Position numbers and translations under genes: made by a program | Notes under the pieces: generated by a model | Told to the model about the DNA's origin: nothing | What the model saw: only the letters and a program-made list of their open reading frames with translations | The model's database searches: none | Shown: positions 1 through 64,000 of the stretch, in pieces | Position numbering within the stretch: the first letter of the stretch is position 1 | How the letters are laid out: every line of letters begins with the position of its first letter | NCBI GenBank assembly: GCA_002104945.1 | Contig: MCFH01000004.1 | Coordinates: forward strand, 248,001-312,000 | Reading direction: 5' to 3' | DNA length: 64,000 nucleotides | Source of the DNA: Piromyces finnis finn | Taxonomy: Eukaryota; Fungi; Neocallimastigomycota

Positions 1-2374
1 ACCTGGTAAAAAATCACATAAATCAGATTCATATTGTGTTATTAGAGTAGATAATACACCAAGAGGTAAAACTAGATCTTCACGTCATTCAAAATGGAAT
101 GAAGATTTCAATATATTAATAGATAATGCTTCAGATGTAGAAATTACTGTTTACGAAAAAGGTGGCACAGTATTAGCTATGTCATGGTTCAAGTTTGGTG
201 AATTGATTGAAGAATTACAAACTAAAGGATTATATAGAGGTAGTTCCTCAGAGAATTTGAGTAGTCCAACACAACAACCACAAGCCCATGTTGATCATAA
301 CGGTATTGATGCTTGGTTAGATATGGAACCAGCTGGTCAAATATTCTTGCATCTTAATGTCGTTCCAGAAACAAGAAATAAGCGCCGTAAGGACGGTGTT
401 ATCAGAACAAAACCTGTTAAAAAGTTTATTTACAAGCGTGGTCACAAATTCTCACCAATTCACTTCTATCAACCAATGAAATGTGCTGTTTGTGGTGATT
501 TCTTTATGACAAATAATGGCTATCAATGTGCTGAATGTAAATATGCTTGTCATAAAAAATGTTATGGAAAAGTTTTTGTTAAATGTATCACAAAAACAGA
601 TCAAGAAACTGACGATGATGATATCGCCTCCGCTCAAATAATGAAGCATAAGATTCCACATCGTTTTGAATATATTGTTAACTTTGGTGTTAATTGGTGT
701 TGTCATTGTGGTTATTTATTACCATTAGGTAAACAAAAGGTTACCCGTTGTTCAGAATGTTCTCTTATGTGCCATAAGCACTGTATGCCAATGGTTCCAA
801 ACTTCTGTGGTATGAGTAGAGCTTTAGCCTCTACTTTAATGGAAGCTATTGAGCATGCCGAACGTGAAAAGAAAAGAAAGTTAGCTGAAGCTGCTAACTC
901 AGCACAAACACAAAGTCAACCAAATAGTGCAACTAGCTCGCCTATTGGATCCATGACCATTCCAATTGATAAAAGAAAAATTCAATCTGGCAGTGAACCA
1001 AACTTACTAGGAAAATCTTATCCTGGACCAGTCACTACTATACCAAATCAACAAAAATCCAACGTGACTTCCCCAAAATCTGCGGGTTCTCGTCCAGTTT
1101 CTACTGCTGGTTATGTTCCAGGTATGGAAGGTGCAGTTGGTTTACCATTCAGTAAAGTTTCCCTTGAAGATTTCAACTTCTTAGCTGTTATTGGTAAAGG
1201 TAACTTTGGTAAGGTCATGTTAGCAGAAGAAAAAGCAACCAAAAACTTATATGCTATTAAGGTTTTAAAGAAAGAATTTATAATAGAAAATGATGAAATA
1301 GAAAGTACTAAATCTGAAAAAAGAGTCTTTATGGCTGCTAATCAAGAACGCCATCCATTCTTGGTTAACTTACACTCTTGTTTCCAAACCAGTACTAGAA
1401 TTTACTTTGTTATGGAATATATTAGTGGTGGTGATCTTATGTGGCATATTCAACATCAACAATTTAATGAAAAACGTGCTAAATTCTATGCATGTGAAGT
1501 TTTATTAGCTCTTGAATACTTCCATAAAAATAATATTGTTTATCGGTAAGTCTCCAATACGAAAATTAAAAGAAATATTAATATAATACCAATTTAAAAA
1601 AAATTTTTTAATTAACAATTAATATTATGATTTAATTTTTATTAATTAAATGAATCCAGTGATCTTAAGCTTGATAATATTCTTTTAACCTTAGACGGAC
1701 ATATTAAGATTACCGATTATGGTTTATGTAAAGAAAACATGTTCCACGGTGCTACTACCAATACTTTCTGTGGTACTCCAGAATTTATGGCTCCAGAAAT
1801 TCTTTTAGAAAAACCATATGGTAGAGCTGTCGATTGGTGGGCCTTTGGTGTTCTTATTTATGAAATGCTTTTAGGTCAATCACCATTCAGAGGAGATGAT
1901 GAAGAAGAAATCTTTGAAGCCATTTTAGAAGATGATATTATCTATCCAATAAATATGAGTAGAGATTCAGTTTCTATATTACAAAAATTATTAACTAAAG
2001 ATCCAAATAAAAGATTAGGTGCTGGACCAAACGATGCTGAAGATATTAAGAAACATCCATTCTTTAAGCATGTTAAATGGGAAAAAATCTTAAATAAAGA
2101 GATTAATCCACCCTACAAGCCAAAGATTGTAAGTTTAATTATTTTATTTTTATTAAATATAAATAGTAATATCATATTAATCACTGTTATTATTATTATT
2201 ATTATTAAACAGAACTCAAGAACTGATGTATCAAACTTTGATGAAGAATTTACAAGAGAAATTCCAGTATTAACACCATGTAATTGTGTCTTAAACGAAG
2301 CAGATCAAGAAGAATTCAAAAACTTTAGTTATATAAGTAATTGGGCTTTAGGTCAAAGAGCTAATGCAGTATAA
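1..2374 (+). CDS. PKC1: Protein kinase C (fungal Pkc1-type), 5'-partial; exons <1-1545, 1660-2128, 2213-2374
   Basis: The frame is open from base 2 (C2-like [18 protein letters not shown]...). It contains two C1 fingers ([34 protein letters not shown]), [18 protein letters not shown]|DLKLDN across intron 1546-1659 (GTAAGT..CAG), [15 protein letters not shown], and an AGC tail with NFDEEF and FKNFSY. Second intron 2129-2212. Confidence 0.95.
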
Positions 2375-2515
2375 ATTTAATAATATCTTTTTCATGCTTT
2401 TCTCAGTTAATTCAAAAATATATATCTTAAAAAAAAAAAGTAATATTATAAAATAATAATAAACAATTTACTTTTTCATCCAATCTTTTAATTAATTCCT
2501 ATTACAAAAAAAAAA

Positions 2516-2562
<47 letters not shown>

Positions 2563-4659
2563 AAAAAAAAAGTATAACAAAAGTTAAAATTAATTTTTTA
2601 CAAACACACTAATATATATAATATAATAGTAGTATAATTATTTTTCATTTTTTAAAATATAAATGTTTGAAACAGAAAAATATTTTTTTATAAATTAATA
2701 GATAATAATAATGTACAATATAAAACAACAACAACAATAATAATAATGAAGAAAATAAATCTAATTAAAAAAATATATATATATGTTTTACTACTAATTA
2801 TCATTAAATATCATTATATATTAAAATAATAATCCTAATAAAAACAAATAAAAATATATTTATTTTTTTATTATTATATTTTTAGTGTATAAAAGCTAAA
2901 CCTTTTTTTCTATTAAAAATTATGAATAATTCATTTAATTACTGAGATTATTCTTTTATATCTATATAATTCTTATTATTAAACTTGTTTTAATCATCAA
3001 ATTATATAATGAACTCTAAACAGTTTCATTCAGTTTCATTCATCAAAAATATATATCATACCAAAATACATATAATAAAATTAAAAATTTATTTATTCCT
3101 ATCCTATATAAAAAATAAAAATAAGAAATAAAAGGTTTTTACTTATACTATTAAATTTTTTAATATGTTTTTAAGTTATATGAAATAAGAACATTCTACA
3201 TAATTAAAAAATGAAGTAGTTATTTAGACATGAAAATAGAATATTTTTTATCAAAGGGTGTATAAGAAATAGAATTATTATTGTATCTATTATTTAAGAC
3301 TTTATAATATCAAAGTAACACTAAAAAGAAAAATTGTGTCTTTTTTAAATGTAGTACAAAAAATGATAAACAATTTTAATTAAAATTTTAATGACTGAAT
3401 TAATAAAAGATCAAACTTTATTTAATAATAAAATATAAATTATTTTGTTAATCTTCATTAAGGTCAAAAAGAGTAGAAACTTTAATTATTATAAATTGAA
3501 AAGTTTTATTAATATAAATTGAATAATAAACATGCATTATACATTTTTTAAATATAAAAATATTAAAAAAAATTTTCTTGACTTTTTTATTACTAATTCA
3601 TATATAATAAGATTTTAATATTTAAAATGGATGAGCAATAAATAAATAAATTAAGACTAAAAAAAATTTTTTTCATTGTAAAAATAGCACCACCACCACC
3701 ACCACAAATTTTTACTTTGTATCCTTCTTCAATTGAAATTTCATTAAAAATGGATGCTTGTCATAGAAACATTTTAAAGTCAATGTTATTAAAAAAAGTC
3801 GATAATAAACCTAATAGTGTAAAATAATAAAGAAAGAATTTAAATTTATCTTTTATTTTTTATTTTTCACTATAATCGTATTTTCAATATTTTTAAAAAA
3901 AGATAAATTAGATTAAAATAATTAAGAAGCATTCTAATTTCCTACAATAAAAAGAAAGCATTAGATAATTTGGTAAGAATAAAAAGAAAGAATTAACACC
4001 TCCATATGAGTAAAAGCCTATTTGAACAATAGTTGATCAATGAAAATAATTCTTAATATAAAATAATTAAATTAAAAAGGATTTTTCATTATGATATAAA
4101 AATTTTAATTTAATTTATTATATTAAATTTCAAAAAAAAATATTTATTAAATGTCACCATTTTTTATCATTCATTTAATTATTCATTCATTATTTTAAAA
4201 GAATATCAACTTTATTTAATATATTTTTATTATAGAATTTATTTTTTTATATTAAAAATCCTATATTAATATAATTTATTTATTGGATTTTTAAAAAAAT
4301 TATTTTATAATATAATTAATTTATTATAATAATATAAAATAATATATGTATTGTTATTGATATTAAAATAATAATAAATAAAGTTTACATTTAAAATTCA
4401 AAAAAAATTTAAATAAATAACCGTAGAAAAGACTTTAAATAAAACATTTTCAAATAAAAAAAAATAAAAAAAATATATATAAAAATTTACACTAAAAAAA
4501 AAAATAGAATTTTAATCATTAAATTCAATTTTTTTTTTTTTATCTATTTAGTTTTTATATATTTTTAGTAAAATTTATTGCTGGATAATAAAAAAATATT
4601 TGTACAAATTTAAAGGGAAACAAAAAAAAAATTAATAATTATAATAAAAGAAAATCAAC

Positions 4660-7001
4660 ATGAAAAGCATTTTTGTATTATCAACTTTAACTGTTTTATT
4701 AAACCATTCAGTTTTATCACAAAGTTGTTCATTTGAGAGCATAGGTTACAGTTGCTGTAAATTAAATTGTGATGTTATCTACACTGATGAATCTGGTACA
4801 TAAAATATATAATTTATATATAGATATATATATTTTTGAATAAATGAATGTGAATATAAAGATAATAATAATAAAAAAAAAAATGTGGAATATTAGAAAA
4901 AAAAATGAATTCATATAAGAATAGTAACAGTAATTAATAATTTTCACATTTAATTATTTTCAGAATTTCATATTTAAACTAATATCAAATTATATATAAT
5001 TTTTTATACATTTTTTAATTCGATAAATTATTTTATAATCTCTTAAAACTAATAATTTACTTTTAAAACTTTTATTTTTTATATATAGGTGATTGGAGTG
5101 TTGAAAACGATGAATGGTGTGGTATTGACGAAAATTGTGGTAAAACACAAGCTGGTGACGATGACTGTTGGTCATTACCAGGTAATTTGAATATAATTAA
5201 TCGAAATTTATAAATATAAGATTAAATTTTAATAATAAAATAATTATATAAAAATTATTTTTTATAATAATAAAAGATTACCAATGCTGTGCTGATGGTA
5301 CTGAAGTAATTTATACTGACGAATCTGGAGATTGGGGTGTTATTAATGATGAATGGTAAATCTAAATTAAAATATTTATTGTTTAATTTCATTCTTAAAT
5401 ATATTATTTATTACTTTTAAATTTTAATTATATTATATATATAATAAATAAATATATAAATATTAAAATATTTATATTATTAAAAATAAATCTATTAAAC
5501 ATATAATTAATTTTTAAAAAAAAAAAAAAAAAAAATATTGTTCCTTATTAAATATATATAAAGGTGTGGTATTAAGAAAACTGAAGAACCAGAACTTCCA
5601 ATTATTACCAAGACTAAGAGTACTACTGTATCTAAAACTGCCACTAAAACTTCAGAAGCTGGTGCCACTACAGCTGATTCTGGAGGTAGATTCCTTATTC
5701 CAACTACAGCTGGTCAAGCTGTTCCAACATATGAACCAATTGAATGTACTCCTCCAGATGTCTTCTCTTATGGACAATGTTGTCATGGACCAGATCTTAA
5801 AGCTTATGCTCAATGTGGTGGTCTTGGTTATGAAGGTTCAACCTGTTGTCAAGCTGGTACTATCTGTACTGTAGTTAATGAACATTACTCTCATTGTGCA
5901 CCAGATTTAGAAGCTCCAATTCGTCCAGTTATGGATATCGATAAAGGTATTCATGGTGGACCATGGTGTAAACCACCAAATTGTGTTATTACTGCTAACT
6001 ATACTGGTTTCCGTTGGGGTTATGATCCAGTTCTTGATAAAGGTTGTGAAATTCCAGAATATGAATGTTATGATATTATTAACAAAACTTGGGGTCCACA
6101 AGAATATCCAGTTGGTACCGAAGAAGGTGTTACTACTCGTTACTACGATTGTTGTAAGCCATCTTGTTCATGGCCAGGAAAAGCTGATGTTTTCCATCCA
6201 GTAAGACATTGTGCTGTTGATGGTACTACTTTAATTGAAGATCAAGAAGGTAATTAAATAATAATAATTAAAAAAATAAGAATAAATAATAAAAATAACA
6301 ATAAAATAGAATAGCAATAGTGATAGTGATGGTGATAGAAATTATTACAACAATAAAAATTAGAATAAAAATAGAATAAAAATAATAATAGGAATAATAA
6401 CAAAAAAAATTGAAATATACATTATTAATAATGTATCAACTAATAATATAATATATAAAAATAATATATAAAACTAATAGCTGCCTCTGCCTGTCAAGCT
6501 GATGTTGTTGGTACTGCTCATATGTGTGAAAATCAACAACCATGGGCTATTAGTGATGCTCTTTCTTATGGTTTTGCCGCTGCTGCTTTACCAGGTGGTG
6601 AATCTAATTCTTGCTGTAAATGTTACGCTTTAACTTTCATGGATCCACCAATTCGTGGTAAACAATTAGTTGTTCAAGTTACTAACACTGGTGCTGATGT
6701 TGGTTCTAATCAATTTGATCTTCAAATTCCAGGTGGTGGTGTTGGTATTTTCGATGCTTGTACTAATATGTACGGTTTACCAGCTGGTTCAAATGGTTGG
6801 GGTAAGCAATATGGTGGTATTACTTCTATTGATGATTGTGAATCCTTCCCAGAATCATTAAAGGAAGGTTGTAAATGGAGATTCAATTGGTTATTAGGTG
6901 CCGATAACCCAAGAATGACATTTATTGAAGTTGATTGCCCAAAAGAACTTACTGATATCACTGGTTGTATCAGAAAAGATGCTAATATTAAAGAAGATTA
7001 A
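4660..7001 (+). CDS. Secreted modular GH45 endoglucanase: signal peptide, 2 fungal dockerins (CBM10), T/S linker, CBM1, CBM10-like module, GH45; exons 4660-4795, 5089-5181, 5277-5355, 5564-6249, 6481-7001 (504 aa)
   Basis: All introns are GT-AG and phase-compatible; exon sum is 1515 nt. Dockerin motifs GYSCC..[22 protein letters not shown] and YQCC..[20 protein letters not shown]. CBM1 YAQCGGLGYEGSTCCQAGTICTVVNEHYSHC. GH45 motifs TTRYYDCCKPSCSW and GSNQFDLQIPGGGVG. Confidence 0.93.
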
Positions 7002-8699
7002 AGAAGATTAAAAAATGATGAATGAAAAAAAAATAATAAATTAAAAAAATATATTTCAATAAAATATATATAAGCATCATTCTTCATATATATATATATA
7101 TATATATCATTAAGTAAATTTATTTAATTTATATATATATATACATATATATTTCTTTCTATTTTATTATCTAACTATCAATTCCCATTGTACAAAACAA
7201 TAACAATGAATTATTTTATAAATTAAAAAAGATTATAAAAAATATAAACATTAAAAAAAAAAAAATGTAAAATATAATACGCACACTTAATAAACATAAA
7301 AACAAAAAATAATTAAATAAAAGTAAAAATAACAATAAAAATTTTTTAAAAATTTATATTGAAACTTGTAACTATAAATATTAATAATTATAATTGATGG
7401 ATTTGAAAATAATAAATATTGAAATTCAAATTTATTTATTTCAATTTCCTATCCATACTTAAAACTGTACAAGAATAATTATCTTAAGGGAAAATCAACT
7501 TTTAAACATTAACAAAAACTTATTAATAATATTATTGAACATTACTATAAATATGATTAAAAAATGTTTAGTAATTTCCTACAAAAAAAAACCTATTATA
7601 ATTAAGTTTAATTTTTCAATGATGTGTTTTGATAAATATAAAAAATATTGCTGATGAAATATGAAATAAAAATATTCTTTTTTTTTTTATTTATTTATTT
7701 ATTTATTGTTAGTATTATAAATTATTATATTTATTAAAGTATATGATGTTATGTATTTAACTTTAAAATTTCTGATCATATTTTTATATTTATGGAATAT
7801 TATGCTAAACATTATCTCTAAAAAAAAAAAATAAATTCAGGGTTTTTAACATACTCTTTGATTAATAGATCTATAGATTATTTATCCTTTTTCTAGAATT
7901 TATCTTATTCTCTAAATAGGTATTGACATTTTTTATTAAGGATAATTCGTATAAATATAAAAAAATGTATATAATTATGTTTTTCAAAATTTTTACAATA
8001 TTATTTTCTAGAAATTCTATTTAAAATTCAGTATTTTAAATTTAATGGTTATATTAAAAGATTATTTATATTATTTAAATTTTTATCACTTTAACCCTTT
8101 AAATTTTTATTATTTTATCTACAAATATTTAGTATTTTATTATTATTATTATTATTAAATAATAATAAATATGGAGATAAAAGTAAGTATATATATATCT
8201 TTTAATAATAAAATATGAATATTATAAATTTCAAAAAACTATTAATAACATATTTAGAAGTTGAAAAGAAAAAAAAATCTACCAATTAGTGGAAGAAAAT
8301 CAAGGTTTAACTAAAAAAATAATTATGAAAATAAAAAATTACTGAAAGCTTTTATTAATAATAACAATTCTATTATTTATTCTACAATAGATTTTAATTT
8401 TATTAAAAGGGGTTTTAAAAAAATAATATACATATAACACTACTATCTAGTTCATTATTTTTACATTCATATATGGTGAAAATAAATAAGAATATTGATT
8501 TTTCTATTAAAAATAAATGTCAAGAAAATACTTTCTCTTACTAATTAAATTAAATAATCAAGTTTTAACTTTAATTTTAAAATTAACCTTTGATTATAAT
8601 TATAAAGACTTCGAAACTAGTACAGTACTAAGTTTAATACATTAAGTGTTATTTCACAAGCTAATGTATTAAATGAATAACTGAAAAAAAGAGAAAGAT

Positions 8700-8917
8700 A
8701 TGATTAATGATACATATATTAACAATGAAAATGCATTAATTATTTCTAATAACCTACTACTTCACCAAGATATTTTGGGTAATACAGTTCTTCATTATGC
8801 ACTGAAATTTAAGAGATAAATATAAATTTATATGCTAAAAAAAAAAAAAAAAAGACAGGTTACAATATAAAAAATAACGAAAATTTAATACCATCCATGT
8901 GCATATTAAAAATTTAA
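8700..8917 (+). pseudogene. Decayed ankyrin-repeat gene fragment
   Basis: Fragments INNENALII..., QDILGNTVLHYALK (codons start at 8766) and YNIKNNENLIPSM match the ankyrin consensus (D..G.T.LH.A; NIKN..G.TPL). They are broken by stops and a poly-A run. Confidence 0.6.
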
Positions 8918-10758
8918 AACAAAGAAATTGTTTCCATTTATGTCTTATGTCTAAATCTAAAAAAAGAAATTGAAAGATCAAAATATAATTTTTCGAAAAT
9001 TACTTATAAAAAAAATAAAGATAATTTCAAGTATATTTTCCCTAAAACGACAATGATAAAGAAATGATAAAGAACAAGTATTTAAAAATTTTAATCAAAA
9101 TTTTTATCCCATAAATATGAAAAAAAAAAAAAAAAAAAAAAAAAGAACTATAAAGTTTTATTTGATAAAAATCCAAATATTATTAAAATAAAATATCATT
9201 AAAATTATAACAACTTTATTTAAGAATCTTTTCATATGAATTTATATATAATATTTTTTATTTCTTTATTTTAATATATTAACTATTCAGTTTTCTCATA
9301 TTTTCTTTTCCATATATCTAATACTATACATATTGTATTATAAATTTACATAAATTTATAACAAAAATTTATTTATTTTTATTTCAATAATGAAAAGAAA
9401 TCCTTATGAAGTTCTTTGTACCGACAAATCTTTATTTTGAAGATAAACTTTAGTGTTGTCGTAAGAAGAATATTTATAATAATTTGAAGGTGAAACAACA
9501 CTCATTTTAATTTTTCATTGTCATTACTTATATTTAAAGCAACCTTGTTATTTGAATAATATAATCTATTTATTTAAATATAATCTTTTTATTATTTATT
9601 AATAAATAGTGTAACATTTAAATTATTAAATAATTGTTATACAATTTATAAAAGGATTAGATATTATTCATAAAATATTTAGACTATTATATTTTTCTAT
9701 GAATCTTGTATCGTTGATGATGCGTTGATAGATATATTTCTGAATAACATAATATTTTTAATAAATAACAAATTCTAGGATTTAGATGAAACAATAAATT
9801 TAAAATAAAATACGTTTTATAATTAACAAATAAATCTCTTTAAAACTCGAAAATAAACTCTTTTATTATATTTAAATTATCTCTTTATTATATTTTATAA
9901 CTTATTTATTATCTGATTTTTATGAAGAAGAATTTTATCTTCCTTTTATACATTTTCATTTATTACATGTATTTATTTTTAACTATTAAATATTATTATT
10001 ACTATTGTTACTATTTACTAAAATGAAAAGAATAAATTAAAATTATGTCTTAGTATTATAAAATATTATAGAATATTACTTATTTGATTTTCTTATTCTT
10101 TCAAAATGTTTAAATTTAGAAAAATTATTATAAATTATCATTCATAATCATTAAATGTATAATACCTTTAATAAAATAATTAAAATTTAAAATTAAAATA
10201 ATATTAAAATAAAATTAAAATAAAAGTATCAAATATCCTAAATACTCGTTTTATACAGAAACATAAAAGAGTTCTATATTTTATCTTTAAAATTATTATT
10301 ATTGTTCTATTTCCAGGTTTTAGGTTTGTTACTTTTAGTAATAATCCTCAATTCAATTATTAGTTTATAAATATAATTTTAAAAGAATTTCTAAAGAATA
10401 CTTGGATAAAACACTAATTTAATGTATACCATTTTATTTAAGTTTATTCATTTTTATTTATTATTTTATTATTTTAATACATTAATACACTATTTAATTA
10501 AGTCGTTTTATTTAGTAATTTATTTATATTTATTTCTATTAATTAAGTCATTTTATTCAGAACTTATTATTATTTAATAAAGAGAATATTATTTAAAAGG
10601 GTTATATTTTTCATAGAATTATTATTCGTTTATTTTAAAGGGTTACTACCATTTATTTTATTAACTGTTAGTATGGGTTAAGTTGTACTTTAACGGTCAG
10701 TTTCAATTAGGTTTTTGTATGAGTAGCATATCGCTTAAGCAGGTCAGTGAATGAGTAT

Positions 10759-10832
10759 GGTATAAGCTGTTAAAGCGGATTTACGAAATTATAAATATTA
10801 AGAGGTCATTGGTTCGATTCGGAGCAATGCCT
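10759..10832 (+). pseudogene. Degenerate tRNA-like sequence, isotype undetermined
   Basis: Length 74 nt. GGTAT/ATGCC acceptor-like pairing, D-loop-like GTTAAAGCG, and GAGGTCATTGGTTCGATTC with a B-box/T-loop. The T-stem and anticodon stem do not pair properly. Confidence 0.4.
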
Positions 10833-10850
10833 ACTTGTTCATTAAAAAGT

Positions 10851-10922
10851 GGTTCTATAGTGTAGTGGCTAGCACGTTGGACTCTGAATCCAACGACCCG
10901 AGTTCGAATCTCGGTAGAACCT
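10851..10922 (+). tRNA. tRNA-Gln, anticodon CTG
   Basis: Full cloverleaf: acceptor GGTTCTA/TAGAACC, D arm, anticodon stem TTGGA/TCCAA with loop CT-CTG-AA, T stem CCGAG/CTCGG with TTCGAAT. No intron. Confidence 0.97.
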
Positions 10923-13900
10923 CCTATTTTTATTTTACATTAAAAATGTAATAATAAAAAATTTATTTTTTTTTCTTTTAGAAAAAAAACACAATAAATG
11001 AAAATTATTATTCATTTTTATTAGAATTAAATGTTTTATCAATTTTCCATATGTAATAATAATAATAACAATAATAAAATTATAAAAAAGAATGAATCAT
11101 TATAAAAAAAAAATCGATAAAACATTATCCTAATCCATTATTATAATTAATCTTTTTGGTTATTTTACTCTATTATATATAAATATGTAATATTATTTAA
11201 ATGATGAAAAGGTTCTTACCAAGATTTTCAAAAATAAGAATATTTATTTAAAGAAAAATACTAAAATAAGAATGGATTCATTATCAATTGTTGTTAAACC
11301 CATTTTAAAATTTTTTATTTCATAATATATAAATTTTATTTATTTAAATTGTAATAATTATTTTTTTCAGAATAACATTAAAAATTAATGAATTTTAACT
11401 TTTTTCTGATAATGTGTTTTCATATATAATTACAAGGTACATTGAATAAAAATTTGAAATTAACAATATATTAAATATGACATTAAAAAATAAATCCTTG
11501 TTAAAAAAAGTTATTATATTGCCATGAAAATAATTAATACTTATTATTTTCTATTTAAATTTCAATATTCAAATTTTAAATAGAAAAATGATTAAAATAA
11601 AATAATTAAAAAGAAAGGAAATTATAAAATATTTTATATATTATCATAATAATATAAAAAAAATATTAGTTTTTTAATTAGTAGTTAATTATATAAATAC
11701 TAATTAATTGTAATGTTCTCAAAAAATTGAACTCGATTTTTAATAAAAGAGTTAGAAAATTACCTCTAAAAATATATATATATATATTTTTATTGTTATT
11801 TTATTATTATTATTATTATTATAATTATTATTATTAAAAAAATGAGTATTGTATGTTAATATAAAGTCCATCTTAAGAATTTTATTTTTCTTTTATTTCT
11901 TTAATAATTTAAAGTTTTAAACTATTTCTGTATTTTTATAAATTTAAAATCTACTATATACTTTTTACTATTAAATATAAAAAAAAAATGTTAAAAAATT
12001 ATTAAAGTAATTTATATAATTTAAAGTATATTATTTTTAATATTTTTATTTACTTATATAAAGTATAGTGTCATAATATAAAAAAGAATTTAGTATAGTG
12101 TCTATTAAAATTGAAATAATTAACTATTAATCATAGCTTAAAAGAGATATAATATAATGAAGTAATATCGCTTTTAATTTTAAATAATTAAAGATTTTAG
12201 AGTTTTATATTTTTACGCACAATATTTTTTTCGTTAATTTTATTATTATTACTACTATTGATTTTGATTTGAATAAATATATAATGTATAATTACCTTTT
12301 TTTTCTATGAAATTATAAAAATTTATATAATAAAAACAATAATTATTGAAAATATATATCACTACTTATTTCTATTTTTATTATTTAAAAGATAAATAAT
12401 ATATATAAATGGATAATTATGAAAATGTATATTTAATTTTTTTTTTTAATTTGCATTAATTTTTGTTTCAATGAATATATTTTTTTAAAAAAAAAAAAAA
12501 AAAACTTTAAGAAAAAGTAGCAATTATTAACATTTAGTTAGTTTCTATGATTAAATAACAATTGAAACAAAAAGCTTTTTATTAAAGCATAATAAGTAAA
12601 AATCTTTTTTTAAATTATGTATTAGGTAACCATCTTAATACTATTTATTAATTATTTATTTAAAAAAAATAAGTTTTTTTTATTTTTAAAAATGTTATTT
12701 TCCCATTTTTCATACAAAATAATTTAAAAATCAATATAAATAAATTAATTTATATATGAGAATAATATATTGATAATATAAAGAGAGCATTAACTAAATA
12801 ATATATTTATTAATTTATATTTTAATATATGTATTATGATAAACCTTTTTTTTTTAAAAAATTGAAATCAATTTCCTTTTTTGTTAAATTGAATTACTAA
12901 ATTTATAAAATTAAAATTCATATTTAATGTATAATCCATATATTAAAATATATTGTAATATATTATTAAGGATGCAATGTGTAAATTTTAAAAAACTTAA
13001 AAAAATTTCTAAAAAATGAATGATTCATATTTTTTTTATATTATTTTTTGGCAACGATGCTCAAAAAAGTATTATAAAGAGATGGCCCAATTAAAAACAA
13101 AAACAGAGAGGAAAAAATATATTTTAATAACATTATTAAATAAATATATGTTTGAAATATACTATTTTAATACAATAAGATATATTTCTTTTCATTGTTA
13201 AATATAGTAAAATGATAATGATGAGAATTCAATATTTCTTTAATATTTTTCAAAAAAGGTAATATTTTTCTTTTAAAAATTATAATTAATAATATTTTTT
13301 TAATCTTGAATTTTATTCTTATTAAATAATATTATTATTTTCTGTATTTTTTAGTTTATTACACTATTTTATAATTGATAAGCTTTATAAGTGATTTTTC
13401 ATTTTTTTTTTTAAAATGATATCAAGTCAGGAGTTTAAAATTAATATATTTTTTTTTTAAAAAAAGTTTATGTAAAGATACATTTTTTATTAAACTACTA
13501 TAATTATTATGATAATAAAATTGTTATTTTTTCAAAGCCATGATTTAAACTCCTCTCTTATTATCAATATTTTTACTCATATTACTTTTTTAAATTAATA
13601 AAAAATAATATGAATAATCATTTTAAATTTAAATGTTTCTTTTAAAGGAATATTAAATAGTTATAGCAATGAAATACTAATAAATATATTCTTTAAAAAC
13701 GATCATTTATTATTATTATTATTATCATCATCATTACCAAGTATTTTATTCGTATTTATTATAAATGCCTTTTTATTTTTATTATTATTACAAAAACAGT
13801 TTACTTTTTTTTTTTTTTAAATTGAAAGCATTTATCTATTTTTTAATACCTCCTTTTTTCTATTCCATTCATATCACTTCTATTCCATATAAAATAAATT

Positions 13901-16469
13901 TAATACTTTTTTTAGTTCATCCTCAATTACCATTCTAATAAAAATAATAATAAGCTGATGAAAAACATTTTCTTAAAAAAAGATATATTCAATTATAGTT
14001 TACATATATTATTAATAAATTCAACCATATTCATTATTCATTTTTGAATTAATATTAATATAAATTAATATATTGAATAATTAATTACTAATATATATTA
14101 ATACATTTTTTTTATTCATTAAAAAATTATACAGAATTCGTTCAATATGGAGAGGGTTGAAAAAATTAAATATTAAATTTTTTAAAATATAATAAACTCT
14201 TTACATACTAATATCTATTATAATGCATCATTCTATTTATGTTATCATTAAAGTCGTATTTAAATAATATAAATTTATGTACAAAGATTAATTCTTAATA
14301 CCACTTTTTCTTTTTTAATTATAATGATAATAACATTTATTATTATCTTAAATAATGCCTAAAAGAAGTTAGTCCAGAAAAAAAAAAGTTTCAAAATAAT
14401 AAAATAATCTTAAATGATTTTATTGTCTCTTTTTAAAGTTATACAGATTTTTTTTATTGTTTTTTTAACTTTTTAGATTTAATTATTAAAGTAAAAAAAA
14501 ATGATTTAATTAAATAGGCATGGGTATAAAATTATAAATCAATATATTAAACTATACATTTTATATTATATATAATATATTAAATGATAATACTATATCT
14601 TTTATACTTCATCTATTTAATAAGTTTATTTTTAAATATTAAGATTACCATTCAAAATAAAGTAGATTGTCTAATATGATTAATATATATTATTTTAATA
14701 TAAATCCATATTTTTTTTAAAAAAGTTTAATCTTGTGGGTTATTTAAAAGATGTATGATTCACTTTGTAGGAAAAGGTAAAAACAAAATTTGTCTTTAAA
14801 CATTTCATGTAAATATCTTTTGTTCCTTCATTATTATTTTGGCATGCACAATTTTTATTTATTTAGAATATTATTTGTTTATATAAATTAGAGTTATTAC
14901 TAGTTTTTGTATTTTATTTGTTCATTTAAGTTTCATTTTTTATTTATATTTAATTTATTTTTTATTAAATATAGCAGAATGATTAAAAAGGTGACATGTA
15001 TTGTTTGTAAATATTATATTAATGCTTCTATTATTTAAATAATACTTTTATAAATTAATTTAATTATTAATATAATATATATGTACAGTATAAAAAGCTT
15101 ATCTTAATTCCTCACCTTTTATATTTTGAATATATTAATAGTAAATTATTAAATTTGAAAAATGAATAAAAATTGTTAATAGGTAATATAAAAGTAATAT
15201 AATGGCAATATAATTTTTCAATTATCTTTGATAAGGTTATTTATTTTTACAAAAAATGTAAAAAAAGTATAATAAATTAAATTAGAGAAGAACTTAATTA
15301 AAATATATTTTATTACTTTTTTTTTTTTTTTTTTTTTTTTTTGAAAAATAGTAGTAATAATAAAAAAAACCCAGAAAATTTGACTATTGGAAGCATAAAG
15401 AAATTTATTTAAAATTAATTATAAATTTCAAAAATCCTATAAATATGTAAATTTTTATTTCTTTTTTTTTTTTTTTTTTTTTTTTTCTTTGCAATAAAAA
15501 ATAGAATTTCAGTTATTATATACCAATCTTTTATTTTTTTTACCATAAAAAAAAAGAGAATATTAAATTTTTATTCTTTTTTTATTATTTATTTTTATAT
15601 TAGTTATTATTTATCTTAAATTTCTATTAGAATTTAGAATCTTTTATAGTTCTTTATCTATAAACTAATTTAATATCTATTATAATATCGCTTTACAGTT
15701 ACAAAACTTTTTATATAATAAATTCTATATTGTAAATATCAAAATTTTTTATATATTTTTTATTGAGTATTTAAAATAAATTTATATATAAAGAGTAGGA
15801 TGATAAGGATAATAAACCGAAAATAATTACAGAAATTATAAATTGTTTTATGAAAAGAAAATTGTAACAATATTGTAATATTTTTCACATTTATTAATAA
15901 TATTGAATAGAAATATTATTTTAAAAAATTAAGAATGTGAAAAATTTAAGCAATAATATTAGTGAATTTTATAATTATAAAATAGGATTTTGTAGTATAA
16001 ATATTAAAGAATTATTCAAAATAATTTATAAAAATTCAGGAAAGAATAAAAAAAAAAAAGATAAAAGAAATTCATAAATAAATAAAATAAAAAAAAAATA
16101 GAAAATTTTTCTAAATAAAAACGAAAAAATATTATTAGTTTAAATAGCTTTTATTAAATCAAAATATTAATTGTAATCTATTTCTATCGAAAAAATTAAA
16201 AAAAAAAAAAAAGAAGATAGATAGAAATAGATAAAGTTAAAAAAAAAAAGATTTTAAATAATTTTCAATTATTATTATATATATATAGAAAGGCTATATA
16301 TATAATATATAGCTTTTTTATTTAGTAATAATAATTAAGAAAATAATATTTTTTAAATTATAATAAAACAGTATATCTATAAAAAAACCTTATTAATTGT
16401 ATTATTATTTTTTAATATATTATTAATATTGAATAAAAATAAATATTAAAATAGTTTAACAACAACAAA

Positions 16470-18467
16470 ATGCTTAGTTTTCTTAGAGGTTGGAACCGTC
16501 CACGTACTTTAAAGGCTCGTAAGTCAATGTTAGATCTTCAAGCTAACAGTACTACTGCTACTTTAGCTAACATTGCTGCTAAGGCTTCTACTAATCTTCA
16601 TGAATACAAAATTTCTTCTCTTAGTGACTCTACCGCTTTATACTTAGGTATTGGTGGTGCTAACAATAAGAACATTGCTCAATTTAATATTTGTATTTCT
16701 GATGGTGTTAACCCAGTTCACTATCTTTTCCGTGAAATTGAATTCCCACAAAACCAAGACCTTTCAAACCCAGAAGTTCTCAAGCAACGTGGTGATAATA
16801 TTCAAAATGAAATTATTGAATGTATTGATGAATTCCAAAAGGCTAATGATATTAAGATTATTGGTGCCACTTTACTTAGACCATTATTAGATTCATGGGG
16901 TGTTACCCGTTTACCAGAAGAACTCTGGTCAAAGTTAGATATTGTTCCATTTGTTCTCGACAATGAAAAGGATGTTATTAACTACGACTTCGGACCAAAC
17001 TCTGATGTCCCAGTTGATGCTAATGGCAAAATTAACCTTGTTAATATTGATGATTACAAGGGTACTGTTTCTAAGGAAACTTGGGATGTTCTTATGAAGA
17101 TCACTGAACGTTTAAGAGATGAACAAGACTTAAAGATTGCCTTCTTCAATGCTACTCCACAAGGTGGTGGTGTCGCTTTAATGAGACATGCTGGTATTCG
17201 TTTATTCCGTCTTTTAGGTGTTAAGTGCCGTTGGTTTGTTCCATTCCCAGATAACGATGTCTTCCGTATCACCAAGAACAACCACAATATTTTACAAGGT
17301 GTTGCTGATCCAAACCTTCGTCTTACTGAAGATAACAAGAAGACTTACGAAGCCTGGATTAAGGCCAATGTTGAAAAGTATTGGTTAAACGATGTTTTCA
17401 GAGAATGCAATGTTATCTTCATTGATGATCCACAAATGGTTGGTCTTGTTCCATATATTAAGGAAGTTAACCCAGCCTGTAAGATTCTTTACCGTTCTCA
17501 CATTCAAATTCGTGCTGATTTAGCTAATACTCCAGGATCTCCACAAAATGGTGTCTGGTCTTACTTATGGTCTTTCATTCAACACTGTGATTTATTCATT
17601 AGTCACCCAGTTCTTTCTTTCATTCCAGATGAAGTTCCACTTGAAAAGACTGTTCTTATGCCAGCTGCTTCTGACCCAATCGATGGTTTAAACAAGGAAT
17701 TAAATGACAATGAAATGGATTACTACATTGGTATTTTCAATCGTATTTGTGCTGAACAAGGAACCAAGAACACTCTTGACCCAGAACGTCCAAACATTAT
17801 TCAAATTGCTCGTTTCGATCCAGCCAAGGGTATTCCAGATGTTATTGATTCCTATGCTATCTTACGTAAAAAGATGAATGATGCTGGTTATCCAGTTGAA
17901 AAGACTCCACAATTAGTTATTTGTGGTCATGGTGCTATTGATGACCCAGATGCTTCCATTATCTATGCTCAAGTTATGGATCAATTAAAGGATCCAAAGT
18001 ACAAGAATGTTGTTAACGACATCATTGTTGCTCGTCTTCCACCAAGTGACCAACTTTTAGATGCTGTTTTACGTCGTTCCTACCTTGCTTTACAATTATC
18101 TCACCGTGAAGGTTTCGAAGTTAAGGTTACTGAAGCTTTAGCTAAAGGTATTCCAGTTGTTGCTGCTCGTGCTGGTGGTATTCCATTACAAATTAAGGAT
18201 GGTAAGACTGGTTTCTTATGTGAAGTTGGCGATTGTGAAGCTGTTGCTCAACGTATGTTTGAACTCTTTGATAATCCAAAACTTCATGCTCGTATGAGTA
18301 AGGATTCTTCTCGTTTATGTACTGAAGAATTCTGGACTATTTTCAACTACATGCACTGGATGTTCATGGCTTCTGAAATTTATGAAAAGGGTGCTCTTGT
18401 TGGTAACCGTCGTTGGATTAAGGAATTCTGGTATGAAAAGTACAACTACACTCCAATTCAAGAATAA
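16470..18467 (+). CDS. GT4-family trehalose phosphorylase/synthase (fungal TreP/TSase, ccg-9-like), intronless, 665 aa
   Basis: Motifs [58 protein letters not shown] and STREGF-like [14 protein letters not shown]. Strong codon bias. Confidence 0.88.
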
Positions 18468-19070
18468 ATGAACTTATCTTTTTTTTTTTAAACTAAATAA
18501 ATTTTATTTATAAAAAATTTTTTATCTGTTTTTCAATTTTTTCCCATTTTTTTTTTAAATATATATAAAGAAAAAATGGAAAAAAAAGAAAATTCAAAAT
18601 CATTTTTAAAAGAACATATAAAATATTTTTATACATTACAAGTTATACAATCATTTTATCAATTTTTTTTTATTTTATATTAAAATCTGTTTAATTTTCA
18701 ACTATATTTAATATTTTTATTATATATTATATCCACTTATTCATTTAAATGTATATGTTATACGTACAATTATATATTATAAAATATGTATTATTTATAT
18801 TTAAATAAATAAAATAAAAATATATAAATATATAAATTAATTTTGTATATAAATGAAACTTTTTTATATCTTTTTTTTTTTTTTTTTTTAAAAAAAAAGA
18901 AAGTTATAATAGAAACCTATCAGGATTAATAAAAACCTTATTTTTTTTTTTTTTTGGTAATAGTAAATTCAAAAAAATTGGTATTTTTTAAATTCTAGAA
19001 AGATCCAACATTTTATTTAGCGGGAAAACCCATTCCAACTATTGATGGCTACACTTATTTTGATAAGAAT

Positions 19071-19173
19071 TTCATTTGTGCTTATTTAAACATATTTTTT
19101 TATTTTTATTTTATTTTTTAATTTTTATATTACATGTATTATAATTTTAATAAAGTTTAAAATATTTGATGCC

Positions 19174-19207
<34 letters not shown>
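19071..19207 (+). mobile_element. LINE copy A: distal 3' UTR plus poly(A), severely 5'-truncated
   Basis: Matches the last ~105 nt of the 3' UTR of copies B and C, followed by A31. Flanked by AAGAAT(TT) at 19065-19072 and 19206-19213. Confidence 0.8.
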
Positions 19208-19209
<2 letters not shown>

Positions 19210-19229
19210 ATTTGTCTCTTAAGCCAGTT

Positions 19230-19790
19230 TTAATGTGTATGATTATTCTAGTGTGTACAGTAAAATATTTAAATTCCTTCTTGGGGGAAGAAGTTTTAAC
19301 AATATTAATTACAATTCAAGGGAATGGAAAGAACTTTGTAAGCGTCAGATTCAATCTGATACTAACGAAGGAACACCATTCTTGACGGTAACCGCGGAAC
19401 TTCTAACCAAAATCATGCCTTTTGCTATTGGCCAGCAATGGACAATGTTCAAAAGGTTTGAAGCAACATCCAAGAGCGTCAATGCTGAAGAAACAGTAAG
19501 ACAGGCCAGGAGGGCCAGCGCAACCAATGGAGATCATAATTTTGTTCCATGACAAAATTTTGATCTTTGGCTCGGTGTCCCATTGGAAGTCAAATACAAT
19601 TATTATACTTTAGTATGATAGTGGCTTTCTTACTTTAATTAAAATTACTAGAATACATTATACCCAATTTTTATTCATTTGTGTTTATTTAAACATATTT
19701 TTTTTTATTTTTATTTTTATTTTTTAATTTTTTATTACATGTATTATAATTTTAATTAAATTAATAATAAAGTTTAAAATATTTGATGCC

Positions 19791-19821
<31 letters not shown>
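19230..19821 (+). mobile_element. LINE copy B: last ~105 codons of the ORF plus 3' UTR and poly(A), 5'-truncated
   Basis: ORF 19235-19552 is near-identical to the C-terminus of copy C. Tail A28. Perfect 13-bp TSD TCTTAAGCCAGTT at 19217-19229 and 19822-19834. Confidence 0.92.
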
Positions 19822-19826
<5 letters not shown>

Positions 19827-19884
19827 AGCCAGTTATTAAAGCTCTTAATAGGAAGGTTTTGAAAGGACTTTTCTCAATCAGTCA

Positions 19885-22800
19885 TTGATTACATCCACAA
19901 AAGATGTAATGAATTTAGGAAACAAGAATATCTTCATTGGATTAAAACAGGATGTGAGTATATGAAGAGTCATAATCCTAAGAAGGCCTGGAAATGGATC
20001 AAGAAAACTGCAAAAATTGGAAAAGATTCTTTCTTTATTGCTCAACCAATTAAAAATAAAAATGGAGAATTAGTTGTTGCTACGGAAGAACAACTAGATG
20101 TGTGGCATGATCATTTCGAAAATCTTGCATCAGATCCAAGTGGTGTAAGTCTTGATTTGGAGCATTGGTATGAAGAACCAACGAATAAACGTTTTTCACT
20201 TCCTATGCTTGATGAGTGGGATATCAACCAAGATATTAGTATTGATGAAGTCAAGTCAGCTATCCTCTCTACTCCAAATTATAAAGCATCAGGTCCGGAT
20301 GGTATTCCAATTGAATTTTACAAAGCATTAATTCCATCAAGTAATGATTCTAATAATGCTACAGATAATAATTCTTCTGGTAATACTACTTCAGATAATG
20401 ATGCTCATGGGTTAAATTTTATTCTTAAATTATTCAACCGTATTTGGGATGGAGACTTCCCCAACTCATGGAATGAATCCAGTATTGTTTCTATTCCTAA
20501 GAAGGGAGATTTGACAGATTGTTATAACTATCGAGGTATATCACTTATCAATAATGGTATTAAGTTGATTTCCAAAATTGTCACCACTAGAATCTCAGAA
20601 TATGGTTTAAAGAATAATTTCATTAGACCTGAACAATTTGGTTTTCGAAAAAAGGAAGAAAGTATTAGTCTTTTCATTTCAATCCAAGAAATATGCCGTA
20701 GACGTCAATTAGATAATAAAGAGACATATTTGGCCTTTTTAGATCTCAGGAAAGCATACGATTCAGTCCCAATCGGTAATATTCTCCATAAATTAGATTG
20801 TTTAGGAATCCGAGGTAAGAGTTTACAATTCATCAAAAATTTATATTTAACATCTAAGGCTAATGTCAAATTAGATGGACAATTCTCGAAATCTTTTGAT
20901 GTGAAGAAAGGAGTCCGTCAAGGATGCCCTCTTTCTCCTATTCTCTTTAATCTCTTTATTAATGATATATTTAGAGAGTGCGAAGATCTAGGAGTCAGTT
21001 TAGGTGACACTCGATGCTGTGGTGGACTTTTTGCAGATGATATAGTTATTTGTGCTCCAACAAGAGGATGCTTAAAAAAGATGCTTAGAAGAGTTAATGA
21101 ATGGGCACTGTATAATGAAATGGAATTTGGTATCCAGAAATGTTCAACGATGGTGATTCGTCCTGAATCAATAGAAAATCAGAACAAGAGAGATCCAACA
21201 TTTTACTTAGCAGGACAACCCATTCCAACTACTGATTGCTATACTTATCTTGGTGTTCCATTTGATAAGAATCTGTCCCTTAAACCAGTAATTAAAGCTC
21301 TTAATAACAAGGTTTTGAAAGGACTTTTCTCAGTCAGTAAATTCTTAAGAAATCCTAATATTCCTATTCCTTTCAAAAAACTAGTACTTAACTCACAAGT
21401 GATTAGCAGAGTTTCATACTTTGCACCATTACTTGGATCCAACAAAGCTAGGTCTAGGATTGCTCAGAAGCATGTTAACAAAGGAATACGATGGGTTGCC
21501 GGAGTTCATAAAGCTGTATCGTTTATATCTTTATACTCTATTTCAAAAGATTTGAATATTCCTCCATTGTCAGCCAAATGTGCGTTAGCTCAGGTTAGAT
21601 GTTTTAACAAATGGAAAAACTCAAATTGTATTATCTCACACCTTGTCAATTACATTCCTAAATTTAGAAAATACACGTGGTGCAAATCAAGTAGGACACT
21701 TGATAAAAAACTAAAGAAACATGGAGATGTTAAAGCAGTTAAAAACTTTTATTGGAAAGATCTCAAAGGGAATTCAATCAAAGCGCAATATTATGATGAT
21801 AATAAATTTATTGAAACTAAAGATTTTATTAAATTATGTTATGAGTACCCAGAGTTTGCCTATGGCTTCTACTGGCTCTTGAAAGCAAGAAGCGGATACA
21901 AGTTGGATGCTAGAGTTGCCAAAGCTGCTAAATTTGTTGATCCAGTTTGTCCTAACTACTGTCCATGTTGCAAGTGTGGAGATCAAAGTATTAAACATTG
22001 GTTATTAGATTGTCCAACATTTAGAGATATCCGTATTAAACATTATGATTCCATAGTCCAGCTATTAAATTTTTTCAGTCAACGTAATTCCAATAGTCCT
22101 ATCAATAATAATGAAATTGATAATATCAGTAGAGATAGTAATAATATTAATAGTAATAGTAACAATAGTAGTAATAACAATAGTAATAGTAACAATAGTA
22201 ATAGTAACAATAGTAATAATAACAATAATAGAAATAATAATATTAGTAATGATAGCAATAGTGAAGATAATAATTCTAATTTAGATAGTAATTTAGTTAA
22301 TGATAGTAATAGTTCTAATAATCCGGTGAATATTAATGTGTATGATTATTCTAGTGTGTGCAGTAAAATATTTAAATTCCTTCTTGGGGGAAGAAGTTTT
22401 AACAATATTAATTACAATTCAAGGGAATGGAAAGAACTTTGTAAGCGTCAGATTCAATCTGGTACTAATGAAGGAACACCATTCTTGACGGTAACCGCGG
22501 AACTTCTAACCAAAATCATGCCTTTTGCTATTGGCCAGCAATGGTCAATGTTCAAAAGGTTTGAAGCAACATCCAAGAGCGTCAATGCTGAAGAAACAGT
22601 AAGACAGGCCAGGAGGGCCAGCGCAACCAATGGAGATCATAATTTTGTTCCATGACAAAATTTTGATCTTTGGCTCGGTGTCCCATTGGAAGTCAAATAC
22701 AATTATTATATTTTAGTATAATAGTGGCTTTCTTACTTTAATTAAAATTACTAGAATACATTATACCCAATTTTTATTCATTTGTGTTTATTTAAACATA

Positions 22801-22893
22801 TTTTTTTTTTATTTTTATTTTAATTTTAATTTTTTTATTACATGTATTATAATTTTAATTAAATTAATAATAAAGTTTAAAATATTTGATGCC

Positions 22894-22954
<61 letters not shown>
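19885..22954 (+). mobile_element. LINE copy C: 5'-truncated, retaining RT and the C-terminal zinc motif
   Basis: Starts at the position equivalent to 24318 of copy D. Tail A58. 14-bp TSD TTCTCA(A/G)TCAGTCA at 19871-19884 and 22955-22968 with one mismatch. Confidence 0.93.
19962..22655 (+). CDS. Reverse transcriptase ORF of LINE copy C (no endonuclease domain), 897 aa
   Basis: KASGPDG, NYRGISL, QFGFR, AFLDLRKAYDSV, GVRQGCPLSPILF, LFADD, YLG, and CPCCKCG..H..LDC. Confidence 0.92.
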   Translation: MKSHNPKKAWKWIKKTAKIGKDSFFIAQPIKNKNGELVVATEEQLDVWHDHFENLASDPSGVSLDLEHWYEEPTNKRFSLPMLDEWDINQDISIDEVKSAILSTPNYKASGPDGIPIEFYKALIPSSNDSNNATDNNSSGNTTSDNDAHGLNFILKLFNRIWDGDFPNSWNESSIVSIPKKGDLTDCYNYRGISLINNGIKLISKIVTTRISEYGLKNNFIRPEQFGFRKKEESISLFISIQEICRRRQLDNKETYLAFLDLRKAYDSVPIGNILHKLDCLGIRGKSLQFIKNLYLTSKANVKLDGQFSKSFDVKKGVRQGCPLSPILFNLFINDIFRECEDLGVSLGDTRCCGGLFADDIVICAPTRGCLKKMLRRVNEWALYNEMEFGIQKCSTMVIRPESIENQNKRDPTFYLAGQPIPTTDCYTYLGVPFDKNLSLKPVIKALNNKVLKGLFSVSKFLRNPNIPIPFKKLVLNSQVISRVSYFAPLLGSNKARSRIAQKHVNKGIRWVAGVHKAVSFISLYSISKDLNIPPLSAKCALAQVRCFNKWKNSNCIISHLVNYIPKFRKYTWCKSSRTLDKKLKKHGDVKAVKNFYWKDLKGNSIKAQYYDDNKFIETKDFIKLCYEYPEFAYGFYWLLKARSGYKLDARVAKAAKFVDPVCPNYCPCCKCGDQSIKHWLLDCPTFRDIRIKHYDSIVQLLNFFSQRNSNSPINNNEIDNISRDSNNINSNSNNSSNNNSNSNNSNSNNSNNNNNRNNNISNDSNSEDNNSNLDSNLVNDSNSSNNPVNINVYDYSSVCSKIFKFLLGGRSFNNINYNSREWKELCKRQIQSGTNEGTPFLTVTAELLTKIMPFAIGQQWSMFKRFEATSKSVNAEETVRQARRASATNGDHNFVP

Positions 22955-22956
<2 letters not shown>

Positions 22957-25900
22957 CTCAGTCAGTCAATCAGTTCAACAATCTCATCAACAATCCGATC
23001 TTCAACAAGATCTTCAACAAGATCTTCAACAAGTTTCCCATCATGAAAATATTCCAGATCTACAGCAAACACAATTTCAATCTCAACATTCAACAATTAA
23101 TTCTAATAGTTCTATCAACTCTGATAACAGTTCAATAGTTGATAGTTCTTCAGTTTCACAGCCATCTAGTAATAGTTCTACTTATTCCTCTGATGCATCA
23201 TCCATTAATAACGATGACTTTAATAATAATAATAATAGCAACGATTCTTCCTCATTCAACAAGCCTGATAACTTTTCTTTTTGTCTTAGTTGGAACACCA
23301 ATGGGTGGAATCACGAAAAGAGAGATAGTATTAGCTATTTCACAGCTATTTTCAAACCATTATTTTTATGTTTCCAAGAAACTGGTAATGGTTCTGGATC
23401 GAATACAGATTATCCTTGTCGTGTTACTTTGCGGAACTATAGACACTTTTTCAAGAAAGCTGACGAATCAGTTCCGGGAATGAGAGGTTTATATTTAGGT
23501 TTTCACAATTCGTGTCAAGCCTCACTCGAAAACTTCTCTGGAAAGTATATTATTTCTATTTATACTTTTAGTCTCTGGAATAGATTCAAATGCTCGATTG
23601 GAAATGTTTATATGCCTCATAGTCATCACAACATCTATGTTGATCATGCAAAGTTAGAAGTTCGCTTGTGGTTACAAACTCATTCATCCCATCCATCGAT
23701 TCTTGTTGGTGATTTTAATATGTCTAAAGTAAAATTATCCAACTGGTTATCAACTAATGGATTAGGAGATTGGGAAATTCTTCCGCTTAGAGGGTCTACT
23801 ATCTCTTGGACTCGAGGTGATCAATCTTCCGACATTGACCATGCTCTTATCAATTCGAAGATGAAAGATCTTATTCACTCAGGATCATTTATAAATAATT
23901 TTTATCCTGTATCAGACCATAAGCCACTTCTTATTAATGGTAAAATTATTCCTATGGATGATTTTTCTAATGACTTTAATGTTCCTAAGAAAATTCTGAA
24001 ATGGAATAGATTAAAATGTATTGAGGAAAAGGAATCTATTCTCAGTCATAATAAATTCCAAATTCTTTCAGCAAAATTCAACGATCCTAATGTTTCTACA
24101 GATGAACTTTCCAAAGAGTTTACTTCAACTGCTTTTTCAATTGCAGACGAGCTCAGTATTACCTCAGCTAATAATGTTATAAAGTCTTCATTTCATATTT
24201 CACAACAAATTTTTAATCTTCAAAAAATCAAAATGAAGTTGTATAAGAGATTTAAAAAAGAAAGAATTTATGATATAGATGAATTTATTAAAAGAATTAA
24301 AATCTACCGTAAGCTCATTGATTACATCCACAAAAGATGTAATGAATTTAGGAAACAAGAATATCTTCATTGGATTAAAACAGGATGTGAGTATATGAAG
24401 AGTCATAATCCTAAGAAGGCCTGGAAATGGATCAAGAAAACTGCAAAAATTGGAAAAGATTCTTTCTTTATTGCTCAACCAATTAAAAATAAAAATGGAG
24501 AATTAGTTGTTGCTACAGAAGAACAACTTGAAGTGTGGCATGATCATTTCGAAAACCTTGCATCAGATCCAAGTGGTGTAAGTCTTGATTTGGAGCATTG
24601 GTATGAAGAACCAACGAATAAACGTTTTTCACTTCCTATGCTTGATGAGTGGGATATCAACCAAGATATTAGTATTGATGAAGTCAAGTCAGCTATCCTC
24701 TCTACTCCAAATTATAAAGCATCAGGTCCGGATGGTATTCCAATTGAATTTTACAAAGCATTAATTCCATCAAGTAATGATTCTAATAATGCTACAGATA
24801 ATAATTCTTCCGGTAATACCACTTCAGATAATGATGCTCATGGGTTAAATTTTATTCTTAAATTATTCAACCGTATTTGGGATGGAGACTTCCCCAACTC
24901 ATGGAATGAATCCAGTATTGTTTCTATTCCTAAGAAGGGAGATTTGACAGATTGTTATAACTATCGAGGTATATCACTTATCAATAATGGCATTAAGTTG
25001 ATTTCCAAAATTATCACCACTAGAATCTCAGAATATGGTCTAAAGAATAATTTCATTAGACCTGAACAATTTGGTTTTCGAAAAAAGGAAGAAAGTATTA
25101 GTCTTTTCATTTCAATCCAAGAAATATGCCGTAGACGTCAATTAGATAATAAAGAGACATATTTGGCCTTTTTAGATCTCAGGAAAGCATACGATTCAGT
25201 CCCAATCGGTAATATTCTCCATAAATTAGATTGTTTAGGAATCCGAGGTAAGAGTTTACAATTCATCAAAAATTTATATTTAACATCTAAGGCTAATGTC
25301 AAATTAGATGGACAATTCTCGAAATCTTTTGATGTGAAGAAAGGAGTCCGTCAAGGATGCCCTCTTTCTCCTATTCTCTTTAATCTCTTTATTAATGATA
25401 TTTTTAAAGAGTGCGAATATCTCGAAGTCAGTTTAGGTGACACTCGATGCTGTGGTGGACTTTTTGCAGATGATATAGTTATTTGTGCTCCAACAAGAGG
25501 ATGCTTAAAAAAGATGCTAAGAAGAGTTAATGAATGGGCCTTGTATAATGAAATGGAATTTGGTATCCAGAAATGTTCAACGATGGTGATTCGTCCTGAA
25601 TCAATAGAAAATCAGAACAAGAGAGATCCAACATTTTACTTAGCAGGACAACCCATTCCAACTACTGATTGTTATACTTATCTTGGTGTTCCATTTGATA
25701 AGAATCTGTCCCTTAAACCAGTAATTAAAGCTCTTAATAACAAGGTTTTGAAAGGACTTTTCTCAGTCAGTAAATTCTTAAGAAATCCTAATATTCCTAT
25801 TCCCTTCAAAAAACTAGTACTTAACTCACAAGTGATTAGCAGAGTTTCATACTTTGCACCATTACTTGGATCCAACAAAGCTAGGTCTAGAATTGCTCAG

Positions 25901-27064
25901 AAGCATGTTAACAAAGGAATACGATGGGTTGCCGGAGTTCATAAAGCTGTATCATTTATATCTCTATACTCTATTTCAAAAGATTTGAACATTCCTCCAT
26001 TGTCAGCCAAATGCGCATTATCTCAGGTTAGATGTTTTAACAAATGGAAAAACTCAAATTGTATTATCTCACACCTTGTCAATTACATTCCTAAATTTAG
26101 AAAATACACGTGGTGCAAATCAAGTAGGACACTTGATAAAAAACTAAAGAAACATGGAGATGTTAAAGCAGTTAAAAACTTTTATTGGAAAGATCTCAAA
26201 GGAAATTCAATCAAAGCGCAATATTATGATGATAATAAATTTATTGAAACTAAAGATTTTATTAAATTATGTTATGAGTACCCAGAGTTTGCCTATGGCT
26301 TCTACTGGCTATTGAAAGCAAGAAGCGGATACAAGTTGGATGCTAGAGTTGCCAAAGCTGCTAAATTTGTTGATCCAGTTTGTCCTAACTACTGTCCATG
26401 TTGCAAGTGTGGAGATCAAAGTATTAAACATTGGTTATTAGATTGTCCAACATTTAGAGATATCCGTATTAAACATTATGATTCCATAGTCCAGCTACTA
26501 AATTTTTTCAGTCAACGTAATTCCAATAGTCCTATCAATAATAATGAAAATGTTAATATCAGCAGAGATAGCAATAACAGTAATAGTAATAGTAATAATA
26601 TTAATAATAACAATAGTAATAATAACAATAGTAGTAATAGAAATAATAATATTAGTAATGATAGCAATAGTGATGATAATAATTCTAATTTAGATAGTAA
26701 TTTAGTTGATGATAGTAATAGTTCTAATAATCCGGTGAATATTAATGTGTATGATTATTCTAGTGTGTGCAGTAAAATATTTAAATTCCTTCTTGGGGGA
26801 AGAAGTTTTAACAATATTAATTACAATTCAAGGGAATGGAAAGAACTTTGTAAGCGTCAGATTCAATCTGGTACTAATGAAGGAACACCATTCTTGACGG
26901 TAACCGCGGAACTTCTAACCAAAATCATGCCTTTTGCTATTGGCCAGCAATGGTCAATGTTCAAAAGGTTTGAAGCAACATCCAAGAGCGTCAATGCTGA
27001 AGAAACAGTAAGACAGGCCAGGAGGGCCAGCGCAACCAATGGAGATCATAATTTTGATCCATGA
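22886..27064 (+). CDS. APE endonuclease-reverse transcriptase polyprotein of LINE copy D; the first ~27 codons come from copy C's tail and TSD
   Basis: APE motifs SWNTNG (~23288), FQET, GNVY, VGDFN, IDH and SDHKP (~23912). RT LFADD at ~25463. CxxC..H..C at ~26392. No stops or frameshifts. Confidence 0.93.
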
Positions 27065-27335
27065 CAAAATTTTGATCTTTGGCTCGGTGTTCCACTGAAA
27101 GTCAAATACAATTATTATATTTTAGTATAATAGTGGCTTTCTTACTTTAATTAAAATGACTTGAATACATTATACACAGTTTTTATTCATTTTTATTTAT
27201 TTAAACCTATTTTTTTTATAATTTTTATTTTTTTATTTTTATTTTTAATTTTATTTCTTATAACATGTATTCTTATTTTAATTAAATTAATAATAAGGTT
27301 TAAAAATATTTGATGCCGTTAAAAAAAAAAAAAAA
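22969..27335 (+). mobile_element. LINE copy D: longest copy (APE endonuclease + RT + zinc motif), probably lacking its native 5' end; 3' UTR more diverged
   Basis: Intact ORF to 27064, 3' UTR and A15, followed by host sequence GATCCATAC. Confidence 0.93.
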
Positions 27336-27968
27336 GATCCATACTATCCTATCAGATATTATTTTTTTTTATTTTATTTCATTTAGTCATATAGAGATAT
27401 ATCTACACAATTCAATTTTATGAGTTATTTGAACTTGTTTAATTTTAATATATATTTTTCAAAGTATTTTTTTCCATAAAAAAAAAATAACAATATTCAA
27501 TATTAGCAAAATTTCTATGGATGAATAAATGAATGTTATAAATAAAATTCAAAATTTATAAAATTTATGATATTTTATTAAATACATTTACACTTTTTAT
27601 ATATGTTTATATTATTAACAAATCTAAAATAATAAAAGTAATGATATAAAATGTGAAATTTTTTTTTTTTTAATTTTAAAAAAGAAATAATTAAAAATGA
27701 TAATGTATATGCACAAAGATTATTATTAGTTTAACTTTAATGATTAATGAAATAAATGAGTATAAATTTATTATTATATTATATGATACTTATTTTTTCT
27801 ACAAAATATATGTTGGAATATGAAATAATGAATGAGTTGACTTTTTTTTTTTTACTTTTATATTTATTAATAGTATATATATATATTTATTTCATCAAAA
27901 TTTCATGTGTTATAAATATATATATATATATATTTAGATTTTTTTTTTTTTTTTTTTTTTTGAAATAT

Positions 27969-29921
<1,953 letters not shown>

Positions 29922-32079
29922 TATTTAATTATGGACAATTACGGACAATCATTGAATACCTTAACTTTAGTCATTTTTCTTTAAATATCTATTTTCTTTT
30001 TTTTTAATCTTTTTTTTTTTTTTATTATTATCAATGATTTTTCAAAACTTATTCTTTCTCTTTTTACATAAAGATAAAAATACTTGTTTTTTTCTAATGT
30101 TTTTTTTTCTATAATTATTTTATATTTTTAAAAACATAAGATTTTCAAGTGAATTTTAATTTTACAGATAAAACATTTAAAAAAGATATTTGAAGTGAGT
30201 TTATAGTTGGTGGTGGGAGAGGAGCTAATTATAATGTTTTAATTATTTGATTACTTGATTGGCGAATTTAATATAGTAACATCAAATTAATGTTTATCTT
30301 CAACAACCTAATATTTATTATTATTAAAGAAAAAAAGGAATAATTGTTAACTTTTTTTTTTTTTTTTACATTTTTCAATATTTAACTTAAATCATTTTTA
30401 ATTGAAAATAATTTTAATGTTATTAAAAAAAAAAAGTTCATCCATACAAAAATATTATTACAATTAAAAAGATAAACAATTATACAATCATATATATTAT
30501 TAACAATAACAATAAAAAAAAAAGTAATCCTAATGTCTTTATTAAAAGATATTAGTTTTTTTTAACTTTTTCTTATTTATTTATTTTATTATTATTATTA
30601 TTAATATAGTACTATTAAAAATTTAATTTAATAATATTATAAAACAATAACAATATATATATATATATATTCATTTCATTTTTATTTAAGGATAAAAAGT
30701 TATATAAAATAAAATAGTATTGAAAAACTAAAGAAAGTAGGTAATACTTTAAACTACATTTTTTTAATGAATTTTATTGGTTTGTCATTTATAGTATCAT
30801 ATTATAGAATAGAAAATTAAAAAAGTTTAAGGTTATAAAATATCATCTCCCTACTCCACATTTCCCCTCTACATTAAATTTTTAATTTTTAATTTTATTT
30901 TATTATTTTTTTTTTTATTTAATCTTGAACATTTGTTATAATATTCATTTAATAAATTATAAATAGAAAAAAAAAAATAAACTCATTTTTTTAAATTCTA
31001 TATAATTTATAGTAATTTTTGAATTTTTAATAATAAAAATATAAATGTATATTAGAAAATCGTGGGATAAATTCATTGTTTAAATGAATTACGAATAGAG
31101 TGTAAATTATAATGCTATACTATATATTTTAATATAATATTATCTATTATGTATAATATTATAGATTATTTTTTTTCTTTTATATTGAGAATTTTTTTAA
31201 TTCCTATATATATAAATTAAATTGTTATTTTTTTTATCCTTTTATCTTTAAAGTACTATAATGTTACAAAGATAGATCATTGTTAAAAATAGGTATAATG
31301 AAAATGGAGAATTTTTATAGTATGTTATAAAACATAAAAAACATAAAATACTATACTTTATATATATATATGTATATACTATAAATATAAAATTATATTT
31401 CTTTTCTATTTTTCGTGAAAAATTCAAGGTTAATTTTCAATGTTTTGTACATATATATTATATGTAATTTATAAATTTATACATAACTATTTAAAATTTA
31501 TTATTTTTTTGGCATAAAAATGGATGATATAACTATTTTATGGATCATACATTTATATTTTTTTAAATAATTGAAATAAATTAAAAACAAGCTTTTTTAA
31601 AGTTAGAAAAAAAAGTAAAATTTTTTTATATTATATATTATACTAAATAGTAATAATTTATAATAAATACTAATAAATGTTGGGTTTGATAAGGTTTCAT
31701 TATAAAAATATAATATTTATATATGAATTTGCTATAAATATATAAAGTACATCCGTATATATACTTTTTTTTTTTTTTTTATAACTAAAAAGTTTTTTTA
31801 CTATCATCATAATCCATAATTAAAAATAGATAGAAATTTTTTTTTTTTTTATTTTATTAAATTATTGAAATTTTAAAATGAATCATATCATTTTATTTTA
31901 TTATATAAAAACTAATTCAAAAACATAATTGTTATTCTATAAATTTTATTTTTCTGTTTACAATAATTTTAAATCATTAATTTAAAAATGTTATTTAATT
32001 TTAAACAATATTTAAATAACAAAAAAGGGAATTTAAAAGTAAAAAAAAAAAAAGGGATTAAATCTTTTTTTTTTTTAAT

Positions 32080-32731
32080 TTATTCCTCAGAAGATTGATT
32101 AATCATTAATTCAAAATCATCAAAAGTTTTTTTATTCTTTTGTGCCTTAATAAATTTACCATAAATATTAGTGTAGAGGATATTTAATACTTCATTGTCA
32201 GCTTCATCAAAAATGTTTTTTAATATATATTCTTCATCGCCGTTATTAACTTCATTACTAATTTTTTGATAAATAGAATTAGAAATGTTAATTTCAAAAA
32301 TGGAATCATGAGCAATAAACTTTTTGTATATTTCTTTCACATCTGGGATAAATATTAATGGAATGTAATTACTATTAATATTATTTCTATAGGATTTAAT
32401 TTCATCAATGTCATTAAGATAGTTGTTTTGACTTATTTCGTTAAAATCGTCATTTAAAAATTTATCAGATTTCTTATAGAAATCATTATAATATTCATAA
32501 ATAACTTCTAAGCCACTTTCTTCATGAATACGTGGACTAATATTAACATTTACATCTTTTCCTGATCCTTTTCTAGATAGCGATAATTTTAACTTTTTAA
32601 AATCTTCAATTTCTTTGGTTGATCTTGTTAATTTTAATTGTTCATACTCTTCCATTTCTTTTTTTAATTTAGTGATTTTTTTATGGAAAATCTAATGATA
32701 TTATTTAATAGAAATTCAATAAATAAAATTA

Positions 32732-32772
<41 letters not shown>

Positions 32773-34393
32773 ACTTACTAAATTTTCAATACAAAGTTCA
32801 ACAGTACAATATTTAGAAAATTCACTACATAATTCTGGATTATCCAATACAAACTTTAAACTGTTCATACTCTTATTTAAATTCTCTTGTAAATATACCA
32901 TATTTAACATTCTATAAACCTGAAATATATTTTGTAAATATATAAAAGTTGTACAGTTAATTTTTTTATTATTCGTATATATAGAACATATATACTAAAG
33001 ATTCTATTATCAAAACTTTATTGTACTTACAGGTCCACCGATAAACAAAATATGAACATAGATGACAAATATACTAAAGATTCTATTATTGAGGAAATTA
33101 TTAAAGAAAAATTAAGTCCTTCATTCTATATCTTGTAGTATATATATATATTATTGTATACTTACATTTCTCTAGTGATGAAAAAGAATTTAAAATGAAG
33201 AGTTGGAGAATAAGAGAAACCAAGATAAAGAATGAAAATAAAGAAACCAATTAAAATATAGATGATCATTTTTTTTGAAACCTTAACTTTTCTATTTTTT
33301 AAATAAAGAATTCTAACATAAATAATACTTGAAACGATTGTGGAAACGTAAAAAATAACATAAAGAGGAATAAATTCCCAAGTTCTAATTTTATCATATA
33401 ATATAAAAATAGTGTAATGCAATATATAAGTATATGCCCATTAAATAGATAGTATTAGTAATTTTATTTCTAAAAAAGTGACTTTGTAAAGAATTTTATA
33501 ATTTATACTATTTTTCATTACCCATTATTACAGTAACCATATTCATGATTTATTTTATAAAAATCACTATAATTTTGTGCGATTATGGAATATATAATAC
33601 AAATAGCATCAACAGTATATGTAACGATCAAAATATTTCTAGGAGTGATATATTTCATAAATGAAAAACTTTTTGGAATGGAAGATACACTCATTTTTGT
33701 ACTATTATTGTCTCTTAATGAATCTGAATTAACACGTTCAAGATCACTTTTTAAGAATAATTCATTATACTTGTCCATACCGTTAATTTTTTCCTTTTTA
33801 ATTGTATTTATATATTCAACATTTAAAAGTAAAGCTTTTCCAACCACACCAAGAAAGACAAGTGGTACACCGATACTCATAGTTAAAAATAAAGAATAAC
33901 ATGGAATTTTAGTAATATAAGCCTAAATAAATAAATAAATATATGAATATATAATATATAAATTATACAATGACGTTAATAAACCTAATCGTACATCGAT
34001 ACATCAAAGTATATGATATATAGTAATGTGTAGGTATGTGTAGATGATGAATATAAATTTAATATTTCAAGAGTATTTTAGTATTTTATTATTACTACTT
34101 ACTTGATTTAAACAATTTACAAACACAATAAAAAATTCACCAATAAGAATGGTATAGGCTAAACCTTTTGAGTAAGCCTTTGAACATTGAAATTTTCCGT
34201 GAAGAATTAATGAAAGTGCTAAAAAGAATATTGATAAAAATCCAAAAATCAATAAAAGATAACTTCTTGGTTTGTTAGGTCCATGTTGTTTTAAGAGAGT
34301 TTCTGGATTGACAAAGAAAGGCTTTAATTTTTGATATTGGTATCTTTTATTAAAGCACCATTCCTCGATATTATCTGAATTATTATTACACAT
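32080..34393 (-). CDS. 7TM-RGS protein (fungal class VI/GprK- or AtRGS1-like); exons 34393-34103, 33922-33522, 33384-33166, 33125-33031, 32919-32779, 32691-32080; apparent +1 frameshift in exon 4
   Basis: Seven hydrophobic segments and a C..G-TWEFIP motif. The RGS domain reads FVLDNPELCSEFSKYCTVELCIENL|IF...FIAHDSIFEINIS...IFDEADNEVLNILYTNIYGKF. The exon sum of 1759 nt is 3n+1. Confidence 0.8.
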
Positions 34394-36583
34394 TTTTGTT
34401 TCAAAAATATTTTTTATTATACAAAATTATTTATAGTATATTTATTGATATTTTTTTTTTAAAAAAAAAAAATATACTTTGTTTAATAAACAAAAAAAAA
34501 AAAATTACTTTTGAATTGATAGATTATTATATAATTAATAGTTTAAAGAAATGAATTAAAATTTAATATATATTATCATAATAATAATATTATATTAAAC
34601 TAAAACTAAATTTATTGTATATATGTATATGTTACTATTATTATTATTCTATCTATTAAATAAAATATGAAAAATTTTTTTAACAAGTAAATATGGTTTA
34701 AAGAAAAGAAAAATATAAATTATTATTTTTCTTTATAAAAAAATAAACTTTAAATATTTTGAAACTATATTTAATAAATTATGTAACGTTTGTTGAAAAT
34801 ATCTATTAATTTTTTTGAAATATATTATAAATTTATTACAACATAATTTACTGTAACACCTATATTTTCAATCAAAAAAAAAAAAATCTAAACAAGATAG
34901 GTTATCAATATAATAATTATGTTAATTTTCATAAAATAATTATATATTGATTATTATTAATATATAATAGTTATAACAAACAGTGGCTAATGTACTAATG
35001 TTTCTTTTGGATTTATGTGATTATATTTCTGTTTTTTTTTTTTTTTTTTAAAAAAAAAGGTAAAATAAAATGAATATTGTAGAATATATATGTATTTTTA
35101 TTTTTATTTTTTTTTTACAATCGTATGTATAATCTTTTTTACTATCACTATTTTTATTCCATAGACTTGAATTGGTATATTGAAATAGTTCAATTGAAAA
35201 TCATTTTATAATAATAATAATACTAATAATTAAATATTATGTTTAGTTAAATCCCTTATTTCTCCATACTCTTTTTTATATCTAATTCTTTTTTGAATTT
35301 TAAATATATATTATAAAAGATATTATTTCCAAAATAAAAATTAAAAAAAGAGACATTTTTCATTATTTATAAGAAAAAAGGTTTTAATATATTAATTAAT
35401 TTTAAAGTTATATTGGCATTTTAATGGATAGAAAAAATTTATCAATTCAATTAAAAAACTATATATTATTTAATTAATAATATATGTGCCAATTGATTGA
35501 TATTTGATATTTTAAATTTTTTATTTTAAAGAAAAAATTTGGTGGTGGTAGGAGGTATATGTTGTTATTGCTGTTTGGTAGGGTATTGTGGGATAGATAA
35601 ATTAGTAAAAATGATATTAAAAATAATTATTCTTACTTCATAATAAGAATAAACAAAGTTTTATTTGACCATTTAATAAATCTATTATTATTTATTATAT
35701 ATTTCATTTCTAAAAAGAAAAAAAAAACATCCTCCACTACCTTTAAAATAATTTTAAAAATCTCCAAAAAAAAAAAAAGATTTTACATTTTATTATCAAA
35801 TTAGTTTTTAAATTTTACCATATATTAAATCAATGGGAGGAGGTAAAGGCTTCATATAATAAAATGAAAGACAAATAAAATAAATTTTATACCCAATAAA
35901 ATACCAAGAAATCTTTTTTTTTTTTGGTTAGAAAAAAAGCTAGTTTTATAGAAAATAATAAAAAGATGTTTTTATGAAATAATATAAATAATAATAAAAT
36001 TTAAATATTTTCTTTATTATTTAAAAAGTTTTATTATTTAAAAAAAAAAAAAGAAAAAAATACTAATAAAAAAAAAGTTTTTTTTTATTTATTTAATTTT
36101 TCCTTGGTTTAGAAAAATTTTTTTGTTTCGTTTTTTCATCCACAGTTTGAATTATCAAATCTATCAAATTTTTAATTTAATCCTATTGTTTAGAATATAT
36201 TATAATATATAGAAAAATATATTAATTTATATAATTTTTAAATTAATTTTTTAAAGATTTTAAAATTATAGAAAAAGGGATTTGAAAAAAGAGAGAGAAA
36301 AGTAAAAAAAAAAAAAGATGATGATGATGCCTGCTTCTATTGTTATTATTTCTTTTAGTATAAAGTGAAATCGCATTTTAACATAAAATAATGAAATGGA
36401 AATAATAATCAAAGACTAATTTATTTTATTATTCTTGAAATTGAACAAAGGGATGGTAAATAAAATTAAAATTTTAAGTACAAAACAATGAAATTCTTTT
36501 TAAAATAAAAAGATCAACAATGTGAAAGGATGAAGATTGAAAATAAAATATTAATTTTTATATATAAACAATAACTGTTAACT

Positions 36584-36725
36584 ATAAATAATAAATAATA
36601 AATAATAAATAATAAATAATAAATAATAAATAATAAATAATAAATAATAAATAATAAATAATAAATAATAAATAATAAATAATAAATAATAAATAATAAA
36701 TAATAAATAATAAATAATAAATAAT
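36584..36725. repeat. Heptanucleotide tandem repeat (AATAAAT)n, about 20 units
   Basis: Directly visible, near-perfect 7-bp periodicity. Confidence 0.9.
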
Positions 36726-37641
36726 GAATAATAAATAAATAAGAAAGAATAACTATAAATAATAAATAATAAATATGATCGACTAATCTAATTCAATTCC
36801 ATAGCATTGTTGTTTTGATTATATAAAAAGATTAATACTTGGTCTTTTTTTTAAATATCCACATTTTAAATGTTTACTATTTATTCTCTATTTAAATTAA
36901 TATAGAAATTTTTATATTTATTATTCTATGGAGGAATAGAATAGAAATAATAAAATATATATAATTTAATTTAAAAGCATTTATATTTATTATTTATTAT
37001 TTATTATTTATTATTTATAGTTAGAGTTATTATTTATATTACTATTAAAAGAAAAAAATTTAGTGTGTTTATATATATATACCCCCTCCTCCTCCTACCA
37101 TCCCTTCTTTAGGTTTAAAAAAGAAAAATAGTAAATATTATAAATATTGATGAATGATATTAAAAAAAAAAAAAAGGATTCTTTTTTTATTTATTTATTT
37201 TTTATTTTTATTTTTATATATTTATTTTATTTTTTTTGTTTTTTTTTTTTTCTTTTAAAAAATTTTATTCTATTATTTATATATATATATATAATTTTGT
37301 TTTAATATAAGAAAAAAAATATGTTTTTTTTTTATTATTATTACTTTTTTTGATTGTTGTGATTTGTCTTTTTGATAATGTGAAGAAAATGTAAAAGGCT
37401 TTTTTTTTTTTTTTTACTTTCTAAAAAACTTTACAATTATAATGTCTAAATAAAATAAAATAGTTTATTGTCTTATTTATTTATTATTATAATTATATTT
37501 ATTTGTTGTTGTTGACTTGGTAAACTTTTTTTATTATTGCAATTTTATAGAGAGAAAAGTTTGTTTTTTCGGTTATTTTTATTTTTTGGATTTTTATGTT
37601 GCTGATAATAAATAGCCTATATCACTATTTAAATTGTCTAT

Positions 37642-39850
37642 TTATTTAAAGTAACCCTTTCCCTTTCTGGACTTTTCTGGAGTACCTGGTCTGGCACCAC
37701 TTTCTAATTGTCTCTTAGTTTCTTCAAGTTCACGTCTTTGGTTGATAAGTTTTTCCTTCATTTCCTTGTGACGAGCATGAAGCTATTTATATTTTTATTT
37801 AATAATATTATATGAAAAAAAAAAATTTTAATATAGGGAAGAAAAAGGTACAAGCGCAAGAATTAGAGTTGATAAATAAATAGAAAAAAAGATTGAACTC
37901 TTAAACTTACATCAGCATCAGATTGCATTAACTTGTTCTTCTTTTCTTGAACCTTTTGTTGGAAGACCATCTTCATTTCAGCTTCCATCTTAGTCATCTT
38001 AGCTTCATGAGCCTTCTTTTCTTCTTCGAATCTAGTTAATGGGCTATTTTTTTTTTTTAAAGTCAATCGTTAGTTATAAAAGTCATAGAGTTTAATTTTT
38101 ATCTTATCCCTACTTACTTGCCACCATCACCAAATTCATTACCAGAAGCAATAAGCTTGTTAGAACGGTAGTTTTCATATAAAACTTCATTAGTGTATTC
38201 TCTTAATTCTTCCATATGGGTTCTAATAAGCATTTGACGAAGTTTAATAAAGTCACAGTGATCTTCATTATCAACATCAATAATACCCCATGGGTATTGT
38301 CTACCTCTAATCTTTTTATTACCGGCATCGATTTCTTTATCACAACCAACAACAGCAAATGGCATTCTAAGCTAATAAATAGAATAAAATGTATTTTTAA
38401 TAAATACGGCGATCTTATTCTTTTGAAAAAAAATTTTTTTTTATTGTTATTGTTATTTTATACATACAACAATTTCCTTGTTTTCTTGAAGGGTTTCTGG
38501 ATCATCATTTTCGTAGATTGGTGGTCTGTAAATTTGAATCTTGTTGTATGAAATATCTTCCATAATCTAATTGTTAAATAAAAAATGGATTAGATACTTT
38601 GTATATATAAATTACATTTATTAATATACTTACTCTAGCCTTAAAACCAACAATTTCTTCTTCAGTTAATAAATCAGACTTAGCAATAACTGGAATAAGG
38701 TTGACACGGTGATGAAGTCTCTTCATGAATTCAATATCGAGTGGCTTTAAACTTTGGAAGGTTTTGAAATTTAAAAAGTTATAAATTAATAATTATATTA
38801 GAGATTATACTAGATAATTTTTTTTTTATTTTTCTGATAAAATAATAGTTACGAGTGACCAGTTGGAGCAATGAAGTATAAACAAGCATGAACACGTTCA
38901 TCAACAATTTTCTTTCTGTTAACCTTGTTTTCTTGTTCTAAGTATGAATCAAATCTAGCTTCAATATCATCTAAAATTGGTTTCCAACTAGATTCATTGT
39001 TAACGAAATCACCAAATCCTGGAGTATCAATGACGTTTAACTTTAATTTAATACCATTTTCTTCAAGATCTATTGTAATAAATTATCAATATTATAATGT
39101 AATGGAGAAAATATTATATATAAAATAGAAAGATTTTTTTAAAAAAAATTTTTTCATAAATAGAGCAGCCTTTTTTTTAAAAAAAAATGTATATAGATGA
39201 TAATACATACTAGTTGTAATGGTTTCAATTTGAATAGTCTTTGGTGGTTCTTCAGCATTGTGATCCTTGTTTGGGTAAACAGAGGTATTAAATAAAGTGT
39301 TAATTAAAGTAGATTTACCAAGACCAGATTCACCTATGAAAGTTTTAAAGAATTTTATGATTAAATTTACTATTAATATTTTTGCTAAAATACTAAAATA
39401 ATCAAATCTTCCTTCTTATTTCATTAACAAAACTAGATTTGTTATATTTCATTTAATATATCTTTATAGCTTTTTTATATTGCCATTAAATGTTATAATA
39501 TTTACCAACAACCATAAGGGTAAATTGGAAACCCTTCTTTATTGATTTTCTGTGAACTTGATTTGGAAGGTTTGCAAAACCAACAAAACAGTTTGGCTTC
39601 TTCTTAACAATTGGAATTTGTGGCTATATAAAAAGATAGTTGATTAAATAATTTATAAAAATATTAATTTTTTCATTATACTTTCAAAATAAAATATTTT
39701 GTATATAATATATTGTGGTTTTAATAGCATACTTGTTCAACTTCTATCAATATTTTAAAAAAGTTAAAAAAAAAAAAAGTTAATATTAAAGTTATTAATT
39801 TACAACTAAAATAAAAATATATAATCAAATATATTTTTACCTGCTGACAT
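37642..39850 (-). CDS. CDC3: Septin, Cdc3/SEPT7-like, about 10 exons
   Basis: Spliced N-terminus MSA|EVEQ|PQIP...[27 protein letters not shown]|[26 protein letters not shown] and GRQYPWG, followed by a coiled-coil tail ending ...GKGYFK*. Stop at 37644-37642. Confidence 0.9.
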
Positions 39851-42037
39851 TCTCTATATTTAAATAAATTATCTATAAATAAATAAATGGTAATATATAA
39901 ATAAATATTAGTTTATAAAATTTAATATCTATTTTTTCTTATTGAATTGAATTTGAATAGCTAGATAAAAAAAAAAAAAAAAGAAAAGAGAGTAATAGAT
40001 AAATAAAACTCTTTTTATAAATTATTTTTTTATAATTTCATTTATTCAATTATTGAAATCTTTAATTATGATTTATTCTTATGTGCTATATATAATAGGT
40101 TATGATTTTGAAGCACTTTTTTTTATTTATAATTATCAATTACTTCTATAAAAAACAAATTATTCCTAAGATTATAAATTGAATCATTATTTTTTTTTGC
40201 TTTTTATTTAATTATATTTTCCTTTCTTCCATTTAAAATATAAATAATAAAGAGTTTAATGCCAATAGCAATCAAGATTTATCACTTTTAACTTTTGAAA
40301 ATAAACATAAAACTTTTATATATATATATAATGATTTTTATTTTTATTTCTGGTTTTGTTATGTTTTTTTTTGTTGTTATTGTTGTTGTTGTCGCTTTTA
40401 ATTTATATTTTTATTATGTAATTGTAATACTCTTGTAAATACAAAAATTGAAATACTTTTTTTTTCGTTTATTTTTGGTATTTTAAATATATAATAATTT
40501 TACTTAATAAACTGAATACATTATCCTGAATTTTATTTATTTATTTATTTATTTATTTATTATCTTCAATTATTTGGTTTTGTTTATGGGTGAACTTTTT
40601 TAAAGTTTTATTTTTTTTTTTAAAAAAAAAAGCCCTTTCTTTTTGTTTTTATTTTGTTTTGTTTTAATTAGTTTTAGAATAGATTTTCTAAAGTGATTAT
40701 GGTATGATTATTATTTGTTTACATCTTAATGATACATTATTGATAAACTAATTTATATTCAATAATATAAAATACACATTTCTTTTATAGTGTTGAATAT
40801 TTCTGAACATATATATATATTTATTTTCTCTTCACTTTTTTCTTTGTTATTTACTATGGATTTTCTCGATATTTACCTATTATATAATATTAAAAAAAAA
40901 ATAATGATTATAAATTTTAAATATATAAATAAATAATTGTTTTATAAAAACAATCTAAAAAAAAATTATGGTTTAATAATAAATAATAATAACAAATAAT
41001 AAATAAATAATAATAATTAAATAATAACTTATTTAATAATATATTACAGTATATTCAATTTCAATAGGATAATATATTAATAGGATAACTATGAATATAT
41101 AATGTTTTAATTTTTAAAAATTTTTTCTCTAAACCGTTTATTTGTATATACAAAAAAAAACTTATACAACACATGAAATAATTTTATTTTTGTGATGGTA
41201 AATAAAAAAAAAACAACTACATAACTACATGAATTACAATAAATGTATCATTAAAACTGTCTATTGAATTATATCTATTTTATAATAATACAAATACTAT
41301 ACAATATACATATGTATTAAAGGCGCTTTCTCGTTGTAATTCTCTATAAAAATTTTTTGTAATGAACTTTTTAATAAAAAAATGTAGAGGCAATAATTTA
41401 TAATTACAATATATTACAATTTACAACTACAATTTGTATATATGTATACATAATGATAAAACATAAAACCTAATAAAATGGTGTAAATAATCCTACTATT
41501 TAAAAGTTTAATTATTAATATATTTAAAACATAATTTTATATACATTCATTATGTGTATTATTTATATATGTGGCTTTATATTAAAAAAGAATAACTAAT
41601 AGAATATAAGCCAATCATCGTTAATTATTTATTTTACCTTTATATAAAACATATATTATAATATATTGAATAATATATAATTACATATATTATAGGTAAG
41701 ATGAATTAATATTAAAAAAAAAAGGAGGTCAATAATATGTTTTTTTACAAAGGATGAAAAATACTTTGACCAAAAATAGTGGCAGACTGTTAAACGACTC
41801 TTGGTAATGGTAGTGTGCTTGATCCATTTTCCACATCACAAAAGATTTTTTTATCCAAATTATGATAATATAAAGATCACCATACGAACTTTAATATCGT
41901 TATCTGTAATTTTAGCTTTTCTATTCTCCTTTATCCTATATATACTCTACTAAAATGATGCTTATTATTTAACATTATCATGATGATTCTATTATATTAA
42001 TAATTTATTATCAAAAATTAAAACAAATTCATTAGTG

Positions 42038-42320
<283 letters not shown>

Positions 42321-43018
42321 AATTATAACTATAATTATCTTTTATATAAAGGAAAAGTATAATTAGAAAGTTGTAAAGTGACATGATTTTAAAATAAATA
42401 TTTGTAAATAAAATATAATATAAAAATTGTTTTTTTAAATTTTTGGTATTATTTTATTAATATTACTTTTTTTTTTTATAAAAAAAAAAAAAATTAGTAA
42501 CGATATATTTAATATTTCATGACTTTAATTTAGAAAAGGGTAAAATAATAAATTTTATTTAAAATGAATTAGAATTGCGATTACTAAATTTAAAATACTA
42601 CATTAAGAAATCAAAAGGTAAAAAAGAATAATTAAAATTAAATTATTTAAAAATTAAAAATATATCCCATGAATGATTTTTTTTTTTTTTTTTTTTTTTT
42701 TTGCTTGTTTGTTTATCAATGATTTTATATTTCCATCTTGTTTTGTTTTTTATCAATAATTTTATATTTTCCAGTAATGCGATTCATACTTTACATTAAG
42801 AATATTACTTTATAAAGGAGGAATAATTCGTAAATAATAAAATGATTTAGGTCAAATAATAAATTATCGTTTTTTCTTATGTAAAAAAAAAAAAAAATAC
42901 TGATATGTATATAATAGGTATGTGTTAAAAAATATTAAATAATCATGGTTAAGAGTGGGATGACGAATATTTTAAAAATGATATTCTTTAAATAATATTA
43001 TTTTAAAGAGTTTCATTT

Positions 43019-46000
43019 TTAATATAATGCTTTTTTGGATCTATTAAAGGATTTTTTTATATTTCCTTGATTGAATTGTTCAAATAATTCTGGAGGTTGA
43101 CCAGGTTTAGATGAATTTGAAATATTACTATATTTTCCTAAAACATCATCTATTTCATGCTTTGCTGAAGGTTCATTACAATATAAACTAATTAATTTTT
43201 GAAGAGTAGTATTCTTTCGTATAACTTGACTCTTCTTTTTACTATTTCTGATACGTGACTTTCTTTGTTGATCACCTTCATTTTCTTCTTCAAGATTTTG
43301 ATACAATTCATTATTTTCCTTTTTTTTGTTTTCTTGAATTTGTATGGGTGAAGACGTGCGTATTATCTTATTACTTAAATACTCTACTTCATCTTGATCA
43401 TCAGATATTTCAATAGTACAATCAGACGAACAAAAAACTATATCAATGTCACTGTCATATATAATCTCATCAAGATCACTATTAATTCCATTGTTTTGGC
43501 TTATATCCATCACTTTATTTTTCCGTGAATCGTCAAGACTTTCAATATTATTTTCTATAGTTTCAGATGACTCAGAAGATATTGAGTGTAATTTTTCAAC
43601 ATGTGATACTATTCTTTTACTTTTATCTTCTCCTTCCTTATTCTCAAAGGTATACTCGTCAAATGGAAGGACGGATGGAATACTAGCTATTCTTTCAATT
43701 TTTTCATCATCAAATTCTGTATCTGACCCGCTTTCAGATTCAGATGTATATAAACTTTCATCAGAACATTTTTCATTTTCAGCATCATAAGGTCTCTCAA
43801 AAGCTATTTCTATATCATCATCAATTTCAGATTCTTCTTCTGAATCAGATTCGCATTCCGATTCACTTTCAGATTCTGAATCATTTATCAATTGAAATAC
43901 TTTTTTGGGTTGATCCTTATGTCTTAATTGTTCTTTTTCATATTCCTTTTTTAAGCTCTCAGAATTATATTCATTTACATTACAAATTAATATATCATTC
44001 TTCTCATTAGTTTCAACTTCAAAACAAATTTCAAATTCGCTATCCTCTTCCATTTCCTTAGCTTCCTTTGTAAAATAGATTTCTAAATTATCACATTCTT
44101 TACAATCTTTTTCAATTTCATCATCTGATTCTAAGTCTGACTCCGATTCCGATTCTGATTTTGATTCTAAGTCTGATTCCGATTCTGATTCTAATTCTGA
44201 TTCTAATTCTGACTCTGACTCTTCTCTACTAAAGCAAATTTCAATACCTTCATCTTCCTCGTTTTCACTTGCATTTCTTTCAAATATAATTTCAATCTCA
44301 TCATCAATGTCATCTTCTTCACTTTCATCTTCTTCACTTTCATATTCTTCACTTTCATCATCACTTTCTTCATTATCATCTTCACTTTCTTCATATTCAA
44401 ATTCAGATTTTTCCTCTTCAAATTCTTTATCACCATCAACTTTTTCAAAGCAAATTTCAATATCACTATCTCCAACGTTTTCTTCAATATAATTTTCTTG
44501 TTCTTCTTCGCTATTGTCATTTTCACCATATTCAATAATATTTTTAATCGGACTGTAATCTTTACTCAAAATATAAACTTCTTCCTCAATCTCTTCTTCT
44601 TCAATTTCTTCTTCATAAATAGAATCCTGGTTAATAAACAAAGTTTTTGGGTTTTCACTATTTACATATTCCACAACAACAATTTCTTCAATAAAACTAT
44701 TTTTAGTTGATTCCTCATTCAATATATTATTTTCTTCATTAAATGATATATCTTTCTCTATTCTATCCTTACAACAACAATCTTCATTCAATATTTTCTT
44801 ATCGCTAAAGAGAGATTCATCTTCTGTATCTTGAATGAAAAAACTAATTCCATCTTTTTCATCAAAATTTTCAATAATATCAAGAAGACATTGATTATCA
44901 GCAGAAAAATTAGAAATGAATGAATCAGAGTCATCCTTTAAAATAATCTCTTCTTTATTATTATCATAATCATCTAATAATAAATGATCCGTTGAGGTTT
45001 CTAATTCAATATCAAAATTAAAATGAACATGGCTATTACTCTTTTCCTTAAATATAAAAGAATCATAATCGGCATTATGCTTACAATTACAACAATGACA
45101 ATGAGTGTTTTGGTTCTCTAACCCATCACAAATACTTGAACTATTATCAGTAAATGAAGAATTTCTTGAATTTAAATCAAGTAATTGATTTTCATATTCT
45201 CCATCATCTTCATTATTACTACAAAAACCACTGTCGTTAAGAGCTTCATAACTATTATATTCCTTTTTTAACAAAATACTCTTCTTAAATGATTCATAAG
45301 TCAGACTTTCCATGTAAGTTCTAAATTCTTCATCATCTTCAATGGTACTTATTACATCTCTATCTTGTGAATGATACCAATCTAAAATTGCTGATGCATC
45401 AATAATATTTAAGTTATATAATCTATCAATTACATTTATAAATAAATGTTTTAAAGAATTAGTAGCCTTAAAATGGTTGTAAATAAGATTTAATAGATGA
45501 AGTTTATCCTTTTTGGATGGACCGACATATTCTTGGAATAAAGCTACATATTTTCTAATAAATTCAAGTACACATATCTTAGCCTTTTTTTGTTTTTTCT
45601 TTTCAATGAGATCACATATTACATCAACAAAGGCAGAAAGAACCTCTTTTCTCTTTGTTTCACATTTCTTCACAATCTTATCCAATTCAATAGAAACATA
45701 AACAGCATCCAAATCATCAACAATCATTTGATTTAAGATCAAAGGAGCAACATCACAAAATTTGGACTTTCCTTCTTTTACTTCTAATATGAAGTCATCT
45801 ATTCCTCTTTTATCCAAATCACTTAGTAATTTCTTTGCTTCTTCTTCAATTCGACGTTGTTCTTCTTGTCTTTTGAAAATGTTTGATTCCATTGATGATT
45901 TAAATCCATCTTCAGAATAATTTCTTGAGTAACTATCATCCTCATCACTGCTATAATCATTATCATTTTCATGACTTTGCATGTCAATTTGACGTTTCAA

Positions 46001-46663
46001 TGATTTATTTTCATCTTCCAATTTTCCACATTTTAAAAAACACTCTTCATAAGATTTTTCTAATTTTTTATATGACTCCTTTAAGCAATTTTCCTTAATT
46101 TCATATGCATTCTTTTCATTTTCTAATTGCTTACTAATTTCATCACTTTTTTTATTACAAAATCTAAGTTTTTCTACCAATAATTTATTATATGTTTCAA
46201 CTTCAATGAGCCTTTTTTTATAATATTTCAATTCCTTTTTGTTAGCTATTGTAAGAGATATTGGGTTTAAACGAATGATTGAATACTTCAAAAATTTTTT
46301 AATTCCCTTAATGCCACATTGACAATATAATGATTTAAATGAATGGTAATGACTATGATGATGGCCTGTAATATAAGAATTATGCTTACTAGCATTTAAT
46401 GATAATGAAGATTTTTCATTTGAAGTTTCAACTGCTGCTAAACACAATGCCTCATATATTGGACATGATTTTTGAATTTTATTTCCATAGTCTTCACTTA
46501 TATTTATTCTTTCATTTTGATTATTGTTATATTTAAGTATTTTCTTTAATAATAATATTATTACTATAGTTGGAAATACTATGGTTAATAAAGTTTCATT
46601 TTCTTCTTTGTTAACAGTTTCATTAACTTTTTCAATTGCTTGATTAACTTCTATTCCCTCCAT
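43019..46663 (-). CDS. 1214-aa intronless protein: N-terminal hydrophobic segment, coiled coil, W2 (eIF5/eIF2B-epsilon/eIF4G C-terminal-like) domain, very long acidic tail
   Basis: Single long ORF. LLTIVFPTIVIILLL lies near the N-terminus. W2-like ...FIRKYVALFQEYV....KLHLLNLI...LFINVIDRLYNLNIIDASAILDWY (~45360-45570). The C-terminal half is D/E/S-rich. Confidence 0.75.
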   Translation of the reverse strand: MEGIEVNQAIEKVNETVNKEENETLLTIVFPTIVIILLLKKILKYNNNQNERINISEDYGNKIQKSCPIYEALCLAAVETSNEKSSLSLNASKHNSYITGHHHSHYHSFKSLYCQCGIKGIKKFLKYSIIRLNPISLTIANKKELKYYKKRLIEVETYNKLLVEKLRFCNKKSDEISKQLENEKNAYEIKENCLKESYKKLEKSYEECFLKCGKLEDENKSLKRQIDMQSHENDNDYSSDEDDSYSRNYSEDGFKSSMESNIFKRQEEQRRIEEEAKKLLSDLDKRGIDDFILEVKEGKSKFCDVAPLILNQMIVDDLDAVYVSIELDKIVKKCETKRKEVLSAFVDVICDLIEKKKQKKAKICVLEFIRKYVALFQEYVGPSKKDKLHLLNLIYNHFKATNSLKHLFINVIDRLYNLNIIDASAILDWYHSQDRDVISTIEDDEEFRTYMESLTYESFKKSILLKKEYNSYEALNDSGFCSNNEDDGEYENQLLDLNSRNSSFTDNSSSICDGLENQNTHCHCCNCKHNADYDSFIFKEKSNSHVHFNFDIELETSTDHLLLDDYDNNKEEIILKDDSDSFISNFSADNQCLLDIIENFDEKDGISFFIQDTEDESLFSDKKILNEDCCCKDRIEKDISFNEENNILNEESTKNSFIEEIVVVEYVNSENPKTLFINQDSIYEEEIEEEEIEEEVYILSKDYSPIKNIIEYGENDNSEEEQENYIEENVGDSDIEICFEKVDGDKEFEEEKSEFEYEESEDDNEESDDESEEYESEEDESEEDDIDDEIEIIFERNASENEEDEGIEICFSREESESELESELESESESDLESKSESESESDLESDDEIEKDCKECDNLEIYFTKEAKEMEEDSEFEICFEVETNEKNDILICNVNEYNSESLKKEYEKEQLRHKDQPKKVFQLINDSESESESECESDSEEESEIDDDIEIAFERPYDAENEKCSDESLYTSESESGSDTEFDDEKIERIASIPSVLPFDEYTFENKEGEDKSKRIVSHVEKLHSISSESSETIENNIESLDDSRKNKVMDISQNNGINSDLDEIIYDSDIDIVFCSSDCTIEISDDQDEVEYLSNKIIRTSSPIQIQENKKKENNELYQNLEEENEGDQQRKSRIRNSKKKSQVIRKNTTLQKLISLYCNEPSAKHEIDDVLGKYSNISNSSKPGQPPELFEQFNQGNIKKSFNRSKKALY

Positions 46664-47860
46664 CTCGAAAAAAATGTATATATTAAATAAATGATATAAT
46701 AATAATTCTAAAAAAAATATTTAACTAAATTATTAATATTAAATAATACTATACTAATTAATTATTAATAAATAATTAATAAAAATATATTTTAAGCTAT
46801 ATTCTATTTTTCTTATTAACAATTATACTATATCGTTAAAAAATATTTATGTGTAATTTTTCTTTTCTATGGAATAATTAATTAAAAAATTGTTATTTCA
46901 TATTTTTTAATTCTCTTTTATAATTTATAAAACTTTATTTTTATTAAATCTATTAAAAAATATTATTCTTTTATTTAAAAAGGTAAAGAAAAGCTTTTCT
47001 TTTACACTTTTTTATATAAAATATATGATTCTAATATAATTAATGATTTTTAATAATTATTAATTTAAATTTGTTATGATGAATAATATAAATTAACTAA
47101 CTTATAAATACAAACACTATAAATTCCTACAAATCCAGATTTTAAAACAAAATTTTCCATGATGTTTATAAAAGATATATGTTATAACTTTTAATTATTA
47201 TTTTTCTTTTATAAAATAAAAAATTTGATTCCTTATATGTTATAATAATAAATTAATAATATTTTATTACTGCTTAAATGATTATTAAATGTTTTTCTTT
47301 TTTATATAAATAATTACTGTTCAGATATACGTTAATCTTGTGAAATAATATTTTCTATTTATTAATTATCTTATATGTTTAGAAAATAATAATTTTTTAT
47401 GATTCTTTCTTTTTTTCTTTCTTTTTTTTTTGGATACTTTTGTAAACTAACTTAATATAATATCTGGAACTTTTAGATTCTTTATTATTTAAATTGTAAA
47501 AATAATATTACTCAATTAATTGTTATTTTAATCAAATTAAAACTATACTAAAATTTAATAAATCTTTTTTATATTTTAATTTATATATTTTCCTTCCTTA
47601 TTTTTACATTAAATAACAAAATTTTTTCATTTTATTATTATTATCTTAATATTATATGATATATATTATATATATTTATTATTATGATAATGTATTTTTT
47701 TTTTAATTAATGTTCTTTTATTAGATTTAAATAATATTTCTTTAATAATTTAAAGAATAAAGGAGATTTCAAAAAAAAAAAAAAAAAAAAAAAAAAAGCT
47801 TTTATATATGTATAAAATTTATAAAATTTTGATGATTTTGTGATTGTATAATTCTATAAA

Positions 47861-48004
<144 letters not shown>

Positions 48005-51000
48005 GTATGAGAAATTTATTATTAATTTTATTTTTTTTACTTTTTACTAATAAATTTAAATAATAATTGTTTAAAAGAATAAAATTTAAATATATTAAAC
48101 TATAATTAATAATATAATAAATTATTATAAAAAGTGTAAATTATAATGTATTATCAAATTATAATATAATCGATTATATAGTAATATATATAAAGTTTAT
48201 TATTGATTTTACTTTACTTTAAATTTAATATTATTTATATTTCATATAATCCTATTATATGGAAGTATTATATTATTTCATATATTTTAAATATAATCAA
48301 TTTTTATTATAGATTTAATTAAAGTCAATTAAACATCCTATTAAATATTAAATAGCTTATATATTACAATTTATTATAATAAATGATATAATAGAAATTT
48401 TATTTTAATAATTATCCAAAAGTTAAAATTTCGTATTGCATTTCATAATATATTATAAAAAAGTCCATCCTAAAGAACTCTCCTTTTTTATGCAGAAAGT
48501 ATGCAGAAAGTGGTTTAAAGTCGTGGTAATTACAATTTAACCAAAGAATTTAATAAATATATAAATAAAAAAACTATGTTTTATAATGAAGCATTGTAAT
48601 ACTGCCAAGTATTCACTTTATAATGCAAAAAAAAAATAATAACTGACTAATAAAATATTAAATATTCTTTTATTATTTCAAATAACATAACTTTTGATTA
48701 GATCAATGATATATTCTAACCCATATATCATCCTATGGTTTACCATTAATTTATCCGAAATTAAAAATCAGAAATCAATTATCAAAAAAGAAAAAGGACA
48801 AGGTCAAAAATTAGGCCAACTAACCACGAAAAGGAAAAGTGTTAATGCTTTAATTTTTATAAACCTATTTATTGTTCATACAAACTAAAAAAAAAAAAAA
48901 AAAAAAACATTACTAATAACCAATACTGGAATGTTAAATACAAAGGAAAAAAAAAGATTTTAAAAGAATTAAATTCTTTTTGTTATTTTTTTCTATGAAA
49001 AAAAAAACTTTTATTTTTTTATAATTCTATAATTATTACAATATAAATCTTTTCTCCCATAATTATTTTTCTTTTAAATTATTAATTCAAATTAATAATA
49101 AAATATAACATTTAATAATATCTTTACTCTATTAATTACATTATATTTATTATTTATTTATTATTGTTATATGATAAATTATTAATAAAGAGATTCAAAT
49201 AAAAAAAAAAAAAAGATTTTAATTTATTCTATAATAATAAGTATTAATAATATAGAAAAGTGGAAGAGTACAATATTACTAATGCTTCAATTTATACATT
49301 TTTATAAATAATGTAATGTATATTGTATAATTTTGTACATGGTATTATTATCATGATAAAAGATAATTCACCTTTATTTTAACCTGAATCTTTATCTTTT
49401 ATTTATCCTTTTTTTATAACCATTATAAATATTGTAATGTAATGATATTCTACCAATCATACAACAATTTTAATGATTATTCACTAAAATGAAACAACCC
49501 ACAAACATCATTTATTTCAAAAGTAAAATACACAAAAGTTTCAATTATGCGGCGGAGTTGTATAAACGAACTTTAAAAATTTATAAAAATCTTTTAGAAT
49601 AATAATATTAACTGTTGACATTAATATAATAAACCTTCTTTTTATATGAAATATAAGATTCTAATAAATAATAATAGATATTATAAATTATTATCAGTAT
49701 TATTATCGCACTTTAATAAATAAGGCATTTAACAAATAGGAACAATTAATAATGTCAATTTTGAAAATAAAATTGATTAATCATTCCAGACTTTTTTTTT
49801 CTTTTTTTAATAGCTTATAAATGTATAAATGAATAAATTTATCAATATTGATTTAGAAATAAAATTTGAAATAATGTTATTGATGGTAATAAATACTAGT
49901 ATTATTACATTTTTTATTATTGCTTTAAAAAATGAAAATTAACTAAAAGATAATTATAATAAATACTTTATTTTATAGCATTTTACTATTTTATAAAAAA
50001 AAATACAAAAATAAATTGAGAATGCTATTATAATTTGATCTTTTTACTTTTATTTTTATAACAATTGGTAATATTTGTTATAAATAAGGAGAAGAAAGAG
50101 AATAATAGTCTAATTTTAAAATCTTATTTATAGAATTATAAAATTTAAAACTTTATATTTTTTTTTTTTCAATTACTTTTTATTTAAAACTTTATATATT
50201 TTTTTTTCAATTATTTTTTATTAAAGTTTATTTTTCTTTAATAAGAATAATAATAAAAAAGCTTTTAGTATTTCTAACCTTAGATTACATATATTCATTT
50301 ATTAATTAAAGGGTTAGACAATTAAACATGTTTTTACTAATAAATAATATTTATAATTAATTGCTAAATAATATATAACAATCCATTGAAATTGTTGTTA
50401 TTGCTATTAAAAGTTTAAATGATGATCTATTGAAATGTTATTATTATTGTCATTACTATTAAAAGTTTAAATAAGTTTAAAATAGTGATATTATTAAGTG
50501 AAAGTACTAAAAAAACATAAACTTTTAGTCATTTTTTGTGAAATAATAAAGTATTTTAATGAATTTATAAATAATATAATTATAAACTATTGTTTAATTT
50601 ACAATAGGCCTTATTAAGACATACTATAGACTATTGCTTTGTTATTGTTAGGTCTTGTTTTTGAAATAAACTTTGTTGTTGCCTTGAAATGATTATAAAC
50701 TTATAAAATGTCAATTTAATTTTCATGTTACACAATACCCACTTGAAATTTCAAAAATATTGATATTATATATTTAATAAATAGGAGTGATTCAATTTTA
50801 ATAAATATAAAAATAATCTAATTATATATGAATCAATATAATCAAATATATTATATAATATATTTTAACAAATAAAAAAACAAACAATTATTAATATTTT
50901 AATTAGAAATAAAAAAAAATATAATAAATTTATTTATCTTTTTTTTTATATTTAAATTAAACAAGAAATATAATTATATTAAATATATACACAATTTACA

Positions 51001-51366
51001 AGAAAGAGTAAAAACTCTTCTTTTTTACAGATTTATTGTTAAGATTGATAATAATTTTATTTATTATATAAACTCATTTCATTATCATTATTAATAAAAT
51101 ATTATTTTATTTATTGGTTATTGTAAATTAAAATTTAATTAGTAGCATAAAAAACATTAGAGCGTGAAATTATAAAAAAATCCTATTAATAAATATAATC
51201 ATAGAATTTAAATTGATATTAAAAAATGCTATTATAATAGGATAATACAGTTATTAAAATGTATTATTATTTCATTTAATATTCCAAAAGTATTATTTTT
51301 CTTTTTGAAAATAGATTTATTCATAATTAAAGACATTTAATAATATTGTAGTCCAAGTCCGCCAAA

Positions 51367-54163
51367 ATGGATTTTAGTTTTAGAAATTTAAAGAAATTTG
51401 TTTCAGATAATTTCTTACTTGAAGAAAATGAAAATTCACAAGAATCAAACTCATATTACCAAAATAATACTGATAATACTTTGAAAGAAAAGGATATAGT
51501 TAAAGTATGTATAATATATAATAATATATAATTTTTTATAATTTAATTTAAAAAAGTTAAATTATTAATAATAACAACAACCATATTAATAATGATAACA
51601 ACAACAACAACAACAACAATAATATATATATTTAAATTTTTTATGGCAAAAGAAAAATTTATTAAGAAATACATCAAAACTTTCATATGATATATTATTA
51701 CATATTTTTGAAATAATAAATTCAAGACCAGACCAAAAAGATGATTTAATAAATTGTATTCAAGTATGTAAACTTTGGGCATATGTGGTATCAGGAATAA
51801 TTTGGAGGGATATAACACTTAAAAACAAAACATTAAATATATCATGGATATTAGGTTTATCAAGAAGGAGAGAAATAACACAAAATTCTTTGGAATCTGA
51901 TAAATATATCCAAACAGGAAGGTTTACATCTGCTTTTGGAATTCGTATTCCTTTATTCCAAATAAATGAAATAATACCTTCAATTGTAAATTATTCAAAA
52001 AATGGAAATTCCTTTCAAAAAAATGTACCCTTGTTATCTTATACAGGACTGATAAGAACTTTAGTATTATCATCTTCATATAATGATTTTTTTAAAGAGA
52101 ATAAACTAATTTCTCCTGCATTTGCTATATATAGAGATTATGATTCTTCTGTAAATAGAAAAAATAATAAATATAGTTGTAAAAATAATACTGCTTTAAA
52201 AGAAAATATAAATATGTATTTAAACAGTAGTCCTGATGCGAGAAGGAAAATGGAATACGAATTTATAAAAATGAAAACGGAATATGAATATGATATAAGT
52301 CAGGAAGAAGCTGAAGTTAGAGTGATAAGAGAATGTTGTTCCACAATACGATCTGTTATACTTCAGGGTGAATTTATATCGCCTAATTTAGTGAAGACAC
52401 TTATTAAATACATAAAAAATATAAAATCATTAAATATTGTAGATTGTGTTGTAGAAAATAATGGCTTTATTCACAAATTATCAAATGAAATAAAAAATTC
52501 TTTGGAAGAATTAAATGCTTCCTTAAAAAATTATGGAAGTTATATGAGATACCCAATTAATCCAAATGAACTTTTATATGAAATTAATAATTTTAAAAAA
52601 ATAAAAAGGCTACATTTGAGCAACTACTTGGAACACGATGCTTTCACAAATGTTATGAAGAAATTGAAATTTGATTTAGAAAGCGGTTCCACTAATAACA
52701 GTCCCTTAAGCCCAATCAGCAGTGGATCCGAAACAAGTCGTTTTGGTGTGGGAGATAGAAATACTATGAGAGCAAATTTTTTAAGATATCAAGCTCTTCA
52801 TTCAACCGCTCATGCCGAATCTCAACTATTTAGTAATACCAATGCTATGAATATAACTTTAAATGGTGGTAGTAGTAACATATTGAGTGAAAAGGATAAC
52901 CTATTAATAGAAGAAAATTATTTACCGATCATTCAAGAATTAGAACTTATTTGTTATCGAAGAATAGAACATGAAAAAAACAATTTATTTTTATTAAGTA
53001 ATTTATTAAGTGGCAAAACTTTATTATATTTAACAATTAAATCATTACAAGGTGGTGTTATTTGTAATTCACTTGCAAATTTTTTAATTAGGGCTACCAA
53101 TTTAAAATATTTATTCTTTTATATTGCTAATCCAGAAATTACAGATGATATTGAAGTACAAGGTGAATTGCCTGAGAATCGTCGTCTTTCTTCAGTATTT
53201 GATCGTTCTTTATTTTTAAATAGACGACTTTCAATTGCATCATCCATTGATAATATACCAATTTCACCTATATCATCTTCTCCATCGTTTAATCGATCTG
53301 TTATCTCTGAACTTGAGATTATTGGCTCTTACGCTTCTCTTTGCTTAAATAAATTAGAGCTAGAATGGGAAGAATTTGGAGAAGATTTTGATTCCCTTGA
53401 AAAATGCATTATGGATATTAGTATGAGAGTGGAGAGAAGAAAACAGAGACTTCAGAATATGGATCAACCCTCCCAAAAACACCTATTATCATTCAATAAG
53501 GTAAAACTTACTCCTCCAACTGGTATTAGAACCTTAGTATTCCATAGCTTGACAGTGAATAATAGTGAACGTTTATTTAAATTATTAAATTTGATTCCTA
53601 CACTCAATTCTCTTACTATCTTACCTAAATATGATGATACGGATCATAAAGTATTATCTGAAAGTGTGAATCAATTATTAAATTCGTTTACATATTCTTT
53701 TGTAAATGAAACTTCTAAATACTTTGAACAGTGGGTTGACACTAATGATGTTGGAAAGCGCCATATAGAGCAAGGTCTTCGTCAAGGACGTGATCGATCC
53801 ATTAATTATACCAATTTAAAAACTATTTTTTTAGGTGTTTCATTTATACAACCTGAAGATTTAAAAACAATTGCTCAATCATGTCCAAATCTAAAAGAGC
53901 TTTGCTTATTTAGGGCCGGCTCTCTTAATCAATCTGATATTTATTTCAATGAATGGGAGAAATTTAAGAAAAAAGTTAGAGTATTACTGAATCAGGATAG
54001 GATGGGTTGTTGTGATATTTTAGAATCGGCATCATCAACGTCTAATATTCAAGAGAATGATGATAAATATTATTTAAATTTCTATAGAATTAATAATCCT
54101 TCATTACATATTTACCTTAATTCAGAAAAAATATTTAAATGGATAAGGGAAAGTAAACTTTAA
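51367..54163 (+). CDS. F-box protein with a degenerate LRR/RNI-like C-terminus; exons 51367-51504 and 51653-54163 (882 aa)
   Basis: Phase-0 intron GTATGT..AAG. The frame upstream of the listed ORF reads LSYDILLHIFEII...DLINCIQVCKLWAYVVSGIIWRDI (F-box). LRR-like segments include LKTIFL and CPNLKELCL. Confidence 0.8.
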
Positions 54164-54925
54164 AAAAAAATTACCATTATACATATTACTACTTATATTT
54201 CTTTTAAAGCAAAATAAAATAAAATAAAATTAAATAAATGAAAAAAAAAAAGGAATATGCTTAAAAAAAATATTAATAAAAAATATTAATAATAAAAAAA
54301 TATCTATATATTTATTATTTTTTTAATATATTTATTTATTAAAATTTTATTAATTTATCATTAAAAATAAAAAGAAAAATGTATTGAAAAATTGAATGTT
54401 AAGTATGCTAGTAAATATAAAACTATAAAAGTGAAAAGTGTACAAAAAAGGATTATTTAAAGTATTATTAAACTAAAATTAAAAATTCAATACAATAGTA
54501 TAATTTTAAAAAAGAAAAAAAAGTATATTAGAATTAATTAATAAAATTTTAGAGTTTCAAATTTTTTTAAATAAACAATGATCAACTTTAATAGTTAATT
54601 TTTTTTAAATTTCAATTTTTTATTTTATTAAATTATCAAAGATATAATTATACAATTGTTTATTTTATAAAATTTAAGTGGTTTAGTTATTCACAAAAGT
54701 TTATTTTATGTTATATATAATTTCTTTTTTAATGCCTATATTCTTATACTGTTCAGAATAAAAATACGTTTAAAATATATATCAAGCCAATTTAATAATA
54801 TTTTAGAATTAATGAAATATATGATTTAATTTTTCATAAAAATTTTGAATTAGAATAGTTTTTGATAGTAAAATTTTTTTTTAATAGTATAGAATACACA
54901 CATTTTGGTTAAAAGAATAGTAGAA

Positions 54926-57900
54926 ATGTTTCATAAACATTCAGTAGTCTTTCTACTATGTTTAGTAATATGGATAAGTATAAATATATTACAAATTAGT
55001 GCATATACTATGGATACAACAACACTAGATCCATGTGGAAATGTAATATTAAAAACAGGAAATAATACTTTGAATATAGCATTTTTAGAAAGCATTCAAT
55101 TAGCAAATAATTTTGAGGCTGAACTATGTTCGGATAATATCTATTATCAAATTAAATTTGAAGAAGGAATCTATGAAATGAGTGGAAACATTGCTTATAA
55201 ACGAGAACTATATTCTTCTTATTTTGAACCTTCTATAACTCGTTTTGGAGTGTCACTTTTTGAATTAAGAAAAAGTTTAGAGATAATTGGTAAAGTTAAT
55301 GAAAATAATGAACCAGTGACAGTATTTGAATGTCCAGGAATTGGATATATGGGTTTTATTGATGTTATTCATTCCAATAGAAATGTTACCTTTAAAAATA
55401 TAAAATTTACAAAATGTTACAGTCATTATTTTAAAATATTTCATTTTAGATCTTTTGATGATTCTACACTACCAGAATATAAATTTGAAAATTGTATTTT
55501 CGAAAATAATTATGATGAATCATTGTTTTTTTATGAATACTTAGCTACCGAGGAGTAATAATAATCTATTGATTTTACTAATATATATATATATTTTAAT
55601 ATACTAAAATATTATTTAATACTTATTTATAAAATATCACCTTTTTTTTTTTTTTTAAATTAAATAATTTATTAAAACAATAGTTTAGCTGAAAATGTAA
55701 AAAAGTAATAGAATGAACATATATTTTATAATATTTTAATATTATATAGTTTTAAGAATTATAAAAATTGAACATATTATCATATTATATTTATACCTAT
55801 ATCAAATTAATTTCTAAAAATGAAATAATTTCAAAAAATTAATATTAACAGTAAAATAGGGTAAGTTTATAATAATTATATTAAACAGAATCTTTTTATA
55901 ATTATTCATTTATAGTAATATTAACAACTAACATTAAAATTTATATTATTTTTTTTTATTTAAAAATATTAATAACAAACAAATAGTAAACTATAAATAT
56001 AATGATAATAAAAGTTAGTATATATATATGTATAATTAACAAACATATAATTATAATAATAATTATTTTCGAAAGATGATAAAAAGGCTACACCAACAAA
56101 AAATATGCTTATTTTTAGATTTGAAAATAATATTTTTAGGTAAATAAAAAAAAAAAAATAATTCAATTTTTTTAATATTATTATTAATTAAAAATGAATC
56201 TTTTTATTATTATTATTATTATTATTACTACTACTTTAATTTATAATAAATTAAAATAAAATAATAGAAACAATCATGTATGGAATAGAGAAAAATGTGG
56301 TTATAGTATAATTGGTGAAAAAAAAGGTTTAACTATGAACTATTAATCGAATAATTTAATGAATCAAATATAATTTTAATTTTATAATAAGTAATTATTC
56401 AAAATTAATAGTTAAATATTATTATCATTATTATTATCACTATCAACATTATTGTTACTATCCTTACTAATTTTAGATTGCTTTTTTTCTGAAAATGAGC
56501 GTATTGAAGAAAATAAAGAATTTAATTTACAATATGGTGAAAAAAGTTATGAATATGTACATTGCCTTCCAAGTGAATCCCATCATTCAGAAGCAGCTAT
56601 TATGATTACAACACCTATGTATTATAATTGTCATAGAAATTACGGTAATTGCTATATCGATATGAAACCATCATTATTTGTTAATAATAATTTGTTTGAA
56701 GATAATACTGGTGGTGAAAGAGGTCTTTTTGATTTAAGATGTCTTGGTGCAGAATTTTCAAATAGTAAAATAATGATATTAAATAATAATACTATATATA
56801 TTATTTCCGATTTTTTATATTTTTTATTCATCTTATATTCTATATAAAATTTTTTATTTATATTAATAATTACTAAATAATAATTCAAGATAAATATAGA
56901 AATAATTGGGGTATTGATGGTGGATTATTATATACATTTGATACAAAAGTAAATATTAGAAATGAAAAGGTTAAGGATCAATATTCTTATTGGGGAAATT
57001 CTAATTCGTTATATCAAGTTTTATGTAATATATATATATATAAAATTAAAAAAAAAACATTATTCATATTATTCAAATTATCTATTATATTATTTTTCAA
57101 AAATATTAAATATATAAAATATAAAATATTTATAAAAAAATATTATCATCATCTTTCTACTAAACAAAAAATAATAGATTCAAATTTAATGTAACATTAA
57201 GGATAAATAATATTTTTTTAATATATTTTCAATGTATTGTATTTCATTAATATTTTTTTTATATAAAATAATTATAGCATTCGTGATTCAAATTATGAAA
57301 ATATTGAATCTCAAACTTCTTCTATTGTCAATATTCAAACTATTAATTCGATGGTATATATTTATGATACAAATTTTGATAGTAAGTATTAAATATTAAT
57401 ATTTTTTTTGTATAAAAGAGAGTCTATATAAATTATAATTTATAAATTATCCATAAACAATTTTTTATTTTCTTTTTTTTTTTTATATATTTAAAAAGAT
57501 GTTATTTATCCATTTGAAGTTAGTTCAAGTGGTGCTGAATTACATTGTAAAAATTGTGTCATTAAAAACGTAAAAAGAAATTTATCTAAAAATAAACCAA
57601 CTATTGCTCAAACTTCAGGATTATCGCAAATTTATTTAAATGACACGGATATATATAATATTCAAACACCACCTCTTTTCAAAGCAATTGAATCATCATC
57701 TATTAAATTTAGTTCAGTATCTATTCATGATGTTGATGCAATGGAAAATATTGGCTTAATTAGTATAGTAACATCAGCAAGTGTTGTTTTTAATAATTCA
57801 AAAATTTATAATATTAGATTTAATAGAGTATTAGATTATGCTTATTTAATTAGTTTTTTGTCTTCATCAAGCCTTTCCATTAAAAACACAGAAATTTATG

Positions 57901-60839
57901 ATATAGATATAGATGGTGATTTAATATATATTGAAAGTGCTGATAAAAATAGTAATTCCTTGTATATAGAAAATTCAAAATTTAAAAATATTAATATTAA
58001 TACTGGATCAATCATCAAAATTTCTACAAGTCAGGTAAATAATAATAATTAGAATAATAATAAATAATAATAATTAGAATAATAATAATAATAATTAATA
58101 ATAATAAAATTAAAATTAAATAGTGTAAATTCCAAATTAAAAATTCAAGTTTTATTGATAATGTAAGGTCATGTAATTCATATGATGATATTACGGAATG
58201 TTCGGGTGTTATTTTAGTTAATACAGATCTTGGCGAAAGCACTATTGATAATTGTCTTTTCCAAAATAATACCTCTGGTATTGGTCCAGCAATTACAATT
58301 AAGGATATTGATCATGTAGAATTAAATATTCAAAACTCCCAATTTATTAAAAATAATGCACAAAATCAAGGTAAATAAATTTAGGAAATATTTATTTTTT
58401 TTTAAATTGAAAAAAAAAAAATGTAAAATAAAAAATGAAGAAATTATATATATATATATAAATAAAATAATAGTAAAATTTTTTTTAAATAAGAAGCATT
58501 TAATAATAATATACATTTTTTAATATAAAAAGGAGGGGCTTTGTATATTAGTGGTAAGGATTATTTAAAAGATGATAGCAACAGTTTAAAAATGAGAAAT
58601 TTAGAATTTAAAGAAAATCATTCAAATTCTGGTGGTGCTATGTATATTGATTTTCCTGGATACAATAAAGAAACAATTGAATCAACAAATTTTATTAATA
58701 ATGTTGCAGACAATGGTGGTGGTATTTTCTATTTTCCATCTAATATCACATTGAATCAACCAAATCTTGATAAAGCTTGCATTATGAATGGTAATAAGGC
58801 TTTATTTGGTACTACCTATTCCTCTGATCCATATAAGATAGTATTAAAAGAAGGTCCATCAAAAATTAATTCTTATAGTGGCGAATCTGCTTTTAGTTTT
58901 ACATTAGAATTACAAGACGAATATGGTAATATTATTTCAACCAATTTTGAAGATGGTTCTTTCTCTTTACAAAACATGATTTTCATAAAAGCTGTAGTTA
59001 TCAATAAAGATGATGAATATGAATCGATTTTGAAAAAAGGAAGTGCTAATGATGTTGAAATTATTGGTGAATCTTTTGGATATTTCCAAAAAGGTATATA
59101 TATTATTTTTTTTTCTATTAAAAAGATAATTAAAATTTGAATAAATTTTAATTATATATTTATTATATATGAATAATAATGAATATGGTTTAAAAATTTT
59201 TATATTAGGTACTTGCTCATTTTCTATGCAATTCTATTCTGAAAATATTAATGAATATAAATTAATCATGTATGTGGCTCTTTCTGCATATAAATCAGAT
59301 GACTTATATATTAATATTGACCTAAATATGACAACTTGTCCTTTAGGCATGTATTTAAAAGAAAACAAAGTATCCCGTTTCAAAGGATGTGTATTAGCAG
59401 CATGTGAAGATGATGGATGTGTAAATGGTATTTGTGAACATATAAATGAAAATGAAAATCAATGTAAGTGTGATGCTGGTTATATTGGAAGTAAATGTGA
59501 TATGAAAGAAAGATATACTCTCAGGTATGTTCAGTGTACAAAACAAAACAAAACAAAACAAAAACAAAACAAAAAAAATTACTTTTTATTTTTTTTATAT
59601 TAAATTATTTCTATACTTAAATTTATGTTATAATTATAGCAAAGGTTTCAGTATTTGTAATATAATTCTTTCTATCATTGGAATAATAATAACAGTATGT
59701 ATGCTAATATTTATACTTGTGAAAAGACAAAAATTAATTGTCAGAATGAGTGGGGTAAAACACCTTATTTTGATTTCATTAGGATGTATTATGGGATTTT
59801 CCTCAATTATATTTGATTTCAGAAGACCGACTAAATTATCGTGTATTTTAAGAGAAACATTAATTAATATTGGTTCAATAATGGTATACACCATATTATA
59901 TCTAAAGATTTATTACTTTATTATTAATAATATACCTGAAAATATTAGTTTCAGTGAGAGTTCATCTTTAAAATCTTATGGAGAAAGTAAGAATGGTAGA
60001 GAATCCTCAATGAAGGTTTCTAAATTTGAAATGTCTATGGATGTAAAATCTGGTTTTAATTACGTTACAACTGTTAACAATAATAATGCTAATGAGTTGC
60101 TAAATCAAACGAATCAAAACAAGAAAGAAATTGAAGGCATCGCTAATAGCATTTTTAGAAAACAATATGTAGAAGGATTAAAAAAGAATTTCCATCGTAT
60201 TTTTAGTTTTATTTTGATACTATTTACTTTATCTTATATTGTTGAAATCATCTTATATTTAAAAATTGGTTTAAAAGATAAACAAATGTCAAATTATTTA
60301 TGGGCAGAAACATGTGAAAGTTTAGATTTTTTGCCAATTCCATATGCAGTTTTTTTACTTTTAATAATAATGTTATTATCAAATGTAAGAAAATTATGGT
60401 CCTTATCCTCTATATTTATTGAAACAAAGCATATATGGTAATATTAATATTTAATATTATTATAGAATATATGGAATATATATATATATATTTAAAAAAA
60501 GTCAATTATAATTTAACTAATATTTTTTTTATCAATATATTAATATATTCCATTAGTTACGCCATTGGAATTTGGGTAACAACTGGAACATTAATTCAAT
60601 TAATTTGTGTATCTATGATCAAACAAAATCCTAAAGTTCGTATAAGTATGATGACGTATAGTATATTCTTTTCATTCTTTATCATTGATTTCTTTTTAAT
60701 TGGATTAAAAGTTATTGCCATCTTGAAAGGCGGTGGCGATACTTGCACATATAATAACACAAAGTTAACTCAATTCTATAATGAACCATCTTCACCATAT
60801 AATAACCAAGGTGAAACTACCAATTCTTATAGACAATAG
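54926..60839 (+). CDS. Large multi-exon GPCR: signal peptide, pectin-lyase-like/Pmp-type beta-helix ectodomain, EGF module, class-C-like (7tm_3) 7TM
   Basis: Signal peptide MFHKHSVVFLLCLVIWISINILQISA. Asn/GG repeats (NHSNSGGAMYI, NNVADNGGGIFY, NNTSGIGPAI). EGF CEDDGCVNGIC...CKCDAGYIGSKC (~59403-59499). 7TM region LIVRMSGVKHLILISLGCIMGFSSIIF...PTKLSCILRE. Internal exon boundaries were only partly resolved. Confidence 0.78.
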
Positions 60840-61563
60840 GAATAGAAATAAATAATAAAAATATTCAATGAAAGATCAGCAAATATATTTTTTTCTTTTT
60901 TCTTTCTTTCTTTATATATATATTATTATTGTTAATATCATTATAAAAATAATTTATATTTTAATCTTTTTTTTTTTTTTTTTTATTTCAACAACTTTTC
61001 CAAATTATATTTACATATTATTTTATTTTATTTTATTTTTTTATTTTTATTTTTTTTTTTTAAAAAAATCGATAAATTTTCTATATTAAATAAAATCTTA
61101 AAATAGATCAAGATTATACCATAATATAGTATAATAATACTAGAAAAAAAAAAATTAAAATAAAAGCATAACATACATATATAATACTATAATACTGTTA
61201 ATACTGTTTTTTTTTTTTTTTTTTTTACTCATACATAATTTATTCCTTTACTATGAATTAAATAATTTTCATATATTTAATAAAATAAAAAAAAAAAAGA
61301 ATAAAGTTTTAAATACTATTTTGCAAAATAGATATGTTCTTATACATTTATAAAACTAATAATATTTCAAAAATATGATACTGATGATATATGATATATA
61401 TTTTAAAAAGACAGCTTTTTGAATTACAATACTAAATACGAGTTATTCGTATACTGGATATAAATCGTTAATAAATTTACTATTTAAAATCTATTAATTT
61501 ATTAATACTTAAACTTTAGGTAATTTCTATTTTTTTTTATTCATATATACTTTCTATATAAAA

Positions 61564-62989
61564 TTATATTTTTTTGAATTTTGCTTGAACAAAACGTCTT
61601 TCAAATGTTATTTGCTGTTTTCTATTCGTTGTTTCTTTTAATACATAGTTATTTTCAATTTCTTCAAAACCGTTTCTAATAAATAATTCATTAAGGAATT
61701 CTATTTTTTTTTTTTGCATATTTAAAATATAAAAAAAAAATTAATAATAATCGTTTAAAGTTTTTATCAATAATTATAATTGTGATAGTTAGTTGCTTTT
61801 TACCTAAAGAGAAATAATATGCCAACGTTCCATCATGTCTAACATATAAATTTTCTTCTACACAATGTCCTGGTTTAAAGCGTAATTGTGCTTGATCATA
61901 TAAACCTTTAAAAATCATAGTTTTATTAATAAGAAAATTATTAAAAAGACAATATTATGTACTATATACTATATATATTCTATTAATATATTACCATAAT
62001 CTCTAAATAATACTACACCACCCTTTTTCATTACCTACAATATAACATATATATATAATATAAAGTATTTTATTGAGTTATAAAGTGGTGCTACATTTTT
62101 AAAGGATTACAATTCCATCATATATTTAATAATATATATTCAAAAATATTTGAATTAAACGTACTTGTTTAACATTTTGTATTACAAAATCCATTTTTTC
62201 AGGTGGAATAGCACTAAGACAAAATATCATAGAGACGATATCTAATGAATCTTCTGGTACATTTTCTACAATCTTATCTTTTGTTATGTCACAAACAAAA
62301 GCATTACATCTTTCATTATAATTATCATTACTCTTTAAAAAATAATTATATATTATTATTATTTTTCCATTAATAATTTTATATATACATAATTTTATTA
62401 ATATAAAACCTACTTTAACAAATTCGATAGCTCTTTTAGAAAAATCGCAGCAATGAATAAAAAGATTTGGATTTAATTTAATTAATGGAAAAACAAAGTT
62501 TCCTACACCACAACCAATTTCTTTAAACATTATTATTTAAAAAGTAAAATTTTAGGAATTACTAATATATATATTGAATAATTATTTTATAATTAATAAT
62601 AACCTAATAATTGTTTTTTCTCTCCATTATCTTGTAATTCTTCAAATTCTCTGTCAGTCCAGTGTCTATCTTTAAAAAAATTTACAGTGTTTCTTTTGTA
62701 GAATCTAATTCAAATTATTGCGATATTATATTTTTGTAATTTCAATAATTATATTTTTATATAACATTTTTTTTTTAATTATTAAAGTTTTTTTTTTTTT
62801 TTTTAAAAAAAATTACATATCCCAATTTCTTGAAGCTTCATTTTTATATTTATTTCTGAAAAAAACATTCATAGGTTCATAATTTTTTTTTATAATCTCT
62901 ATTGATTTCAGATATTTTTCTTTTTCAATATTTTTTGGAATTTTATCAAAATCAACAGCCGTTGTCGTCGTTACGGAATTACTACTCAT
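61564..62989 (-). CDS. METTL2/6 (Trm140-like) tRNA N3-methylcytidine methyltransferase, multi-exon
   Basis: Exon 1 MSSNSV...[12 protein letters not shown], then [18 protein letters not shown] motif [30 protein letters not shown]-type region, [13 protein letters not shown] and a last exon ending [11 protein letters not shown]. Confidence 0.88.
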
Positions 62990-64000
62990 TATTTTATTAT
63001 TATTTGACTTTTTTCTTTTGGTTATATTTATTTAATTTATGGCTAGATATAGCTTTTAAAATTACTGTTATAAAAAACTCGATAAAAAAAAATATTGGTT
63101 AAAAATATTTTTGTATACGTACAAATACATTATATCAAAAAAAATTTTTAAATCATATCATTGTGGATATGTATCAAAGTGGGTGGTGTTAAAAAGAAGT
63201 AAAGACTATTAATTAAGAAAATTAATACTAATATTAGAAATGCGATCTAATTATAAATAGTGACGTAAAATAATATAAAGAGTGACAAAATAATAATAAC
63301 ATTTAACATTTTTACAGGTATACAAAGATATAATGTATTCATTATTTTTTAACACTTCTTAATAAGAATCTGTATATATGTTAAAGTATTATTATTTATT
63401 ATCATGAATAATAAAATATATACTTTTATAATTTTATATATAAAAAAGTGTTGTCTGAGTATGCATATATATAACAAATTTCAAAACTATTTGTGTGAAT
63501 GCATTCAACTATAAAAAACAAACAAACAACGAGAGTGGGTAGTGGAATTAAATATTATTTTTACTAAAAAGCGGCGTGTTTTTATGGGAAGAGGATTATC
63601 TTAGTCTTAAAAAATTGTGGTAAATTTTAATTAATAAAAATTAAAATTAAAAAAAATATATTGTACAAGATATTAATAATGATTACATTTTTATATTAAA
63701 AATTGATTAATTATTTTATTTTTTAATATTTTAAAATTCTTTAATTAATTAATAAAAATACATATTTTTTTAAAAAAAACTTAACTTGTGGATTATTACT
63801 CAATATAATTAAATATATATATGTAATATATTAAATGTTAAATATGATTGGTCAATAGAGAAAACCTCAATTTTATTGTCTTTATAATTCTTTGCTTAAG
63901 AAAATAGTATTATTAAAATTGAAAGAGAATAGTAATCAATTATTAATTAATTTTATTCAATTGTAATATATGATTCAATATAATTTATAATAAATTAATT

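Follow-up and report, generated by a model that had tools for sequence, protein, structure and literature searches.

Two LINEs, Cnl1 of fungi and Zepp of green algae, are described in published accounts as landing in older copies, in tandem orientation (PMC9942834, PMC8226300), and clusters of nested elements are also reported for Zepp and Zepp-like L1 LINEs (PMC3446292). The first-pass annotation of the 64-kb window (the whole stretch of DNA analysed here) had presented a self-targeting mechanism of this kind as not known to be described for fungal LINEs; this was wrong, as tandem self-nesting had been published for Cnl1 and Zepp.

Analysis of the window, which comes from an anaerobic gut fungus (Neocallimastigomycota), revealed an old, 5′-truncated LINE copy, which we have designated H. 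It was split by three further 5′-truncated copies of this APE-type LINE (A, B and C), all in the same sense as H. A further copy, D, adjoined the last piece of H; all five copies were on the + strand and all were 5′-truncated. H piece 1 (19000–19070) is the reverse transcriptase (RT)-coding 5′-end of H, identified by 88–89% identity to 21187–21252 and 25620–25685 and by the rebuilt frame; it holds the left copy of an outer duplication, AAGATCCA (19000–19007), and the left target-site duplication (TSD) of copy A, AAGAAT (19065–19070). Copy A (19071–19205) is 135 bp long and contains only 3′ UTR and a poly(A) tail of ~29 A. It was recognised by alignment (87% identity to the 3′ UTR of C) and by its TSD, the 6-bp AAGAAT being present on both sides at 19065 and 19206. 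H piece 2 (19206–19229) contains, in order, the right TSD-A, TTGTC and the left TSD-B, and is followed by copy B (19230–19821), a 592-bp 3′-end with the C-terminal coding part, the 3′ UTR and an A28 tail that showed 98.1% identity to the 3′-end of C (22333–22924). The 13-bp TSD-B, TCTTAAGCCAGTT, is found at 19217 and 19822 (13/13 exact). H piece 3 (19822–19884) comprises the right TSD-B, an RT-coding stretch with 91.7% identity to 21279–21338, and the left TSD-C.

Copy C (19885–22954) is a 3.07-kb copy with an A58 tail and an intact open frame of 897 aa from 19962, and is 96.7% identical to D between 24315 and 27335. Its 14-bp TSD, TTCTCA(A/G)TCAGTCA, is present at 19871 and 22955 and matches at 13 of the 14 positions. 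The right TSD-C, TTCTCAGTCAGTCA, makes up the last H piece (22955–22968), which adjoins copy D (22969–27335), 4.37 kb long, whose 1364-codon frame is intact and whose tail is A15. Copy D lacks a TSD of its own; the GATCCA... that follows its tail instead pairs with AAGATCCA at the 5′ junction of H (19000 and 27334), giving the 8-bp right copy of the outer duplication at 27334–27341 (+ strand). Joining 19000–19070, 19212–19229 and 19835–19884 produced a 139-bp open RT frame, DPTFYLAGKPIPTIDGYTYFDKNLSLKPVIKALNRKVLKGLFSIS, which was 88.5% identical to the corresponding RT window of D (25623–25774) and carried an in-frame 12-bp deletion.

At its 5′ junction H shows 7 nt of microhomology together with the 8-bp duplication, and microhomology was also present at the 5′ junctions of copy A (TT) and copy C (TCA). 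The nick sites, GAT^AAG, GTC^TCT and CTT^TTC, are three different bonds; no two insertions used the same nucleotide and no motif was common to the three nicks, contrary to what a site-specific target would show. Measured inwards from the upstream junction of H, A landed at 65 bp, B at 76 bp and C at 125 bp, and D joins at H+139; the preceding poly(A) tail ends 11 bp before B and 49 bp before C. Four GATGCCGTT(A)n ends are present in the nest, with tails of ~29, 28, 58 and 15 A. The variable-length TSDs (6, 13, 14 and 8 bp), the variable 5′ truncation and the poly(A) 3′-ends are all as expected of an APE-type LINE. The first-pass annotation had described the locus as a true nest of same-family, same-sense insertions made by target-primed reverse transcription (TPRT) rather than a head-to-tail array, and its coordinates and TSDs were reproduced, as were the continuous RT-coding segment left when the inserts are removed, the abutment of D at 22968/22969, the microhomologies of A and C and the lack of a consensus at the TSD starts. 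Its count of four insertions within ~75 bp held for three: the TSD-proven landings A, B and C span ~72 bp, to which D, as it lacks its own TSD, adds a junction only.

The endonuclease, the RT and the 3′-end all indicate, at the level of sequence, that the nest family is an APE-type non-LTR retrotransposon (LINE). The endonuclease of D (APE ~23285–23920), searched on 23240–24010, matched PF03372 with 31.5 bits (cut-off 24.5), with the motifs QET, GDFN and SDH visible, and its RT (~24926–25693, aa 653–908) matched Pfam RVT_1 (PF00078) with E = 5e-35. As D lacks a start codon and the N-terminal domain conserved in relatives, it too is 5′-truncated. Between C and D there are 23 synonymous and 6 non-synonymous changes, a pattern which argues for distinct active masters and separate events. 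The order in which A, B, C and D inserted could not be read from divergence, tails or TSDs, since these differences stem from separate master lineages. A protein search with D, in a collection that leaves out this genome's own LINE frames, returned gut-fungus or metagenome LINEs of ≤63% identity on 3–6-kb contigs as the closest matches, and a Batrachochytrium RT showed 38% identity to D. Where DNA was present, the contigs of P0015, P0009 and P0004 carried single elements and no nests, and a poly-K/RT-window fusion was absent from all relatives. A metagenome scan with the tail motif ATTTGATGCCGTTAAAAAAAA recovered five unrelated contigs with chance 27-nt matches and no more copies of the family.

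The nest is flanked by a trehalose-phosphorylase-like gene and a C2H2 zinc-finger gene, and ordinary genes (including those for a kinase, GH45, RGS, a GPCR and a glycosyltransferase) are densely packed throughout the window. H lies in ordinary intergenic DNA 532 bp behind the trehalose-phosphorylase-like gene, and the spacers on either side of the nest are 0.5–0.6 kb long and free of LINE insertions. Outside the nest, the 64 kb contain neither LINE DNA nor LINE coding sequence; the clustering of landings is far beyond chance. No tRNA or other Pol III gene was found near the nest, the nearest being a tRNA-Gln at 10851. A poly(dT) tract lies upstream of H at 18942–18957; long dA:dT tracts occur everywhere in this 85%-AT intergenic DNA.

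Two N. lanati-type (Neocallimastix lanati) assemblies that are 99.7% identical were found to differ by one 4.94-kb LINE in the orthologous intergenic region. This polymorphic LINE, whose 1366-codon frame is intact, ends in an A37 tail, is flanked by a 12-bp TSD and lies in the same sense as an old resident LINE, 65 bp before the ATG of the resident. Its landing point is ~75–105 bp inside the apparent front of the resident, in the leader and not in the RT gene. The cluster is the only one of LINEs in 22 kb and is co-oriented with the gene, and a T32 tract lies 74 bp upstream of the new landing. Comparison of the upstream flanks of the two loci revealed no common element or motif, the alignment being AT-rich background, and a 16-nt resemblance after the dT tract was at chance level in the window.

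The first-pass annotation had proposed a dedicated target for the family: a narrow RT window immediately 3′ of the core of its own RT, recognised through sequence, RNA homology or structure and entered in sense. The three TSD-proven landings and the one junction, which lie within 72 bp of this RT window and are all in sense, are as expected of such recognition, but the 64 kb contain three copies of the RT window and only that in H is hit. Those in C (21190–21341, + strand) and D (25623–25774, + strand), 2 kb and 6 kb away, are intact and uninterrupted and serve as internal controls. Additionally, the nick sites have no common motif, a guide based on RNA homology should act along the entire resident and not on 139 bp alone, and the young LINE in N. 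lanati had entered a leader. The RT window showed no unusual DNA or RNA fold (z −0.47 and +0.05). With one locus as evidence, the narrow RT window as a dedicated target is not supported and we consider it improbable. A hotspot belonging to the locus, where an intergenic feature would draw LINEs with or without a resident and repeats at a fixed distance would build the nest, is unlikely but less so. The end of the co-oriented upstream gene and the poly(dT) tract, if nucleosome-free, are candidates for such a feature; H itself landed here in non-LINE DNA, and the lone, gene-co-oriented cluster behind T32 in N. lanati is consistent with it, whereas neither alignable sequence nor a motif is common to the flanks in the two species, and dA:dT tracts of this kind are ubiquitous.

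Nests could also result if insertion were near-random and, in a compact genome, only hits in dead transposon DNA escaped selection. The gene-dense neighbourhood and the position of A, B and C, all within dead H DNA, agree with this, but it predicts both orientations and a spread over resident DNA and AT-rich spacers, whereas four of four insertions are in sense and confined to 139 bp, with the spacers empty; we hold this explanation to be as improbable as the dedicated RT window. That the stack is an assembly artefact, a concatemer made by template jumps of the reverse transcriptase, or chance is very improbable indeed. Repeats do assemble poorly and template jumps can give head-to-tail joins, but each of the units carries a separate tail and an exactly duplicated piece of host RT sequence, removal of the units restores an open frame, the copies differ from each other (79–98% identity) and the nest sits on a 1.48-Mb contig; collinear duplications of 13–14 bp are not produced by template jumps.

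On balance, it is somewhat more probable than not that the stack arose through successive TPRT by an active APE-type LINE family, with the zone of landing set by position and not by RT sequence, as self-nesting of the Cnl1/Zepp kind. The 5′-truncated H first landed in intergenic DNA, making the AAGATCCA duplication, after which A, B and C landed in H in the same sense, with one duplication each, and D joined at H+139. The 3′ 1.6 kb of H was probably lost, either when the co-oriented 3′ portions of D and H recombined or by target deletion during the integration of D. Landings would fall, with nicks loosely chosen, in a zone that extends ~150 bp inwards from the upstream boundary of the resident LINE, and the incoming RNP may be tethered to a mark at the start of resident LINE DNA, for example chromatin or an RNA:DNA hybrid; we know of no tethering factor. 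Since H is a 5′-truncated copy with its front edge in the RT gene, an RT window and the 139 bp that follow the resident's upstream junction are indistinguishable at this locus.

The landings available to the positional model are the three to four at the nest and the one in N. lanati only. The front of the resident, a site a short way past the preceding poly(A) tail and a fixed distance from the upstream flank fit these landings equally well. A tentative and rather doubtful extension is that gut-fungus LINEs target by a ruler, landing in one orientation in a ~150-bp zone inside the upstream junction of the resident (equivalently, 40–180 bp downstream of a long dT tract) through a chromatin or RNP tether, and that they do so in different LINE families and in more than one genus (this genome and N. 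lanati); such a rule is not spelled out for Cnl1 or Zepp in the passages cited. If the zone is truly positional, gut fungi would be a natural system in which to study guidance of an APE-type LINE without a sequence-specific nuclease, with young intact-frame copies and presence/absence differences between assemblies as assets. Self-nesting confines an active LINE to its own dead copies in a compact, gene-dense genome, and builds repeat islands that break synteny.

Site-specific LINEs, such as R1/R2 in 28S rDNA, Tx1L in Tx1D and Utopia in U2 snRNA genes, resemble the nest in landing repeatedly in one kind of repeated target with fixed orientation. In these LINEs, insertion is at one and the same nucleotide of each target copy, whereas the nest uses three motif-less bonds and the other copies of its RT window are empty. 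The Dictyostelium elements TRE5-A and TRE3 are position-specific LINEs at tRNA genes, targeted by distance from a landmark in a fixed orientation; they provide a working analogy for targeting by landmark distance and not by nick sequence, although the nest has no Pol III gene, tRNA or otherwise, close by. The likeness to Cnl1 of Cryptococcus neoformans/deneoformans, also a fungal APE-type LINE, is one of behaviour. Cnl1 arrays are subtelomeric, whereas the nest lies between ordinary genes in an apparent chromosome-arm context, and no front-edge rule is given in the cited passages on Cnl1. Zepp, likewise similar in behaviour, forms one cluster per chromosome, probably centromeric, in GC-rich green algae, whereas the present stack is small (8 kb) and its surroundings are gene-rich. 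What is shared with self-nesting LINEs is that duplicated H sequence borders A, B and C, in tandem orientation, in an array rich in 3′-ends; confinement of arrays to subtelomeres or centromeres appears not to be shared. The nest is real but ordinary, one more example of published LINE behaviour.

Self-BLAST and direct reading of the nest region, which was very AT-rich (13–35% GC) and belongs to a contig of 1.48 Mb, revealed five pieces of one LINE family, all in the same orientation, with 3′-ends of the form ...TTTGATGCCGTT(A)n. The resident copy H, an old RT-coding fragment, was in pieces (19000–19070, 19212–19229 and 19835–19884, together with the right-hand duplication copies). Nested in it were A (19071–19205; 135 bp of 3′ UTR with a tail of ~29 A), B (19230–19821; A28 tail, 98% identical to the 3′-end of C) and C (19885–22954; 3.07 kb, A58 tail), and D (22969–27335; 4.37 kb, A15 tail) abutted its end. 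The target site duplications AAGAAT around A (19065/19206), TCTTAAGCCAGTT around B (19217/19822, 13/13) and TTCTCA(A/G)TCAGTCA around C (19871/22955, 13/14) were exactly where the first-pass annotation had placed them, and the 5′ microhomologies TT and TCA that it described at the insert junctions were both real. The continuous RT segment it had rebuilt was also recovered, as splicing out the inserts left 139 bp of H with an open frame, DPTFYLAGKPIPTIDGYTYFDKNLSLKPVIKALNRKVLKGLFSIS. This was 88.5% identical to the matching stretch of D (seven synonymous and five non-synonymous differences). Collinear duplications, the restored frame and the single orientation bear out a same-family, same-sense nest. 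H also had an in-frame 12-bp deletion (19059–19060) that takes LGVP out of the conserved YLGVPFD motif; it sits 5 bp upstream of the duplication of A.

The 8-bp sequence AAGATCCA was present at the 5′ junction of H (19000–19007) and at the tail end of D (27334–27341), bracketing the whole complex from H to D. The right-hand copy straddles the tail end of D, where its first two A's coincide with the final A's of the A15 run; AGATCCA of the left copy also belongs to the element, an unusually long 5′ microhomology of 7 nt. Since AAGATCCA lies at both of these ends, the outer duplication belongs to one event, with H as its 5′-end and the tail now on D as its 3′-end. D had no duplication of its own and was followed by GATCCATACTATCC rather than the remainder of H. 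Four insertions had been claimed; duplications establish three landings, and D gives only a junction, because the outer duplication pairs the front of H with the tail of D. Possible routes are insertion of D into H followed by recombination of the two co-oriented 3′ parts, or integration of D with a 1.6-kb target deletion. C and D had two differences in their last ~365 coding bases and about 22 in the 280-bp 3′ UTR, and the 3′ UTR of D (27055–27335) was about 8–9% different from those of B and C. This jump in divergence may mark a crossover with the lost 3′-end of H, or may merely reflect fast UTR evolution or turnover between master lineages.

The protein of D matched PF03372 (endonuclease/exonuclease/phosphatase; 31.5 bits) and PF00078 (RT; E = 5e-35, aa 653–908). 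Its relatives in public data were at most 63% identical and carried a further N-terminal domain (M..Y.K.K.YI.RGSRCYGIP...), conserved and about 110 aa long, which includes the start codon and for which a Pfam search gave no match. Full-length relatives had a leader of about 1 kb; domain and leader were read at residues 1–~120 of P0002–P0006 and at L013:1009–2049. One full-length relative, with a 1-kb leader, had the 3′-end ...CTTTGCTGCCTTT(A)n. The N-terminal domain was absent from all five copies in the window, and as D also had no ATG near its start it is 5′-truncated. The frame of D is open backwards through the 14-bp duplication, translated as FSVS, and then the poly(A) tail of C, translated as a run of lysines, so that an ORF finder calls a 1392-aa "gene" (22886–27064) starting in the tail of another copy. 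Over 732 codons, C and D differed by 23 synonymous and six non-synonymous changes; they are separate, recent events and descend from two master lineages that were active and under selection. Towards its C-terminus the protein has a low-complexity stretch rich in Asn and Ser (22104–22272; 26540–26659), which differed in length between C and D (24 gap columns); relatives had similar stretches of other lengths.

Neither further DNA copies of the family (self-BLAST) nor other LINE-like coding sequence (tblastn, panel of eight LINE proteins) was found in the 64 kb. The remaining neighbours were ordinary fungal genes (a PKC-like kinase, GH45, RGS and a class-C GPCR); the long frames at 43019–46663 (−, 1214 aa) and 51785–54163 (+, 792 aa) had no Pfam match at E ≤ 0.001. 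Supposing that H once reached its own tail and was then about 1.7 kb long, the probability that three hits would all fall within its first 139 bp by chance is about (139/1700)^3 = 5e-4, and orientation was identical throughout; the clustering is more than chance. Chance, an assembly artefact or a template-jump concatemer is barely conceivable as the source of the nest: the duplications are collinear and removal of the inserts restores the frame, which excludes such an origin.

The trehalose-phosphorylase-like neighbour (16470–18467) encoded a protein 92% identical to that of Neocallimastix lanati, whose orthologous locus was compared in GCA_016946835.1 and GCA_050613775.1 (mutually 99.7% identical; L007 and L008 denote the two sequences compared). 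Behind the orthologous gene and on the same strand lay R, an old degenerate LINE with its ATG at L008 13201, which is an independent insertion because it had only 37% protein identity to D. One assembly alone contained N, a full-length LINE of 4.94 kb (L007 13137–18076, against L008:13125–13136), whose 1366-codon frame was intact; it ended in an A37 tail and was flanked by a perfect 12-bp duplication, TTTTATTTTATT. N had the same sense as R and 65% DNA identity to it, and lay 65 bp before the ATG of R, ~75–105 bp inside its apparent front; the two formed the sole LINE cluster in those 22 kb. N is a presence/absence difference in which a young LINE landed near the start of a resident one, within the leader rather than the RT gene.

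The first-pass annotation had read the RT window (aa 886–934 of D, beginning within ~25 residues of the end of the Pfam RT match and extending just past it) as a dedicated landing pad of the family. Self-nesting in sense stands, but such a pad is improbable: it rests on a single locus, the same stretch is uninterrupted in C (21190–21341) and D (25623–25774), and N lies in a leader. The first-strand nicks GAT^AAG, GTC^TCT and CTT^TTC have nothing in common, as had been noted, and the RT window showed no special fold relative to shuffled sequence (DNA z −0.47, RNA z +0.05). No Pol III gene was found near the nest. The landings were at H+65, +76, +125 and +139, and the front edge of this truncated copy falls in the RT gene by happenstance, so that landing in the "RT window" cannot be separated from landing in the first 150 bp past the resident's upstream junction. 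We lean slightly towards successive target-primed reverse transcription events of an active family, which would have stacked in sense into the zone of ~150 bp that follows the upstream boundary of a resident copy. In this reading, target choice is fixed by position, with no dedicated sequence pad. The nest itself shows the nicks, the duplications, the truncations and the microhomologies, and a putative tether would define the zone.

The most novel form of this reading, a positional "ruler", is a more tentative suggestion and less likely than not. Worded instead as each newcomer landing 11–49 bp behind the previous tail, the rule fits B and C, but N has no tail within 350 bp. A hotspot of the locus itself, rather unlikely in our view, is supported by the insertion of H into DNA that was not LINE and by the syntenic cluster in N. 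lanati, but no flank sequence is common to the two loci. The orientation and tightness of the landings make a survival filter a poor candidate.

A literature search on LINEs of Neocallimastigomycota gave no specific paper. The insertions in this nest do not behave as those of site-specific LINEs of the R2 or Tx1L kind. Self-nesting in sense is a known behaviour of LINEs and is not new for fungi, contrary to the novelty first proposed, since it is already published for the fungal LINE Cnl1, as it is for the algal LINE Zepp. The nests of Cnl1 and Zepp are placed in subtelomeric or centromeric regions, unlike the present nest, which resembles them in its nesting behaviour.
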